A stretch of DNA of 64,000 bases. Source: Tetramitus jugosus. Taxonomy: Eukaryota > Protista > Heterolobosea. A program made the position numbers and the translations under genes. Every line of letters begins with the position of its first letter. The first letter of the stretch is position 1. Positions 1 through 64,000 of this stretch are shown in pieces. The stretch lies in NCBI GenBank assembly GCA_937625935.1, contig OW569360.1:434001-498000 (forward strand), given 5' to 3'. The notes beneath the pieces are model-generated. The model made no database searches, was not told where the DNA came from, and saw only the letters and a program-made list of their open reading frames with translations.

Positions 1-439
1 ATTCTTCATGAATCTTGGCATAGTCGAATCCTCCAATTGGATGAGCGACGAGCTTCATCTCTGAAGCTTGCAATAACAATTGAGCAGTAGCTGCACCTGC
101 GTCAAAGGAGTGAGTTGGTGAGTCAAACACCTGGCCATAGTAAGAAGCCTTCTTGTAGGACAAAACAATGAGCAAGACATCGGCGTGCTCAACCCACTTT
201 TGATTCAACTCCATCAAGTGAGTGAATGCCTTGTTCCATGCTTCAGTGTTGGACTTTCTAACATAGACATATCTCCATGGTTGACTGTTGGCATAACTGG
301 CTGCCCATCTGGAAGCTTCGAACAATTGGTTCATTTCTTCAGTGGAGATTGGCTCAGCATTTTCTGCAAAAGTTCTGGAGGAGTATCTTTCGACGAAGAT
401 TGGGTTGACTTGGTTTTCGGTGACTCTATCGGATGACAT
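1..439 (-). CDS. Nitroreductase family (FMN-dependent) protein, 3' end runs off the window
   Basis: My translation from ATG at 439: MSSDRVTENQVNPIFVERYSSRTF...LFEASRWAASYANSQPWRY...HSFDAGAATAQLLLQASEMKLVAHPIGGFD. It shows the nitroreductase motifs R-x-S-x-R, A-x-S-x-x-N-x-QPW and D-x-G. Missing from the ORF track because it is truncated. Confidence 0.9.
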   Translation of the reverse strand, partial: MSSDRVTENQVNPIFVERYSSRTFAENAEPISTEEMNQLFEASRWAASYANSQPWRYVYVRKSNTEAWNKAFTHLMELNQKWVEHADVLLIVLSYKKASYYGQVFDSPTHSFDAGAATAQLLLQASEMKLVAHPIGGFDYAKIHEE

Positions 440-1169
440 GACTGTTTTAAGGTGAGTTAACTCTTTTGTTTTGGTGTGTTGGTGTGTTGTTCTCTCATTC
501 AAAGTCTGAATCAGCTCACCTCTTAAAAAGGTGCGCTTCGGAGGTATGAAACACAAGTGGTGCATGTGGAAATGACCGAAAATTGGCCGATGTATGAACC
601 TCGCTCCATCTCTTGGCAGCGTTTTGAATGCCGCTCGGTCAAAAAACTGTCGAGGAAACGCTGGTCTGAACTCAGATCTGAATGCAGAGAGGTGGTGAGG
701 AAATGAGTCCTCTTCACGAGTGAGAATGTGAGAATGTTGGCCAAAGGATGACTTTCGGGCAAAACACCTGGGCTATTTACCACATCAGGCGGATTCATTT
801 CCGCAATGAATTGGTATTACGAACTATCCGCACCACATAACCACGGCCAATGATTCCTGGTTGGTCATCAAGACATCGAGGGTGCAGTCATTGAAGCGCG
901 AAGAATTGGACGGCTAGTTTTTTCGCTGTAGCTGGGCAGAATGGTCGGGCGGATTTTCACTCCCGTCAGAAAGATGATGACAAAAAGTCACTTGTCATCG
1001 GAATTTCTACTCCATACACAACAACAAAAAACTCAAAGTAAAAACCTCTCTGCGACGACACCCCAACATAACATTTTGTTTCGACGTGGTGAACATAGAG
1101 AGCCGCAACAAATCATCAACAAACAAACAAACAAACAAACGGGAGTTCGAACACATTGAAAAACCAAAC

Positions 1170-4100
1170 ATGAGTGCCACTACTCCGTTTTATGGTCGGC
1201 CTTCTGCCCTTAAATCAAGCAGTAACTCATCAACAACAACAACAACTGCTTCCACTTCGACCGCAACTGTAACAACAAAAACTACAACATCTCCTGCATC
1301 AATAGCTACAACAACAACAACAACAACAACAAAAGCTACACCAACTATACACACAGCTAGAGTGTCCATCCCTGTATTCAAACAGTATCACAGCAACCTT
1401 CAACAACATCAACAACAGCAGCAACAACAATCCAAAACAGAGTCATATCCAACCAATGTAAAACAATTGATTCATGTGAGAGATAAGCTTGATATGGTTC
1501 AGTCCGAACAGGCATACTTGTTGGACCCGTTGCTCTCACTCTCCAATCACACTCAAGTCTCAGGATTGGACTTGCTCGCACAACAACAACAACAACAACA
1601 ACAACAGGCGAACAACAGTGGAAATAACAAGATTCACTCCACACACAAAACAACAAACAATAATACGAATAATAGTGGTGGTGACTGCGATACGATTTTA
1701 ACAGCTGAAGAGGAGCAACAACAAAAGGATGCACTAGGCAATTTCATAAAGTATGAAACAATGTTCCCATTACCTCCTGGCTTGGAACCACAAGTCTATG
1801 AACAGTTGGCACATGTAAGCTATGAAAACGACATGGTGAACTATGTGATGGCACAGACGACAAAAAAGAAGAAGAAGACGACAGACGACGTAGCAAAGGT
1901 CATGACCAACTTGGACAAGATTTTTGCGTCGTCTCCTCGCTCTCCTTCCTCACCTCGCTCTCCCCGCGTGGTTTCAACCGTTGAAGAAGAAACAGTATTG
2001 CCCAACACGGACGATTTTGCTAGAGACTTGCAAATGGACCTTCAAAAAAGAATGGTTGGCAAGGACGACCAAAACAAGGAACAATGGGCTGCGAGAGCTA
2101 TGAAGAGAAACACTGATTTGTTGTGTCTCATGGAACGTGTGAGACCACTGAGCAAACAAAAGAGTTATTCGCAAAGAATTATGCTCAAATACAAAAAATT
2201 TTCTTCTGCGAGCGGCGGCGGCGCCAACAGTGGCACCTCCACCCCCGTCAACAGCGGAAGCAGCCATGCACTCAGCCGCATGAACTCCTCCCTGTCGCAT
2301 ACAAACAGCAGCACCAATTTGCTCATTAGCAGCGCAAGCTCCCTGCTCACTCGCTCCGGAGCAACTTCTGACAGCACCAACAATACTCCTACACCCACCA
2401 TCATTACAAAGAATGGTTCCGTGCTTGATTACTCGCATTTTGCGAGCACTACGGAAAATCCTTCTGTGCTGAGTCGTGAAGTTCTCATCCAACTGATTCA
2501 TCAACACTTGGCAAGCAAGAATCTATCAAGAACGATTCAAGTCCTAGAGAACGAAAGTGGTGTAAAATACAATGGCTATCTCTCACCTAGTGGCCCATCT
2601 GGTGATCAAGAAAGCAACGATAGCTCTGGAACGGATTCCAACGAGAATGACAGTGCGCATCAAGATGTTGCTGACAACAATGGTGGTGCTTCCGATGGCA
2701 ATGACACACCAGTCGATCAAAAATCATCAAACGGTGGTGATGGAATCGCTGCTGCTGCTGCTGCTGATGATCAAGCGGAAGGCGGTGCCAATGGAGAGGA
2801 AGGTGGTAGACGAGACAAGAATTGGAGCATCATTCGTACATTGATGCAAATTGGTATCAAGGATCCTCAGAAGCCATTGCAAGACGTGTTGGGCACTGGT
2901 GCTCTCACTGATCTCAACATGGACTCTGAAGTGCAAACTGCTTCCATCTACAATCATTTGGAACACGAATATGCTCATGAGTTGAAGAAGGGACTGTGGG
3001 AGGAGTTGAGTAATCCTGATGAAGACAATGTCGAGTTCAGTGATGACAAGGATCGAGAGAAGATGCAAAAACGATTGAACGATGAAGAAATGGAAGGAAA
3101 GCAGTTGAAGGCTGCCACTCTGAACAAACTGGTGGAAAAGTTGACAGATCATGGTCAACAGGACGGTAAATTCTTGAACACGTTCCTTGTCACCTACCGT
3201 TCCTTCACATCTCCTGAAATCTTGCTGGCCAAGCTCCTGGAGAGATACAAGGTTCCAAAGAAGCCAGCCTACAGAAACATTAGTGCTGAGCAGTGGGAAA
3301 AGAATAAGGTTCAGATTCAGATCCGTACCGGTAACTTTATTAACAAGTGGATTGATGAGTTCTTCTTCCTCGATTGGAATCAGCAAATGATTCGTATGTT
3401 GACCATCTTTGTCGATGATTTCTTGATGAAGGACAAGCAAACTGCAAGAACAGGTAACACCATTCGTACAAAGTTGAATCGTAAGCTTCAACAGCAAGGA
3501 AAGGGTGATGTCTATGGTAACCAAGTTGTCGATAGTTCAAAGTGTCCTTGCCCAGAAATTCCAAAGAACATTTTCCTGAAGCTCGATCTGTTTGATGTGA
3601 GTGAAGTGGAAATTGCTCGTCAATTGACTAGAATTGAACACGAGATTTACAAGAGAATTCAGCCTAGTGAGTTGCTGAATCAAGCATGGTCAAAGGAGAA
3701 GCTGCGTCACAGATCACCCAACGTCCTCTTGTCCACTGCCCGTTTCAATAACCTGTCCAACTGGGTCGCATGTCAAATTGTAGAACCAGAGAGTCTCAAG
3801 GTGCGTAAGACCAGATGGACAAAGATTATCAACATTGCCAAACAATTGTACCGATTGAACAACTTCAATACATTGTTGGCATTGTTGTCTGGTATGCAGA
3901 ATGCTGGTGTCCATCGTTTGAATTGGACAAAGGCCGAACTGGACAGAAGAACAGTGGAAGAATATGAAACACTGATGGCAAAGATGAGTTCTGATCGTGC
4001 CTACAGAGCATATCGTGATCACATTCTGTCATGTACTCCACCATGTACTCCGTATCTGGGTATTTACTTGACAGATTTAACATTCGTCGAAGACGGTAAC

Positions 4101-4352
4101 CCTGATTTTATCAACTCGAAACGAACAGGCAAACAATTGATCAATTGGACCAAGCGTAGATTTGTTCACAATGTCATTGCAGAAATCCAAATGTATCAGT
4201 ACAAGCCATACAGTATTCAACCAGTGTATCAGATTGAGCGTCTGCTATCACGAACAGTGGACGGTCACATCTATGTGGACGATGATCCACTGTACAAGTT
4301 GTCTCTGAAAAGAGAACCAAGAAGTGCCAAGAAAGAGGACTTGATCCCTTAA
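1170..4352 (+). CDS. Ras guanine-nucleotide exchange factor (LisH + RasGEF_N/REM + CDC25 domain), Aimless/GefA-like
   Basis: LisH-like LIQLIHQHLASKNLSRTIQVLENES; REM KAATLNKLVEKLT..FLVTYRSF; CDC25 EIARQLT, LNNFNTL, PPCTPYLGIYLTDLTFVEDGNPD. First ATG at 1170. Confidence 0.95.
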   Translation: MSATTPFYGRPSALKSSSNSSTTTTTASTSTATVTTKTTTSPASIATTTTTTTTKATPTIHTARVSIPVFKQYHSNLQQHQQQQQQQSKTESYPTNVKQLIHVRDKLDMVQSEQAYLLDPLLSLSNHTQVSGLDLLAQQQQQQQQQANNSGNNKIHSTHKTTNNNTNNSGGDCDTILTAEEEQQQKDALGNFIKYETMFPLPPGLEPQVYEQLAHVSYENDMVNYVMAQTTKKKKKTTDDVAKVMTNLDKIFASSPRSPSSPRSPRVVSTVEEETVLPNTDDFARDLQMDLQKRMVGKDDQNKEQWAARAMKRNTDLLCLMERVRPLSKQKSYSQRIMLKYKKFSSASGGGANSGTSTPVNSGSSHALSRMNSSLSHTNSSTNLLISSASSLLTRSGATSDSTNNTPTPTIITKNGSVLDYSHFASTTENPSVLSREVLIQLIHQHLASKNLSRTIQVLENESGVKYNGYLSPSGPSGDQESNDSSGTDSNENDSAHQDVADNNGGASDGNDTPVDQKSSNGGDGIAAAAAADDQAEGGANGEEGGRRDKNWSIIRTLMQIGIKDPQKPLQDVLGTGALTDLNMDSEVQTASIYNHLEHEYAHELKKGLWEELSNPDEDNVEFSDDKDREKMQKRLNDEEMEGKQLKAATLNKLVEKLTDHGQQDGKFLNTFLVTYRSFTSPEILLAKLLERYKVPKKPAYRNISAEQWEKNKVQIQIRTGNFINKWIDEFFFLDWNQQMIRMLTIFVDDFLMKDKQTARTGNTIRTKLNRKLQQQGKGDVYGNQVVDSSKCPCPEIPKNIFLKLDLFDVSEVEIARQLTRIEHEIYKRIQPSELLNQAWSKEKLRHRSPNVLLSTARFNNLSNWVACQIVEPESLKVRKTRWTKIINIAKQLYRLNNFNTLLALLSGMQNAGVHRLNWTKAELDRRTVEEYETLMAKMSSDRAYRAYRDHILSCTPPCTPYLGIYLTDLTFVEDGNPDFINSKRTGKQLINWTKRRFVHNVIAEIQMYQYKPYSIQPVYQIERLLSRTVDGHIYVDDDPLYKLSLKREPRSAKKEDLIP

Positions 4353-4405
4353 CAAGATCATTCACCATAAACTCCTGTTTGCAATTACAGATTCATGAAA
4401 TTTCA

Positions 4406-5026
4406 TCACTGCAACACCTTGCAAAAGTCGCTATAGGTGATCATACCGTCCTTGTTGGTGTCAAAGACGCTGAACAACTGATACAGGACATGTTGGTTGT
4501 TGAATTCCTTGCCAATCTTTAACCTACAGCGCATTGCATATTCAATGTCAGACAATGTCAGATAGCCATTCGAATTCCTGTCCAATGTCTTGAATACAGC
4601 TCTAGATTTGTCCACCGAGTCCTGTCGAGATAATTTCTCTTTCATCAGCTTTATGAACTGAGGTAATTTGATTCCAAGACAGGGTTGATCAGAGTCAGTT
4701 GGTTGCAACCGGAAGGGAATATGGGAATAGTCATCCTTCGGATACAGTTGACTCAGTTCGAGCTTGCTAGGACTAAAACCCATCACCACAATAAAAGCCA
4801 ACTTGTATTCTGACTTGCAGAGGTATCCTTTCTCACCAGAGTCATAAAACTTGAATGTTTGGGTTATGGTTCTCGTTTCTTCTTCTTCCTCTTGTCCGCT
4901 TGCAAAAGCAACTTGATCAGCGGCTTTGCTCGATACCCTGTCCAACAGAAAACCAAAAGTATTCAATGAATTGGCAGCTCTCAGAGGTACTACAGATTCG
5001 CCACTACTACTATTCCGTTCCTCCAT
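4406..5026 (-). CDS. EF-hand calcium-binding protein (EFCAB11-like)
   Basis: EF loops DSGEKGYLCKSE, DRNSNGYLTLSD and DTNKDGMITYSD; GFSPSKLE resembles EFCAB11. Confidence 0.8.
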   Translation of the reverse strand: MEERNSSSGESVVPLRAANSLNTFGFLLDRVSSKAADQVAFASGQEEEEETRTITQTFKFYDSGEKGYLCKSEYKLAFIVVMGFSPSKLELSQLYPKDDYSHIPFRLQPTDSDQPCLGIKLPQFIKLMKEKLSRQDSVDKSRAVFKTLDRNSNGYLTLSDIEYAMRCRLKIGKEFNNQHVLYQLFSVFDTNKDGMITYSDFCKVLQ

Positions 5027-5108
5027 TTGTGTGTCTGTTCATTCGTAAACTTTTGATCGGCTTTGGCGCCAAAAAGAAAAAACCGCGAACAGAGAGATCG
5101 TAAAATTT

Positions 5109-5411
5109 TTAGCGTCTTTGCTGTTCGACGCACTCCTTGACTTTATTGAACTCTGCGACGCAACCAGTCTGTTCCATCATTGACGTCTTCTCACATTGCA
5201 AGTAATGTATGTGCAGGAACTCACAGTTCATCCATGGCTCTGTTTGATCACGTGCACTCTTTCCCTGTTGTATATCTTTTTCTAATTTTTCTGGTCGTTT
5301 CCAACTGGAGGTGTCATTGGTCCTGTTAAAGTAGTAGACGTGACCAGATGGTGTCTCAGCTGTACCATATCCATCAAAATCCTGTTCATCAATATGTATT
5401 ATATACATCAT
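5109..5411 (-). CDS. Small WW-domain protein with C-terminal twin CX9C motif; start uncertain
   Basis: TPSGHVYYFNRTNDTSSWKRP (WW); CEFLHIHYLQC...CVAEFNKVKEC (two CX9C). Confidence 0.7.
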   Translation of the reverse strand: MMYIIHIDEQDFDGYGTAETPSGHVYYFNRTNDTSSWKRPEKLEKDIQQGKSARDQTEPWMNCEFLHIHYLQCEKTSMMEQTGCVAEFNKVKECVEQQRR

Positions 5412-5586
5412 ATTTTTTTTTCGTCATCATTATCATGACATTACATCATTTGAGAGACAAAAAAAAATGTGAAAAAAAAAACACACACAACCTTGCGAGT
5501 GAGCATCAATTGTTTTTTTTTGATCAAACACACACATACACACACACAATAAAATATGATTCTCTGGTAACTTGAAAACTCAAGAA

Positions 5587-5889
5587 TCAACAACATACAG
5601 CAGCATATTCGTTGATACAGTTCAAAAAATTGTATTCAGCAACACTAAATTTCCTCATATTTCTCTCAAAGACTCTCGCTCGCAATAATTCCCTAGCATA
5701 TTCCTTGCATTTGCTGAGTGCAGCACCAGCAATCAAATCTCTGCGAAAATGCTCTGTTTCAGCTGTTTTTGGTTGAGCTAGCTTTTCGTTAATGATGAGG
5801 ACTTCGGCGACTTGGGAGGCATCAACTGGTCCTTCTATTGTTGTTGTTGTTTCTGTTGCTTGTTGTTCTTCGTTGGATGAAAAGAGCAT
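5587..5889 (-). CDS. Hypothetical protein (~100 aa)
   Basis: Open frame with ATG at 5889 following an A-rich leader like other host genes; no recognised domain. Confidence 0.5.
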   Translation of the reverse strand: MLFSSNEEQQATETTTTIEGPVDASQVAEVLIINEKLAQPKTAETEHFRRDLIAGAALSKCKEYARELLRARVFERNMRKFSVAEYNFLNCINEYAAVCC

Positions 5890-6035
5890 TCTTTTTTTTT
5901 CGTTGTTTGTGTTTTGTTGTTTTTTTTTGTTGGTGGTGAGAGAAATCGTGTGAACTTCCGCTGCAATATTTCGCGATCCGACAAAGCGGGGATAAACTTT
6001 ACAAGAGCGAAGGGAAGGTTTTATTGTATCATCAC

Positions 6036-8307
6036 TCAAATTTCCTTGACACGATCGACGCGAGCGTATATTCGTACTGTGGCATCGTCTCCTACACTAG
6101 CCATGACTCTTCCGCTATTGTTCCAACAAACACAGTTCACAGTTCCTGTGTGACCCTTCAATGGCATGTCCTTGACCAGTGCTCCGTCATCTGTGTTCCA
6201 TATGTACACTCCACCATCTTCACTACCACTGCACACAAACAACCGCCTTGGATAGGCACTAAAACAGCACCGTAAAACATACTTTGACTGCTCATGACCA
6301 GTGTACTCCTTGATCATTCTTCGATCTCGAAGATCCCATAGATGGATTTTTGCCCTTATTTTGTCCAACTCTTCCGGCGTTAGTCGTACACCATCCGCTT
6401 CATTCTCTGCCAGAGTAGCCTTGGAGAGTGAAGACGAATTGGAGCTCAAGCTACAAAGAGCATATCTTCCATCATGCGACAACTGAACACTACTTATGCT
6501 GCCAGAATCTTGAAGCGTGAACTGGATGCTGCTGTCAGACAGTTGGAAGACATGAAGCAAATTATCTGACACTGCACATATGATATCACCTGAAACAGGA
6601 TCGAGATCAAAGTCTTGAATACGATAATCTGACAAGAAGTAACCTAGGCACTCAAAGGTGCGGGCATCCCATTTGACAAACTTTCTATCCACGCCGCCAG
6701 AGACAAAAAATGAGCCATCAGGTGACCAACGAACAGCACAGATTCCTTCTTCATGTTTTTGGAACGTGTGAAGCTTTTTGCCTTGTGTATCATACAAATT
6801 AATAGTTACATCGTCCGAAACTGTCAATAATCGATCACTGTTTGGACTCCAAGCCAAGTGGGTAATCTTTCCATTATGGCCAGAACATACTACGGGATTA
6901 ACATGATTCGTGTTCGTAGAGGCACTATTCTGAGCATGATCGCTACTCGCTGCAGCAACCTTATCTCTCTTTTTTAATCCAAGGTGCTTCCATACATCTG
7001 GCATGAGTGACAGATCATAAATAAGAGCTGTTCCATCTGCTGAACAAGTTGACAGATATCTTCCATTGGGAGAGAATTGAGCAAACCATACTTCATCAGT
7101 GTGATCATGGAGTACTCGGATCAGATCTCTAGGGACATGATCAACAAGATGAACATCCTCTGATAATAGAGATATGTCAGAGCCGATCGAAGAAGTCAGA
7201 ATATTGGTCGATGATGTGCCTCTGTCCTTTTGATACTGAACTGCCTGCAGCATCAATTTCTCCAATTGATTCTCAGGAACCATCAAATGCGCTGGTATGT
7301 AACCTATTGTAGCATTATCATCATCAAAAGACAAGAAACAAGTATTGACATTCATAGAAATCATTAGAAATAGTTCGTACATGTGGATCATAATCAACAA
7401 GAATCAATTCTGCGAGTAGTAAAATAAACAAAACATACGATGCAAATCATTGATCAATTCTTTGCGACTGTTTCCGGTGCTTCCATCCCATTTAGCCCTC
7501 GTTTTCAACGATTGAACATCAGAGCATATCACCAAACAAGCCAATTTGTGTAATTGATTCGAATCGCGACACACTGGAGTCAACTCCTCTCTCAGTGTCT
7601 TTAACGCTGACTGTAACTGTCCCTTCTCCAAACATTCCAAATACTTTTGTCTCGCCACTAGAAATTGTACACTCTGTAACATTGGGTATACCATACAATC
7701 ATACAACGCAAATAGAATCACAAAAATTCAAACAATTATTAGTGGTGCTTGCACCAAAAAAACAAAGAGACAATAAGACTTATTGCACAGATCAATAGCT
7801 TACATTGAATGATTCATCACTCGTCACACCCAATACCTCCAAATGATTCATCACGCTATCCCATTCACCATGCAATATATCACTTCTCATTTTTGCAATC
7901 GATGGATCATGCAATTGAATACCGCTCTCTCTCTCGAGCATACTCGCTGTTTCACTAGTATATAATTTACACGTCATATGATGGTTGTGTCAATTCAATT
8001 ATGTTGTCAAAACAACATGATGTGCGCAAAGAACATGTTAAAAAAAACACACGTACGATAGATCTAGTGACTGAAGAGCCTGAATCATCACTCTTACCAG
8101 ATCGCTCTTCTTAATGTTGAATTGAGTTCGTTGTCGATCATCCCACTTCATTCTCTTCCTTTGTTGTTGTGATTTTTTATGGTTTCGATTGTTGTTGGTC
8201 ACCTTTTGCTTTGTGTTTTTTGATGCTTGATGACTGCTATCGTTGTTGTTACTATTGTTGTTACTATTGTTGTTGTTATTGTCTCCAAGCTGAGTAGTAA
8301 GCTTCAT
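6036..8307 (-). CDS. WDR26: WDR26/GID7-like CTLH E3-complex subunit (LisH, CTLH, WD40), multi-exon
   Basis: Exons in ORFs 8038-8490, 7792-7977, 7404-7721 and 6036-7400. Motifs: LVRVMIQALQSL (LisH), ILHGEWD, QKYLECLE, LREELTP, MVPENQLEKL, HTDEVWFAQFSPNG, GHEQSKYVLRCCF, GHTGTVNCVCWN. First in-frame ATG is 8307, but the frame is open further upstream. Confidence 0.9.
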
Positions 8308-8957
8308 TCGCTTTGTTTCCCTCAATTCTTGTTGTTGCTGCAATTGTTCTTGATCAATACGATCAGAGGAAGAAGGTGATGGTATTTCGCTTGTTTCTGT
8401 TGTAGTTGGTGATGATGATTGAGATGTGGCCGTTGAAGGTGGAGAAGCAGTAGGAGAAGAAGGTGATGAAGAAGAGTTGTTTGATGACAAGGACGATGAC
8501 TCTAGTGAAGTGAAGGAGGAAGAGTATTGATGGAGCTTTCGTTTCTTGCTGTTGCTATTGTTGTTATTGGACTGAATGATTGATAAATTAAAAAAAAGCT
8601 GTGTAAGCTATTGTTATGTTTGCTTTTGTTTTTTAGGCTTTTTGGGCTTTTTTTGAAGTTCGTTTTGGGAATGATTTTCTCGATGATTTGCACACAGAGA
8701 TCCAACACCAGAGATCAAAACCCAGAGAAGAACCTACATGAATCTTTCAATTGTGGACTGATTGCAGCCTCGAAGAACTCTTGAATACAGACATCTGCTT
8801 TAAAGTTCAACTGCCAGGATGATCATTCAATGAACTAAGAATCGAGCGGGATTTCCTTCGCATTTATCCGAGGAACAGAATTTTCGCCCAACACACGACC
8901 CACCAACCACACACAACAAGCAATTATATCAGTCGCTTATCACATAACAAGCATAGA

Positions 8958-9775
8958 ATGAGTTCCACCAACTACGCTGCAACCCAAAAGTATGTGTGTG
9001 ATCTTCTTTTTTTTCGCGATTTCTTCTTTTTCATTTTCGATTGGAAGCTAACAATCACATGTTGCATAAAATCAACAATATCAAACATGATTCATTTCTC
9101 TCATCGTCTCATCACAGATACAAGTTCTTGTTCTTTGGAGCCCCAGGATCCGGTAAGGGCACCCAAGCTCAAGAAATGAGCAAGATTTATGGTGTTTGCC
9201 ACTTGTCCACTGGTGATATTTTGAGAGCTGCAGTCAAGGCTGGTACTGCTATGGGAAATGCTGCCAAGGCAAAGATGGACGCTGGAGAGTTGGTCAGTGA
9301 TGACATTGTCACTGGTATCATTAGAGACAACTTGGACACTGAAGAGTGCAAGAATGGTTACATTATTGACGGATATCCAAGATCAGTGCCTCAAGCTGAA
9401 TCCTTGCAAGGCATGTTGGAAAAGAGAGGTCAAACTTTGGACCATGTTGTTGCATTGGATGTGGACGATGAGGTTGTCGTGAGAAGAATCTCTGGTAGAT
9501 ATATTCATGAGAGAAGTGGAAGAGTTTACAACAAGTACTTTAAGCCACCAAAGGTTGATGCAAAGGATGATGTCACTGGTGAGCCATTGATTCAAAGAGC
9601 TGATGACAGAGAAGAGACGATTAGAAACAGATTGAGATCTTATCACGGATACGCTGATGCTCTCTTGGATTTCTATGGAAAGCAAGGATTAGTCACTCAC
9701 TTGAACGCTCAAAGACCAATCGAAGCAGTTCAAGCTGACATTAGAAAGCTTTTTGATGGATTGAACAAGGAATAA
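8958..9775 (+). CDS. Adenylate kinase (long LID type), one intron ~8990-9117
   Basis: GAPGSGKGTQ P-loop, HLSTGDILR, DGYPRS, GEPLIQRADD; a GTATGT...CTAAC...CAG intron joins exon 1 in frame. Confidence 0.97.
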
Positions 9776-9878
9776 ATAAAAAAACAACATGCTCTTGAGG
9801 TTTCTTCCTCCGTTTTTTGATACCCGTTGTTGATCAAAAACATTTTTTCTCCAAACCAAAAGAAAAACCAACGAACAC

Positions 9879-11180
9879 ATGGCAAACGACGCATTAACGG
9901 CAGAACCAGCCCTCAAGAAACAAAAGCTATCAGAATCAACAACAACAACAACAACAGCATCATCACTATCCAAGTTTCACAAATGGTCACCACAAGATGA
10001 CTATACACTGAAGAATGCAGCAGAAAAGGGATTAACCGCCGAAGAAATGGTCGACACAATCAAATTTCTCAATCATTACACAGCCGAGGAAATCTCCGAT
10101 CGGTGGAAAGCGCTGCTCTATGATGATTCAACAGCGAAAAAGGCGGCCAAAAATTTCTTGATTTTGGATCACAGTGGAACGAAGCGAGTGCCTTGGACAG
10201 AAGAAGAAAATGCCATTATTCTGGACGAACTCAAAAAGAAGGGCTTCATCGGATTCAGTCACATTATTGACAAGCACAGAGATGAGTTTCATCCGTGTAG
10301 AACAGTGAAGTCACTGGAGGCACATTTTTATCGATTGAAGAGAAATGGTGCGTTCAATGGAATTGATCAGTCTCATGCTAGTGGTAGCTCAAAGGCACCA
10401 CCATCTGCATCTTCAGCTTCCCTCTCTCATCGACAACAGACGTTCAGTGAAGCAGAAGAGGAAATGTTTAATGAAGCGTCGGATGATGCACGGGAGAGCG
10501 AAGCTGTTGTTCGATCGAGGAGAGCACAAGAGAGAAGAGATGCCAAGATGGCTGCGATTCTGGAGCGACAACTCGTTACAGAAAAGAGCTCCAACAAAAG
10601 AAAGAGAAAATCAACGGCTACCAAGCAACATGGTAGCGCTGCAGCAGCATCAACAGGGTCTGTTGAAGCAAGTACATCAGAGGAGCATCAACAGTCACAA
10701 GATCAGGATTCATACATTTTTGCCTTGCTCGAAGGTGTAAACTTACAACAGAAGATTACAAAGGAGGAAGTAGTCATTGGAAGACAGAGTCAGAGCAATA
10801 CTGTGGACGTTGATTTGTCGTTGGAGGGTGATGCTGGCAAAGTGTCCAGAAAACAAGCCGTCTTGACCATTCTTGCTGTTCCTCAGAGAGAAATGTTAAC
10901 AACGATAGCAACCGGCACAGAGCAACCAAAGTCCAAGAAACAAGTAAGAACGATATCGAAACAAGACAACTCGTATGTTGCTGAATTCAAGCTGCAAAAT
11001 ATCGGAAAGAGAGATATTTTGGTTGATGGAGTGCCGCTCAAGACCAACACCCATACACTGCTGAAGAATAGCACTGCCTCTCTCGTTTTCCCTGGCAATC
11101 TCAAGTTTATATTCAAGGTCAATCAACATGATGTCTCTGCATGGTTAGCAGATTATCAAATGGTCTCAAAATCAAAGTAG
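9879..11180 (+). CDS. MCRS1: Microspherule protein 1-like (MCRS N-domain, Myb-like, FHA)
   Basis: WSPQDDYTLKNA..ISDRWKALLYD; PWTEEE; FHA VVIGRQ...VDVDLSLEGDAGKVSRKQA...LQNIGKRDILVDG. Confidence 0.9.
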   Translation: MANDALTAEPALKKQKLSESTTTTTTASSLSKFHKWSPQDDYTLKNAAEKGLTAEEMVDTIKFLNHYTAEEISDRWKALLYDDSTAKKAAKNFLILDHSGTKRVPWTEEENAIILDELKKKGFIGFSHIIDKHRDEFHPCRTVKSLEAHFYRLKRNGAFNGIDQSHASGSSKAPPSASSASLSHRQQTFSEAEEEMFNEASDDARESEAVVRSRRAQERRDAKMAAILERQLVTEKSSNKRKRKSTATKQHGSAAAASTGSVEASTSEEHQQSQDQDSYIFALLEGVNLQQKITKEEVVIGRQSQSNTVDVDLSLEGDAGKVSRKQAVLTILAVPQREMLTTIATGTEQPKSKKQVRTISKQDNSYVAEFKLQNIGKRDILVDGVPLKTNTHTLLKNSTASLVFPGNLKFIFKVNQHDVSAWLADYQMVSKSK

Positions 11181-11343
11181 CTGCAGATATGCACTTGGAG
11201 AACAACGCTCCTTGCTGGTCATAGGCAGCAATTGTATTTTGGCGCGTCGCTTGCACTGTAAATTGAAAAATTGTATGAACGAAGAATTGATCGAGCAGAA
11301 AAACACAACTCAGAGCTAACACACAAGTTTGTTCGTCACCTAC

Positions 11344-14300
11344 ATGACCATAATACAATATTCTAACAAGGACTACTATCAATCCTATTTTGAACAGTGG
11401 TCCAAAGAACAACACTTTTTCCAAGCAGTGCCTGAAGTGTTACTGGACAAGAGACAACCACCATCACATCCACTAGACTCCACAATACAACAACTCATTT
11501 TTTCAACCCAAACGATATTGAATCCTACCTCCAGTTCCTCCTTTTCTGATTTTGTATCCGCTCTGAATACAAAATACAATGGTGAACCATTTTTGGAGCA
11601 ACCTAACAAACTAGAAAAGACATGTGAAGCAAGCCATCAATCTTCAATTGAAGTGGACATCAAAAAACTTTTGATATACCAAGAAAGGGAGGTCGAGTCT
11701 GGTTGTACAGCAGAAGACGTGATAAAGAGTCTCAATGAAGATGACTGGAGTGTTCCTGAGGACACACTTCTGATTCACACAGACACCTGGAGTTACTTTG
11801 AAGAGTATTATGGGGAATGTCCCATGAATGGACTTGCTATGATAGAAGAAGATTCGTCTATGATACCTGAAGAAATGTATGTTTCGTTGTTGTTTATTGT
11901 TCTAACCATTTGATATTCTAACGTGTCATTATAGTCGTTCTGTACAAGAGAAGTTGGAGAAGAGAGAAAGAGCACTTATTAGCGATTCTTTGCTCAGTGT
12001 TTCAGATGTTGAGAGAACAGTGATTGATGATCATCTTAATAGGAGGGCCGTTGTGGATATTTGGATCGAGGAGCAAGAAGAGACGATCTCAATAGAAATA
12101 GAGGAGGCTACGAACTCATTTGATATGCAAGTATTGGCTCAAACAGTTGTTTCACAGATGGAGGTTATGACAAGTTTGATAGACGAAAATGAATGGGCAC
12201 AGGTGTCGGTGATACACTCAACTCAACAAGCTGGTGAGACAGCAGAAGCCATGCCTTTACAATTCAGTATGACATACATTTTGTTGTACCTTTTACCAAT
12301 CGAGTGCCTCAAGCTAACCAGTATCCTTTATGATAAAAATGTGATTAGAGTATCAGACGATGGATTATGTTAGTGATAAAATGGTTGATGACTCACATGA
12401 AATTGAAGAGGTGTCCAATATTGAAGTATTCTCAAAGAGTGCTAGTTCTAAGATGGAGAAGATGTTGATGAATTTCTTTCAGGACTTCATTCCTGAGAGA
12501 GAGTTGAATTGTTCAATGATGATTTACTCTGCAGAGGAGTTGAAGAGAACGCAGAAGCAGATATATCTCAACGATTCTACTTATAGCGTTGATTCAATTA
12601 ATCCCATTTGCATAGTAGAAGATGTCATCATCGATGAGAAACTATCCATTGAAGAAGTATGTGCTTGTCATGGAGAGCCACATTGCATCATCAACCACTA
12701 ACACTATTATCTAGTATATCAATGAAGATTCACTATTCAATTCATTTGCAAGTGAGATATCACTATCTAATGTCGAGATCAATCTCCCATGCTTGTGGTA
12801 CTCTGAATTAATGCATGAGTCAAGAATGATCACAAAACCAGCACGAGAGGTATCCAAACAAAGCGCTGTTTGCAATAGTTATTTGATTGATGACAAGCAA
12901 AGGGAAGCAATACCTACAGATATGCAGGAAGAGTATGTCAATGTGGAAACTTTTAATATGGAGGAGCCGGTTGCTCCCTTATATAGTCCTCAGTTTATGA
13001 TCGAACTTGATCAAACAATCGAAACACACATTCTGGATATGATCTCACAAAAGAAATCGTTGGAAAGAGCAGAAGGAGAACTAAAGAGTACTATCCGTGA
13101 TAGTTCGACTCTGGGTTGTATTCATAGGTATTTAGCGCTCGTGGATGAACTTCCTTCTCTAGAGGAGTTCAGTGCTCGAGGTAGATCTAAAGCATCACTG
13201 AATGAAACGCACAGTGATGAACCAGATTACGCATCACACGATAAAATAGAGTCGAGTAAGAGAGATGATATTGTACTGGATTCGTTGGACAGCTTTATGG
13301 CGATGAAAAATGGAAATAGCGTTGTACCCAGCACAACTTTGAAGGACAAGCAAGTTACCAAGGGCATACATCTACCTCCTGGAGAAAGCTATTGTCCTTT
13401 CCAAGAGAATCTGGTTACTCAGATACTGAGGAAAAGTTCAATTTTGTCCCTACCTGATTCGATCTTTCCTCGACAAGTTACAACATTGTTATTGTACAAC
13501 ATTATTCAAACTAATTCATTAGGGACAATTGTCTGGATATCTCCATCAAATAGATCAATAGAAGAGGAGTATATCCTTCAATCGTACATTCTATCAGGAT
13601 TTGTGAAAGTCAGGTTGGTGACAAATCAAAATATAATTAATGGTATGACTCTCAAAATATTTGTATCGATTGTGCCAGTACTAACTCTGAAACATTTCAA
13701 GTTTGTTCTGAGATGAAATCCGAGACTGTCAGATCGAGGGTACTGTTTTGCACATGCGATACTCTAGTACTACTAATTGATAGGATAAGGTATGTCATGC
13801 AGCGAGTTTTGGTCAGCAATTCAACACGATATTAACTTTTACATTTTTACATAGAACCTTCTTCTCTTCTTGCAGTACGATGGTGTATAGCACTTCAGCA
13901 CTACTAACTACGAATGAGTTCAAGCAATTCGAACAAATGAGCAATCACCTCTTGTCCATAACATCAGCAAATCTCCATACAGTTCTCGTGTCTCAAGTTG
14001 TAGGTGATTCTTTTGGACAGCTCCGCGATTTCATCTTTAAGTCTTCTATCAAACAATTAGTGTATAAAACAGATGAGTTGGATTCGATAGAATTTTCCCA
14101 GAGACAAAAGAGAATCAGAGTTTCCCTAGAAGCAACTGAGATAGGCGAGCTATTGATATCAATATCCAAGATTGGTTCTTTTCTTATAGAGAATATTCAT
14201 GATGTACCTGATCTACGAGAGGGCATTAAATTCCAAGATATGGATGCAGGGTATGGTTTTCAAATGAGTAATACATCCACTATCCATGTATCATCGACTA

Positions 14301-16502
14301 TTTTCTAACATATTCCTTAGATTCTATGGTGATGTGTTCAACAAGTTCAACGAGAAAATTAGATCTAACATCAGTACAAGAAGTGACACCAGAGAGTTGT
14401 ACGTTCAAAAGATTAATTATAGACGAGTATGTATGACATTGTAGGAGCTTGTAGCGATTTGTATACACTAACAAGTACAGTTGGTGAGCTTGCATGTTTT
14501 GAGATTCCTCTATGATTTGTTGAAGGAGTCAGGAATTTTTATAGCGTATCAATACTTGGAAAAGTTAAAGCAGAGCAAAGAATACTCTATAATCCTTGAC
14601 TCCTCCTTTTCTGATATCAAGCAAAGAATTCAACAGCTGTATGAAGAATCGGGTGATTTTCATGATCATCCAAAGATAAAGGATTTCATTAGGTGGATTG
14701 AGACAGAGATATCTGCATCAAACAAGCAAAAGGTATTTAGAGTTTTCTCCCTAACAAGTGACAAGTATTTCTAACTGTCTTGAAAGATTATCGTTATAAC
14801 AAAATACTATTCGACAATTGAGCTTCTTGCACGAGTTATCCACGACAAGTTCCCTCGTGTACTGGTTCATATTGTTCAAGATGAAGGAGAGAGTGTTTCA
14901 TTGATCAATTGTAATCCGCACACTCCCAACATTGTTGATTGTCAACTGATTTTCATTCAAAAAGTTACTTGGAGAGATGAGGTCGTTAATCGATACTTCA
15001 ATGATTGTTCTTCTGTCGTCGATATCGAAGGGGTTGACTTCTTTTCTCTGAAGGGATTTCCTAGAATGTACCATCAACGGAAGAGTTTTGTCACCTTCTC
15101 TTCTGTTCTTCATCTTTCTCCCAACCTTGATGATATCCAGAAGTCTTGGATCGAGAATGTTTTATCTACAACGCAGCGGAAGAGGAATAGGTCTGATATA
15201 GTTCAGTTAGATGAGCTAGTTCACAATGGTTCAGTATGGGACTCAAAGCGTTTGGTAGATGAGTGTCTGTTAGATGTTTTGCACCAGGCAAACAGTGAGG
15301 ACAATACGAAGGCGCCTGAGAAACAGGAGGTTACTATCGTTGCTTCAGATCACATTATACAAGATGTTGAACTTATTAATCGGCTAGAGTCTCATTACCG
15401 TATATTAATATCTGAGAGAGATACTTCTTTATTTGCCCAACCAGATCTAGTCATTGGGTATCGAGATTGTATGATTATAGAGAAAATTCCTTTGATTGGA
15501 GTGGACGAATTTATCGATCAACTCGCTACAAAGTTGTTGTATCTCGGGGTTCAATATGATTCATGCTGGATTATCATTCGTAACTTTGAAGAAGCATCAT
15601 CTCCGTAAGTTCTTATTTCGCACACATTCCATCTTGAATACTCGCTAACTCCTGCATACGATAGGGATGAGCTCCGTGATCAGATACAAGCAGTATCAGT
15701 GTTCTCTCAGAGTTTTACTTCGATTATTGATTCTCTAGGAATTCAGACTCGAATTCTCTATACCAATGACAAAGAACACTGTTCAGAGATCATTGACTAC
15801 ATCGCTCGTTCGGTTCTTTCTGTAGAGATCAAACGCAGAGATTGTCGACTGTCTGACAACGAAACAAACATTGAGAAGTTTCTCTCTTGTTTTCCTTCTC
15901 TATCCGTGTTTTTTGTACAACAACTTCTTCTGGCATTCCCTTCCCTGAAGGACCTATACTCTCATTCGGTTGAAGATCTTGTCAACATTATGGAGTTATC
16001 TAATGCAGAGGGTATTTCTCGTATCGAAAAGTTTTATGAATTACTATGCAATCCGACAACAGAGTTTGACACGAAGGCCGATTCAAGCGAATGTCATAGT
16101 AACCACAATCCACAATCAGAACTCGATAATTCTCAACTGACTGTGATAGAACCAGTTATTCAAATAGGGGAGGATAGAGATTTGAATTACTCGGCTAACA
16201 GTCTAATGCATGTTCCCAGTCATCCTTCACTCTTGTTCAATAATTCCTCTCATGTTTCATCGAATTCCCCAATGGTATTTAACTTGCACGATCAACTAAC
16301 GATACCTGACTCGATGACTCGATCCTCTGGCACATTTAGTAACCCAATCCAGTTTATCGAATCCTGCTCATATCCTGGTAGTTCCAAGTCCAAGAAACAT
16401 ACGAGTAGATATCAACGCCCAACACCGACATCAACACCCACACGAACAAAGAGAAAATATTCTAGCCGGACCACACCTTCCAAGAGAAAATTTCCCTTCT
16501 GA
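11344..16502 (+). CDS. SHOC1: SHOC1/Zip2-like meiotic crossover factor (degenerate helicase-like region + inactive XPF/ERCC4-like domain + HhH), about 9-10 short introns
   Basis: A chain of same-strand ORFs joined by ~55-60-nt GT..CTAAC..AG introns (e.g. 11877-11934). N-terminus MTIIQYSNKDYY. C-terminal IVASDHIIQDVELINRLESHYRILISERD...PDLVI and EKFLSCFPSLSVFFVQQLL resemble animal/plant SHOC1 as I remember them. Confidence 0.7.
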
Positions 16503-16629
16503 AACCACATTTCATGCTCCCTCCAAACCCGTAGTTCGTTTTTGGCCGACGGCGGAAGTTTCTTCAAATAAAAATCTTCAAACAAAAAATCATCACACAA
16601 CACAAAAGAAACAAAAACGAAAACAAAGA

Positions 16630-17635
16630 ATGATGCAACAAGTGTCTAGTCATCAGCAACAACAGAAGCAAACAATGAGTGAAAGCAACAGTTGTCCATC
16701 TTACTTTCAAATGGGATATTGCTTGAGAGGTAATGACTGTCCATTTGCACACGATGAACATGCAGTCAACGTTCCAGAGATGGAGTTTTTCTTTGGATGG
16801 GAATTAGCGGATTCGTTTGTCCAACAATGTAAGTTGTTTTTTTTAATACTCGTGCAATGTAAAATGATTGTTGTATCTGACTTGTTTGTTGGTGATCGAT
16901 CATTCAGACAAAAAGGATTGCACCGAACAACTGATGCAGGAAGAAGAGAAGAAAAAGGAAGAAGCTAAATTGTTGTTGGAGCAGGAGCGTGATCGCATAA
17001 GGAAGAATGCAGAAGTGAAAAAGAAGCAAATTCAGATGGAAGACGAGGAGAACAGGGAGCGCAAGAGACTTGAAAAGCTCGAAAAGCGCAAAAGAGAACA
17101 AGAAAATCAATTGCTACAAAACCTGCAACCACAAAAGCTCCAAAAACAACAACAACAGAGAGACAATCAAGGAGAAGAAGCAGCAGTACCAGTCGTTGAG
17201 AATATAGAAAAGAGTCAAGAGAATACAGTTTCTGCAAACGCGACTGTTGTTACCAGTGAGTGTCAAGTGCAGCCCAATGGTGGTGATGATGATGAGAATG
17301 TGCGGTTCTCAGAACTATTGTCCAAATACGAGGCTGTCAACTGGAGTGCGCCAAGAATACCACTGAGCATACATTATCATGTTCCGGCCAATTTTCGACA
17401 AAAAATCCTGGAAAAGCTCATCGTAGCCTATGAAACTCACGTGTTCAAGAATGAAGTGAACAAGGAAATGAGGCGACAAAAATCCGTTCTTAACTCCTTT
17501 GAGACGGAGCTCGATCTGTACAATAAGCACAAGGACAAGTCGGCCTATTGGATCAACTCATCCAGTTTTGTAACAAGGTTGGCAACAACCACTCCTGCAC
17601 CTTCGCTCTCCAACACTAACACCAACAATAAGTAG
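16630..17635 (+). CDS. CCCH zinc-finger protein with coiled coil and REXO1-like helical C-terminus; intron 16829-16907
   Basis: CPSYFQMGYCLRGNDCPFAH (C-x8-C-x5-C-x3-H); VPANFRQKILE...ELDLYNKHKDKSAY; the intron restores the frame. Confidence 0.75.
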
Positions 17636-18103
17636 TAGCATACACAAGAACAAAACAAAAACATGACAAAATTTATGATATCTTGTGCTACCGTGTTTAC
17701 ACACTATGGACACACCTCCTTTTGAAACTGTGACCACCACAGTTTACGTCATTGACTCGTAATCGTGACATGTGTAGTCAATGTTTAGAGCTGAAGTGAT
17801 ATAATAATGATAGCTCTGACGGATCTGCTTTGTGCATCAGTCTTCTTTCTGTCTGGTCCATGTATTGCGCTTTGTAAAATCTGTAGGTTGATCGAGGTAG
17901 GATCTCCTAGGATGAGAAGTTTACTTGATAAGAACTCTGTTCTTAATAGATTCATAACCAACAATAGCAGGGACCTTGTACTACTAGGTATGTAAGTTAG
18001 ATGAAATATGTATGTATGGCATTTATTCTATTCTTTTGTCTTCGTAATAAAACAACTTCATTTTGTAGCAATGTTTTGCATTGAGTCAATGAGGATGCTT
18101 GCT

Positions 18104-18694
18104 CTAAATGTCAGAGGATCCACTGCCGCGACCACTTGTTTTTGAAACGTCCGGTTCCGCTTCATCAATTGATATTCTTCGCCTAAATCTTGACCCCGGA
18201 AAACTGCCAGCAGATCCTCCGAATCGCTCAAAGTTCTGTCTCATTCTCTCTCGCATTATGTTCATGTTACGGCTCATTCGATTGAAGTCCGTAAATATGC
18301 TGTCAAAGTCTTCAAAGTAGGATGTGAAAGGATTAGCAACAAAAGAATTGAACGATCCTTCTCTATCGCCGCGACTATCATAGAAATCATCGTTACCTCT
18401 TGTGTCATTATCCATGTATTCAACGTTTCGAACAATAATGTGCATGGGTGTGTTTTCACTCTCTTCAATAATGATCAATTGCTCAATGTCTTCCCTGGGT
18501 TCCTCGATCACTGGATCGTAACTCATGAGAATTCCGAGTTGGAACTGAGTAGCGGATTCTTCATCTTCATCCATGAAACCATAGCTACTCTCACTGCCGA
18601 CAGAGTCTTCAGTGTCGCTTGGTATTTCTTCAATCGGGATACTTCGGGTGCGTTTTCTTGGTGAGTCTTTGCCAGAATAGCCTCGTGTAGACAT
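18104..18694 (-). CDS. Hypothetical acidic protein
   Basis: 196-aa ATG-initiated ORF, no recognised domain. Confidence 0.6.
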   Translation of the reverse strand: MSTRGYSGKDSPRKRTRSIPIEEIPSDTEDSVGSESSYGFMDEDEESATQFQLGILMSYDPVIEEPREDIEQLIIIEESENTPMHIIVRNVEYMDNDTRGNDDFYDSRGDREGSFNSFVANPFTSYFEDFDSIFTDFNRMSRNMNIMRERMRQNFERFGGSAGSFPGSRFRRRISIDEAEPDVSKTSGRGSGSSDI

Positions 18695-18990
18695 GGTGTG
18701 CGAATGAGTTTGATTTGATGAGTGGTTTCTCGCAATATTTAGGTACCTTTTGTTTGTGCGTGATCAGTTGTATTCTTTCAAAAAAGTGACTCATTACAAT
18801 GTACAATCGCCCGACCGTTGTTCTATTTATATGATGACCTGGTTCCCGACAAAAACTTATGCGAGGGTACGACCGATTTGCCAATTCAGTCCAGCGCTGG
18901 AAGCTTCCTGTTCTCCATGTTCGAACATGAAGAAAAAACAGCACAATTGAACAGTTGGTTATCCTCACGCATTGCAACAGTCAAAAAAAT

Positions 18991-20019
18991 ATGTTAAGGA
19001 GGTTGTACAATATCGTTTCTTATGGCTTTGTCAAGAGGGATCCCTTCGACAATACTCTGCACTTCACAGTTCACAAGATGTCGAACAATTTTTTGGTCAA
19101 TGTGAAGAACAAGATGCCTACGATTATTGTGCTGTGTGATCCCTCGGTTGTACCCCTGGTTCAAAGCATGATCGATTTCAACACGTTTGAGTCGTCCAAT
19201 GATGAATCCAAGAGGAGAGCCATTGTTGTTGCTTCCATGGATTACAAGGAATTTTCTCCAGCGATGCTCCACGTGGACCGAGAGTACTTCAAGGACAGTG
19301 TGGAGTATCTCATGGCAGGAACTGACCAAGTATTGATGAGGAGTGGGGATGCAGAGGTTGCCATGGGTGATTTTCGATACATGCTGTGTGATGTTCCCTT
19401 TAACGTTCAATCTGTCCTTACGATGAAATACTTTTTGGAGTATGTGGAGTATACTTATAATCGAAGAAAGATTAATTCCCCTTTGCAGGATATGAAAGTA
19501 ATTGCAATCCGACTGGATCTCGATAAGTTTACAAAGAGCAGATACGAGCAAATGATGGAGGAGGATCTAGCTACTCGATATGATGCTGAATGTGTCGTGG
19601 CGACAACAACGACTATTCACGACACGGACATTGAAAACAGCTTTGAATCCTTGAGTGATGATCTAATGGGGCATATCCTCGATTTTTTACCGGTCAAAGA
19701 CCTACTTGCTTTCAGCCAGACAGATACACGATGCATGACCATTGCTGATGAAATTCCATGGAGAAGATATTACCGCGGACTAACTGGATGCGATACTCTC
19801 CTGCCAATACACAGCTCCTTCTTACACGGATGCAAGGAGTTGATGATTAGGAAGAGATTGGCTATCGGCAATTGGAAGCCCAATCTTAAGGTGTCATTTT
19901 GTTTCACAGTTGAATATCCGACTCCTTTATTGGTGACACATCTTCTTCAATCGAAGCACGTTTATAGAGACCTCAAGGTACCACGAGAAGAATTCCAATC
20001 ACCTGCCGTTTGCTTTTGA
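18991..20019 (+). CDS. F-box-containing protein
   Basis: FESLSDDLMGHILDFLPVKDLLAFSQTDTRC...W F-box motif in the C-terminal third. Confidence 0.75.
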   Translation: MLRRLYNIVSYGFVKRDPFDNTLHFTVHKMSNNFLVNVKNKMPTIIVLCDPSVVPLVQSMIDFNTFESSNDESKRRAIVVASMDYKEFSPAMLHVDREYFKDSVEYLMAGTDQVLMRSGDAEVAMGDFRYMLCDVPFNVQSVLTMKYFLEYVEYTYNRRKINSPLQDMKVIAIRLDLDKFTKSRYEQMMEEDLATRYDAECVVATTTTIHDTDIENSFESLSDDLMGHILDFLPVKDLLAFSQTDTRCMTIADEIPWRRYYRGLTGCDTLLPIHSSFLHGCKELMIRKRLAIGNWKPNLKVSFCFTVEYPTPLLVTHLLQSKHVYRDLKVPREEFQSPAVCF

Positions 20020-20039
20020 AATGAGTTTTTTTTAATACA

Positions 20040-21500
20040 CCCAATTGGTTGCTTGCAGTACTTGTTTGCCTAAACCAAACCGCACACAAATTCAAATCTT
20101 AAACAGCTTCTTGACATCATTCGGTTGGGACAGAGAGAGATTGCAACTCAGGCAGTTGATGTCATTCCCTGAAGATATCGACAAGTTACTTGTCGTGCAT
20201 ACTGAGAAGTTCTGATCTTGTCATAGTTGGATCCGGTACCTGCATTTCTCTTAGTATACTGTGCAATAACTTAAGGATGTTCTCATCAGCTACAGACACA
20301 TGTTTGTGTACAAAATCTGTATAAATCGATCTCTTTTTAAGCCATACGATGCTTGCTTTCCGGATGCAGAAACACTCTGTCACTTACTTTGTCCTATTGA
20401 CCTGGACTGAATTTTCGCATGATCAGATAGTTATCCAAATACAGTGCTGCATCGTAATTAAACTGCAGAGATAAATAGATTTAATCTGTTAGTCCATATG
20501 GTCCTCTGAAATTCTTAGTGAGAGGGAGCGTCCAGATATTATTTCTTACGGCCCCTTAGGTCTGAGAAATTCATTCAAATATTTATTCATAGGGGATCTC
20601 TTGATCCCAATCACTAGTAGGAGAATTAATGTAACGTTCGAATTTACAGGAAAATGTGTTATTCAAAACAGACAGGAGGGGGTCAGAGGTAAATATAATA
20701 TCTGGACGCTCCCAGATATTTGATCTTATTAACTGTTAATAAAGCACTGGCAAAGGAAGCTGCAAGCTTCAGTTTTAGAATCTGCTGCTTTTTGTGCTAT
20801 ACGCAATGCATCATATCCATAAACCTATAAAATCCTGGGAATCCTTTGAACTTGTTCTGTAGAATATCCAGATACTTCTAAGAACAGAGATCTATCATAA
20901 TAATCCTTTCAGTATCAGTATTTTCTGAACACTGTATCCAGTATATTGAATGTTCATCTTGGTAGTATCTGAACATCAAAATATCAGTGTCGAACGACTA
21001 CTCCAGAAAGTAGATTGATAAGCTAATAGATCCATCACTATACATTGGACACAACCCGAAAACTGGAACGTTCCATGCCATCTCCACATGCAATGATTCG
21101 TTTCAAATTAATAACCACATCACGATCTTGATTCTGATCATCGACAGTATTATCACAAGTGTCTGCAATTGAAAGATATGTCAAACAATTTCGAATGTGG
21201 GATCTGATGTCATCTTCAGATAACTGAGAATGTAATGATATCGTCTTATAATCATACCGTGTCACAAAACAATTTCCAGATGTCGTGATGCTTTGCCAGA
21301 TTCTGCCAGAAGGAAATTGCCATTATATATCATTGATAAAACAACTCAGACCTATTGAAAAGAGCAAAAACAGAAGTACAGAAGCACCACCAGTTGTAGA
21401 GCTAATTCTCTAGATGTATCTAAAAAAAGTTGCAGAATTTTTTTGACCATCAGTATCGTAAGAGGTTGCTTCATCCCAATCATTTCGAGGCGTTCAAATT
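20040..21500 (-). pseudogene. Highly degenerate coding relic, probably transposon-derived, interrupted by a MITE
   Basis: Stop-riddled minus-strand fragments (ALYLDNYL; IIACGDG; FDVQILP..NILDTVFRKY) in AT-rich DNA with no host-type introns; family not identifiable. Confidence 0.3.
20524..20713. mobile_element. 190-bp MITE, 19-bp perfect TIRs, 3-bp TSD (AGA); PIF/Harbinger-like
   Basis: GGGAGCGTCCAGATATTAT (20524-20542) is the exact reverse complement of ATAATATCTGGACGCTCCC (20695-20713). AGA flanks both ends (20521-23, 20714-16). The interior is non-coding and AT-rich. Confidence 0.85.
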
Positions 21501-21922
21501 ATGGAAAAGGAGGACAGAGATCTGGAAATAATAAATAAGAATCATGCACAATTTCTCAGTTTTGCTACTATCTAAGAACTTAATTGAGTACGCACATCAT
21601 TATTTGAAATTATTGGTCACGATGGAGTGTACAAACTGGCAGATCAAAAGGTTCCTATCAACCTGTATACTACTGTTACCAAAACGATTTCAGAGGAATA
21701 GTTCTCCGTTATTTGATCGCAAGTGACAACACCTAGAAGATACTACAGTACAAACAACCACATTTCTCTGTCGACGAAGAAAAGAGTCAGATCAATGCTT
21801 TAAAATCACTACATCTCAGATGTCGTTTTCATTTGGTTAGTCCAAGTCTTGTTAAAAAAAGTAGATATAGATCACAGAGCAACAGTGGCTGAATGTTTAC
21901 TGCGATTGTTGGCTACTAACCA

Positions 21923-21981
21923 CCACCCAGCAAAGCGTGGATTCTCATACTCACGAACAACAGAGGTGTGTTCGTTTTTTC
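21923..21981 (+). repeat. 59-bp block (copy 1) upstream of tRNA-Ile, containing a hairpin and T-tract
   Basis: 57/59 identical to 28049-28107; ACGAACA...TGTTCGT stem (21953-21975) followed by T-run. Confidence 0.9.
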
Positions 21982-22038
21982 GTTTTCGAGGACGAGTGCC
22001 GCCATCAAGTTCGTCCAAAATGGAAAATCTAAATAGAA

Positions 22039-22111
22039 GGTCGTTTAGCTCAGTCGGTAGAGCGTTGGTCTAATAAGCCATTGGTCGCAGGTTCGATCCC
22101 TGCAACGACCA
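22039..22111 (+). tRNA. tRNA-Ile (anticodon AAT), copy 1
   Basis: Cloverleaf: acceptor GGTCGTT/AACGACC, D arm GCTC/GAGC, anticodon loop CT-AAT-AA, T arm GCAGG-TTCGATC-CCTGC; T-run terminator follows. Confidence 0.97.
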
Positions 22112-22267
22112 TTCGTTTTTTCCTCTCTGCGTTTTGTTTCCGAATTCTTAAAATTCCTATCAGTGCTGCCACAAGGGCAACTATCAACTTATTCTGCTCA
22201 TAACCTATCAATGTCTCTTATTGTCAGACCAACAATACATCTCCACTTTGATAACAACTCTGAACTC

Positions 22268-22752
22268 TATGGAAACGTCTATCTGAAACGAATTGGGATG
22301 TCATCGGAACGATTTTGGGAGCTCAACAACGAATAATGTTGTAACCTGAATTTGCTGGAAGCAGTCATCAAAGACAGGGACAGGTCCAGCAATTGCTCGA
22401 TCAATCGATATGAAATACTCTTAATGAGTGATCAGAATGTGTCATTTCATTGCATAGGTAAATGTCAAAGGAGACAAAATATATGAGTTTGTGGATGAAT
22501 TCAACAAGACTGGAAAGATTTCACACACCGCGGCTCCCACCAAGAGAGGAATGGACTCGGAGAAGAAACTGGCGGCACACACGACAAAGCTTTGAGATAG
22601 CCAAAATGATTGGCGAGGTCTACTTGAACCAAAGGTTTAGCCATTACTTCAGTCCCGGTAAGTTTATCTCCATTGATGAAGGACTGATCGAATTTACCGG
22701 TAGGTATTATTAGAAGCATTTTATTCCCACAAACCTGCTGGAGAAGGTATTA
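22268..22752 (+). mobile_element. piggyBac (DDE_Tnp_1_7-type) transposase relic
   Basis: YGNVYLKRIGMSSERFWEL (22268-) and FSPGKFISIDEGLIEFTGRYY*KHFIPT, continuing after a 1-nt frameshift as (K)PAGEGI. These match piggyBac MSxxRF and PGxxxxIDExxxxFxGR..KP motifs. Contains stops and frameshifts. Confidence 0.85.
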
Positions 22753-23316
22753 TGGATACTGAATGTGCCTATCGCTTTCATCGTAAATTATTGGATGTAA
22801 GACACAATAATCAACAAATTACTTTTGAGAAAATGTGTGTTTATGAATAAATGATTGTATTTTGATAGTAATTGTTAAGTAATTATATATTGGCGAATTC
22901 CTTCACTATGAATGGTCTTGTGGACACGTATGTCCTTCGGCCAATTTTCAGCACATTTCTGAGTATAATTTGCATGAAGTTGTAAGAGATATGTATGCTG
23001 GTTGACTCCCCAGCATGAATCCCACAGAATTCGACAAATACTCTGAATCCTACTAGACAAAGTTGAAGTTTACTGTTTGCAGCATCTCAGATTCCGGAGC
23101 ATTGCAAATACTGGTGCGCATTCTGCTTGGATAGATAAATTAAAATATAATCTGGATCATTATCACTCTCAGTTCCAGAGATCACAAATTTGGTGTTGCC
23201 CTGAACTTTCTCTCTTCCTTGCAGATTTCTCAAGTGTGTTATAATTGTGGCGTCCAGCGTCCAACCCTTGTTTGGAAGTATCTTGAACCTTCAGCGTCCA
23301 TTTTTTTAATTTGTAA

Positions 23317-26300
23317 TCAAAAAGAAAGCAAAGGGAGAGGAGCGAAACACCGAGAGCTGAGAACGGACACACTCGACAACCCAAATACAAATGCAACGGT
23401 ACAATAAATCACTTCTTCTATGAGAAGAAAGGATTAGAGAATATGTTGAAAGACATAAAGTGCAAGGAATGCATTGACGCTACTCCAATACCTGAGAAGA
23501 TTGGAAAATTATACGAATTATGCATTTGCGGTACATGGTTTGCCTACCAGCACCGAGCGAAGCATTTAGACAAGTGTGACGTAGTAAATAATCGGATTGA
23601 CACTCAGAGCAATGTATTGAATCAGCAATCTCAAAGCAATGTCCAGAATAATAGTATGACAGTGCCTCAGACGCCTGCTACATTGCAAAACACTACTACG
23701 AGTAATACAGCAGCATCTGTTAGTGCACAGAGTATCACTACTGGTGCTCGTAATGCATCGTCTGGCACAACCGTTGCTTTGAAAGATATTCCACTTATTA
23801 CGAGTGATCTGAACAAAATTGTTGTTAACACATCTTATAAGAATCAGAACAGGAATTATCTAGGTCAAATCGATAATACTCAATTACGACGGAGCAGAAT
23901 TAACGATTATTTAATAGCACTGCAGAAGTACACCAAGTGCAAAAATATTGACAGAATTATTCTTGAAACAGATATCTGCAAGAATGCTTTAGACGCCATG
24001 AATAGAAAGTCGTACCATGAAGGCGTCGTAGATGGAATTAATCTGATTAAGCAACATCTGGAGTCGGTATCTGATCTAGCAGCATCACTGATGACTGGTG
24101 CAGCATTCAACAGGTTGATTCATCTGATTACATACACACATACAGAAAAAGTGAATATGGATGAAGAAGAGTTAAAGAAACATGTTGAAGAGACAAAGGA
24201 GTCTCTGCATAAGTACTGGTATGGTTCACAGATTACTCTTGAGAGATCTGATAAGATACAGTCTCTACTTGATAATATTCCGTTGCAGGAGAAACTACTG
24301 TCTCTAATCGAGTCACATGGTGGGTATAAGAGTGTAATTGAGAAGAAAAAGTTGACTGCTGTTGCTAGAGAACTACATGAATGGTGTAAAAGACAAAGTG
24401 ACGTAAACACAGCAAATCTGTCAGACGTTTTTTCTGGTACCGCTGCTGGTAACGTTATTAAGGAATTATGTATCTTCAGAGCTGAGACGTCAGTGACAAG
24501 CAACATCAGACTAAGATCGACAAGAGCTCAGCTGGTAGATAGATACGGAGAGAAGCATAAGATATTCAAACTCAGTGATTCTCTGGAGATCAATGCACAA
24601 TCTAGATGTTATATTGTAGGTCAAGAAAGTCTTGATGATCTACCATCAGTAGTGAAGGAAGAGGAGGGAAGACTCTTTGTCTATTGGGGCGACCAGAAGC
24701 TAGATCTATTTACTTTAGCATGTGACAGAAGGTACTCCTATGTTGGAAATCTGGTGGAACAACCTAATGCAACAGGACGCTCAGTGTTAGTCAGGCATAT
24801 AGATAAACGTGTAGCATCCGCTATTCGTATGTATAGAATGTATGAACGCGATCTATGGCTTGATATTGAGAAGGGATCAACTATATTTTTGGATATGACT
24901 ACATGGTTGGATGGGTCCAAAGTTGATAAGAGCGGCAGAAGTGATACTTGCATGCAGCTGATAGCAGATCCTAGATATATGAAGACAGATGATAAACAGA
25001 AAGCTGTTATAAGAAGTCCTATTTCAGTAGGTATGACCTGGGAGAGCGAGACAACTATTATTATTACATCATTATGCGCAGTACTCGTTCAAGATATGAT
25101 TAACTTGAGTACCTTTAAGTGGACGCATCCAGATGGATTTACTGTCACTTTTACCAGAGTGTCATAGACAGTTTTTCAACGGCTTGACGCCACAAGTACT
25201 CGGAGTATCTGTTGCGTTGGGGAAGCAGCACCTTGCTACCACAGCAATTCAGAAGTATAGACAAGACAATAAGTCACTTGATATTTCTGTGGATGAAACA
25301 GAGATCACCTGCATCATGAATGAAGTTGAGCACAAATTAGAGCTAGCTACAGTTATATCGAAATTGTCTGAAGTGGATAATGATGAACGCTTGCTTGATG
25401 TATTGTATATACTTGTATATATCCACTGCAACAGAGCAAATTTAACATTGAAAGACTTTGGACCTTATACTGTTCAGCGATGCTCCGCACGCTATTGCAG
25501 GTCTCAACGACAGATTGTACAATCTATTCTGTATGGAGCAGGGAGGCAACAAGGTGATGGTTACTGATCGAACATTTGAATTGTTAGGTCTGGCAAGATC
25601 AGATATGAATCATAGTGATAAAAGAGAGTCTATACTCCGATCATTTGAGATCTATTTTGGACAGAAGCAGATTGAGACAGGACCTGTTGATACAAATACT
25701 ACGCAAGCTCCTCAGCCCTCTGAAGCATTTCAGAAAGCACTTGAAGAGCATAATACTCGATCTCAAATGGATATAGATGATAAATACGTACTTGAAATTG
25801 TCTCCAAGACCATTGATATACCAGCCACAATTACAGAAGTATCACAGAGTAATTCATTGTTACATACGAGTGACGAGGATGATGTGATCATGAGTGAGAG
25901 TACTCCGGAGAGAATCAATCCATCTCAGCAATCGAGTGATGCTAACCAATCTACATCCACCAATCCACAATTTGCAGTGCAAGAGTCAGTTGGGAATTTA
26001 ATGTGGATCTTGTTATTAATGCAATGGCTAATCAGACTATGTTCTATGTCAGAAGAAAAGAGAACAAAGAAAGAGCAGTACAGATTTCATATGGTAACTT
26101 TTCTGCTATTTGTTCTGTGCACAGATAGATATGGAGCAAAGATTATGACGAATTATTTGCATGACATCGGGATACATATGCCAAATTTGTTTGAGAAAAT
26201 AGCATTTGCAGCTGTGAATGGTGACATGTTTGAAGAGTGTTTTGCAGAGCTTAAGGTGTTTATGAGAACATCTTGTCACCGAAAGCTAGAAGCAGAGATC

Positions 26301-27104
26301 GCATGTTTTATCAAGAGAAACAAGATGGATCACTACTATATGATTCATCCATCTCAGAAGAGAAGGAAATCGAATAGTAGAATCAAAAAGTTACTTGATG
26401 AGATGCAAATCTGCAATATACTATTGACTCAGACATTTCTCAACTCCAAGTACAAGGATATGATTGATGCCAAGATATCTCAGATGAAGAAGGATCCAGA
26501 GTATGCAGATAGGTTTGTGCAAGTTGGATCTGGGATATTATTGAATTTCACAGGTGATATTGGATCACCAGTGTATTTACCATCACGTCCAATGCTTGTA
26601 GAGAAGGAGATCACTATTGCGGGAAAGATGTGTAAGCGCCATGGATGCGACTCTGTAGCTAAATCCAAGCTTTGTGATTATTGTGCTGATTGTTGTATTG
26701 GATATTTTGAATGCAGGCCAGAAGGTAAGCTTTGCAGTCCGCATCTGAAGACCAACAAAGAAAGAGATGCTGCGAACAGATCAATAGCTGCTGGCAAAAG
26801 CGAATTTACTGAAGGAAGTGTTCCTATGAAGAATCGAGCGACTAAATGTGTCAATAAGTCAATATCGGGTTCATCCTCTGGATCTGGCGATTCTGATAAG
26901 CAATCTACACATGCAGTTAATAGTACAGTTTCTATCAAATATGCTAATAAGCAAATTGGGAGAGGCGTTATCCTAAAGTTTGAGAAGGATAGAAGGGATC
27001 AATACTATGTCAAAATAACAGATCTGCAAGCTACTTCCAGTAGAAAACCGTTTGAGAAAGACGGCAGCTATTGGTTGAAATATAACAATCTGACAGTGGA
27101 TTGA
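23317..27104 (+). mobile_element. RAG1/Transib-like DDE transposase gene (~1250 codons), split by one TAG and two apparent +1 shifts at 25165-25460
   Basis: Ordered motifs: TWLDGS (D at 24910), RSPISVGMTWESE, RLD-x15-CYH (D at 25186), SDAPHAIAG (H at 25488), MNHSDKR, KIMTNYLHDIGIHMP (H 26160/26175), NGDMFEE (E 26232/26235). Zinc fingers at both termini. Confidence 0.8.
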
Positions 27105-27333
27105 CGGATCTGTTAATTTTCATGACTGACATGTTTTCGGCGTGCAGCAGTTGCTTGAGGGAGCTTGTGAGTTGTCATTGTTTTTTGGAAATATTAATGT
27201 AAAACTTTGTACCCATAATATTAATTTTACTTTCAGCGATATATGTTATAACTGCGCGACACGACAAGCGTCTTGGGACCCAAGTCATCTGTCATGTCAG
27301 GCACTGACAAGTGATGTATGATATTGATGTATG

Positions 27334-27372
27334 ACAGCACAGATTAGTGTGACACTCCTTAGTCTGTGCTGT
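27334..27372. repeat. Inverted repeat / hairpin downstream of the transposase
   Basis: ACAGCACAGA (27334-43) pairs perfectly with TCTGTGCTGT (27363-72). Confidence 0.7.
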
Positions 27373-27501
27373 AGTCTTTCACTGATAGATGTCTCCAGGA
27401 GAGGCAAGAAGGAGGAGCTCGATTATAGGACACATGAGTTGGCCATTACCTTGTCCAGAATAGCTTTAGACTAGAAATACTTTTTGGCTTTAACTACAGT
27501 G

Positions 27502-28100
27502 ATTTTGTTTTCCTCTGGTAATCCGGTTGCCGGAAGCCATTTCTTTTAACACACTGACTTGGTGGCGCAGGTCGTCCACCTTGGTACATCTTGGTCAGCC
27601 TCTTGCTGACAGGAGCACGTGGGCGTGGAAGAAAGCTTCGGCATACGTTTCAGACTCCATCTCAACAAAGGCAGTGTTGTGCTTCTTGAGCACATTCTTG
27701 ACCTTTGTTTTCCCGAGCATGGCCTTGATGTCGTCCTACGTCTTACCTTTGACTCCGTGGAGGACGACCTTCTTTGGCACAATCAACGTTGTGCTTGAGT
27801 GCTGCCTTGCAGCCACTCATCTTCTTGTTGCGGTTGAAGGATTCAACAAATGGATAAATGTTGTCATCAACAACAGTTACCCAAGCAACAAACCTCTTGG
27901 GGCCCTTCTTGATGACTTGGACCCTGGTGAGCAAATCACCAAAATCCAAGCCAATCTTCTTGGCCAAGGCAGCTTTTGGAGAGTCATCGCACTTTCCAGT
28001 GATGATGACCTCCTGGCTGCTTGGAGCAGTTCCTCTTGGTGCTGTGGTCCACACAGCATAGCGTGGATTCTCATACTCACGAACAACAGAGGTGTGTTCG
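27502..28100 (-). pseudogene. Degenerate RRM-like + zinc-knuckle-like ORF (non-LTR retrotransposon ORF1-like), truncated
   Basis: Frame 1 ...VVREYENPRYAVWTTAPRG...EVIITG...RFVAWVTV; after a frameshift near 27785: KVVLHGVKGKT*DDIKAMLG...NTAFVEMESETYAEAF...RG*PRCTKVDDLRHQVSV. Confidence 0.45.
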
Positions 28101-28107
28101 TTTTTTC
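28049..28107 (+). repeat. 59-bp block (copy 2) upstream of tRNA-Ile
   Basis: 57/59 identical to 21923-21981; hairpin 28079-28101 plus T-tract. Confidence 0.9.
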
Positions 28108-28174
28108 ATCGGCGTTTTTTGTGTTTCACCAATTTTTTCAAGTTCGTCCTAAAACCGAAATTCTAAAAATAGAA

Positions 28175-28247
28175 GGTCGTTTAGCTCAGTCGGTAGAGCG
28201 TTGGTCTAATAAGCCATTGGTCGCAGGTTCGATCCCTGCAACGACCA
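28175..28247 (+). tRNA. tRNA-Ile (anticodon AAT), copy 2
   Basis: Identical to 22039-22111, including AAATAGAA upstream and TTCGTTTT downstream. Confidence 0.97.
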
Positions 28248-28310
28248 TTCGTTTTATTTCTCGATGGCCGCGGCTACAGCTCGAAATAAAAGGATCTTTA
28301 AAGATTACCA

Positions 28311-28919
28311 ATGGCCACAACGCAAGAGTACATGAACGCGACTCAATCTGAGCTCGTTTCAATACTCTACAGTCTCCAAAGTCACTGGAACATTCTGGAG
28401 GAGGAACTCATTGAGATAAACAAGGACATTGTTCATATACGAGAATGCTTGGCAAAGTATGGTGAGCATTTTCGAACGCCGTTGGAGTACCTCAAAGACC
28501 TGAAGAGAGAAAAGAAGGAAGTCATGAAGAAGATTATTGAGAATATGGACAATTTTGAGATGCATGTTCGAGGAGGTAGATCACTGGTTCAGGATCTCAA
28601 TCGACAAAAGGTCGAACAAATGAATGAGAATGCCACACAACAAACGACACCTTCCACTGGTTTCCTACCTCAAACTTCTCGACCCAACCGGGTCATCAAT
28701 CCTCTGAACCGAAGCAGAGAAGCGTTTAGGCGTGCACCCACTGATGTTCTCTCTTCGTCAGCTCGAGTGGAGAATGCTGTTTTCGTTACGACCACTCCTC
28801 ACGCCACAACACCTCAGTACAAACTCATCACCAAGAATCCCATTCCAACATCATCATCAGACACATACACGAAAACCAATGTGAACAAAATACGTTCCGA
28901 AGAACAAGCGGGATTCTAA
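28311..28919 (+). CDS. Coiled-coil protein, SSNA1/DIP13-like N-terminal 100 aa
   Basis: Ungapped register with remembered SSNA1 (SELV at residues 13-16; SLVQDLNR at 91-98); heptad pattern. Confidence 0.5.
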   Translation: MATTQEYMNATQSELVSILYSLQSHWNILEEELIEINKDIVHIRECLAKYGEHFRTPLEYLKDLKREKKEVMKKIIENMDNFEMHVRGGRSLVQDLNRQKVEQMNENATQQTTPSTGFLPQTSRPNRVINPLNRSREAFRRAPTDVLSSSARVENAVFVTTTPHATTPQYKLITKNPIPTSSSDTYTKTNVNKIRSEEQAGF

Positions 28920-29024
28920 GGTTGAAAGACATTGACAATTTTTTTGCCAGAACAAGTTGTAGTTGAGCTCCCCACGGAACTTGCCACTTTAGCCAAACAA
29001 AAAACCAAAAATCAAACAAACACA

Positions 29025-30185
29025 ATGAAACGAAGCAAATCAACCACAACAACAATAAACAACAACAAATCTAGGACAGCAACCTACTCCTCAATAATTG
29101 TGTGGTTGATTGTAGTCACGTTGCTCGTCACATGTACTTTTTCAATTGTCGTTTCTGCATCTCCTGTGTCATCATCATCATCACCCATTGAAAATTATCT
29201 CGTAATGGACAATGATGACTACAGTAGTCGTCATCATAATAGTATGGAATCACAGGAGGACATGTTAAGGCGACATTATCAATCATTATCATTACAAAAG
29301 AAGAAGAAGAAAAACAACCATGTGGATGATGAGAAGGAGGAGGAGGACGATCGAGCATATATGGATATGGGAAGTAGTAGTCATAGTCATCATGTTCATC
29401 ATATCATGAAAACAATGACGACTACAATGACGATGATGAACCTTGCAGTTGAACAGAACATGTCATTGATTCAAGATGATACAGTGTTGGTTGTCGTAGT
29501 GGAAGAAGATGTGAATAAGAAGCATGACAAGAAAACTCTGAACGAAACAATGATGACGGAACGGGAATTGACGATGCAAACGTTGAATCAAACGAGTTGT
29601 CATGAATTGTCGGTTGATTATTTGAATTGTACGTTGGATCAACAATGCATCATGGGTATGACCTATGAAGCACAGTGTCAAGTGATTCATGAGTCTTTTA
29701 ACAGGAGTAGTGGTAGTAGTAGTAATAACAATGGAACGAATTACTTGAATTTTGAGTGCTTGGGCAATCAAACGTTCACAAAAAGCTATCAATGTCATTA
29801 TTGTTGGCAATTGAAGGAGAATGAGCACTATACTTGTTCTCCTGTGGAACCGTACTACAAGAAGCAGTGCACTCAGAGTGGAACAAAAGCTTACTTGTCA
29901 GTTTGTCAAGTGCATGACCATGTGTTGTGTTTGGGTCAGCGCACATTTATAAAGTCGAAAACTTGTAACTTTACAACGGGCTACAGATGGACAAGTGCAG
30001 TATTGTATAGTGTGTTTCTCGGAGGATTTGGTGCAGATCGGTTCTATCTGGGTGATGTAGGATATGGATTCTTTAAGCTGTTCTCGTTTGGAGGATTGGG
30101 TATCTGGACGTTGGTGGACGCATTGCTGTTGCTTGTGGGATACCGAGGTCCAAACGATGGTTCTCTATTCTTTAGTGAGCCATGA
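29025..30185 (+). CDS. TM2 domain protein (TM2D3/almondex-like)
   Basis: Signal/TM segment, Cys-rich [37 protein letters not shown]...[15 protein letters not shown]. Confidence 0.92.
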
Positions 30186-30504
30186 TGTGTGAAGAACCCA
30201 TACACATAAATTATTTATTCGCACTTGGTTCTCTTCTTGAGCACTTCTCTTTTCTGGTCTAGTGGGAGGATGGGAGAGGGATCATCTCTCACTCCCCTGT
30301 CGAATGTCACTCGTTCCGGTTTGGTTAAAACTTCCCAAAAACTACCGCAAATGGTTCTAAAAAAGAAAAGGTGAGACAACACTCATGGAAGAACTCTGCT
30401 CGAGGGAACAGTTCCCAGCGACACACCATCCCTTTATCTTCGGATGTTCTTCTCTTCTGTTATCCCAAACAAAATCAAACACACAATTGTTGCCAACAAG
30501 TGAT

Positions 30505-31893
30505 ATGGAAGATAAAAGTAATGAATTCGTCTCTACGAACTATGGTCAGAGTGAAGTATTGACTTACGGAGCTCCGCCAAGCTATGACAATGAAACATTT
30601 TCGACACACGGTGATGTTCATTTGAATATGGACTATCATAGTACTTATCCTGATGCTCTCCAACAGCCACCTCAAGATTTCAATAGCAATAACGGTCTTG
30701 GTACAGGTGCTGTGGAGTACCATACTATTTCCTTGCAAGAAAGCACTGAAGTAGTTGAGCACGTTCAGCTCCATGAACAGACGAACGTTTATCCTCTCAC
30801 CAGTAGTGAGATGCCAGCCTATGGTCTGACTAATGAGCAACCGCTGTATGAATCCCAAGTCCAACAACAGCAACAGCCACAATATCAAGATCCTGTCCTC
30901 AAGAAGGAAGAACCAATGAAGATGCAAGAGGTTGCTACTGTGACTAATCAAGTAGAGGTTGATTTGACCAACACAACCGTGTTGCAATTCCCTGATAATG
31001 TCGACCTCTTACCAAACAAAGACTCCTCGACTCCTCCAACTAAGAAGAGATCAGTGGGTCGATGGAGAGTACTCAAGCTTGGATCATACATGCCATCCAT
31101 TATGGTTCTCATTTTGACTCCTATCTTTTTCTCTGCATTTATCATGATACTGATCGAGTGGGACAAGAAAAGCAAGACAAAACTCAATCGAAAGCAGAGG
31201 AATTATGCCTACGTTGGAACATTTCTCGGTGGTTTCTTACTATTGATGAGTGTTGCATACTATTACACGAATAGTTTAAGGTGTGGAACTCTTCAGTTCT
31301 TGAGAATGAAGGGTGAAGATATTCAGGTTTACCAGTACATTGAAGACATGAGAGCCAGATTTCCCTATTTGGCCATGCATGTCGAGTGTTATCATTGGGA
31401 AACTCGTACGAGATATGTGACGTACACCGATTCTCAGGGCAGAACTCACACCAGAGTTGAGACCTATCAGGTAAAAGTGGTCACATACAGAGAGACTCGA
31501 ACTCTTGCATTTACCAAAATGACTGATGCTTCACTGCCATTTGGCCTTGATAAGAACACTATGAAAAAGTACATCAAGTTGTACCTGTACAAGGCAATCA
31601 TGCTGGGCGATGATATTACACGATTAGCTGTGGAGAATGCTAAGGCCCGAATCGTTATTGACAACCGATACAGAGACACTCATATTTCTTACAGTGATGA
31701 GTACTGTATTGATGGATATAGGCACAGAGTAATGGCTGATATTGATGCCGCACAGACTGCTCCTCTGTTCGGCTATGGCTGGTTCTGGCTGTTCACTGTA
31801 TTGGGCTTGACACTGCCCTATCGTATATACGTTAACCTTCGATGCCATGCACAAGAGTACACTCTGATCAAAACAGTCTCTGTCATGCCTTAA
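30505..31893 (+). CDS. TMEM151-family membrane protein
   Basis: Two TMs, ECYHWETRTR...KVVTY, WFWLFTVLGLTLPYR. Start 30505 or 30385. Confidence 0.8.
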   Translation: MEDKSNEFVSTNYGQSEVLTYGAPPSYDNETFSTHGDVHLNMDYHSTYPDALQQPPQDFNSNNGLGTGAVEYHTISLQESTEVVEHVQLHEQTNVYPLTSSEMPAYGLTNEQPLYESQVQQQQQPQYQDPVLKKEEPMKMQEVATVTNQVEVDLTNTTVLQFPDNVDLLPNKDSSTPPTKKRSVGRWRVLKLGSYMPSIMVLILTPIFFSAFIMILIEWDKKSKTKLNRKQRNYAYVGTFLGGFLLLMSVAYYYTNSLRCGTLQFLRMKGEDIQVYQYIEDMRARFPYLAMHVECYHWETRTRYVTYTDSQGRTHTRVETYQVKVVTYRETRTLAFTKMTDASLPFGLDKNTMKKYIKLYLYKAIMLGDDITRLAVENAKARIVIDNRYRDTHISYSDEYCIDGYRHRVMADIDAAQTAPLFGYGWFWLFTVLGLTLPYRIYVNLRCHAQEYTLIKTVSVMP

Positions 31894-32060
31894 CAATGTC
31901 ATTGTTGGGATCCTCTGCACATTACAAAAAATTCACGCTTCATGAAGATTTCTCCTTCGCCCCTTGTTGGTTTTCACATAAAAAGAAAACATCCGACAAG
32001 CAATTTCGCACTCTCCGTTGTGAAAACAACTCTCGCTTTTGGTTTTTCTCTCGTCTCGTG

Positions 32061-33143
32061 ATGATGATTGTCAATGTTTTCTCTCATCTGTGCAACTTTA
32101 TTGTCAGATCGATTCTGTTGCTCTTTAGCACTCTTGCCTTGATTGTGATACTTATTTATGTCTATCCACATCCTCATGTGGACCAATTGGCTCGTAACTG
32201 GCCCAACAAGACTCTCGATGTGCACATTCCAGTGCAAGCACAGTTCCTAAACGTGTCTCTCTCCAATGGAATTCATCTCAATGTGATTGAAGGTGGAAAA
32301 CAACATGAAAAGCTATTGATGTTGTTGCATGGATTCCCAGAGACTGCTCTCATTACGTGGGGTCACCTCATTGATCGTTTTATCGATGAGGGATATCATG
32401 TGATTGCACCAGATATGCGTGGTTATAACCAGAGCTCGAAACCTCAGGGTAGAGCCTCTTATTCGATGGAAATTCTGGCAACAGATGTTCAATTGTTGAT
32501 TACGGAGCATGCAGGCAAGCAGAAGGCAACAGTGTTTGGAGTGGATTGGGGTGGTATTGTCGCATGGCAATTCAGTCAACAGTATCCACAGCACTTGGAG
32601 ATGTTTATTAACTCGATTTTGTACTTTAATTTGGAGAAGGCAAATACCCAGGCTGAACTGAGACAAGTTGCAAAGAGTTGGTACGTTTTCTTCTTGCAAT
32701 TGAAGGGAATTGCAGAGGGAGCCATCTCAAGGAACGATTTTGCACTGTTGTTTAATGTGGCACGATTCGATGACTTGGGCAGAAAGGGATTCTTCTCTCG
32801 AAAGTTGGCTGAACGTTTCCTATCTTCCTACAGAGATGAGAATGGCAACTCAAACTTGCTTTATCCAATCAATTACTACAGAGACTATGTTCTGAACGTT
32901 GTGATGAATCCAAAGCCAAAAGAGTCAAACATCCAGGTTGCAGTCCCTACTCTCATCATTTATCCAGAGAGAGACCATTATGTGGAAAAGGAACTCGCAA
33001 GACAAACATTTGAGCAAATGGTGGCTCCATCCATCAAGAAACACAGCCGATACGTCATCATTGACTCCAGTCATTGGATGACTCTCGAAAAACCTGACTT
33101 GCTGTTCGAAACAGTTCGTTCCTTCCTCAAGCAACAACTCTAA
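32061..33143 (+). CDS. Alpha/beta hydrolase, epoxide hydrolase (EPHX4-like), N-terminal membrane anchor
   Basis: LLHGFPE, APDMRGYNQS, GVDWGG nucleophile Asp, INYYR, SHW. Confidence 0.9.
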   Translation: MMIVNVFSHLCNFIVRSILLLFSTLALIVILIYVYPHPHVDQLARNWPNKTLDVHIPVQAQFLNVSLSNGIHLNVIEGGKQHEKLLMLLHGFPETALITWGHLIDRFIDEGYHVIAPDMRGYNQSSKPQGRASYSMEILATDVQLLITEHAGKQKATVFGVDWGGIVAWQFSQQYPQHLEMFINSILYFNLEKANTQAELRQVAKSWYVFFLQLKGIAEGAISRNDFALLFNVARFDDLGRKGFFSRKLAERFLSSYRDENGNSNLLYPINYYRDYVLNVVMNPKPKESNIQVAVPTLIIYPERDHYVEKELARQTFEQMVAPSIKKHSRYVIIDSSHWMTLEKPDLLFETVRSFLKQQL

Positions 33144-33225
33144 ACTGAGAACGTCGAAATAAAGTATACCCTTTGCAGCAGCAAACTCGATCTCCGTCAA
33201 ACACAAAAACCAAGGCAAAAAAACG

Positions 33226-34299
33226 ATGACACAAGTTTCCACCATAGTCACGCTGGAGAACATCAAGGAAGCACATGAGAGAATCAAGCCACATGTTCAC
33301 CGGACTCCATTGCTCACTAGCCATTGTTTGAATGACATGACCGTCGATGCTGATGCTGAAGAAGGTGACAGTCAATTGAAGAATAACAAGAAGCAACTGT
33401 ATTTGAAGTGTGAGAATTTCAACAAGATTGGAGCTTTCAAGATTAGAGGAGCCACCAATGCTGTTCTCCAGTTGTTGAAGTCTCCTCCTCAGCAGAGTCA
33501 TAGCACTGGTGGTGAATGTCGACACGTTTGTACTCATAGCAGTGGAAATCATGCGCAAGCGCTTGCTTTGGCCGCCAAAATGTTTCAGTTGAACGCACAC
33601 ATTATCATGCCTGAAAATGCACCAATTGTAAAGCGCAATGCTGTTGAGTTGACTTATGGCGCCAAAGTGTATTTGTCGGGGAATAGTCAGCAGTCGAGAG
33701 AAGAGACTTGTGAGCGTGTGATACAGGAGACTGGGGCTCACTTTATTCACCCATATGATAATGACCATGTGATAGCAGGTCAGGGAACTGTATTGTTAGA
33801 GATGCTGGAGCAATTGAGAGAAGAAACAGGGGATCCAGAAGCCACGTTCGATGCTATTATCTGTCCTGTTGGTGGTGGAGGGCTAATGTCTGGAGTTTCA
33901 ATTGCATCTAGAGGACTGCTTGGAGATGGTGTAAAGATATTTGGAGTGGAACCTGAGAAGGCCAATGATGCACAACGATCCATGCAAAAGGGATGCATCG
34001 TGGAGAATGAGCAACCACCACAGACAATCTGTGACGGACTCAAGACCAATCTGAAGCCAAGAACATGGCAATATATCAATCAAAATGTTGACCAAATTTT
34101 CTCAGTGTCAGACGAAGAAGTGACAAGAGCTATGAAACTCGTTTTTGAGAGAATGAAGATTGTGATTGAGCCATCAAGTGCCACAGTTGTAGCAGCGGCT
34201 CTATTTCATCCTGAATTGAGACAAATGTCATTGTCTAGGATTGGTTTAGTGATCAGCGGAGGTAATTGTGATCTCGATCACCTACCATGGTTGAATTGA
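33226..34299 (+). CDS. Serine racemase / serine-threonine dehydratase (PLP, fold II)
   Basis: LKCENFNKIGAFKIRGA, HSSGNHAQA, HPYD..VIAGQGT, PVGGGGL, IEPSSA, SGGN. Confidence 0.95.
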   Translation: MTQVSTIVTLENIKEAHERIKPHVHRTPLLTSHCLNDMTVDADAEEGDSQLKNNKKQLYLKCENFNKIGAFKIRGATNAVLQLLKSPPQQSHSTGGECRHVCTHSSGNHAQALALAAKMFQLNAHIIMPENAPIVKRNAVELTYGAKVYLSGNSQQSREETCERVIQETGAHFIHPYDNDHVIAGQGTVLLEMLEQLREETGDPEATFDAIICPVGGGGLMSGVSIASRGLLGDGVKIFGVEPEKANDAQRSMQKGCIVENEQPPQTICDGLKTNLKPRTWQYINQNVDQIFSVSDEEVTRAMKLVFERMKIVIEPSSATVVAAALFHPELRQMSLSRIGLVISGGNCDLDHLPWLN

Positions 34300-34339
34300 A
34301 TGAAATAAATTCTGATATTTATCTTCAATACCTACAGTA

Positions 34340-35323
34340 TTAGTTAGGTATATATTGTAGACTGGCTGGGGTCTTACCGGATGGAATATTGACTTTCGAT
34401 ACTTGTTTCAGCTCTCTTCCATTGAAGGAATACCCAACAAAATCCATTGGAGCCTGTGGTTCATCGATCGACATAAATGCATAAATAATTCGGTTTACAT
34501 AGTCAATCGGTGTCATATTGGCCAGTATTTTGACATAATCATCAAATGTTCCATATGCATTCGTTTCACCAGTCACACCATCCAACGTAACCAGAGTACG
34601 AGAGTATGTGTTGTTACTGCCCACAATTAAACCGATTCCAGTCATCAATGCTGTCTTCGGGTCATAGTACATGCTCTGCATCTTAAACTTGTTTGACAGA
34701 GCATCAAACTTGATGACTGCTCTATCAACATCGATTCCGAACAAGGATGGAAACGTGCTTCGTGCACCCAATTCCAACCACAGAACACCATTCTGAGGAT
34801 CAAAAGCAGACGCACTACCAGAGAGCATGTCCAGCGCATCGAACTGTATCAAAACATCAAGCTTTCCAGTCTTTGGAATCACTCTTAGCACCGTATGAGT
34901 GTTATTCGTAGCTGGAGCGAGCTTTCCACTCACATACACGTGGCCATTTCTAGGATCCACGTTGCAAGTCTCTCCAAAACCCAGAAAGACCGTTGTAACA
35001 AAAGGAAGGACAACTGAGGATAGCGTATGACCAGTATTCACATCCAATCCAATCAATTGCAGCGCTTGAGAGGTTGTATTCAGACCAATCAAATAAAAAA
35101 TTTCATTTGTCAGATCCATGCTTGACAGCTGCTGAGGGAACACGACATCGGAGAGCTCAGGCCTTGTTTCAGAATTGATAAACTTTCCAGTCAACGGATC
35201 AAATGTGGCAAGCTTTGTTGGTTGTCTTTGAATTCCAACCAGAGTCGCATGAGTGCACATGCTCAAAATGAGCAGCAGCGTAGTCAACAACAAGAAGGCA
35301 ACTGTGGATTGTTTTGGCGCCAT
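34340..35323 (-). CDS. Secreted beta-rich (propeller-like) hypothetical protein
   Basis: Signal peptide AFLLLTTLLLILSMCTHA; repeated xDPxxG beta-hairpin motifs. Confidence 0.75.
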   Translation of the reverse strand: MAPKQSTVAFLLLTTLLLILSMCTHATLVGIQRQPTKLATFDPLTGKFINSETRPELSDVVFPQQLSSMDLTNEIFYLIGLNTTSQALQLIGLDVNTGHTLSSVVLPFVTTVFLGFGETCNVDPRNGHVYVSGKLAPATNNTHTVLRVIPKTGKLDVLIQFDALDMLSGSASAFDPQNGVLWLELGARSTFPSLFGIDVDRAVIKFDALSNKFKMQSMYYDPKTALMTGIGLIVGSNNTYSRTLVTLDGVTGETNAYGTFDDYVKILANMTPIDYVNRIIYAFMSIDEPQAPMDFVGYSFNGRELKQVSKVNIPSGKTPASLQYIPN

Positions 35324-35479
35324 TTTCACTTTGTTTGCTTAGACACGATAGATTTCCAAAGTTTTCTAGAATTCTGAACCACCCAGAGAAACACAGAGAG
35401 AAAAGCTTCTTTCTTTCTTTGGTCGCACACAAGAAACAAAGCATAATATTCTTCAATCGATACACTCACAAAAACAAAC

Positions 35480-38129
35480 ATGTCACACGGCGGCGAAACA
35501 AGGATCAAAGAGGCTTGTTTAGCTCTCTACAACAAGTCGCATGAAATCTTTCGCATGTTACCCATCTCTGATGAAACCATTATTGGAAGGTAAGTGTTCA
35601 TCACATTCTTGATCTCAAGTGTTTAACTGATTGGATCATGTTCAATAATTGAGTTGATCTTTTTCATCATGTGTTGTCTAACACTAACAACTAACTGTTC
35701 ACAGTCAAAGCGATTGTCGAATTGTGATCCACAACAATTCTGAGATTCAACCAAAGCATGTCAAGATTGTCAAAGTGACTACTCCTGGTGATTCTGACAA
35801 GTATTTGATTTTTCGATACAATGAACAGTGCTCTCTGACCATTAATGACAAGGTGGTGAATGACAAGTCTGTTGAGTTGAGGCACAATGATCTCATTGCA
35901 ATTGGTACGGTCACTCAAAAGGTGTTTGGATTTAGATGGCACGGTCGACATGTGTCCAGTGGTAAAGCTGTGGATAGCTCCATCGCTTCTTCTTCTGCGA
36001 CATCGAGCCGCAAGAACAAGAAGCAAGAAGCACAGAGTACTGCTCCTACTACTACTGCCGCCCAGAAAGAAATGGCATCATCTAGCAAGTTGCCAAAACG
36101 CCAACAACAAGCTGTCACAAAGCCTGCTGCTACTGAAGCATCCAAGGACTCAAGTGCCGCCAAGAAGAAAAACAAGGGCAAGGAGATCAAGGACAAGAAA
36201 AAGAAGCAGGAGAAGAACAAGCGTGTTGAATTGGTTGAACATAGTGACTCAGAACAAGAAGAAGAAGAAGAACAACCTGTTGTGGCTCGTGCCAGTGGTA
36301 GCAGTCGTAGTGCAAACAAGGATGTGTCTGAGCCACAACCCATTACTCAATCTCAAACACAGCAAGCTCTCAGTCGTCAGGCATCACCTCCTGCTGAAGA
36401 ACAAACACAAATTGCTTCACACATTTTAACGGCTCAACCAGATTCTGAAGATGAGGCAATGTATTCTGAGATTACTGAGATGAATGCTGAATATCCTTTC
36501 ACGCAAGTCATGCATGATAGTACAGTTCTCGAGGAAGAGGGTAGCGAGAAGGATGATGCACATACAACTCAATCTCAACATGTAGACTCAATCTTACACA
36601 TCCAGGAACAGAATGCTCAAGTTGTCGCAAACTCTCCCGAGAACCAAACAGAAGAAGCGGAAGAGTCAACTGCTCCTCCCAAAAGCGCTTCGAGTACATT
36701 GCCACGTGCCAAGATAGATTTAAAGAGAAAGAGTTCCGAGTTGGACGCAAGCGCCTCCAAAAAGCCTAGACTCACGTCCCAGGATTCTACTCCGTCTCAA
36801 CCCTCTCAAGATTTAGCATCCATGAACTTCGAGCACTTGATTCAAAGTTTCAATACGAATACTATCACTAAGTTGCAAGAACTGACTGCAGAAGTTAACA
36901 AGCTGCGAGCTGAGAACCAAAATTTGAAACACAGAGCTCATTCTACCGGACAACAGGTTGATGAATCACTAATTAATGAGATTTTACAAGAAAAATTGAG
37001 ATATGAGAGTTTGTATGATGACAAGGTGAGCGAGAACTTGCGTTTGCAGGACCAAATGAGAAAGTTGCAACAGAAGAACAGCGATCTTCAAAGAAGCTTG
37101 GGTGAGAGATCCAACATTAGAGTCGATGAATTCCAAAAGATTCAAAACTTGTATCTCCAAGCCAAGAACGATCTGTTGGACAAGGATAAATTATTGAAGG
37201 GTGCTGAAGTTACTCGTAAGAGTTTGGAAGCAAACATGGACAAGGTTCGAAGTGAGAACACTTCACTCCACAAGAAGATTGCGGATATGAACGCTGAGAT
37301 TGACAGATATAAGACCCAAATCATGACCAGAGAATCTCATATGAACCAAACACTTAAGATTAATGTGGAGGCGTGTCATGTGATTGAGGAAGACACACGT
37401 GCCATGTTGTCAGAGTATCATGATATCAGAGAGCAGATAAACTCTCTATTGACAAGAGGCTCTTTAACATTTGCTCGTCGCAAGTTGAACATTTTCACTC
37501 AGACTGCGAACGTGTCCGAAGAAATGGAACCTAAGAGCACTCCACCAATGGCTGAGAACGCACCATCTGATGAGCCAATGGGTACTGATGCATTGAATTC
37601 TGCACCACCTGCCGACAAACCAACAACCACCTCTGTACCAGCCAAACCAAAGCATACCTTTTCGCGCGTCCCACTTCCTCCACCAACAGCCAATAGAGAC
37701 ATTGAAGAGGCTAGAAGAATTGCCACACAGAGAGCACCTAGAATCGGATCTCTCGCCTTCACACAAGTGCCTAGAAACAACAATGATACCGCTGTCAATC
37801 ACTCAAGCGGTCCCAACACTGGTGCACCCTTGCCACCAAAGAAGGCCACCAAGGTAACGTTCAAAGATATTGACAATGACAGCGTTTCGATCGTGAGACC
37901 ACTTGGAGAGAGTCCAATTTGGTCAAAGAAGAGATCCAAAGCAGCAGAGCAATCAAGTCAGATGACTCAAGTTACCTTCCCTTTTACTTACGCTCAACAA
38001 AGTCAAAGAGTATCCTCCTCTGATTCGTTGCTCTCTGTGAGTGACCTCAGTGAAGAAGAGGAGAACAACTTGAAAAATTTGCACTTTGACAACTTGTCTG
38101 ACAATGACGAGCAAATCTCATTCAGATAA
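35480..38129 (+). CDS. FHA-domain + coiled-coil protein; intron ~35590-35704
   Basis: Exon 1 MSHGG...TIIGR spliced to ..CRIVIHNNSEIQPKHVKI...LRHNDLIAIG (FHA); central coiled coil; many SQ/TQ motifs; KVTF. Confidence 0.8.
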
Positions 38130-38304
38130 TAAGCAACGTTGTCCACAGTCAGAAATCATGACCATGTTAGAATAAGGAAAAAAAATAACACATCAATAAA
38201 TCGTAGATTATCACCTGCCGCACATTCCCAACAAAAAATCAAAAACAACAAAGAAAATGAAGAAGAACGCAAGAAGGCAATCAAAGAACAACAACCAGTC
38301 AAAG

Positions 38305-39357
38305 ATGGAGCAGCATCAACCCTTGTTGACAACCAAAGTGGAAGATGATGAAGATGAATGGTTTGCCAACAACAATGCTGCTTTGGATGATCTACCACAA
38401 CAACAATTCTTGGAACCTGAACAATCAGCCATTGCCATCACCATTCATGAAAATGGCACAAACAATAATAATAATAATACCAACAACAATAGTAACAACA
38501 GCAACAACAATACGAGTGATTCTTCCATCTTTAGTTTCTTCACCAACAATATCACTAACAACAGTAGTGGTGGTGGTCATTTTGCCAATTCAATGATCAC
38601 GTCATATATTCAAAACTCACTATTTCAATCCTTTTCCAATGCATTTGCCTCTGATGATCAACAACAACAACAACAAAATAATCAACAAGAAAAGTCATCT
38701 CGAACACCGACTCGTACCATTGTAGGTGGTTTTCTCTCTCAGTACTTTGTTTCGATTGATGAAAAAATCATCTTGTCTCGCATCGTATCCACAGTGTACA
38801 AGCCCTTCCAGCCCATGAATGACATTTTTATGAATCCTGACTTGTATGGACCATTGATGACTATTTTTAGCTTTGCCATTCTGATGGATTTGTTCTTGTC
38901 TGTGAATCGATTTGATTCGTTCCCTGGTGCTGTCATGTCATTTGCTCTGAGCTCGGTGTTGATTGTGTGGACATTGTTTAGTCTTGTCATGTACGTTGCT
39001 TGTCGAATGTTGTCTGTTCGTGACACAAACTTGGTCAGTGTGTTTAGCACAGTGGGATACAGCATGTTTCCACTGTTGATTGTTGGTTGTTTGAGTGTGC
39101 TGCAATGGGAAGGATTCAAGATTTTGTGTGCTCTCGTGTGGTTGACCATTGGTGTGTTGAGTGCGTTGAATCTTGGAAGGACATTTATGGTTCGTACACC
39201 AAACAAGATGAATGCGTTGATTATGCTGGGTTTGTCTGTTGTCATACAAATGATTTGTGTGCTTGTTGTGGGTGGTGTTGGTGCTCATTACATTGTGAGA
39301 GCTACTACTCAGGCTGCACCTGACCAAGCTGGTTCGCCGTCAACAGGAACAAAATAA
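38305..39357 (+). CDS. Yip1-domain membrane protein (YIPF-like)
   Basis: YF..D..I..R, PDLYGPLM, STVGYSMFPL, five TMs. Confidence 0.88.
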   Translation: MEQHQPLLTTKVEDDEDEWFANNNAALDDLPQQQFLEPEQSAIAITIHENGTNNNNNNTNNNSNNSNNNTSDSSIFSFFTNNITNNSSGGGHFANSMITSYIQNSLFQSFSNAFASDDQQQQQQNNQQEKSSRTPTRTIVGGFLSQYFVSIDEKIILSRIVSTVYKPFQPMNDIFMNPDLYGPLMTIFSFAILMDLFLSVNRFDSFPGAVMSFALSSVLIVWTLFSLVMYVACRMLSVRDTNLVSVFSTVGYSMFPLLIVGCLSVLQWEGFKILCALVWLTIGVLSALNLGRTFMVRTPNKMNALIMLGLSVVIQMICVLVVGGVGAHYIVRATTQAAPDQAGSPSTGTK

Positions 39358-40112
39358 GATGGATGAATGCTGCACGCACTTTCAATTATAAAAGAGAATT
39401 TACTTAGTTCAAATGATGGATCTCTAGTAAGAGAACCATCATCACTCTCTTATCAAGGCCTAAGATCCCATATATGGTAGAACAGTGTCCCAGATACCAG
39501 AGCATATCAGAACGATCAATCGACTGATTCCACCAAGAACAAACTCTTCTCAAAATTGCAATCCGCCAAATATTGGAACATCACAGTTCTGAAATCTTGT
39601 GTCTCAATCTCGTCTTGGACAAGATCTCTGATATCCTGGGCGTACTTTTCTCTCGCATATTCGCATCCAAAATATACTCGACTTCACCCTCTTTTGGTTT
39701 GAACCAAAAGGATAGAAGATGTCGTTTACCTAAAAGGGCATGAATGCATGTCTCTGTTCATAGGAGTGGCCCTTTCACTGGAACAACCAACAAGTGAAAG
39801 TCGCAATGAGAAGCAGGCTCTCGTACCTTATGCACTGTAAACAACACACCTGGTGTCATACCCACCTCCCTCTACTCGCGCATGTCACCTTCGATTACTC
39901 CGGCTAATCCTGTCGGGATTTGCACATTTTTTCAGTTGGTACTTTGAGTGTCAAACGTTTCTGCGCCAATTCTTCACACACCCAGCACGCTTGCAAACTT
40001 TTTTTTCTCTTGGAAGCAAAAATCTCATTCCACACACACAAACAAACAACTACCCATTCTCAATCCAATAAACAACAACAACAACAAACAAGTTGATATT
40101 GTTACTTTAACC

Positions 40113-41042
40113 ATGTCAGACATTCAAACAAGAATCCTAGACTTTGTGGACACGAACATGATGCCACACTTGGACAAGTATGTGCTCCAAACGGATGCAT
40201 TCAAGACTTATCACTCAGTCTTGTCGAAACCAACCATTCTTAACAAACTCCTCAATGAGTACACTCACATTTTGCCATGGGTCTCTGTTGCCCTCTACCT
40301 GCTCATGGTTTTTGGTCTGCCAAAACTTTTGGCGCCAAAAAAAACGGACGGACCTCAAGGCGCCAAATCCGTACGCAAGCCAGTTTCTGGATTTTTGAAA
40401 TTTTTGATGGCATCACACAACTTGTTTTTGTGCTTGTTGAGCGCAGCTATGATTGCTTGCGCTGCCCTTCCATTTGTCTACAGGTCATCCAAGAGAGCGA
40501 ACTGGTTGTTGAGCATTTGCGACACTGAGCACATTTTGTTTGCTGACAGTCCAATGCACTTTTGGGCCCTCATTTTTGTCTACTCCAAGTACTATGAGCT
40601 TTTGGACACTTTGTTCTTGATTATTAAGAATCCTGAGAGAAAGGTACCATTCTTGCACTATTATCATCACACCACTGTTCTCTTGTTCAGTTGGTATGCT
40701 GCCTACTACAACTTTACTGTTGGTTACTGGTTCGGATTGATCAATGGAACTGTGCACATGTTCATGTACTATTACTACTTTTTGACCGAGTTGGGCTATA
40801 GACCTACTTGGGCCAAGCCATTGACCATGCTCCAAATCTCTCAAATGTTTGCCGGTTTGTTCTTGAACGGAACATGGGCCTACCAATTCCTTGCCAAGGA
40901 ACAGAATTGTGAGTGCAAGAACCCTAATGCAATCATGATCTCTGCAGCTGTCATGTACGCCAGTTATCTGTACTTGTTTGTCAGCTTCTTTATCGGAAGA
41001 TACTCTACCAACAACAATAAGAAGACTGTCAAGTCTGACTAA
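40113..41042 (+). CDS. Very-long-chain fatty acid elongase (GNS1/SUR4/ELO)
   Basis: HNLFL, SKYYELLDT, FLHYYHH, NGTVHMFMYYYY, TMLQISQM, MYASYLYLF. Confidence 0.96.
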   Translation: MSDIQTRILDFVDTNMMPHLDKYVLQTDAFKTYHSVLSKPTILNKLLNEYTHILPWVSVALYLLMVFGLPKLLAPKKTDGPQGAKSVRKPVSGFLKFLMASHNLFLCLLSAAMIACAALPFVYRSSKRANWLLSICDTEHILFADSPMHFWALIFVYSKYYELLDTLFLIIKNPERKVPFLHYYHHTTVLLFSWYAAYYNFTVGYWFGLINGTVHMFMYYYYFLTELGYRPTWAKPLTMLQISQMFAGLFLNGTWAYQFLAKEQNCECKNPNAIMISAAVMYASYLYLFVSFFIGRYSTNNNKKTVKSD

Positions 41043-41125
41043 ATTAAACCACTGTTGAATTCTTATGATTTTGCATGTTTGTTTTTATTTGTGGTTGTGG
41101 AATATCATATTACTGTCACTTCAAT

Positions 41126-43580
41126 TTACCTGTATCTTGGTCCAGAGTGTCTTCTGTCTCTGGAGTCATGATAACCAGAGCTTTGTCTTGGTGGGTAGCT
41201 GTGTGGTGGCGGGTAGTGGTATCCGTGAGGTTGTTGCGGAGGCATTGCGTGATGATGGTAGGATTGAGCAGGGTGCGAGTGACCGGCATGAGGTCCTCGA
41301 GGTGCTTCATTCCTTCTCTTCTCGCTGAATGTCACCTTGATCTCCAAGCCGTTCAACATGTGTCCATGCACTTGAACTAGTGCTTGAATTGCATTATCCA
41401 AATTATCGAGTTGAACAATCGCCATCTTGTTCTCAATCTCTTGATTATCGTTGGTTCGTGCAGTCTTGTTGCCAAAGAATCGAACTTCTTGCACATCACC
41501 ATACTGTCCAAACAAATTTCTAATGTCGTCTTCCGTGGCAGAACCAGGAATGTTGGACACGTGCAATGATTTTGATGGAGCACAGATATGATTGTAGTTC
41601 TTTGATCCAGCTCTCTTGAATCTGTGCAGAGGAGAGTTATGGAAGTCTTTGAATTGACCATCGGTGGAGAATTCGCCAGAGTCGGACCTTGGTGTGTTGA
41701 TATTGTAGTGCTTTGATCGAGAGACAGATAGAGTAGATCCGTACAGTGGGCATCCACGACTCAAGTATTGCAATGCAACACCTGATCCGTAAGGATTTGT
41801 GAATTCAATCATGGCAGCTGACTTTGGTGGTGGCAGAATCTTGACTCTCTCCACGTCACCGTACACTCCAAACAACACAAACAAGTGATCGCATGTCACT
41901 TGATTGTTGATGCCACGAACGTAGAGAACAGGCGTTTCAGGACCAGATCCATAACCTCCCATTGGTGGCTGTGTGTTGTACGGTGCGTAATGACTAGCAC
42001 CAGCATAGGGAGCCATTGGATAGAATGGTTGGTGGTGAGGATAGTTGCCAGCTGGTGGCGCAGAAGAACTGGCATTACGGCTAGGTGGAGGTGCATTGTT
42101 GGAGAATGCTGGCTCGTTTGGCAAATTAGGATTGGTAAAGTCTCTGGTTCGATCATTGTTGAACTTGACGTTCAAATCCTTCATTTTGGAGTACACGATG
42201 CGCAATTTGCAACAATTTGGGTAAATGTTTTGTCCATCGAGTGCAACCTTGGCAGCTGTGGCAGCTTGAACATCTGCAAACTGAATCAGAGCTTGTGTAT
42301 TGTCTAAAGATTGTAAAGTGATTAGCTTTCATATGAGATCACATACATATTCGAACCACATATGAACATGAGATGGAAAACATAAAAAGAGAAAACATAC
42401 TGTTTTTCGAGAAGACAACAATCTTGTTCACATCACCATACCGAGAAAACACTTGATGCAACACATCAACTGTTATCGAATAAATCACATTGAACAGAGT
42501 GGCCAACAGCACATTATTTGGTCTCTCCTACACAAAATCAATCAAAGCGAAACACAATATTGTCAGTCATCCACCAAAAATACCATGTATATGCTTTTGC
42601 ACAACAATTACACACACGCACTCTCTTAAAAAAAAGAAGAGACTCACACACTTAAAAAAAACAACTCAACATACATCTTTCTCAGGTCTCTTAATCTCCT
42701 GTCTACCAGAATAAGTCACATACACTTGTCTTCCTCTCAAATGAAACGATGAACCGTGGACTTGCAAGAATCGATCTGCATTTTCAATTGCATTAAACTC
42801 CACAAATGCTTGTTTACTGTCCTTGAGAACAACAATCTCCAATGAGTCATACGGTCCAGTCACCGCTTCAATCTCCGACTGTTGACAATTTGGCGGTAAA
42901 TTTCGAAGGAATAAAATTCGACTTGGCGCCACTTTTTCATCCGTTTTCCTTTGTTGTGAAAATGAAGAAGAAGAAGAGGACGATGAATCTCGATGTCCTC
43001 CTCTCTCATCATCATTCACTGACAAATCATCGTCTTCTTCATCATCAATGTTCATATCAACGTTTGATGATGATGATGATGATGATTGCATTGTTGTTGT
43101 TGTTGTTGCGACTACTGCATGAGAATGATCAATCAAAGAAGATGAAGAATTGTCCAATTTTGCCTTTTTCGATGGACTCAACACTGATTGTACTCTTTCA
43201 TTATGATGATCAGATGATGATGCTTGTCCACTCAACAACAATGATGACTCGTTTAATGTTGTTGATGTTGCTGATGATAATGGTGTTGATGATGATCCAG
43301 TTGCTGCTGCTGCTGCTGATGGCAATAATGATTTTTCATCAGTTTTCTCTCTGCGTCTTCTGTGATGAATATCATCGTCATCATCTTCTTCTTCATCTTC
43401 GTCTTCAGCGTCCTCAAAATTCACATTTTCATAATCGACTCTCGCGCGCTTCTTATGAGCCAATAACTGTTGTTGTTGTTGTTGTTGTTGCTGAGATGAT
43501 GTACCTCCAATAGCAGTAGTAGCATTAGAGGAACCAGTAGTAGATGGTGATGAAGAATCTGAATGATCGTTATTGTTCAT
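41126..43580 (-). CDS. PTB/hnRNP-L-like multi-RRM splicing regulator, 2 introns
   Basis: PSRILFLRNLP..QAFVEF; IYSITVDVLHQVFSRYG; LFGVYGDVERVKIL; SPLHRFK..GSKNY; PSKSLHVSNIP. Confidence 0.92.
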
Positions 43581-44084
43581 GTTTGTTCCGACAATTGCGT
43601 AAAAAAAATTTGTGATCGTTTTTTGTTGTTGTTGTTTTTCAATAAATATGTGCGTATGACTGACGTTCAATGGTGGTAGAGATCAATGATGTGCCTGGTG
43701 GTGGTGGTGGTAATGGTGGTCAGTCAGATTATTAGGTGAGTGAGAGAAGTGATTTTTGCTATAAGAACTAGATATATACACATATAGAGAGAGAGAGAAG
43801 AAGAAGAAGAAGAGAGCTTTGTGTGAGAAAATGAAGCGAATGACATGAAGTGAGGAGAGAGAGAGTATGTGATGGAAATACCCTGTGTTGTTGAGCTTTG
43901 ACGTCAAAGTGACTGGCTGTTGTTTGTGTGTGTGGTGCGATTGGTTCTTTCGTTTTTTCGCAAGTAAGTAAGGGTTGTGAGAACACCAAAAATAATTCGA
44001 TCGTTTTTTCGTGCGCACGAAATGCTGTTCAACCAACACGAGGAACAAGATTTTTATCCGACTCACTCACAGATCACGAACAAA

Positions 44085-46028
44085 ATGAGAGTAAAAGCTT
44101 CACCGTCATCAGAAGCTCGCAAGAGAGTATTGCCATCTACCACAGCTAAGCAGGCAAATAATAACAAAACATCTCATCATGAGAATCCATCTGCTGATCT
44201 GACCATTCAAAAGGTTGACACGACTGCCTCTTCAAGCAAGTTTTCCTTCCTCAAGTTTTGTTTCCTTGGTTTCTCATTGGTCAATTTCCTGTCTGCTTAT
44301 TTGAACCCCATTTCTGATTGTGATGAAACGTTCAACTATTGGGAACCCACTCATTTGTTACTGTATGGTTCAGGGTTTCAAACATGGGAGTACAGTCCTG
44401 TTTATGCTCTGAGATCATACCTCTATGTGAGCATACATGCATTTCTGGGAAAGCTTACTTCACTTGTTGTTTTTGCTACTGGAGGAGCAGGAGGCTTGCT
44501 ATCGGGACAACAACAGAGCAAGATTCTCGTGTTTTATATGATTCGTGTCTTGTTGGGTCTGTTTTCTGCCGTATGTCAAACTTGGTTGATGAAGGGTGTC
44601 TGGGAACGGTTCGGTAAGAGAATTGGATGGATTACGATGTTGTTTCTCTGCTTTTCAAGCGGCATGTTCAATGCTGTTGCTGGTTTTTTGCCCAGTACGT
44701 TTGCCATGTATTTCTTGACGTTGACCTATGGTTCATGGTTGTCAGTGCCACAGAGCTCTGCTCAACAATTGTTCAAGTACTCCATGTGCATTGCTACGGC
44801 TGGTGCAGCTGTCATTCTCGGTTGGCCATTTTGTTTTGTTTGTGCAATACCTGTTGCAATTGACACACTCATCTACTATGGACTGTGGAAGTCGATTAAG
44901 GGAGCAATCAAGACGTGTGTCGTACTCTTTGGCTTTACAATATATGTTGATCGATTCTTCTATAGGAGATTGTTGATCACACCGCTGAATCTCGTTTTGT
45001 ACAATAAGGGCAGCGGATCAGAGTTGTATGGAGTAGAATCGTGGACTTTTTATTTCAAGAACATGTTCTTGAACTTTAATCTGGTATTTGTACTGGCTTT
45101 GGTGATGCCATTGATCGTTGCTGTTCACTATTTATTGCTGCGATCCAGTGTGTTAGCCAAGAGAAACGCACCAGTCTATGGAATGACACATCTGAGATGC
45201 CTCATCTATGTCTCACCATTCCACATTTGGTTCACCTTTTTCACTACTCTGCCACACAAGGAGGAAAGATTCTTATTTGTTGTGTATCCCCTGTGCTGCG
45301 TCGCTGCTGCCATTGCTCTCGAGTACTTGATCCAAGCAGTAGAGTACCTATGGTTCGGAGACAAGCAAATCTGCACCCAAGAACAACAACCATTGAACAA
45401 GAAGTCGATCGATATTACCACGCTGATAGAACCAACAATGAAGCGCAGTGGACTGGGACGAGTGCTCATGTTCCTCGTGTTGTCTGCAGTGGTCGTACTC
45501 GGTCTTTCCCGCACAATTGCCGTGGTTACCAACTACGGTGCTCCACTGACCGTCTATGCTCAACTGTCACAGTACATTGAGAAGCATGAACCAGCAACGA
45601 AACCGATTCAGATTTGTGTAGGCAAGGAATGGTACCGCTTCCCCAGCAGCTTCTTCCTACCTCGAGACAATGTCAGTCTTCGTTTCCTCAAGAGTGATTT
45701 CTCAGGTCTGTTGCCCAAACCGTACGAGAATGCGATTCCACACGTCTCCGATGCCACTTCGCGCATTCCCACCACAATGAATGACGAAAACAGGGAAGAA
45801 ATGGACAGATATGTCACCATAGATCAGTGTGATTACCTGGTGGATTTAGATCTGGTAGATCAAAAGGAAGAACATTTTGTGGACAAGACGGAAGAATGGG
45901 AGATTGCAGCACAGGAACCATTCTTGGACAACACAAAATCGCCCATGATCACAAGAGCTTTCTACATTCCAACATTGTCAGAGAAGAAAAATACCTATGC
46001 ATCGTACTTGGCACTCAGAAGAAAATAA
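44085..46028 (+). CDS. ALG9: Alpha-1,2-mannosyltransferase (GT22)
   Basis: ISDCDETFNYWEP, QTWEYSPVYALRSY, FLPSTF, PHKEERF, CVGKEWYRFPSSFFLP. Start 44085 or 44022. Confidence 0.96.
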   Translation: MRVKASPSSEARKRVLPSTTAKQANNNKTSHHENPSADLTIQKVDTTASSSKFSFLKFCFLGFSLVNFLSAYLNPISDCDETFNYWEPTHLLLYGSGFQTWEYSPVYALRSYLYVSIHAFLGKLTSLVVFATGGAGGLLSGQQQSKILVFYMIRVLLGLFSAVCQTWLMKGVWERFGKRIGWITMLFLCFSSGMFNAVAGFLPSTFAMYFLTLTYGSWLSVPQSSAQQLFKYSMCIATAGAAVILGWPFCFVCAIPVAIDTLIYYGLWKSIKGAIKTCVVLFGFTIYVDRFFYRRLLITPLNLVLYNKGSGSELYGVESWTFYFKNMFLNFNLVFVLALVMPLIVAVHYLLLRSSVLAKRNAPVYGMTHLRCLIYVSPFHIWFTFFTTLPHKEERFLFVVYPLCCVAAAIALEYLIQAVEYLWFGDKQICTQEQQPLNKKSIDITTLIEPTMKRSGLGRVLMFLVLSAVVVLGLSRTIAVVTNYGAPLTVYAQLSQYIEKHEPATKPIQICVGKEWYRFPSSFFLPRDNVSLRFLKSDFSGLLPKPYENAIPHVSDATSRIPTTMNDENREEMDRYVTIDQCDYLVDLDLVDQKEEHFVDKTEEWEIAAQEPFLDNTKSPMITRAFYIPTLSEKKNTYASYLALRRK

Positions 46029-46122
46029 AGCAATGGATGAATAAAGTTGTTTTTTTCCCAGAACATGTTTACAAGTGAGTTTATTCCAAAAAATGCAACA
46101 TCATCGCCAAAACAATGATAAT

Positions 46123-46502
46123 TTACAATTGAGAAATCTTTTGTGGATAATCTGTGATTCAAAGCTCCTGTTAGTTCTAAACCGTGCCGCATTGGATGAA
46201 CAAAAAAAGTACGTAAAAAAAGCTTACCTTCATCAGGAATTGCCTCATCATTTTCGTAGTCTTCAATCACAATATCGTCGAAAATGTTGTTCTTCTTTCC
46301 TTGCTTTCTTCTGAATCTTTGTTGAGCAAGACACTTTCTCAAAAAATAAGAGTTGAATCCAGCAAATCTCAAGTAGCTGAGACCGGCCTTGTATGTGTTC
46401 TATTGGTGATGGTGATGAGAAGCAATTGAAGTTTGTTAGTTGGTGTTCCTTCCTTCGAGGTCATCATTTTGGGTTCAAAAAAATGATACATACAATATCC
46501 AT
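46123..46502 (-). CDS. Mitochondrial F1 ATP synthase epsilon subunit, 3 exons (46502-46494, 46399-46228, 46151-46123)
   Basis: Spliced product MDINTYKAGLSYLRFAGFNSYFLRKCL...YENDEAIPDEDYPQKISQL*. AGLSY and LRxCL are epsilon hallmarks; both GT-AG introns keep the frame. Confidence 0.8.
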
Positions 46503-46687
46503 CTTGTCGTGAGTGAGTTTGTTTGTGAGATTTTGTTTTTTTCCGTTGAAGCAAGTTGACTTCAATCGGAGAAAAGAATGACCGACAACAAAATCTCATT
46601 GTATGAACAGTCTCGAACTAGTGTTGCTGGCTGTGGGTTGAGTGCTACTGATGTTGTTACTTGTAAGTAAACTAAGTTGATTTTTAT

Positions 46688-49546
46688 TCAATCATTCCTC
46701 TCATCAAAGGGAAAATTGGTCTCCAAGAAAGTCTTCAATTCGACATAGTTAGCTCGAAGCAGATATTCATTCACCAAAATTGTCTCCAACGTCTCATGCA
46801 CGACCTTTGTGCTGCTATCGCCCTTTGTCTTATCGAAGAATGCCTTCACTTCATCGTACTTTGTCTTGGTGGCGAAACGAGAAGTGATGCCAGGTATCAG
46901 ACCGTAGTAAGCCACAACTCGCTTATTCACCTTTTGTACGAGTGAATCGTAGTACTCACGCACAAACTCCCATGCCATCAAAGTTCCAAATGGATTGTTA
47001 CCTACTTCCCGAATTAAATAAATGGTTTCTTGCGAGGTCTGAACTAATTTGTTCAAACTGAACTCAAGTGTGTTCTTCAACAGAGAAGGCTGACTGGTCC
47101 AAGCGAGTGCATACAGGCAAGTGGTGATTTCTGATGAGTCAGCAGTATTCACAGCATGAATATACTTGGCCAACATCTGATAATATCCCTTCTCTCCAGT
47201 GTGACCTACAAAAGTCTTATAGATGGTAGAACGAATCTTGACGTCATATGTTGCGGCAGTAGTACTAGAGTTTTGCATTGCATAAAATAGTTCAACAGCA
47301 GCATTCACAGCCTTGGCCATACCATATTTGGTTGCAGCAGACAAAATACTGACTCTCAATTGTTTTTCATTTTCTGTATCAGATGCACGTACTTCCCATC
47401 CAAGTTCCTCATACTTCTCTTCGATCAGATCGAGTACCAATCGTTTAAAGTTTTCATATATTGGTTCATGAGCAATCAAGGATCCAATCTTGTCCAAATA
47501 ACTTAAGACAGTACTCCACACAACATAACTGTGTTCTGCTTCAATAGCTGGAATTAATCTGAGAGCATCAGCAAGTTTAAGGTGACCAGAAAAGCTCAGT
47601 GCGAACAAATCGTCCACGAGACCAAATCTGTCCGATGTAGATAGATGTGCATTATCATTCTTAATTTGTTTGAAGAGTTCCTCCCAGATATTCTTTGGAT
47701 AGTTGACTCTGTAGAATGCAGTTTGGTTATTGTTCAGCTTGATCCATTCACTTGATCCTGCAGCTACTTCCAACGATGCGGCAGTCATGTCGTACCTTTT
47801 GACAGCACCATTGCTCGATTTAATAGTAACAGGGATCCACCAGATTGTGTTTTCCACGGTTTCATTCTTCGGTTGTCTAGAGAAGAAGCGGCTCTGTTCC
47901 AATCGGAGAGATCCGCTTGCTCCCTGCTTGACTTCAACAACCGGGAATCCAGGCTTATATGCCCATGCAGACACCAGGTCAACATGAGCACTCAAAATAT
48001 TGCTTGCTTTCATCACTTCAAATAACTCGGAGGTTTCAGCACTCGAATATTGATATTTGTTGAAGTAAGATCTCATCCATAATCTGAACTTTTCAGCACC
48101 GATAGCATTATACATCATGTATAAAATGGCACCTCCCTTCTCGTACGTGATCTTGTCAAACACAGCATATACCTCATCTGGAGAGTTTGCACTGTTCACA
48201 ATGGCATGGCTTGTTGGAAGAGCATCTGTTACGAATGCATGTTGGAAGGAGTTGATTAACTTTGTCTGCCATCTGTTGAACTGTGGTCGTACAGCATCCA
48301 ATGAAAAGGTTTCAAAGAATGTTGCGAATCCTTCATTTAGCCACAAATCACTCCACCATTTGCATGTGACCAGGTCACCAGTCCATTGATGCGCAACCTC
48401 ATGAGCAACTACTTCGGCATTGTCTGCCGCCTGGATCATGGTCGTAGCATTATCTACTATGAGAATAGCTGGATTAAAAGTAAGAAGTCCCATATTCTCC
48501 ATAGCTCCTCTAAAGTCTGGAATACCGATCAAATCCATCTTTGGCAAAGGGAATTTGATGCCAAAGTAGTTGTTAAGGAATCTGGTGACATTGCAGGCGA
48601 TATCTAGCTGGAATCGACCTGTTTCAACCGTACCTGGCAACAAATAAACTCGAATTCTTAACTCATCCTCCATAGCCTCGATAAAATCATATTCACCAAC
48701 TACAAATGCCGTGAAATAGGTGGACATGAGAGGGGAGGTCTCAAATTGGTAGAAAACGGTTCCATCGCCCAAAACCTTTCGACTTGATTCTGGCATATTG
48801 GTTAGAGCTTTCATTTTAGGGAATGCAGCGTCGTGAGCCGTCACCAAAATACTCACAGTAAAGTTTGCTTTCAATTCCGGTTCGTCAAAACAAGGGAAAG
48901 CATATCGAGCATCCTCTGATTCAAATTGAGTGGCGGCCACATACTTTGTTTCACCATTGGCATTCACATATGATCTCTGATAGAATCCTCTCATCTCTGT
49001 TCTCAATGCTGCGCTATATTCGATTTGAAGCTCATAATATCCACCAGAGCGCAACAATTCATTCAATTTAAGAGTCACCTTATTGTACTCGGTGTCCTTC
49101 TCCACGGATTGAACCGAAATTTTTCTTACTGACGAAGCAGATGCCACATGGAGCAAAATAATATTTGTCTTTTCAAACTTCAAGTCCTCTGCGTTGAACA
49201 CGACGCACCTCGTATCAGTTTTCACCTCAAAACTCATCTTGACTGTTCCACCAAAATTCAAAGTCTTTAGATCAGGTCTCAATTGAATGTCATAGTGCAA
49301 CGGTTTCACGATATTCAACGGCAGTCGATACGGTGTCAATGGATGACTCACGACACATGTATTCAATGATCTGTACCTTGATTGAATGCTCACTGCACCG
49401 ACAATCAGAGAAGTCAACAGTAATAGACCAATGAAACCTAATCCCACATAGAAAAAGAGGTTCATTCGACGTGAGCTTTCCACAGGTTTTGAGTGGTTCA
49501 TGTCATGATGATGTTGCATCAGTTCTTCATCGTCTACACCATCCAT
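46688..49546 (-). CDS. M1 family aminopeptidase N-like, type II membrane anchor
   Basis: TQFE..AR.AFPCFDEP, GAMEN, HEVAHQW..WLNEGFA, YEKG, ERAP1_C-like tail. Confidence 0.96.
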   Translation of the reverse strand: MDGVDDEELMQHHHDMNHSKPVESSRRMNLFFYVGLGFIGLLLLTSLIVGAVSIQSRYRSLNTCVVSHPLTPYRLPLNIVKPLHYDIQLRPDLKTLNFGGTVKMSFEVKTDTRCVVFNAEDLKFEKTNIILLHVASASSVRKISVQSVEKDTEYNKVTLKLNELLRSGGYYELQIEYSAALRTEMRGFYQRSYVNANGETKYVAATQFESEDARYAFPCFDEPELKANFTVSILVTAHDAAFPKMKALTNMPESSRKVLGDGTVFYQFETSPLMSTYFTAFVVGEYDFIEAMEDELRIRVYLLPGTVETGRFQLDIACNVTRFLNNYFGIKFPLPKMDLIGIPDFRGAMENMGLLTFNPAILIVDNATTMIQAADNAEVVAHEVAHQWTGDLVTCKWWSDLWLNEGFATFFETFSLDAVRPQFNRWQTKLINSFQHAFVTDALPTSHAIVNSANSPDEVYAVFDKITYEKGGAILYMMYNAIGAEKFRLWMRSYFNKYQYSSAETSELFEVMKASNILSAHVDLVSAWAYKPGFPVVEVKQGASGSLRLEQSRFFSRQPKNETVENTIWWIPVTIKSSNGAVKRYDMTAASLEVAAGSSEWIKLNNNQTAFYRVNYPKNIWEELFKQIKNDNAHLSTSDRFGLVDDLFALSFSGHLKLADALRLIPAIEAEHSYVVWSTVLSYLDKIGSLIAHEPIYENFKRLVLDLIEEKYEELGWEVRASDTENEKQLRVSILSAATKYGMAKAVNAAVELFYAMQNSSTTAATYDVKIRSTIYKTFVGHTGEKGYYQMLAKYIHAVNTADSSEITTCLYALAWTSQPSLLKNTLEFSLNKLVQTSQETIYLIREVGNNPFGTLMAWEFVREYYDSLVQKVNKRVVAYYGLIPGITSRFATKTKYDEVKAFFDKTKGDSSTKVVHETLETILVNEYLLRANYVELKTFLETNFPFDERND

Positions 49547-49807
49547 TGCTTTGTATATCTTCTCTCACTCAAAACTTGTTGTTATTTGCTTGTGTGAAAC
49601 AGAGATGTGAACACTTTATGGAGTCTTCCAGGAAAACACGTGAATTCCCTCCTGGGTTGATTTCTCCGTTTGATTGGGATAATCTTTTTGGGAGTCAAGA
49701 TCGGGAGGCAAGGAATACAAATCGCTCCCTTCGACATTTGGCCTTGAGCAAATTTAAGTGTGAGTTGGAATCCACTTTATTGGCGATCGTCACTCATGCA
49801 AGGTTGA

Positions 49808-51535
49808 TCATATGTCATTGCTATTTTGAATTGTATGTTGTTGCATGAGTGCTATTGAATTGAGCAACTCATTGGCTTGTTGCTGTAGATCCGAGGGCAG
49901 TTGCCATTGAGTTATCGGATCACTGATTTCCTTCCAATTTTGCTCGACGTTGTTTGTTGTGCTAGATGATGATGATATAGTATGATGCAAACAGTTCAAT
50001 AGTACTTGCAGTACTTGCGAAAAAGTAGGATCCACTTCGTCTTCCTTGTTCAGATCCAACTGACGCGGCTGTTGCTGATAAGAATAATCATGATTCAATA
50101 TATCATGTTCATATTGACTCTGGTAGTACCAATCTATCCAAACTGATGCAATGGCAACGAAATACAATGCAGCATAATAGTATTGTTGTCTCTGATATAA
50201 AAATTGGCCACGATAATAGGGCGAATCAGGAGAGTATTCATCCAGAGCTTCTCTCTTTGCATCTTCCATGTTCTCTGTGCCAGACAGTTCCCGTTTCATT
50301 TTCTGATAAATAGAAAGATAGTCATGTTGTTCCTTCATGACTTGTTCATATTCATAATCTTCTCCAAAACATGGTTTTCCATAGAGTGCTATCGCATCGT
50401 TCGTTCCAAACTCTGAAATACTCAATTTCGTTTCTAAGCAATACTTTGTGAATCGATAGAACTCAATTTCACATATCTCATTCCCTGCATATCTATAGTC
50501 AAACTTGAGTCTGACTCGAAATTGACTGTAGTTGAATGAGGTAGGTAACGAAGAAGATTGTTCATCAATAGGACAGTCTTTTGCTGCTATCAGTGACCAA
50601 GTACCTTGAAGGCTCGTATCTGAAGGTGTTTCACCTCTCCGATCCTCCATCGTAATGAGAAAAGTGGGAACTGGTAAATAATCATCAGTGTCATTACTAA
50701 CAGTACTACTCATTTGAGTTGCTTTTGATGCTTCTTGTTCTTCATCTTCTCTTTTCTCGTCTTCTTCTTTGTCGAACGTATCCTCATCTGCTGCCTGTAA
50801 GATGGTATCCAAATTATGACTTTCGCTCCAATCAATGTGACTCACGACTTCATTTTGACTACTTCCATCACTCAGTTTCAAATAATAGCACACATACGCA
50901 TTCGCATTCTCTGTTGCATCCCCATCATCAGTATTCACTGCCACAATCGCATCATCTCCCTCTTCATTGTCATATTGACATCCACTTGTGTACTCTCCCA
51001 CAAAATACCGTTGCAACAACTGAAATTGTTCTCGATTTGTCTTCTCGTTGATCACCATTGGAAATGAATCAATTTTGTGGGTTTGACAACCACCTTGATG
51101 CATTAACAAATCAGCAGCAGAAGCATTCATAATCTTCTCATGTTCATACAGTCTCCGAGACAACTGAGGTTTCGTACCCGACACCTTGAGCTCATACTTT
51201 GCACACATGGCCCTCAATTCATTCGTTTTGAATTTCTCCGACAATTCTTTGACTCGATTCTCCATTTCAACATTGTTTTGTTGTTCAATCATCCATTGAT
51301 TTTGATTCTGATTGTTGTTGTTGGTAGTGTTGTGATGAAATTTTGGTTTCTTCCAAGAAGATCGATTCTGATTGTTGTGTGATTGGAGATGGTTTGCATT
51401 TCTTCTCTTTCGATCTCTTGTTGTTGTTGATGATGATGAAGAGGAGGATGATGAAGATGGATGAAAGCTTCGAGTATTGTTTTTTGATCGGTATCTGCCT
51501 CGTTGGTTAGAGTGTTGCTTGTTGTGTCTCTCCAT
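49808..51535 (-). CDS. SAP-domain protein
   Basis: FKTNELRAMCAKYELKVSGTKPQLSRRL. Confidence 0.75.
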   Translation of the reverse strand: MERHNKQHSNQRGRYRSKNNTRSFHPSSSSSSSSSSTTTRDRKRRNANHLQSHNNQNRSSWKKPKFHHNTTNNNNQNQNQWMIEQQNNVEMENRVKELSEKFKTNELRAMCAKYELKVSGTKPQLSRRLYEHEKIMNASAADLLMHQGGCQTHKIDSFPMVINEKTNREQFQLLQRYFVGEYTSGCQYDNEEGDDAIVAVNTDDGDATENANAYVCYYLKLSDGSSQNEVVSHIDWSESHNLDTILQAADEDTFDKEEDEKREDEEQEASKATQMSSTVSNDTDDYLPVPTFLITMEDRRGETPSDTSLQGTWSLIAAKDCPIDEQSSSLPTSFNYSQFRVRLKFDYRYAGNEICEIEFYRFTKYCLETKLSISEFGTNDAIALYGKPCFGEDYEYEQVMKEQHDYLSIYQKMKRELSGTENMEDAKREALDEYSPDSPYYRGQFLYQRQQYYYAALYFVAIASVWIDWYYQSQYEHDILNHDYSYQQQPRQLDLNKEDEVDPTFSQVLQVLLNCLHHTISSSSSTTNNVEQNWKEISDPITQWQLPSDLQQQANELLNSIALMQQHTIQNSNDI

Positions 51536-51697
51536 CTATCTCTTGTGTTTTCTCTGCTTGTTGTTTCCGGATCAAACAATGCTTGAGAGCGGAGTAGCTC
51601 AAATTGGAGAGTAGTCGGCGTTTTGTTGTGGTGTCGGCCGATGTCAAACACCGAAAAAAGAACAAACAATCTGAGATATCTCCTGACACCACCTATT

Positions 51698-52462
51698 ATG
51701 ACAAAGTTTTCCCTGTCATCACTCGGACACATGTCTGTTTTTGTAGTCTTTTGTTGTGCTCTGTTGTTGTTCACTGGATGTGCAGTGAGAGCTTCATCAC
51801 TCAACATCAAGAGAGTTCATCTCATTGATTTTAACACGACTACTCAGCACTATCTGTTTAGAGGTAACTTCCCAGGCGATAGTCACTCATTCTCCTACGA
51901 TTTGTTGATGGAGTACGTGAGATCTCGTGCGCAAGGCGAAGCGGGTATCACATTGCCTGAAAAGTTGCGATTGGTTGATATTTCCCTGTTGCAAGATTTG
52001 ATTAACCGATCTGAGCTCAAAATTGAGAGAGACTTCTTTGAGAAGAATGCTCATGTCGGTAGATTTGTTCATTGGACAGTCATTGGACATCCGATCAATG
52101 CGTCTTCGCTGAGTGAAGGTGTCAGAAAGAAGATGGCTCTGTACACTCCAGATTGGGACTTGGAGGATAAGTTGGTTGATCGTATTGACAAGTTACACTC
52201 TTGGGTCCACACTCTATCAGCGGACGACGTTCCAACGGTATACTACGTTCACTGTTCTGCTGGTGTAGATAGAACGGGTGAAGTTTCTGGTTCCTACTAC
52301 ATGCGTCACTTAAAATGGACATGGATGAAAGCTTTGCAATACGATTACCAAGTAGAACCGCGACCCATCAACAAGTGGAACCAAAATGCAATGAACTGGT
52401 ATTGCTGGTGGATGTATTACAACGGTAACGGACCAGTCGATTGTGGCCTCGGATTAAATTAA
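51698..52462 (+). CDS. Cys-based (PTP/DSP-like) phosphatase with signal peptide
   Basis: YVHCSAGVDRTG (CX5R); hydrophobic N-terminus. Confidence 0.85.
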   Translation: MTKFSLSSLGHMSVFVVFCCALLLFTGCAVRASSLNIKRVHLIDFNTTTQHYLFRGNFPGDSHSFSYDLLMEYVRSRAQGEAGITLPEKLRLVDISLLQDLINRSELKIERDFFEKNAHVGRFVHWTVIGHPINASSLSEGVRKKMALYTPDWDLEDKLVDRIDKLHSWVHTLSADDVPTVYYVHCSAGVDRTGEVSGSYYMRHLKWTWMKALQYDYQVEPRPINKWNQNAMNWYCWWMYYNGNGPVDCGLGLN

Positions 52463-52903
52463 TTTCCAATAGTAGTGAATGCCAAGGCGGGTAACTTTTG
52501 ATCGAATCTCCCTGGTTACTTACCTATCACAGAGCTGTAAAGACATCATGCCGCGTTCGACTTTCCAAAAAATCGTGCCATCTTCTTCTTGCTTCAATGT
52601 GAACCTGGAAGTAGTTGTTCCCCCAAAAATCCAACGATGATTTCACAAGTTGGGAGAGATTCGTTCCGGATTATGGCGAACTCCGCTGCAAAAACGTTTT
52701 TTTAGTGATGACGGATGACGTTTGATAAACGACAGTCACTCCTAGTAGAGGCAACAAGGCGCCCAGCGTTCACAAAACCCAACTCTTCACACACATCGTG
52801 GTTGTTCTGCTCATCTTCCTTCCACCACCTAAAAAGAAAACAAACCAACTTCTACTTCTGCTGTAACACTATCACCACCTAAATCATACTTCTATCAAAG
52901 AAC

Positions 52904-55900
52904 ATGTTTAGCAGAAGAACTTCTTCTTCGATAGCAACTGCGCTCCTCTCAGCAGTTGTTTGTCTCGTCTTTTTGCTTGGTATGTACTCACACAACAACA
53001 ACATTTCATTTTTGGTAGTGGTGCTATCATTCACCACACTTTATTTTTTCTCTTTATGACATCCAAACAAGCAAACTAACACTGTTCATCATCACACATT
53101 CTTTTTTTCTTGTTGCATTAAACCCAATTCCCCCTGGTATATACATCACATCTCCCCGTGAATGTAAATGTATCCCCTTAATGTGACTTCACACATTGGT
53201 ACTACGACTACAAATCCAAATAGTTGTTACTCCATCGACACAAGGTGCAGCGACTGAATATTTTAAATTTACCGATTTTGCTCTCGGTTCCTCCTTTGTC
53301 TGCTCTATTACAAAGTACAATGGTAAGGTGCTTTGCTGGGGAGGTACTAACCTCGGTGACCTCAACAACGTTCCATCCTACAATGGAACATACAAGTCTG
53401 TTGCTGCAGGTAATGCTCATGCTTGTGCCATCAAGAGTGATGACACTGTTGTCTGTTGGGGAAGCACAACTGCTTCGTCCTCTGGTCCAGAGATTACAGG
53501 CCCAAATGCCTACACTGGAAAGGTGAAGGCTGTTGCTACAGGTTACGATCACACTTGTGTCATCAAGAGTGATGAAACGGTAGCTTGTTTTAGTCCTAGG
53601 GCAAATGATATTGCGATTCCACCTGATGTGACCACTGTTTGGGCCATCTCTGCAGGTACAGATTACACATGTGTCATCAGAAAGACACAACGTGACATCA
53701 GGTGCTGGGGTACTGTCTTGAGCGAAATGCCACAAGAGACCAACATGGATTCATTGTCTGCTGGTGGTCAACACGCTTGTGCATTGAACTCTACTGGAAG
53801 CGCATTCTGTTGGGGTCTTGACACTGAAATTGTTTTGGAGCCAAATGGCTACGCAGGTCCAATTTTATCCATTAGTGCTGGTATTGGTTCCACTTGTTTG
53901 ATTGATGCCACCACCAAGGAAGGAGTCTGCTATGGTCCAAACCCAGAACCAGACGTTGTGAACTTTCCAACCTATTTGTCCTTGAAGACATCCACTGATT
54001 TTTCATGTGGTATCATTGATGATTCCACCATGGTTTGCGGCGGCTCCAACACTTACGGTCAAACCGCTATTCCTTTGCCATCCACGTGTGGTGGTGTTTC
54101 ACAGACTGACCCTACTGTCTGCTCTACTCACGGTTACTGCCACTCCAATGGAACATGTATGTGTAATGATGGCTTCGGTGGCGACACTTGCTCTCTCTTC
54201 ACTTGCTTCGGATATGACCAAAACAACAACCTTACTTGTAATGGCAATGGTAACTGTACTGCTGTCGACGTATGTCAGTGTGCTGATGGTTATACTGGAC
54301 ATGATTGCGAGCAATTCACTTGCTTTGGTCTAGGAGAGGCCGACGGTGCTGTTTGCAGTGGTCATGGTGCTTGTAATGGTCCAAACTATTGCGTCTGTAT
54401 CGGTGAATATTATGGTAGCGAGTGTGAGTTGTTCGATTGCTATGATCATCTGTTCAACTCTTCACAAGCGTGTAGCAATCACGGTACCTGTATTGACTAC
54501 AATAACTGTACCTGTGATAATTCCCATGGTGGACACAACTGTTCACTTCCAAAATGCTACGGTGTCTTGGCTGGTGCCTCTGGTGTCTGTAGCGGACACG
54601 GTAGCTGTGACGCACCAGACATGTGTACCTGTGTCGACGGTTTCTATGGATCAAAGTGTAATCTGCCTTATCCTGTTGCATCTATTGCAGCTTCCGAGTA
54701 CGTTTCAAGTTGTGGCGACATCAAGATTGATGGTTCTCAAAGTTATACTACTGTTGGAACTAAATTGACGTACTTGTGGTCCTCTATTTACCTCGCTAAT
54801 GCCACAATTGCTCAAAACTTGAACAATTACTTGAATACTCAAAACAAGCCAATCATCTCTGTTCCAGTCAACTACTTGCCACCATCCGGTGGAGTTGTTA
54901 CTGTTCAATTGATTGTTAAGAACCAAGACGATCAGACTTCTCATGCCGTAACTACATCTGTCTCATTCAGCAATACTGTCACAAAGTCCATCAGTGCCAA
55001 TATTATTGGCGCAGCTGTTCAAACAACCATGAGATCTCGTGGTATCACTTTGTCTGGATATGCCTCGTTCCCTACATGTCTTACTCAACGTCCAACTCTG
55101 ACTTATACATGGAAGGAGGGCTCCGCTACAGTTGGTACTGGCCCTGATTTGGTGTTCGGTTCCAATAGTTTGGTTGCTGGTACTCATACCTACCAATTGG
55201 TCATCAGTAATAGCGTTGATGCTAATGTAGCTTCTGCAGAAGTGACAGTTGAAGTCACTTCCAGCAAGCTTGTTGCTGTAATTGCTGGAGGTGATAGGCT
55301 AGTTGCACGATCCAGCGCAGTCGAATTGGATGCCTCCGGCAGTTATGATCCAGATAAGGCAGGTGAGCCTACTCAATTCGCATGGTCGTGCACAGGAAGC
55401 TGTAGTTCATTGCAAGCATTGTTGAGCACCACTACCGGCAAGCTCGCCATTCCTGCAAACATTTTGACCAACTCTGCTTCTTATTCCCTGTGCGTCACAT
55501 ACAGCACCGTTTCAAGATCTAGCAAGACATGCACCAGTCTTCAAGTTTCAAGTGGAACTGTCAGCATCATTGATGTTTCTATGACGAAGACAAACCCAGT
55601 CATCACACGCAAGCCTCGTGTTGGTTCTCTCCCTGATTCTGTTAGATTCGAGACGACTATTGCCCCTGCGTACTCTGCTGCTACTGATGTTACATGCACA
55701 TGGGCCTTGGACGGCACAACTGTTACATCAAGTAATGGTGTTGCAACAAGAAACTCCCTCGCTCTTTTCACTGAGAGCCTCGTAGAAGGGAAGACCTATA
55801 CTCTGAGATTCAAGTGCGACAAGAGTGACAGTACTGCTTCTGGATGGGCCTCTACCGAGTTCACTGTCAACACACCACCTTCATCTGGTTCCGCTATTGC

Positions 55901-57389
55901 TGATGCAAGCACTGGTAGCGAAATGACAACCCTCTTCTCCTTTGCTGCTACTCAATGGACTGACGCTGATCTCCCATTGAGCTACTCATGGACTGCCACT
56001 GACGCCAACAATGTCAAGTTGTTCACCACTTCTGCTTCTGCCCAAAATTCATTGAGCACTCTGTTGCCAGCAGGTACCATCACCTTGACTGTCACTGTAA
56101 CTGATAGCTTGGGTGCCTCATCAACTGCAACCACATCGGTCACTGTTACTGCTGCTTCCCAGACTGGCGCTGCCCTTATTTCTCTTCTCGATTCAACTTT
56201 GGACAATTTGTTCTTTGATGTCAACAGCGGTGGTGTGTCCAGTGCAAGAAACTTGTTGGTTCTCAGTGATATCATCATGAGCAAGCTTGCTTCCTTGAAT
56301 TCTGCAAGGAGATCAATCACTGATGCAGCATCATTGGTGGATAGACTTGTTGGATTGGTCAGCAGTACTTATGCAGGTATTGGTTCAGCCGAAGTTGATA
56401 CGACACTCTATGAGCAAATCTCAACCAGTGTTTACAATTTTGCTACTTATCAGACAGTCTCCACAAATGCACAGGGTACTCTATTCACATTGTCCAAGGA
56501 TTTGATCAGCAGATCAAATACTCAAAATGTAAACTTTGCTCAACTGATGAGTACCTTGGTCGGTGCCTTGAATGCTCTGGCTAACAAAGACAATGCCAAA
56601 TTGAAGCAACTGCCAGACATTATCGCAAATTTGCAGGTCTTGATTGGTAGAGGAATTAATGGCTACGGTGAACAAGAGTTTTCTAGTGATGACTTAAACA
56701 TGCTCGTTGGTAGATACTACACTGGAAGCATTGATTCAGCCATTTCCATTCCGCTTGGTGATGACTCCCAAATTACAGTTCAATTGACTAGCGATGGAAA
56801 GAACTTGCTTGTTAGCCAAACTTCTGGTGGTGATGCATGGTTCTATTCTCACATTTACAACTATACTCAATTGGTTGAAAGCGGTGCTATTACATCAGAC
56901 AATACTGAAAACTCTAATGTTGTGAGTCCTGTAATCACCGTCGAAGTCGTTCCAGGCAGCTATGACGCAAATGCACTGTCATCCTTCGATGACAAGACAT
57001 TCTTTACCATGGTTATCCCTGCCTCAACAGCAACTAACTCCATCGTGGAGTGCAAGTATTTGAGTGGAACTGGATGGAGCACTGAGGGATGTACTGTGTC
57101 TGCTCGAACAGCCTCCACCGTCACATGCTCATGTACTCACATGAGCCAGTTCATGGTTACCGAACAACCTGTTCGTGTGAACAAGAAGTCATCGAACGCT
57201 GTTGCTGTTGGAGTTGGTATTGGTGTTGGTTTGGGTATTCCTCTCTTGCTCATTGTACTATTGGTTGTAGTTGTAGTTGTTGCACTTTTGATTTACTTGT
57301 TGAGAACAAGATCAAACAAGTTTACAAACAGAAAGGAGTTGACTGATCTCGAACTTCAAAATGTCATGTATCGTGACGATCATATCTAA
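52904..57389 (+). CDS. Cell-surface receptor-like protein: signal peptide, RCC1-like repeats, ~5 EGF repeats, REJ/PKD module, GAIN/GPS, single TM; intron 52980-53223
   Basis: AAGNAHACAI..VVCWG repeats; CSGHGxC EGFs; LDASGSYDPD, NTPPSSG, WTDADLPLSY (REJ); WSTEGC..CSCTHMSQF (GPS); TM near the C-terminus. Confidence 0.9.
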
Positions 57390-57443
57390 TAAGAATCAAA
57401 ACAAATAAAGTTTAACATAATATAATATTCAACAAGGCAGATT

Positions 57444-60400
57444 TTATTTGGATCTTGATTTTTGGTCACCGAATAGAATTTGTTGCAGCAAAGAGTCCCA
57501 ATCGCACTTTTTACAGCCTTTGGGAGCTGTACTCAGCGTTTTTTCTTCAGCTTTTTCAGAGTCGAATACAACGAAGTCTGCTGCACTGATGACGTCCACT
57601 TCATTTGCTTGACCAACCTGGAACAATAAGGACTTAAGATGTTTGTACTTGAATTTTGGTGCTTTGTCATTCAGGTCCTTGAATCTCTTTGTTACAAAAA
57701 CGTTCTTGTTCTTGAATGGTCGATCAAACTTTGGATAAATGGTATAGCTGTCCTCTGCTAAGAACTTGCCTTCCTTCTCTGAATCAAGCAACCAATTATG
57801 CGATAAGACAAAGGTGCTTGTGAGACATGCTCCTAGAATCTTAATTGTTCTAATTCCCTGTGGTGCTATTACGTGAGTAATAGCTGGATCAAAGTGGTCT
57901 AAATTTCCGCTAGAGTCAAAGCAAACACCACCTAGACGTTCCACAATCTCTTCGTACTTCTTCTTGTCAGATAACGAGTAACCAGGAGTGGGTTTAGATT
58001 CTTCAGGTTTGAATCCACTGAAGGAAACAATAGGTTGTTGTTTCTGTTTTTTGGCTCGTTTTGATCTTCTGGTAAGTCCATCATCACTCTCATCTGGGTT
58101 TGACACACTAGTGCTTTCTGGTTCTTCTGAATCTTTTGATTCTGAATCCTGTTGAGTTGCAGCTCGAGTTCTCTTTTTGGGAGTACTTGCTGATGATGAT
58201 GGAGCCTTTTGGGATGCTCTTTTTCGAGAGGGACTGTACACTATCTTTGAGCTCTGTGAAGGTAATTGCACTTGAGTATCAGAGTCTGGTACTTCTTCCT
58301 CCTCAGTTTTCGTAATCACAGGAGAGCTTCTTTCTTCTTCTCCTTTTTTGCGACGAGTGCCTCCTTCGTGCGCCTCGTCTGCTTGGGCGTTTTTACGTTT
58401 CTTTTCCTCTGTCTTCGAAAGTTTCTTTTTTAGTTCACCAATTTCTTCTTTGATTGTATTCATCTCGGCAGTACTTGCACGAATTTGTTCTTCTAATTCT
58501 TGCACGTGTATCTTGTGTTTTCTTTTCTCGTCTTGAGCAGTATTAAGCTCATCATTGAGAACTTTCTCATCCTCCGTTTTTTGGTCAATCTCAGCAGATA
58601 AGTGGGCAATCTCTCTCTCCTGTTCCTCGCACTTTGCTTCGAGTTCTTTAAGTTTTTTTTCTTGGTTCTTCAATCTTGATAGCTCGTCTTGCGTCGAAGA
58701 GAACTGTTGCTCCAATTGTTCAAACTTCTGTTGGTACTTGTTCGATCTTTCCTTCTCTTCCTCTATCCTATCTTCTAATTTCATCATCTCTCTTTCTAAA
58801 TTAACGATCGATGCAGAGAGCTCTTTCTTTTCCTTATTGGCACTTTCGAGCAATTGTTTGAATGAATCAGCTTGATCTCTCTCGACTATGATTGCGTCCT
58901 TTAATGATGCTATCTCTTCTTCCAACTGAGCAACATTAGTCGTTTTTCTATCCAACTGTTCATCAGAATGTGTAAGCTTTAACTCTAACTCATCAATAGT
59001 GCGTTGAGCCAGTTTCAACTCCTTTCCTTTGCTCTCCAATTCAGTTCGTAGCAAAGATCCTTCTTCGCGTAGTTTTTCGACTTGTGTCTTGTTGGACTCA
59101 ATCTCCTTATTCTTGGTGTCAACTCTGTCAGCAAGTTCTTTCTCAAGATCGGATATTCTTTCTGTTGCCTTAGATAATAACTCTTCTGCTCGTTGTGTAG
59201 AAGTACGATATTCTTCGAGTCTTAACTCAAGCTCGTCTCTCTGTTTGCTGTGTTCCAATACCTTATTCTCTAATTGCGATTGAGTTTGCAGAGCATTTTG
59301 TAACTGATCTCTTTCAGCTTCCAACTGACCTAATTGTTCCAACAAATCTTTGGATGTCTTAGCACTTTCTGTCTTTGCAATCTCCAATCTCTCCTCTAGT
59401 TGCTCCCTTTGTTCTTGTAACTTCAATTTTTGCTCTGTTTCCTGTTTGAAGCTTGTTTTCATTTGTTCGATTTCCGAACAGTATCTCTTATTGGATTCTT
59501 GTAGCTCATCAACTTGTTTCTGATAAGTGTCGATATGAGAGATTTTTTCCTTTAGTTTATCGTTCAAGGTGTTCCGCTCAAGTGCAGCACTCTCTTGCTC
59601 TTTTGCGAGCGTTTGTTTAATCTCACTCAGCTGTGTTTCCAAAGTACCAATAGCTGACTCGTGATCAATAGAGTTTGACAATTGAGTTCGCAACTGTTTT
59701 ACTAGCTCAGAAGAGTCAGTCAACTCCTTCTGTAACAAGTTTGATTCCGCTTGAAGTTCCAATATTCGCTTTTCATATTCCTCGCGCTCCAAATTATTCT
59801 CAGCAGCGTTCTGCTCTTTTGATTGATCCATCTGATGTTTCAGCACTTGAATCTCATTGTCCTTGTCCTCGTTTTTCTTGATAAATTGAGAAACGGTATC
59901 CTGCAATTGACGCACCTCCTGTTGCAGTGTCTCTTTTTCTGTTTCGTGCCTTTTGTTTTCTTCTTCTTGTTTCTGTTGCAAATCTCGTATTTGTTGGTTC
60001 AATTGTTCCATTTTGAGCAAAGAATCACTACCACCATTTTCATCCTTTTGATTATTCTTATTGTCATGATAATGACCACCATGTGATAGAGAAACAACAA
60101 TTCGATCTTGATCAATGTGATCGACATAATTCGAATCAACACTCTCTCTTCTCCTCTTTTTCAATGGTGGTGGTGAAGATTGTTCTTCAACATTACTTGT
60201 ACGATCGATATTAATATTGTTGTCATCATCCCTGGTGGCCTTACTTTGGTCATTGTTATCAACAACTTCTGTTGTACTAGTTGTAGAAGTGGGAATGGCA
60301 GCCGCTTGGAACGAATACTTGAAAAATATCTCATTAAACTTGCAATCTATAATACATGAACAAATAAAAAAATTGTTGTTGTCAATCATAGGTCCATGCA

Positions 60401-60594
60401 TGTTTTTTGTTTTGGAATATGGATGAGTGAGCAGTAGTAGTTTGTTGCATACCTGCAATTTTACAATTCATGCGATTCATTTGTCTGTGACATGAAACAA
60501 TCTCATCTTCTTGTTCTTTTATTCGTCGTTTGAATTGTTGAATTTGTCTTCTGAGGAGAAGTTCAGTTGTGGAATTGGATGATGATCGAGCCAT
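57444..60594 (-). CDS. Long coiled-coil protein with C-terminal tandem BRCT; one intron near 60452
   Basis: Heptad-rich middle; VSFSGF...ERLGG...THVIA..RTIKILGA...WLLDS (BRCT); first exon MARSSSNS. Confidence 0.85.
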
Positions 60595-60838
60595 TGTGGT
60601 ATGTACAAATGAAAGTGGGTAATGTGAATAATAAATAACTACACTCGTCGGACTACTAATGTTCAAACTCTTCTCTTGTTGTTGATGTAGTTTTTGTGAG
60701 TTATGAGATCGAAAAATCGAGGAGCCTCGATTCTGCCACAGAATTCGAGTATCGCTTCCCGCAATTTCTGGAAGTGGCGCAAAATTATTTTTCCGACGAT
60801 CAAACAAGCAAACCGAGTGAAAATAAAAGTTTAGAGCA

Positions 60839-61508
60839 ATGGGCAGGCGTAAGACCAGAAAAGCACCTCCAAAGAAGATGGCCGAAAAGATGGACACAAC
60901 ATTTGATTGTCCATTTTGTAATCATGAGAAGAGTGTTGAAGCAAAAATGTACATCTTTTGTTTTTCTGTTGATTTTTTGCTTTGATGTGTGTTTTGTTGT
61001 TGGAAAGTAGTCAACTGACACACGAGATGGATAATATAGGGATAAGAAAAAGAATGTCGGAGTTGTAAGGTGTAGAGTTTGTGGTGCTGATTATCAGACT
61101 AGAATCAATTGTATGTGTGACTTTTATGAAACAACTTGGTGTGAATTTCTTCACTTTGCTTCCATGTTTTTTCTGGCTCATCTCTCCGTATTGAACGAGA
61201 AAAAAACTAATATCTTTGATCTGTATTTGATTTTATGTACACATCATAATAATTATGATGATGATGATGATGACAAAATTGATGATGATAATGTGAAATC
61301 TTCAGACTTGTCAGATCCAATTGATGTATATAGCGAATGGATTGATGAATGTCAGAGAATTAATCAAACAAATGATGATGATGACGAGGAAGGTGGTCAG
61401 AACGCAGATAAAGGAGGTGATCAATATGGAAATGATTATCAAGAGGATGATGATGATGATGATGACGCAGATAGATATGCATCTGACGAAGAACAGACAT
61501 TTTCATAA
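60839..61508 (+). CDS. ELOF1: Transcription elongation factor Elf1/ELOF1, 2 introns
   Basis: MGRRKT...[12 protein letters not shown]|..CRVCG..YQT.IN|.[15 protein letters not shown]; acidic tail. Confidence 0.95.
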
Positions 61509-61747
61509 CGTGTATAGACCAAATATCCTGTTTTTTTAAAGTATACATTGCACTCAGAGTGCAACCTGTAGTAAAGAACACATTCCCGAATTGTAATCGA
61601 AACATTTTCGGGTTGACTCCTTATTTCCCCCTGTGTCTGTTATTCGGACAAGAAATGAGTCCATAGTTGACCTAGATTGATGATCTATCGTCTCCTAAGA
61701 TTTGATGTTGTTCGTTCCCATGGCAAGTAACTTGTGTTCTGCCATCA

Positions 61748-62254
61748 TTATTGAGTAAGTTCTCCACCAGAGAAATCTGATTGTGCAACTAAAAACTCTT
61801 CAATCATACTCTGGATGGGTCTCGCGTCCTCTCTAGGAATCTTCCGACATATTTCGATCCATGAATTTAACCATAGGTTCAGAGCTAGTCTCCTGTCATC
61901 TATCTTCACAGGATTCTTATTCCCAAAGAGCATTTTCCGAGGGAAGGAGGGAAGTGTACGTATGCCGTTGGTTCTGAGTATTGTTCGGAATCTGCTTATC
62001 AGAACTCCATTCATCTTGTAACATTCGTTAAATCTCTTCCTTACTTTCCATTTAGAATCTCCACCGGAGCACTCCATGTGATAACACACGTACTCCTTAT
62101 CCTTCTTGTCTCTTTCAATAGTATAGTATTCTATTTCGACCTTTGTAACACGATCTCTGTTATTAAGATCTAAAGAGAAATATGAATTTTTGGTCTCCTG
62201 AACATTTACTATGTCACAATCACTCCTTTCCTTGTCTCTAGTTGATTCAAGCAT
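61748..62254 (-). CDS. PX-domain protein
   Basis: WKVRKRFNE...LPSFPRKMLFG..IDDRRLALNLWL. Confidence 0.88.
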   Translation of the reverse strand: MLESTRDKERSDCDIVNVQETKNSYFSLDLNNRDRVTKVEIEYYTIERDKKDKEYVCYHMECSGGDSKWKVRKRFNECYKMNGVLISRFRTILRTNGIRTLPSFPRKMLFGNKNPVKIDDRRLALNLWLNSWIEICRKIPREDARPIQSMIEEFLVAQSDFSGGELTQ

Positions 62255-62539
62255 TACTGTAGTTCGTTTTGTGGGCGACTTTTTGTCCGAAAATTATATT
62301 GTCTGGCGGAAATATCACCCGACCTGGTGCTCAAACAGTTCATTGTTGTGTTAAACTATCACTCTCTTTTTTCTGACCAGATCTTATTAACGAGCAGTTG
62401 GAATGAATACAAAGGCAATGCTGGTCGGAATGATTGAACCTTCAGTCAACTCTTTTTTTCGGCGGGTAATTTTCGTTTTCCCTACAAAGAAAAAAATCGC
62501 AACAACAAAGCATCACCCATTACCCACCCATCAACAAAA

Positions 62540-62743
62540 ATGATTAGAGGAAGAGTCCACAAGCACATCTCTCCATTCCAACAAAGAGTCTTCGCTGGTT
62601 TTACCAAGGGTCTCCCACAAAGAATTTGGTTGAAGACCAGCAGATTTATTGCCGATGCTGGTCCAGCTTTCCTTCTCTACGCTGGTCTCTACACCTGGGC
62701 AAAGGAAACCAGACATCATGAAGAACTCCATGAAAGAGATTAA
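62540..62743 (+). CDS. QCR8: Cytochrome b-c1 complex subunit 8
   Basis: ISPFQQRVF, single TM PAFLLYAGLYTWA, 67 aa. Confidence 0.85.
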   Translation: MIRGRVHKHISPFQQRVFAGFTKGLPQRIWLKTSRFIADAGPAFLLYAGLYTWAKETRHHEELHERD

Positions 62744-63031
62744 ATATTTTTCCAAATCTAATATTTGCTTGGAATGGGATCGTGCTTTTTTCGATATTAA
62801 TATTTGATACAATGCATGTGTCAGGTAGGAGCAGCGCAAAGAAGCACAACCCACATTGCAACTGTGCATGCCTGAGGGAGATTATTATTTGTGAAAATGG
62901 AACATCACATGGATGATGTTGTACAAACACACGCAACTGTTATTACACCAATAAAAAAAACCAATTAATGTTCAGGAACTTCTTTTGACCTAAAGCAGGT
63001 TTTTGACCTAAAAATTCGATCCGTGGATTGT

Positions 63032-63904
63032 TTATTGTGTTTGTCTTCTGTGCATTTTGTTCTCCCTGTGAAGATTGTTGAGTATGGAGTTCATGTTCTT
63101 ATACATCTCCATCTGTTTGCGTTGCTCTTGCTGTTCAAGCTCTGCCAATTTCTGCATCTCCAAATATTGTTGAGTGTGCATCTGCTGTAATTGGAACTGT
63201 TTTCGTTTTACATAATTCTCATGTTGTATTTGAGGATTGTCTACGTGAGATGAGAATGATGGTGATGCATGACACACAAAATTCTGAATTCCATTGTTGT
63301 ATTGTTGCTGCTGCACATGATGATGATGAGTATGATTTGATGATGATGATGGATAATTATGGATGCCAGATGATGATGAAGAGTCCTTGAGACAAATCGT
63401 AAAACCTAGTTTGTTGTCAGTGTTGTTTCTTGATGTTGTTGTTGCAGGTGGATGACTGAATGATGAGGAGGAAAAGAGTGATGATTGATGTTGTTGTTGT
63501 TGTTGTGAAAATGGATCATTTGCATGGATGCGCATTCTCTTGACTCCTTGAATAATGACCGCTCTGTTACTATTGGTGTTTGATGATGATGATTCACTAC
63601 TCGAATAACCATCATGACAATGATCACTGTCATCATCATTGTTATCGATATCATCATCATCATCACTCATTGATGATGTCATCATTTCTTGTCTATTTCT
63701 CTTCCTAGCACCGCTATGGTCATTGTAGTTGATATGATGCATCTTTGGTGTTGTTGTTGTATTCGGGTGATGATGATGGTATGTTGTTGGATGAGAATAT
63801 TGTTGTGAGAAGGGATGGTTGCTATAGGGAGATGGATGAGGTGTGGTAACAACAACAGGAGAGGAGTGGATATGGGTGGTATAGGGATAGAAGTTGTTGT
63901 ACAT
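63032..63904 (-). CDS. Low-complexity nuclear protein with FAM104/VCF-like C-terminal helix
   Basis: NLS-like RKRNR and KRMR; C-terminal YKNMNSILNNLHRE resembles YxxINxxLxxxH. Confidence 0.55.
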   Translation of the reverse strand: MYNNFYPYTTHIHSSPVVVTTPHPSPYSNHPFSQQYSHPTTYHHHHPNTTTTPKMHHINYNDHSGARKRNRQEMMTSSMSDDDDDIDNNDDDSDHCHDGYSSSESSSSNTNSNRAVIIQGVKRMRIHANDPFSQQQQQHQSSLFSSSSFSHPPATTTSRNNTDNKLGFTICLKDSSSSSGIHNYPSSSSNHTHHHHVQQQQYNNGIQNFVCHASPSFSSHVDNPQIQHENYVKRKQFQLQQMHTQQYLEMQKLAELEQQEQRKQMEMYKNMNSILNNLHRENKMHRRQTQ

Positions 63905-64000
63905 TTGTTTGATGTTCGTTGGTTTTTGGCTGATTGGGTTAGTTTTTTTTAGAACTTCCATAAATTTCTTGAGCAGTTTTCAGCAGAAGATGTCATAGCA

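What the first reader, a model, noticed from the sequence alone, without database searches (positions are those of the whole stretch)
23317..27104. RAG1/Transib-like recombinase-transposase in a protist, with RAG1 core motifs in order
Seen in sequence: the two 'hypothetical' ORFs 23443-25167 and 25458-27104 read as one protein when bridged. Established, from remembered RAG1/Transib sequences: TWLDGS resembles KESCDG/KWGCDGS (first catalytic D). RSPISVGMTWESE resembles CKPLCLMLADESD. Reading through the TAG gives RLD-x15-CYH, like Transib D-x15-CYIC (second D plus Zn ligands, 92 aa after the first D; 108 in RAG1). SDAPHAIAG resembles SIDALHCDIG, and MNHSDKR resembles MNGNFAR. KIMTNYLHDIGIHMP resembles KITNYFHKTLAHVP, with Glu at +19/+20 from the second His as for RAG1 E962. 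Inference: a divergent member of the RAG1/Transib/Chapaev clan in an apparently non-metazoan lineage. No kelch-type RAG2-like partner is visible in the island.
Basis: partly seen in the sequence, partly recalled or inferred. Interest (0 to 1): 0.9.

Follow-up and report, generated by a model that had tools for sequence, protein, structure and literature searches.

The report
Dead RAG1/Transib-fold transposase in an amoeba
This is the broken remnant of a jumping-gene enzyme, built on the same fold as the RAG1 enzyme that shuffles our antibody genes; it belongs to an apparently undescribed, very divergent transposon family in a free-living amoeba, and one intact relative was found in environmental DNA.

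Summary
23317-27104 is one pseudogenised DDE transposase. It is colinear with an intact 1,448-codon relative from a metagenome (L040). That relative's predicted core (pLDDT 65) matches only RAG1, HzTransib and BbRAG1L in the PDB (Foldseek E 3e-5; Z 11.5). The first Asp (24910), SDAPH, MNHSD, H-x4-H and Glu (26232) are conserved across the family. Strain alleles decay neutrally. About nine more decayed copies, in two old subfamilies, lie on other chromosomes. No TIR, TSD, RSS or RAG2-like gene was found. CACTA, Plavaka and DUF1280 clusters score nearly as well as RAG1, so membership is shown only for the CMCT clade, not for Transib or RAGL. The host matches the heterolobosean Tetramitus jugosus by assembly statistics. 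First readers flagged three other copies in this genome. Protist RAG-like elements are already published (Aureococcus). What is new is a divergent lineage with a ~125-aa inserted domain.

The parts
23317..25164 (+). 5' piece of the transposase pseudogene (616 open codons): N-terminal Cys/His fingers, helical region, start of the RNase H core
   Evidence: matches L040 aa 183-629, E 4e-95; paralogs on C18, C1, C24; N-terminal CxC-x-W-x6-H pattern shared with L040 and the C1 copy
24904..24918 (+). WLDGS, first catalytic Asp at 24910
   Evidence: aligns with WMDGS / WLDGT / WHDDS / WQDGA of relatives; ends a beta strand in the L040 model
25015..25047 (+). SPISVGMTWES, third-strand motif of the RNase H core
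   Evidence: aligns with TPLSTQIIW, NPLSICITW, QPLPIIFGV
25154..25155 (+). junction of an approximately 310-nt deletion that removed the family's second Asp (ADNK), the CxxC zinc ligands and the GLxR motif
   Evidence: 292 vs 594-612 nt spacing and frameshift-aware alignment to L040; a groundwater strain's contig matches to 25154 and then runs on about 306 nt unlike the window; unitigs of the source sample also break at 25154
   Evidence: no frame scores above shuffles against the family profile; single copy in the assembly
25253..25468 (+). middle piece in a third frame: distal half of the family-specific inserted domain, ending VYIHCNR...DFG
   Evidence: matches L040 aa 780-840, E 4e-6; IYLHFNR motif in L038, C18, C24
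25470..27104 (+). 3' piece of the pseudogene: SDAPH (25476), MNHSDK (25605), low-complexity insert (about 25680-25980), H-x4-H (26160, 26175), catalytic Glu (26232), Cys-rich finger (26631-26744), C-terminal beta domain
   Evidence: matches L040 aa 843-1274, E 3e-102; invariant columns; C-terminal alignment
22400..22760 (+). context, not part of the gene: piggyBac-type transposase relic
   Evidence: PF13843 E 0.002; about 24 related fragments in the genome
27517..28120 (.). context, not part of the gene: high-copy dispersed repeat lying about 50 nt upstream of tRNA genes
   Evidence: at least 40 near-full copies at 82-97% identity; 3 of 5 other copies lie 45-55 nt from a tRNA gene
22039..22111 (+). 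context: tRNA-Ile(AAT), left
   Evidence: identical to the right copy
28175..28247 (+). context: tRNA-Ile(AAT), right

Best explanation
The stretch is the dead coding sequence of a single-ORF (about 1,370-1,450 aa) cut-and-paste DNA transposase of the CMCT clade (CACTA/EnSpm, Mirage, Chapaev, Transib, with RAG1, Plavaka, ESTA, Lanisha). It belongs to a divergent lineage with no sequence-level match to any named superfamily. How the intact enzyme most likely works. Shown by alignment and fold: an RNase H core with D548, D637 and E1072 (L040 numbering), interrupted by a zinc-binding insertion with CxxC (655-658), xDxxH (H851) and H-x4-H (1048, 1053), as in RAG1 and Transib. Inferred from the clade: a homodimer binds short terminal inverted repeats starting CA(C), nicks, forms a hairpin on the flanking host DNA, and inserts with a 2-5 bp target duplication, without a RAG2 partner. 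Inferred: the N- and C-terminal Cys/His fingers help bind the ends or chromatin. The window copy lost its second Asp and CxxC in a deletion of about 310 nt, has further frameshifts, has lost recognisable ends, and drifts neutrally. It does nothing now.
For: Fold: the top 48 Foldseek PDB rows are all RAG1, HzTransib or BbRAG1L (best E 3.1e-5, first unrelated 0.31). The Foldseek-independent search ranks HzTransib Z 11.5, BbRAG1L 11.4 and RAG1 9.9 first. In the ESM Atlas the best named clusters are RAG1 (0.94, 173-179 of 256 features) for both L040 and P0019, and P0019's model has TM 0.69 to a RAG1 cluster. One family member has a weak Pfam RAG1 hit, E 0.0065. Motifs are in order in two intact proteins. 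Mobile history: related pieces on about ten chromosomes, two subfamilies older than the host genome, both also present in an unrelated assembly (L038, L041). Dead state: the deletion; a 98%-identical strain allele with its own two frameshifts and a stop, and 9 nonsynonymous to 2 synonymous changes; 13:5 among the listed changes of another strain; all paralogs examined are broken.
Against: The model has pTM 0.41 and superposes with rmsd of about 19 A, so the three acidic residues were not seen together in one active site. Z 11.5 is not far above what helical bundles reach by chance (note). No TIR or TSD was found at any copy, so transposition is inferred from dispersal and protein family only. 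The PDB matches included no CACTA, Chapaev or Plavaka structure, so it cannot rank sub-lineages.
Confidence: 0.85

Rival explanations
1. The family is specifically a deep branch of Transib/RAGL, the sister of the RAG1 lineage, rather than an unplaced CMCT lineage.
For: RAG1 clusters outrank Transposase_21 (CACTA), DUF1280 and Plavaka clusters by features (0.94 vs 0.91-0.93). Single ORF without introns. Short D1-D2 spacing (87-89 aa). The D-x-K...G...CxxC pattern recalls RAG1 (from memory).
Against: The margins are small: TM 0.68-0.69 to CACTA clusters against 0.69 to RAG1, and 0.74 to unnamed cnidarian clusters. No GRP nonamer-binding motif in the N-terminal part, no Ser in the core SxxCxxC, no CCGHC tail. 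No CACAGTG/CACAATG ends. No profile hit to RAG1 or HzTransib chains. Known RAG1L and Transib cores are about 26% identical to each other (PMC9435367); this family is far more distant.
Confidence: 0.3
2. The locus is a domesticated or still functional gene whose breaks are introns, recoding sites or assembly errors.
For: Two long frames (616 and 550 codons) are still open. The lesions cluster in 300 bp. Unitigs of the source sample branch at 25154-25232 and 26834-26857, so a second, less damaged allele may exist; an alternate haplotype was deposited for the matching assembly (PMC11106597).
Against: Splicing or recoding cannot supply 100 missing codons. No splice donor. Independent sequencing reads of the source sample match the window on both sides. 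Strain alleles show neutral N:S ratios and their own new lesions elsewhere in the gene. No RNA run holds the stretch (weak evidence).
Confidence: 0.05
3. The protein belongs to another insertion-domain DDE superfamily (P element/THAP9, Kolobok, hAT, MULE) and resembles RAG1 only generally.
For: P-element transposase appears at Z 7.1. Sequence searches are silent.
Against: P element ranks 15th, among helical bundles. All top hits of three methods are CMCT members. C(2)C with H(3-4)H is the CMCT signature (PMC12730594) and is invariant here.
Confidence: 0.08

Closest known systems
Transib transposases (HzTransib, PDB 6PQN)
   Same: Best structural match (Z 11.5). Single ORF, no RAG2. D-D-E with CxxC and H-x4-H between the second D and E.
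   Different: Second D to E is 435 aa in L040 and 244 in P0019 against 206-214 in Transib (PMC1131882). About 125-aa extra domain before SDxxH. No SxxCxxC serine, no GRP. No CACAATG-type ends found. No detectable sequence similarity. Much longer protein with extra zinc fingers.
RAG1 and RAG1L (ProtoRAG/BbRAG1L; AanRAGL of Aureococcus)
   Same: Top Foldseek and language-model matches. Same motif order. Last His to Glu is 19 aa here, 20 in RAG1 (H942-E962, own knowledge).
   Different: No RAG2L gene, no RSS-like TIR, no 5-bp TSD, no RING, GRP or CCGHC motif found. Pfam RAG1 is not reached (one member at E 0.0065).
Other CMCT lineages: CACTA/EnSpm (Transposase_21), Chapaev, Mirage, Plavaka, ESTA, Lanisha (PMC12730594)
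   Same: Share the C(2)C and H(3-4)H signature. Atlas structural scores close to those of RAG1 (TM 0.63-0.69; Plavaka row).
   Different: No Pfam hit to PF02992, PF18759 or PF06918. No second (TnpA-like) gene seen. Ends unknown, so the terminal and TSD criteria cannot be compared.

Membership tests
CMCT clade of DDE transposases | RNase H fold with a large insertion domain like RAG1/Transib | tested here: met
   Tested on the intact relative L040; P0019 model. The domain arrangement is not resolved (rmsd about 19 A).
CMCT clade of DDE transposases | C(2)C motif after the second Asp | tested here: met
   Invariant in relatives. Deleted in the window copy itself.
CMCT clade of DDE transposases | H(3-4)H motif before the final Glu | tested here: met
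   H-x4-H and Glu invariant in 15 sequences; window 26160, 26175, 26232.
CMCT clade of DDE transposases | D, D and E meeting in one active site | tested here: inconclusive
   Model pTM 0.41; coordinates are not returned. The window copy lacks the second Asp.
CMCT clade of DDE transposases | CA..TG termini and 2-5 bp TSD | tested here: inconclusive
   No inverted pair above shuffles around the window, C18 or C1 copies. The copies are old; the L040 contig ends 21 nt before its ORF.
Transib superfamily | RSS-like TIR (CACAATG/CACAGTG heptamer) and 5-bp TSD | tested here: not met
   No heptamer in 22120-28170. The candidate pair 22904/27501 has 6/20 identity and no TSD. Decay could have erased them.
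Transib superfamily | SxxCxxC in the core and second D to E spacing of 206-214 aa (PMC1131882) | tested here: not met
   HLRCKHC and NLRCGKC; spacing 435 and 244 aa.
Transib superfamily | Significant sequence similarity to Transib/RAG1 core | tested here: not met
   No hit to PDB chains by phmmer or profile. Pfam RAG1 best E 0.0065 in 1 of 32 rows.
Transib superfamily | Groups with Transib/RAG1 in a transposase phylogeny | not testable with these tools
   No reference sequences of these superfamilies could be obtained by tool.
RAGL transposons (ProtoRAG, AanRAGL) | Linked RAG2-like (kelch-PHD) gene inside the element | tested here: not met
   No such ORF in the island, or by inspection of ORF starts near the C18, C1 and C24 copies, or on L040 (short contig).
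RAGL transposons (ProtoRAG, AanRAGL) | GRP nonamer-binding motif and CCGHC C-terminal tail (PMC10462144) | tested here: not met
   none in the window pieces or P0019. The single GR[PK] match in L040 lies inside the insertion domain.
RAGL transposons (ProtoRAG, AanRAGL) | Nick-hairpin cleavage of its own ends | not testable with these tools
   Needs biochemistry on an intact member.

The most novel reading that the evidence does not exclude
The family is an early-branching sister of Transib+RAG1 that survives in Discoba and other microbial eukaryotes and still has intact members (L040, P0019). Its approximately 125-aa inserted alpha/beta domain sits inside the zinc-binding region, near where RAG1 takes up RAG2, and does in cis part of what RAG2 does in trans. 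It would then be a living model of the RAG ancestor before RAG2 was acquired.
Probability: 0.15. Interest if true: 0.8.

Novelty: new variant of a known kind. Interest (0 to 1): 0.45.

Why it matters
The origin of RAG1 is argued from Transib and RAGL elements that are 26-37% identical to each other (PMC9435367). Outgroups between them and the CACTA/Chapaev/Plavaka groups are scarce. This family is invisible to Pfam and to profile searches of the PDB, comes from Discoba (not mentioned in the searchable supplements of the 680,000-genome RAG survey), and has intact members with a new inserted domain. It could help root the CMCT tree and test which RAG features (hairpin chemistry, 5-bp TSD, heptamer ends) are ancestral. 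The window copy itself is a dead relic of no function; its value was as a lead to the family.

Tried and rejected
Pfam, PDB-sequence and single-sequence database searches of the window pieces gave nothing. Pfam RAG1 against the own genome gave nothing, and its control did not ring either. Single-sequence AlphaFold of P0019 failed (pLDDT 36). Word-seeded searches with P0019 and A5 returned only their own members. Scans of viral contigs, of bacterial and archaeal genomes and of viral structures found no relative, so there is no sign of a viral or prokaryotic carrier at that sensitivity. An intron or recoding reading of the lesions was rejected. RLD-x15-CYH as D2/zinc ligands was rejected. A frame-0 reading of 25158-25277 looked best against L040 but was not significant against the family profile, so the frame is left open. 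RSS-like ends at 22904/27501 were rejected. The tRNA pair as an att-type integration scar of this transposase was not supported: paralogous copies have no flanking tRNA pair (one tRNA-Asp near the C26 fragment), and the duplicated block includes the end of a separate tRNA-associated repeat. Alignments A1, A6 and A8 misplaced fragments and were not used for folding.

Full report
Setting. The window is C17:434001-498000 of a 26.35-Mb assembly in 56 contigs. These figures, and a longest contig of 0.70 Mb, match the heterolobosean amoeboflagellate Tetramitus jugosus (26.3 Mb, 55 scaffolds plus mitochondrion, longest 0.7 Mb; PMC11106597). This is an inference from assembly statistics. The finding lies in a 6.1-kb stretch between two identical tRNA-Ile(AAT) genes. 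The stretch also holds a piggyBac relic and a separate high-copy repeat.

Checking the observation. Neither ORF matches Pfam or a PDB sequence. Searches of the own genome found related pieces on C18, C1 and C24, and fragments on C44, C2, C26, C45, C49 and C28. The three copies I read in full are broken by stops and frameshifts. A profile of the H-x4-H...E block of three copies found 23 proteins among 1.84 billion representatives, one of them a spurious repeat protein. They include a 917-aa open protein with a SAP domain (P0019) and a close relative with a single stop (L038). The same profile found a metagenomic contig, L040, with one open frame of 1,448 codons that is colinear with the window gene from end to end. 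So the two ORFs are one gene.

The middle motif is wrong. In all relatives the second Asp sits in (A/W)DNK-x-AN...GK...GG...RCKxC. The window has no such motif in any frame. Between HPD and Y.H.NR the window has 292 nt where four relatives have 594-612. A frameshift-aware alignment to L040 opens one long gap right after 25153. Independently, a contig of a groundwater strain follows the window up to 25154 and then continues for about 306 letters unlike it, and unitigs of the source sample break at the same base. I read this as a deletion of about 310 nt that removed the second Asp, both cysteines and the GLxR motif. The strain's extra letters were not shown, so their content is inferred. The frame of the leftover 25155-25290 could not be fixed. 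A further frame change lies near 25468. A second loss near 26835 probably removed a Cys-rich module that L040 and L038 carry.

The copy is dead. A 98%-identical allele from another strain has two frameshifts and a stop of its own, with 9 nonsynonymous and 2 synonymous changes. The listed substitutions of the groundwater strain in ORF1 run 13 to 5. These ratios are what neutral drift gives, though the counts are small. No RNA run holds the stretch, which is weak evidence. No terminal inverted repeat or target duplication stands above chance here or at the C18 and C1 copies, and no RSS heptamer lies in the island.

What the intact protein is. AlphaFold2 on the L040 core with a 32-row family alignment gave pLDDT 65 and pTM 0.41. 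Foldseek against the PDB returned RAG1, HzTransib and BbRAG1L in all of the first 48 rows (best E 3.1e-5; first unrelated row 0.31). The independent aligner ranked HzTransib (Z 11.5), BbRAG1L (11.4) and RAG1 (9.9) first, with P-element transposase at 7.1. The rmsd of about 19 A shows that the domains are mis-docked in the model, so the active-site geometry was not verified. In the ESM Atlas the best named neighbours of both L040 and P0019 are RAG1 clusters (0.94). The Atlas model of P0019 has TM 0.69 to RAG1, 0.68-0.69 to CACTA Transposase_21 clusters and 0.74 to unnamed cnidarian clusters. Motif positions in L040 are D548, D637, C655/C658, H851, H1048, H1053 and E1072; in P0019, D324, D411, C429, H507, H631, H636 and E655. 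C(2)C with H(3-4)H between the second Asp and the Glu defines the CMCT clade (PMC12730594). The subfamily of the window has two insertions relative to P0019. One is about 125 aa between GLxR and SDxxH, confidently modelled as a small alpha/beta domain (model residues about 290-360, pLDDT 71-90). The other is a low-complexity stretch after MNHSD.

History. On the H-x4-H...E block the window copy groups with L040 and L038, while the C18 and C1 copies group with L041 (100/99). The two subfamilies are therefore older than their stay in this genome, and both also occur in assembly GCA_037189345.1, whose organism I could not identify. No relative was found in viral contigs, prokaryotic genomes or viral structures. 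The tree holds no reference superfamilies and says nothing about the position within CMCT.

Mechanism. Shown: a DDE/RNase H core with a RAG1-type zinc-binding insertion, a single ORF, dispersed copies, no RAG2-like partner. Inferred from the clade (RAG, BbRAGL and HzTransib cut by nick and hairpin and make 5-bp duplications, PMC10462144; CMCT ends are mostly CA..TG with 2-5 bp duplications, PMC12730594): cut-and-paste transposition by a homodimer acting on short terminal repeats. I put the clade and mechanism at about 0.85, and a place specifically next to Transib+RAG1 at about 0.3.

Works like, versus member of. It most likely worked like Transib. It is a member of the CMCT clade on protein criteria. 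It fails the tested criteria for Transib proper (heptamer ends, SxxCxxC, spacing, sequence similarity) and for RAGL (RAG2L gene, GRP, CCGHC).

Novelty. RAG-like transposons in a protist and Transib-like proteins in bacteria, fungi and plants are published (PMC9435367), so 'non-metazoan' is not new. I found no report of such elements in Heterolobosea (limited library). First readers of this scan flagged three other copies in this genome. The new part is a sequence-invisible CMCT lineage with intact members and an extra domain. The window copy is a fossil.

Steps left out. The joined window protein was not sent to any search or folding tool; its pieces were searched apart by reference, and the fold came from the natural intact relative.

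Noticed in passing
window 27517-28120 (and its last 60 nt at 21923-21981): Dispersed repeat of about 600-680 nt with at least 40 near-full copies. In 3 of 5 other copies checked it ends 45-55 nt upstream of a tRNA gene of another isotype, as it does here. It looks like a tRNA-targeted retroelement; earlier agents described such a family in this genome.
   Followed up: partly
window 21923-22119 and 28049-28255: About 207-nt direct repeat: end of the tRNA-associated repeat, a diverged spacer and an identical tRNA-Ile(AAT). It brackets the piggyBac relic and the transposase pseudogene. How it arose is unexplained.
   Followed up: partly
window 22130-22920: piggyBac-type relic with internally deleted relatives elsewhere in the genome.
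   Followed up: partly
window 25154-25232 and 26834-26857: Unitigs of the source sample break at both inferred deletion sites, and other strains run on with different sequence there. The sequenced culture may be heterozygous for a less damaged allele.
   Followed up: partly
L036:191-2944 (P0019): Intact 917-aa family member with a C-terminal SAP domain, on a gene-dense 31-37% GC contig with ankyrin and patatin genes. The host (protist, giant virus or amoeba symbiont) is unknown.
   Followed up: no
L011:7293-8583 (minus strand; C1 subtelomere): A second, different broken transposase-like ORF (D..H..KN and HW.G.H..C motifs, Mutator-like from memory) lies just upstream of the C1 copy, near the TTTGGG telomere repeat.
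   Followed up: no
L040:3610-4365: The C-terminal part of the intact protein holds a SHI/DUF702-like Cys finger, a CXC-like module and a small beta domain (patterns from memory; no Pfam hit).
   Followed up: partly
L042:10654-12330: A kelch-repeat gene lies 4.3 kb downstream of a 109-aa family fragment in another eukaryotic contig. Two unrelated genes lie in between; probably chance.
   Followed up: no
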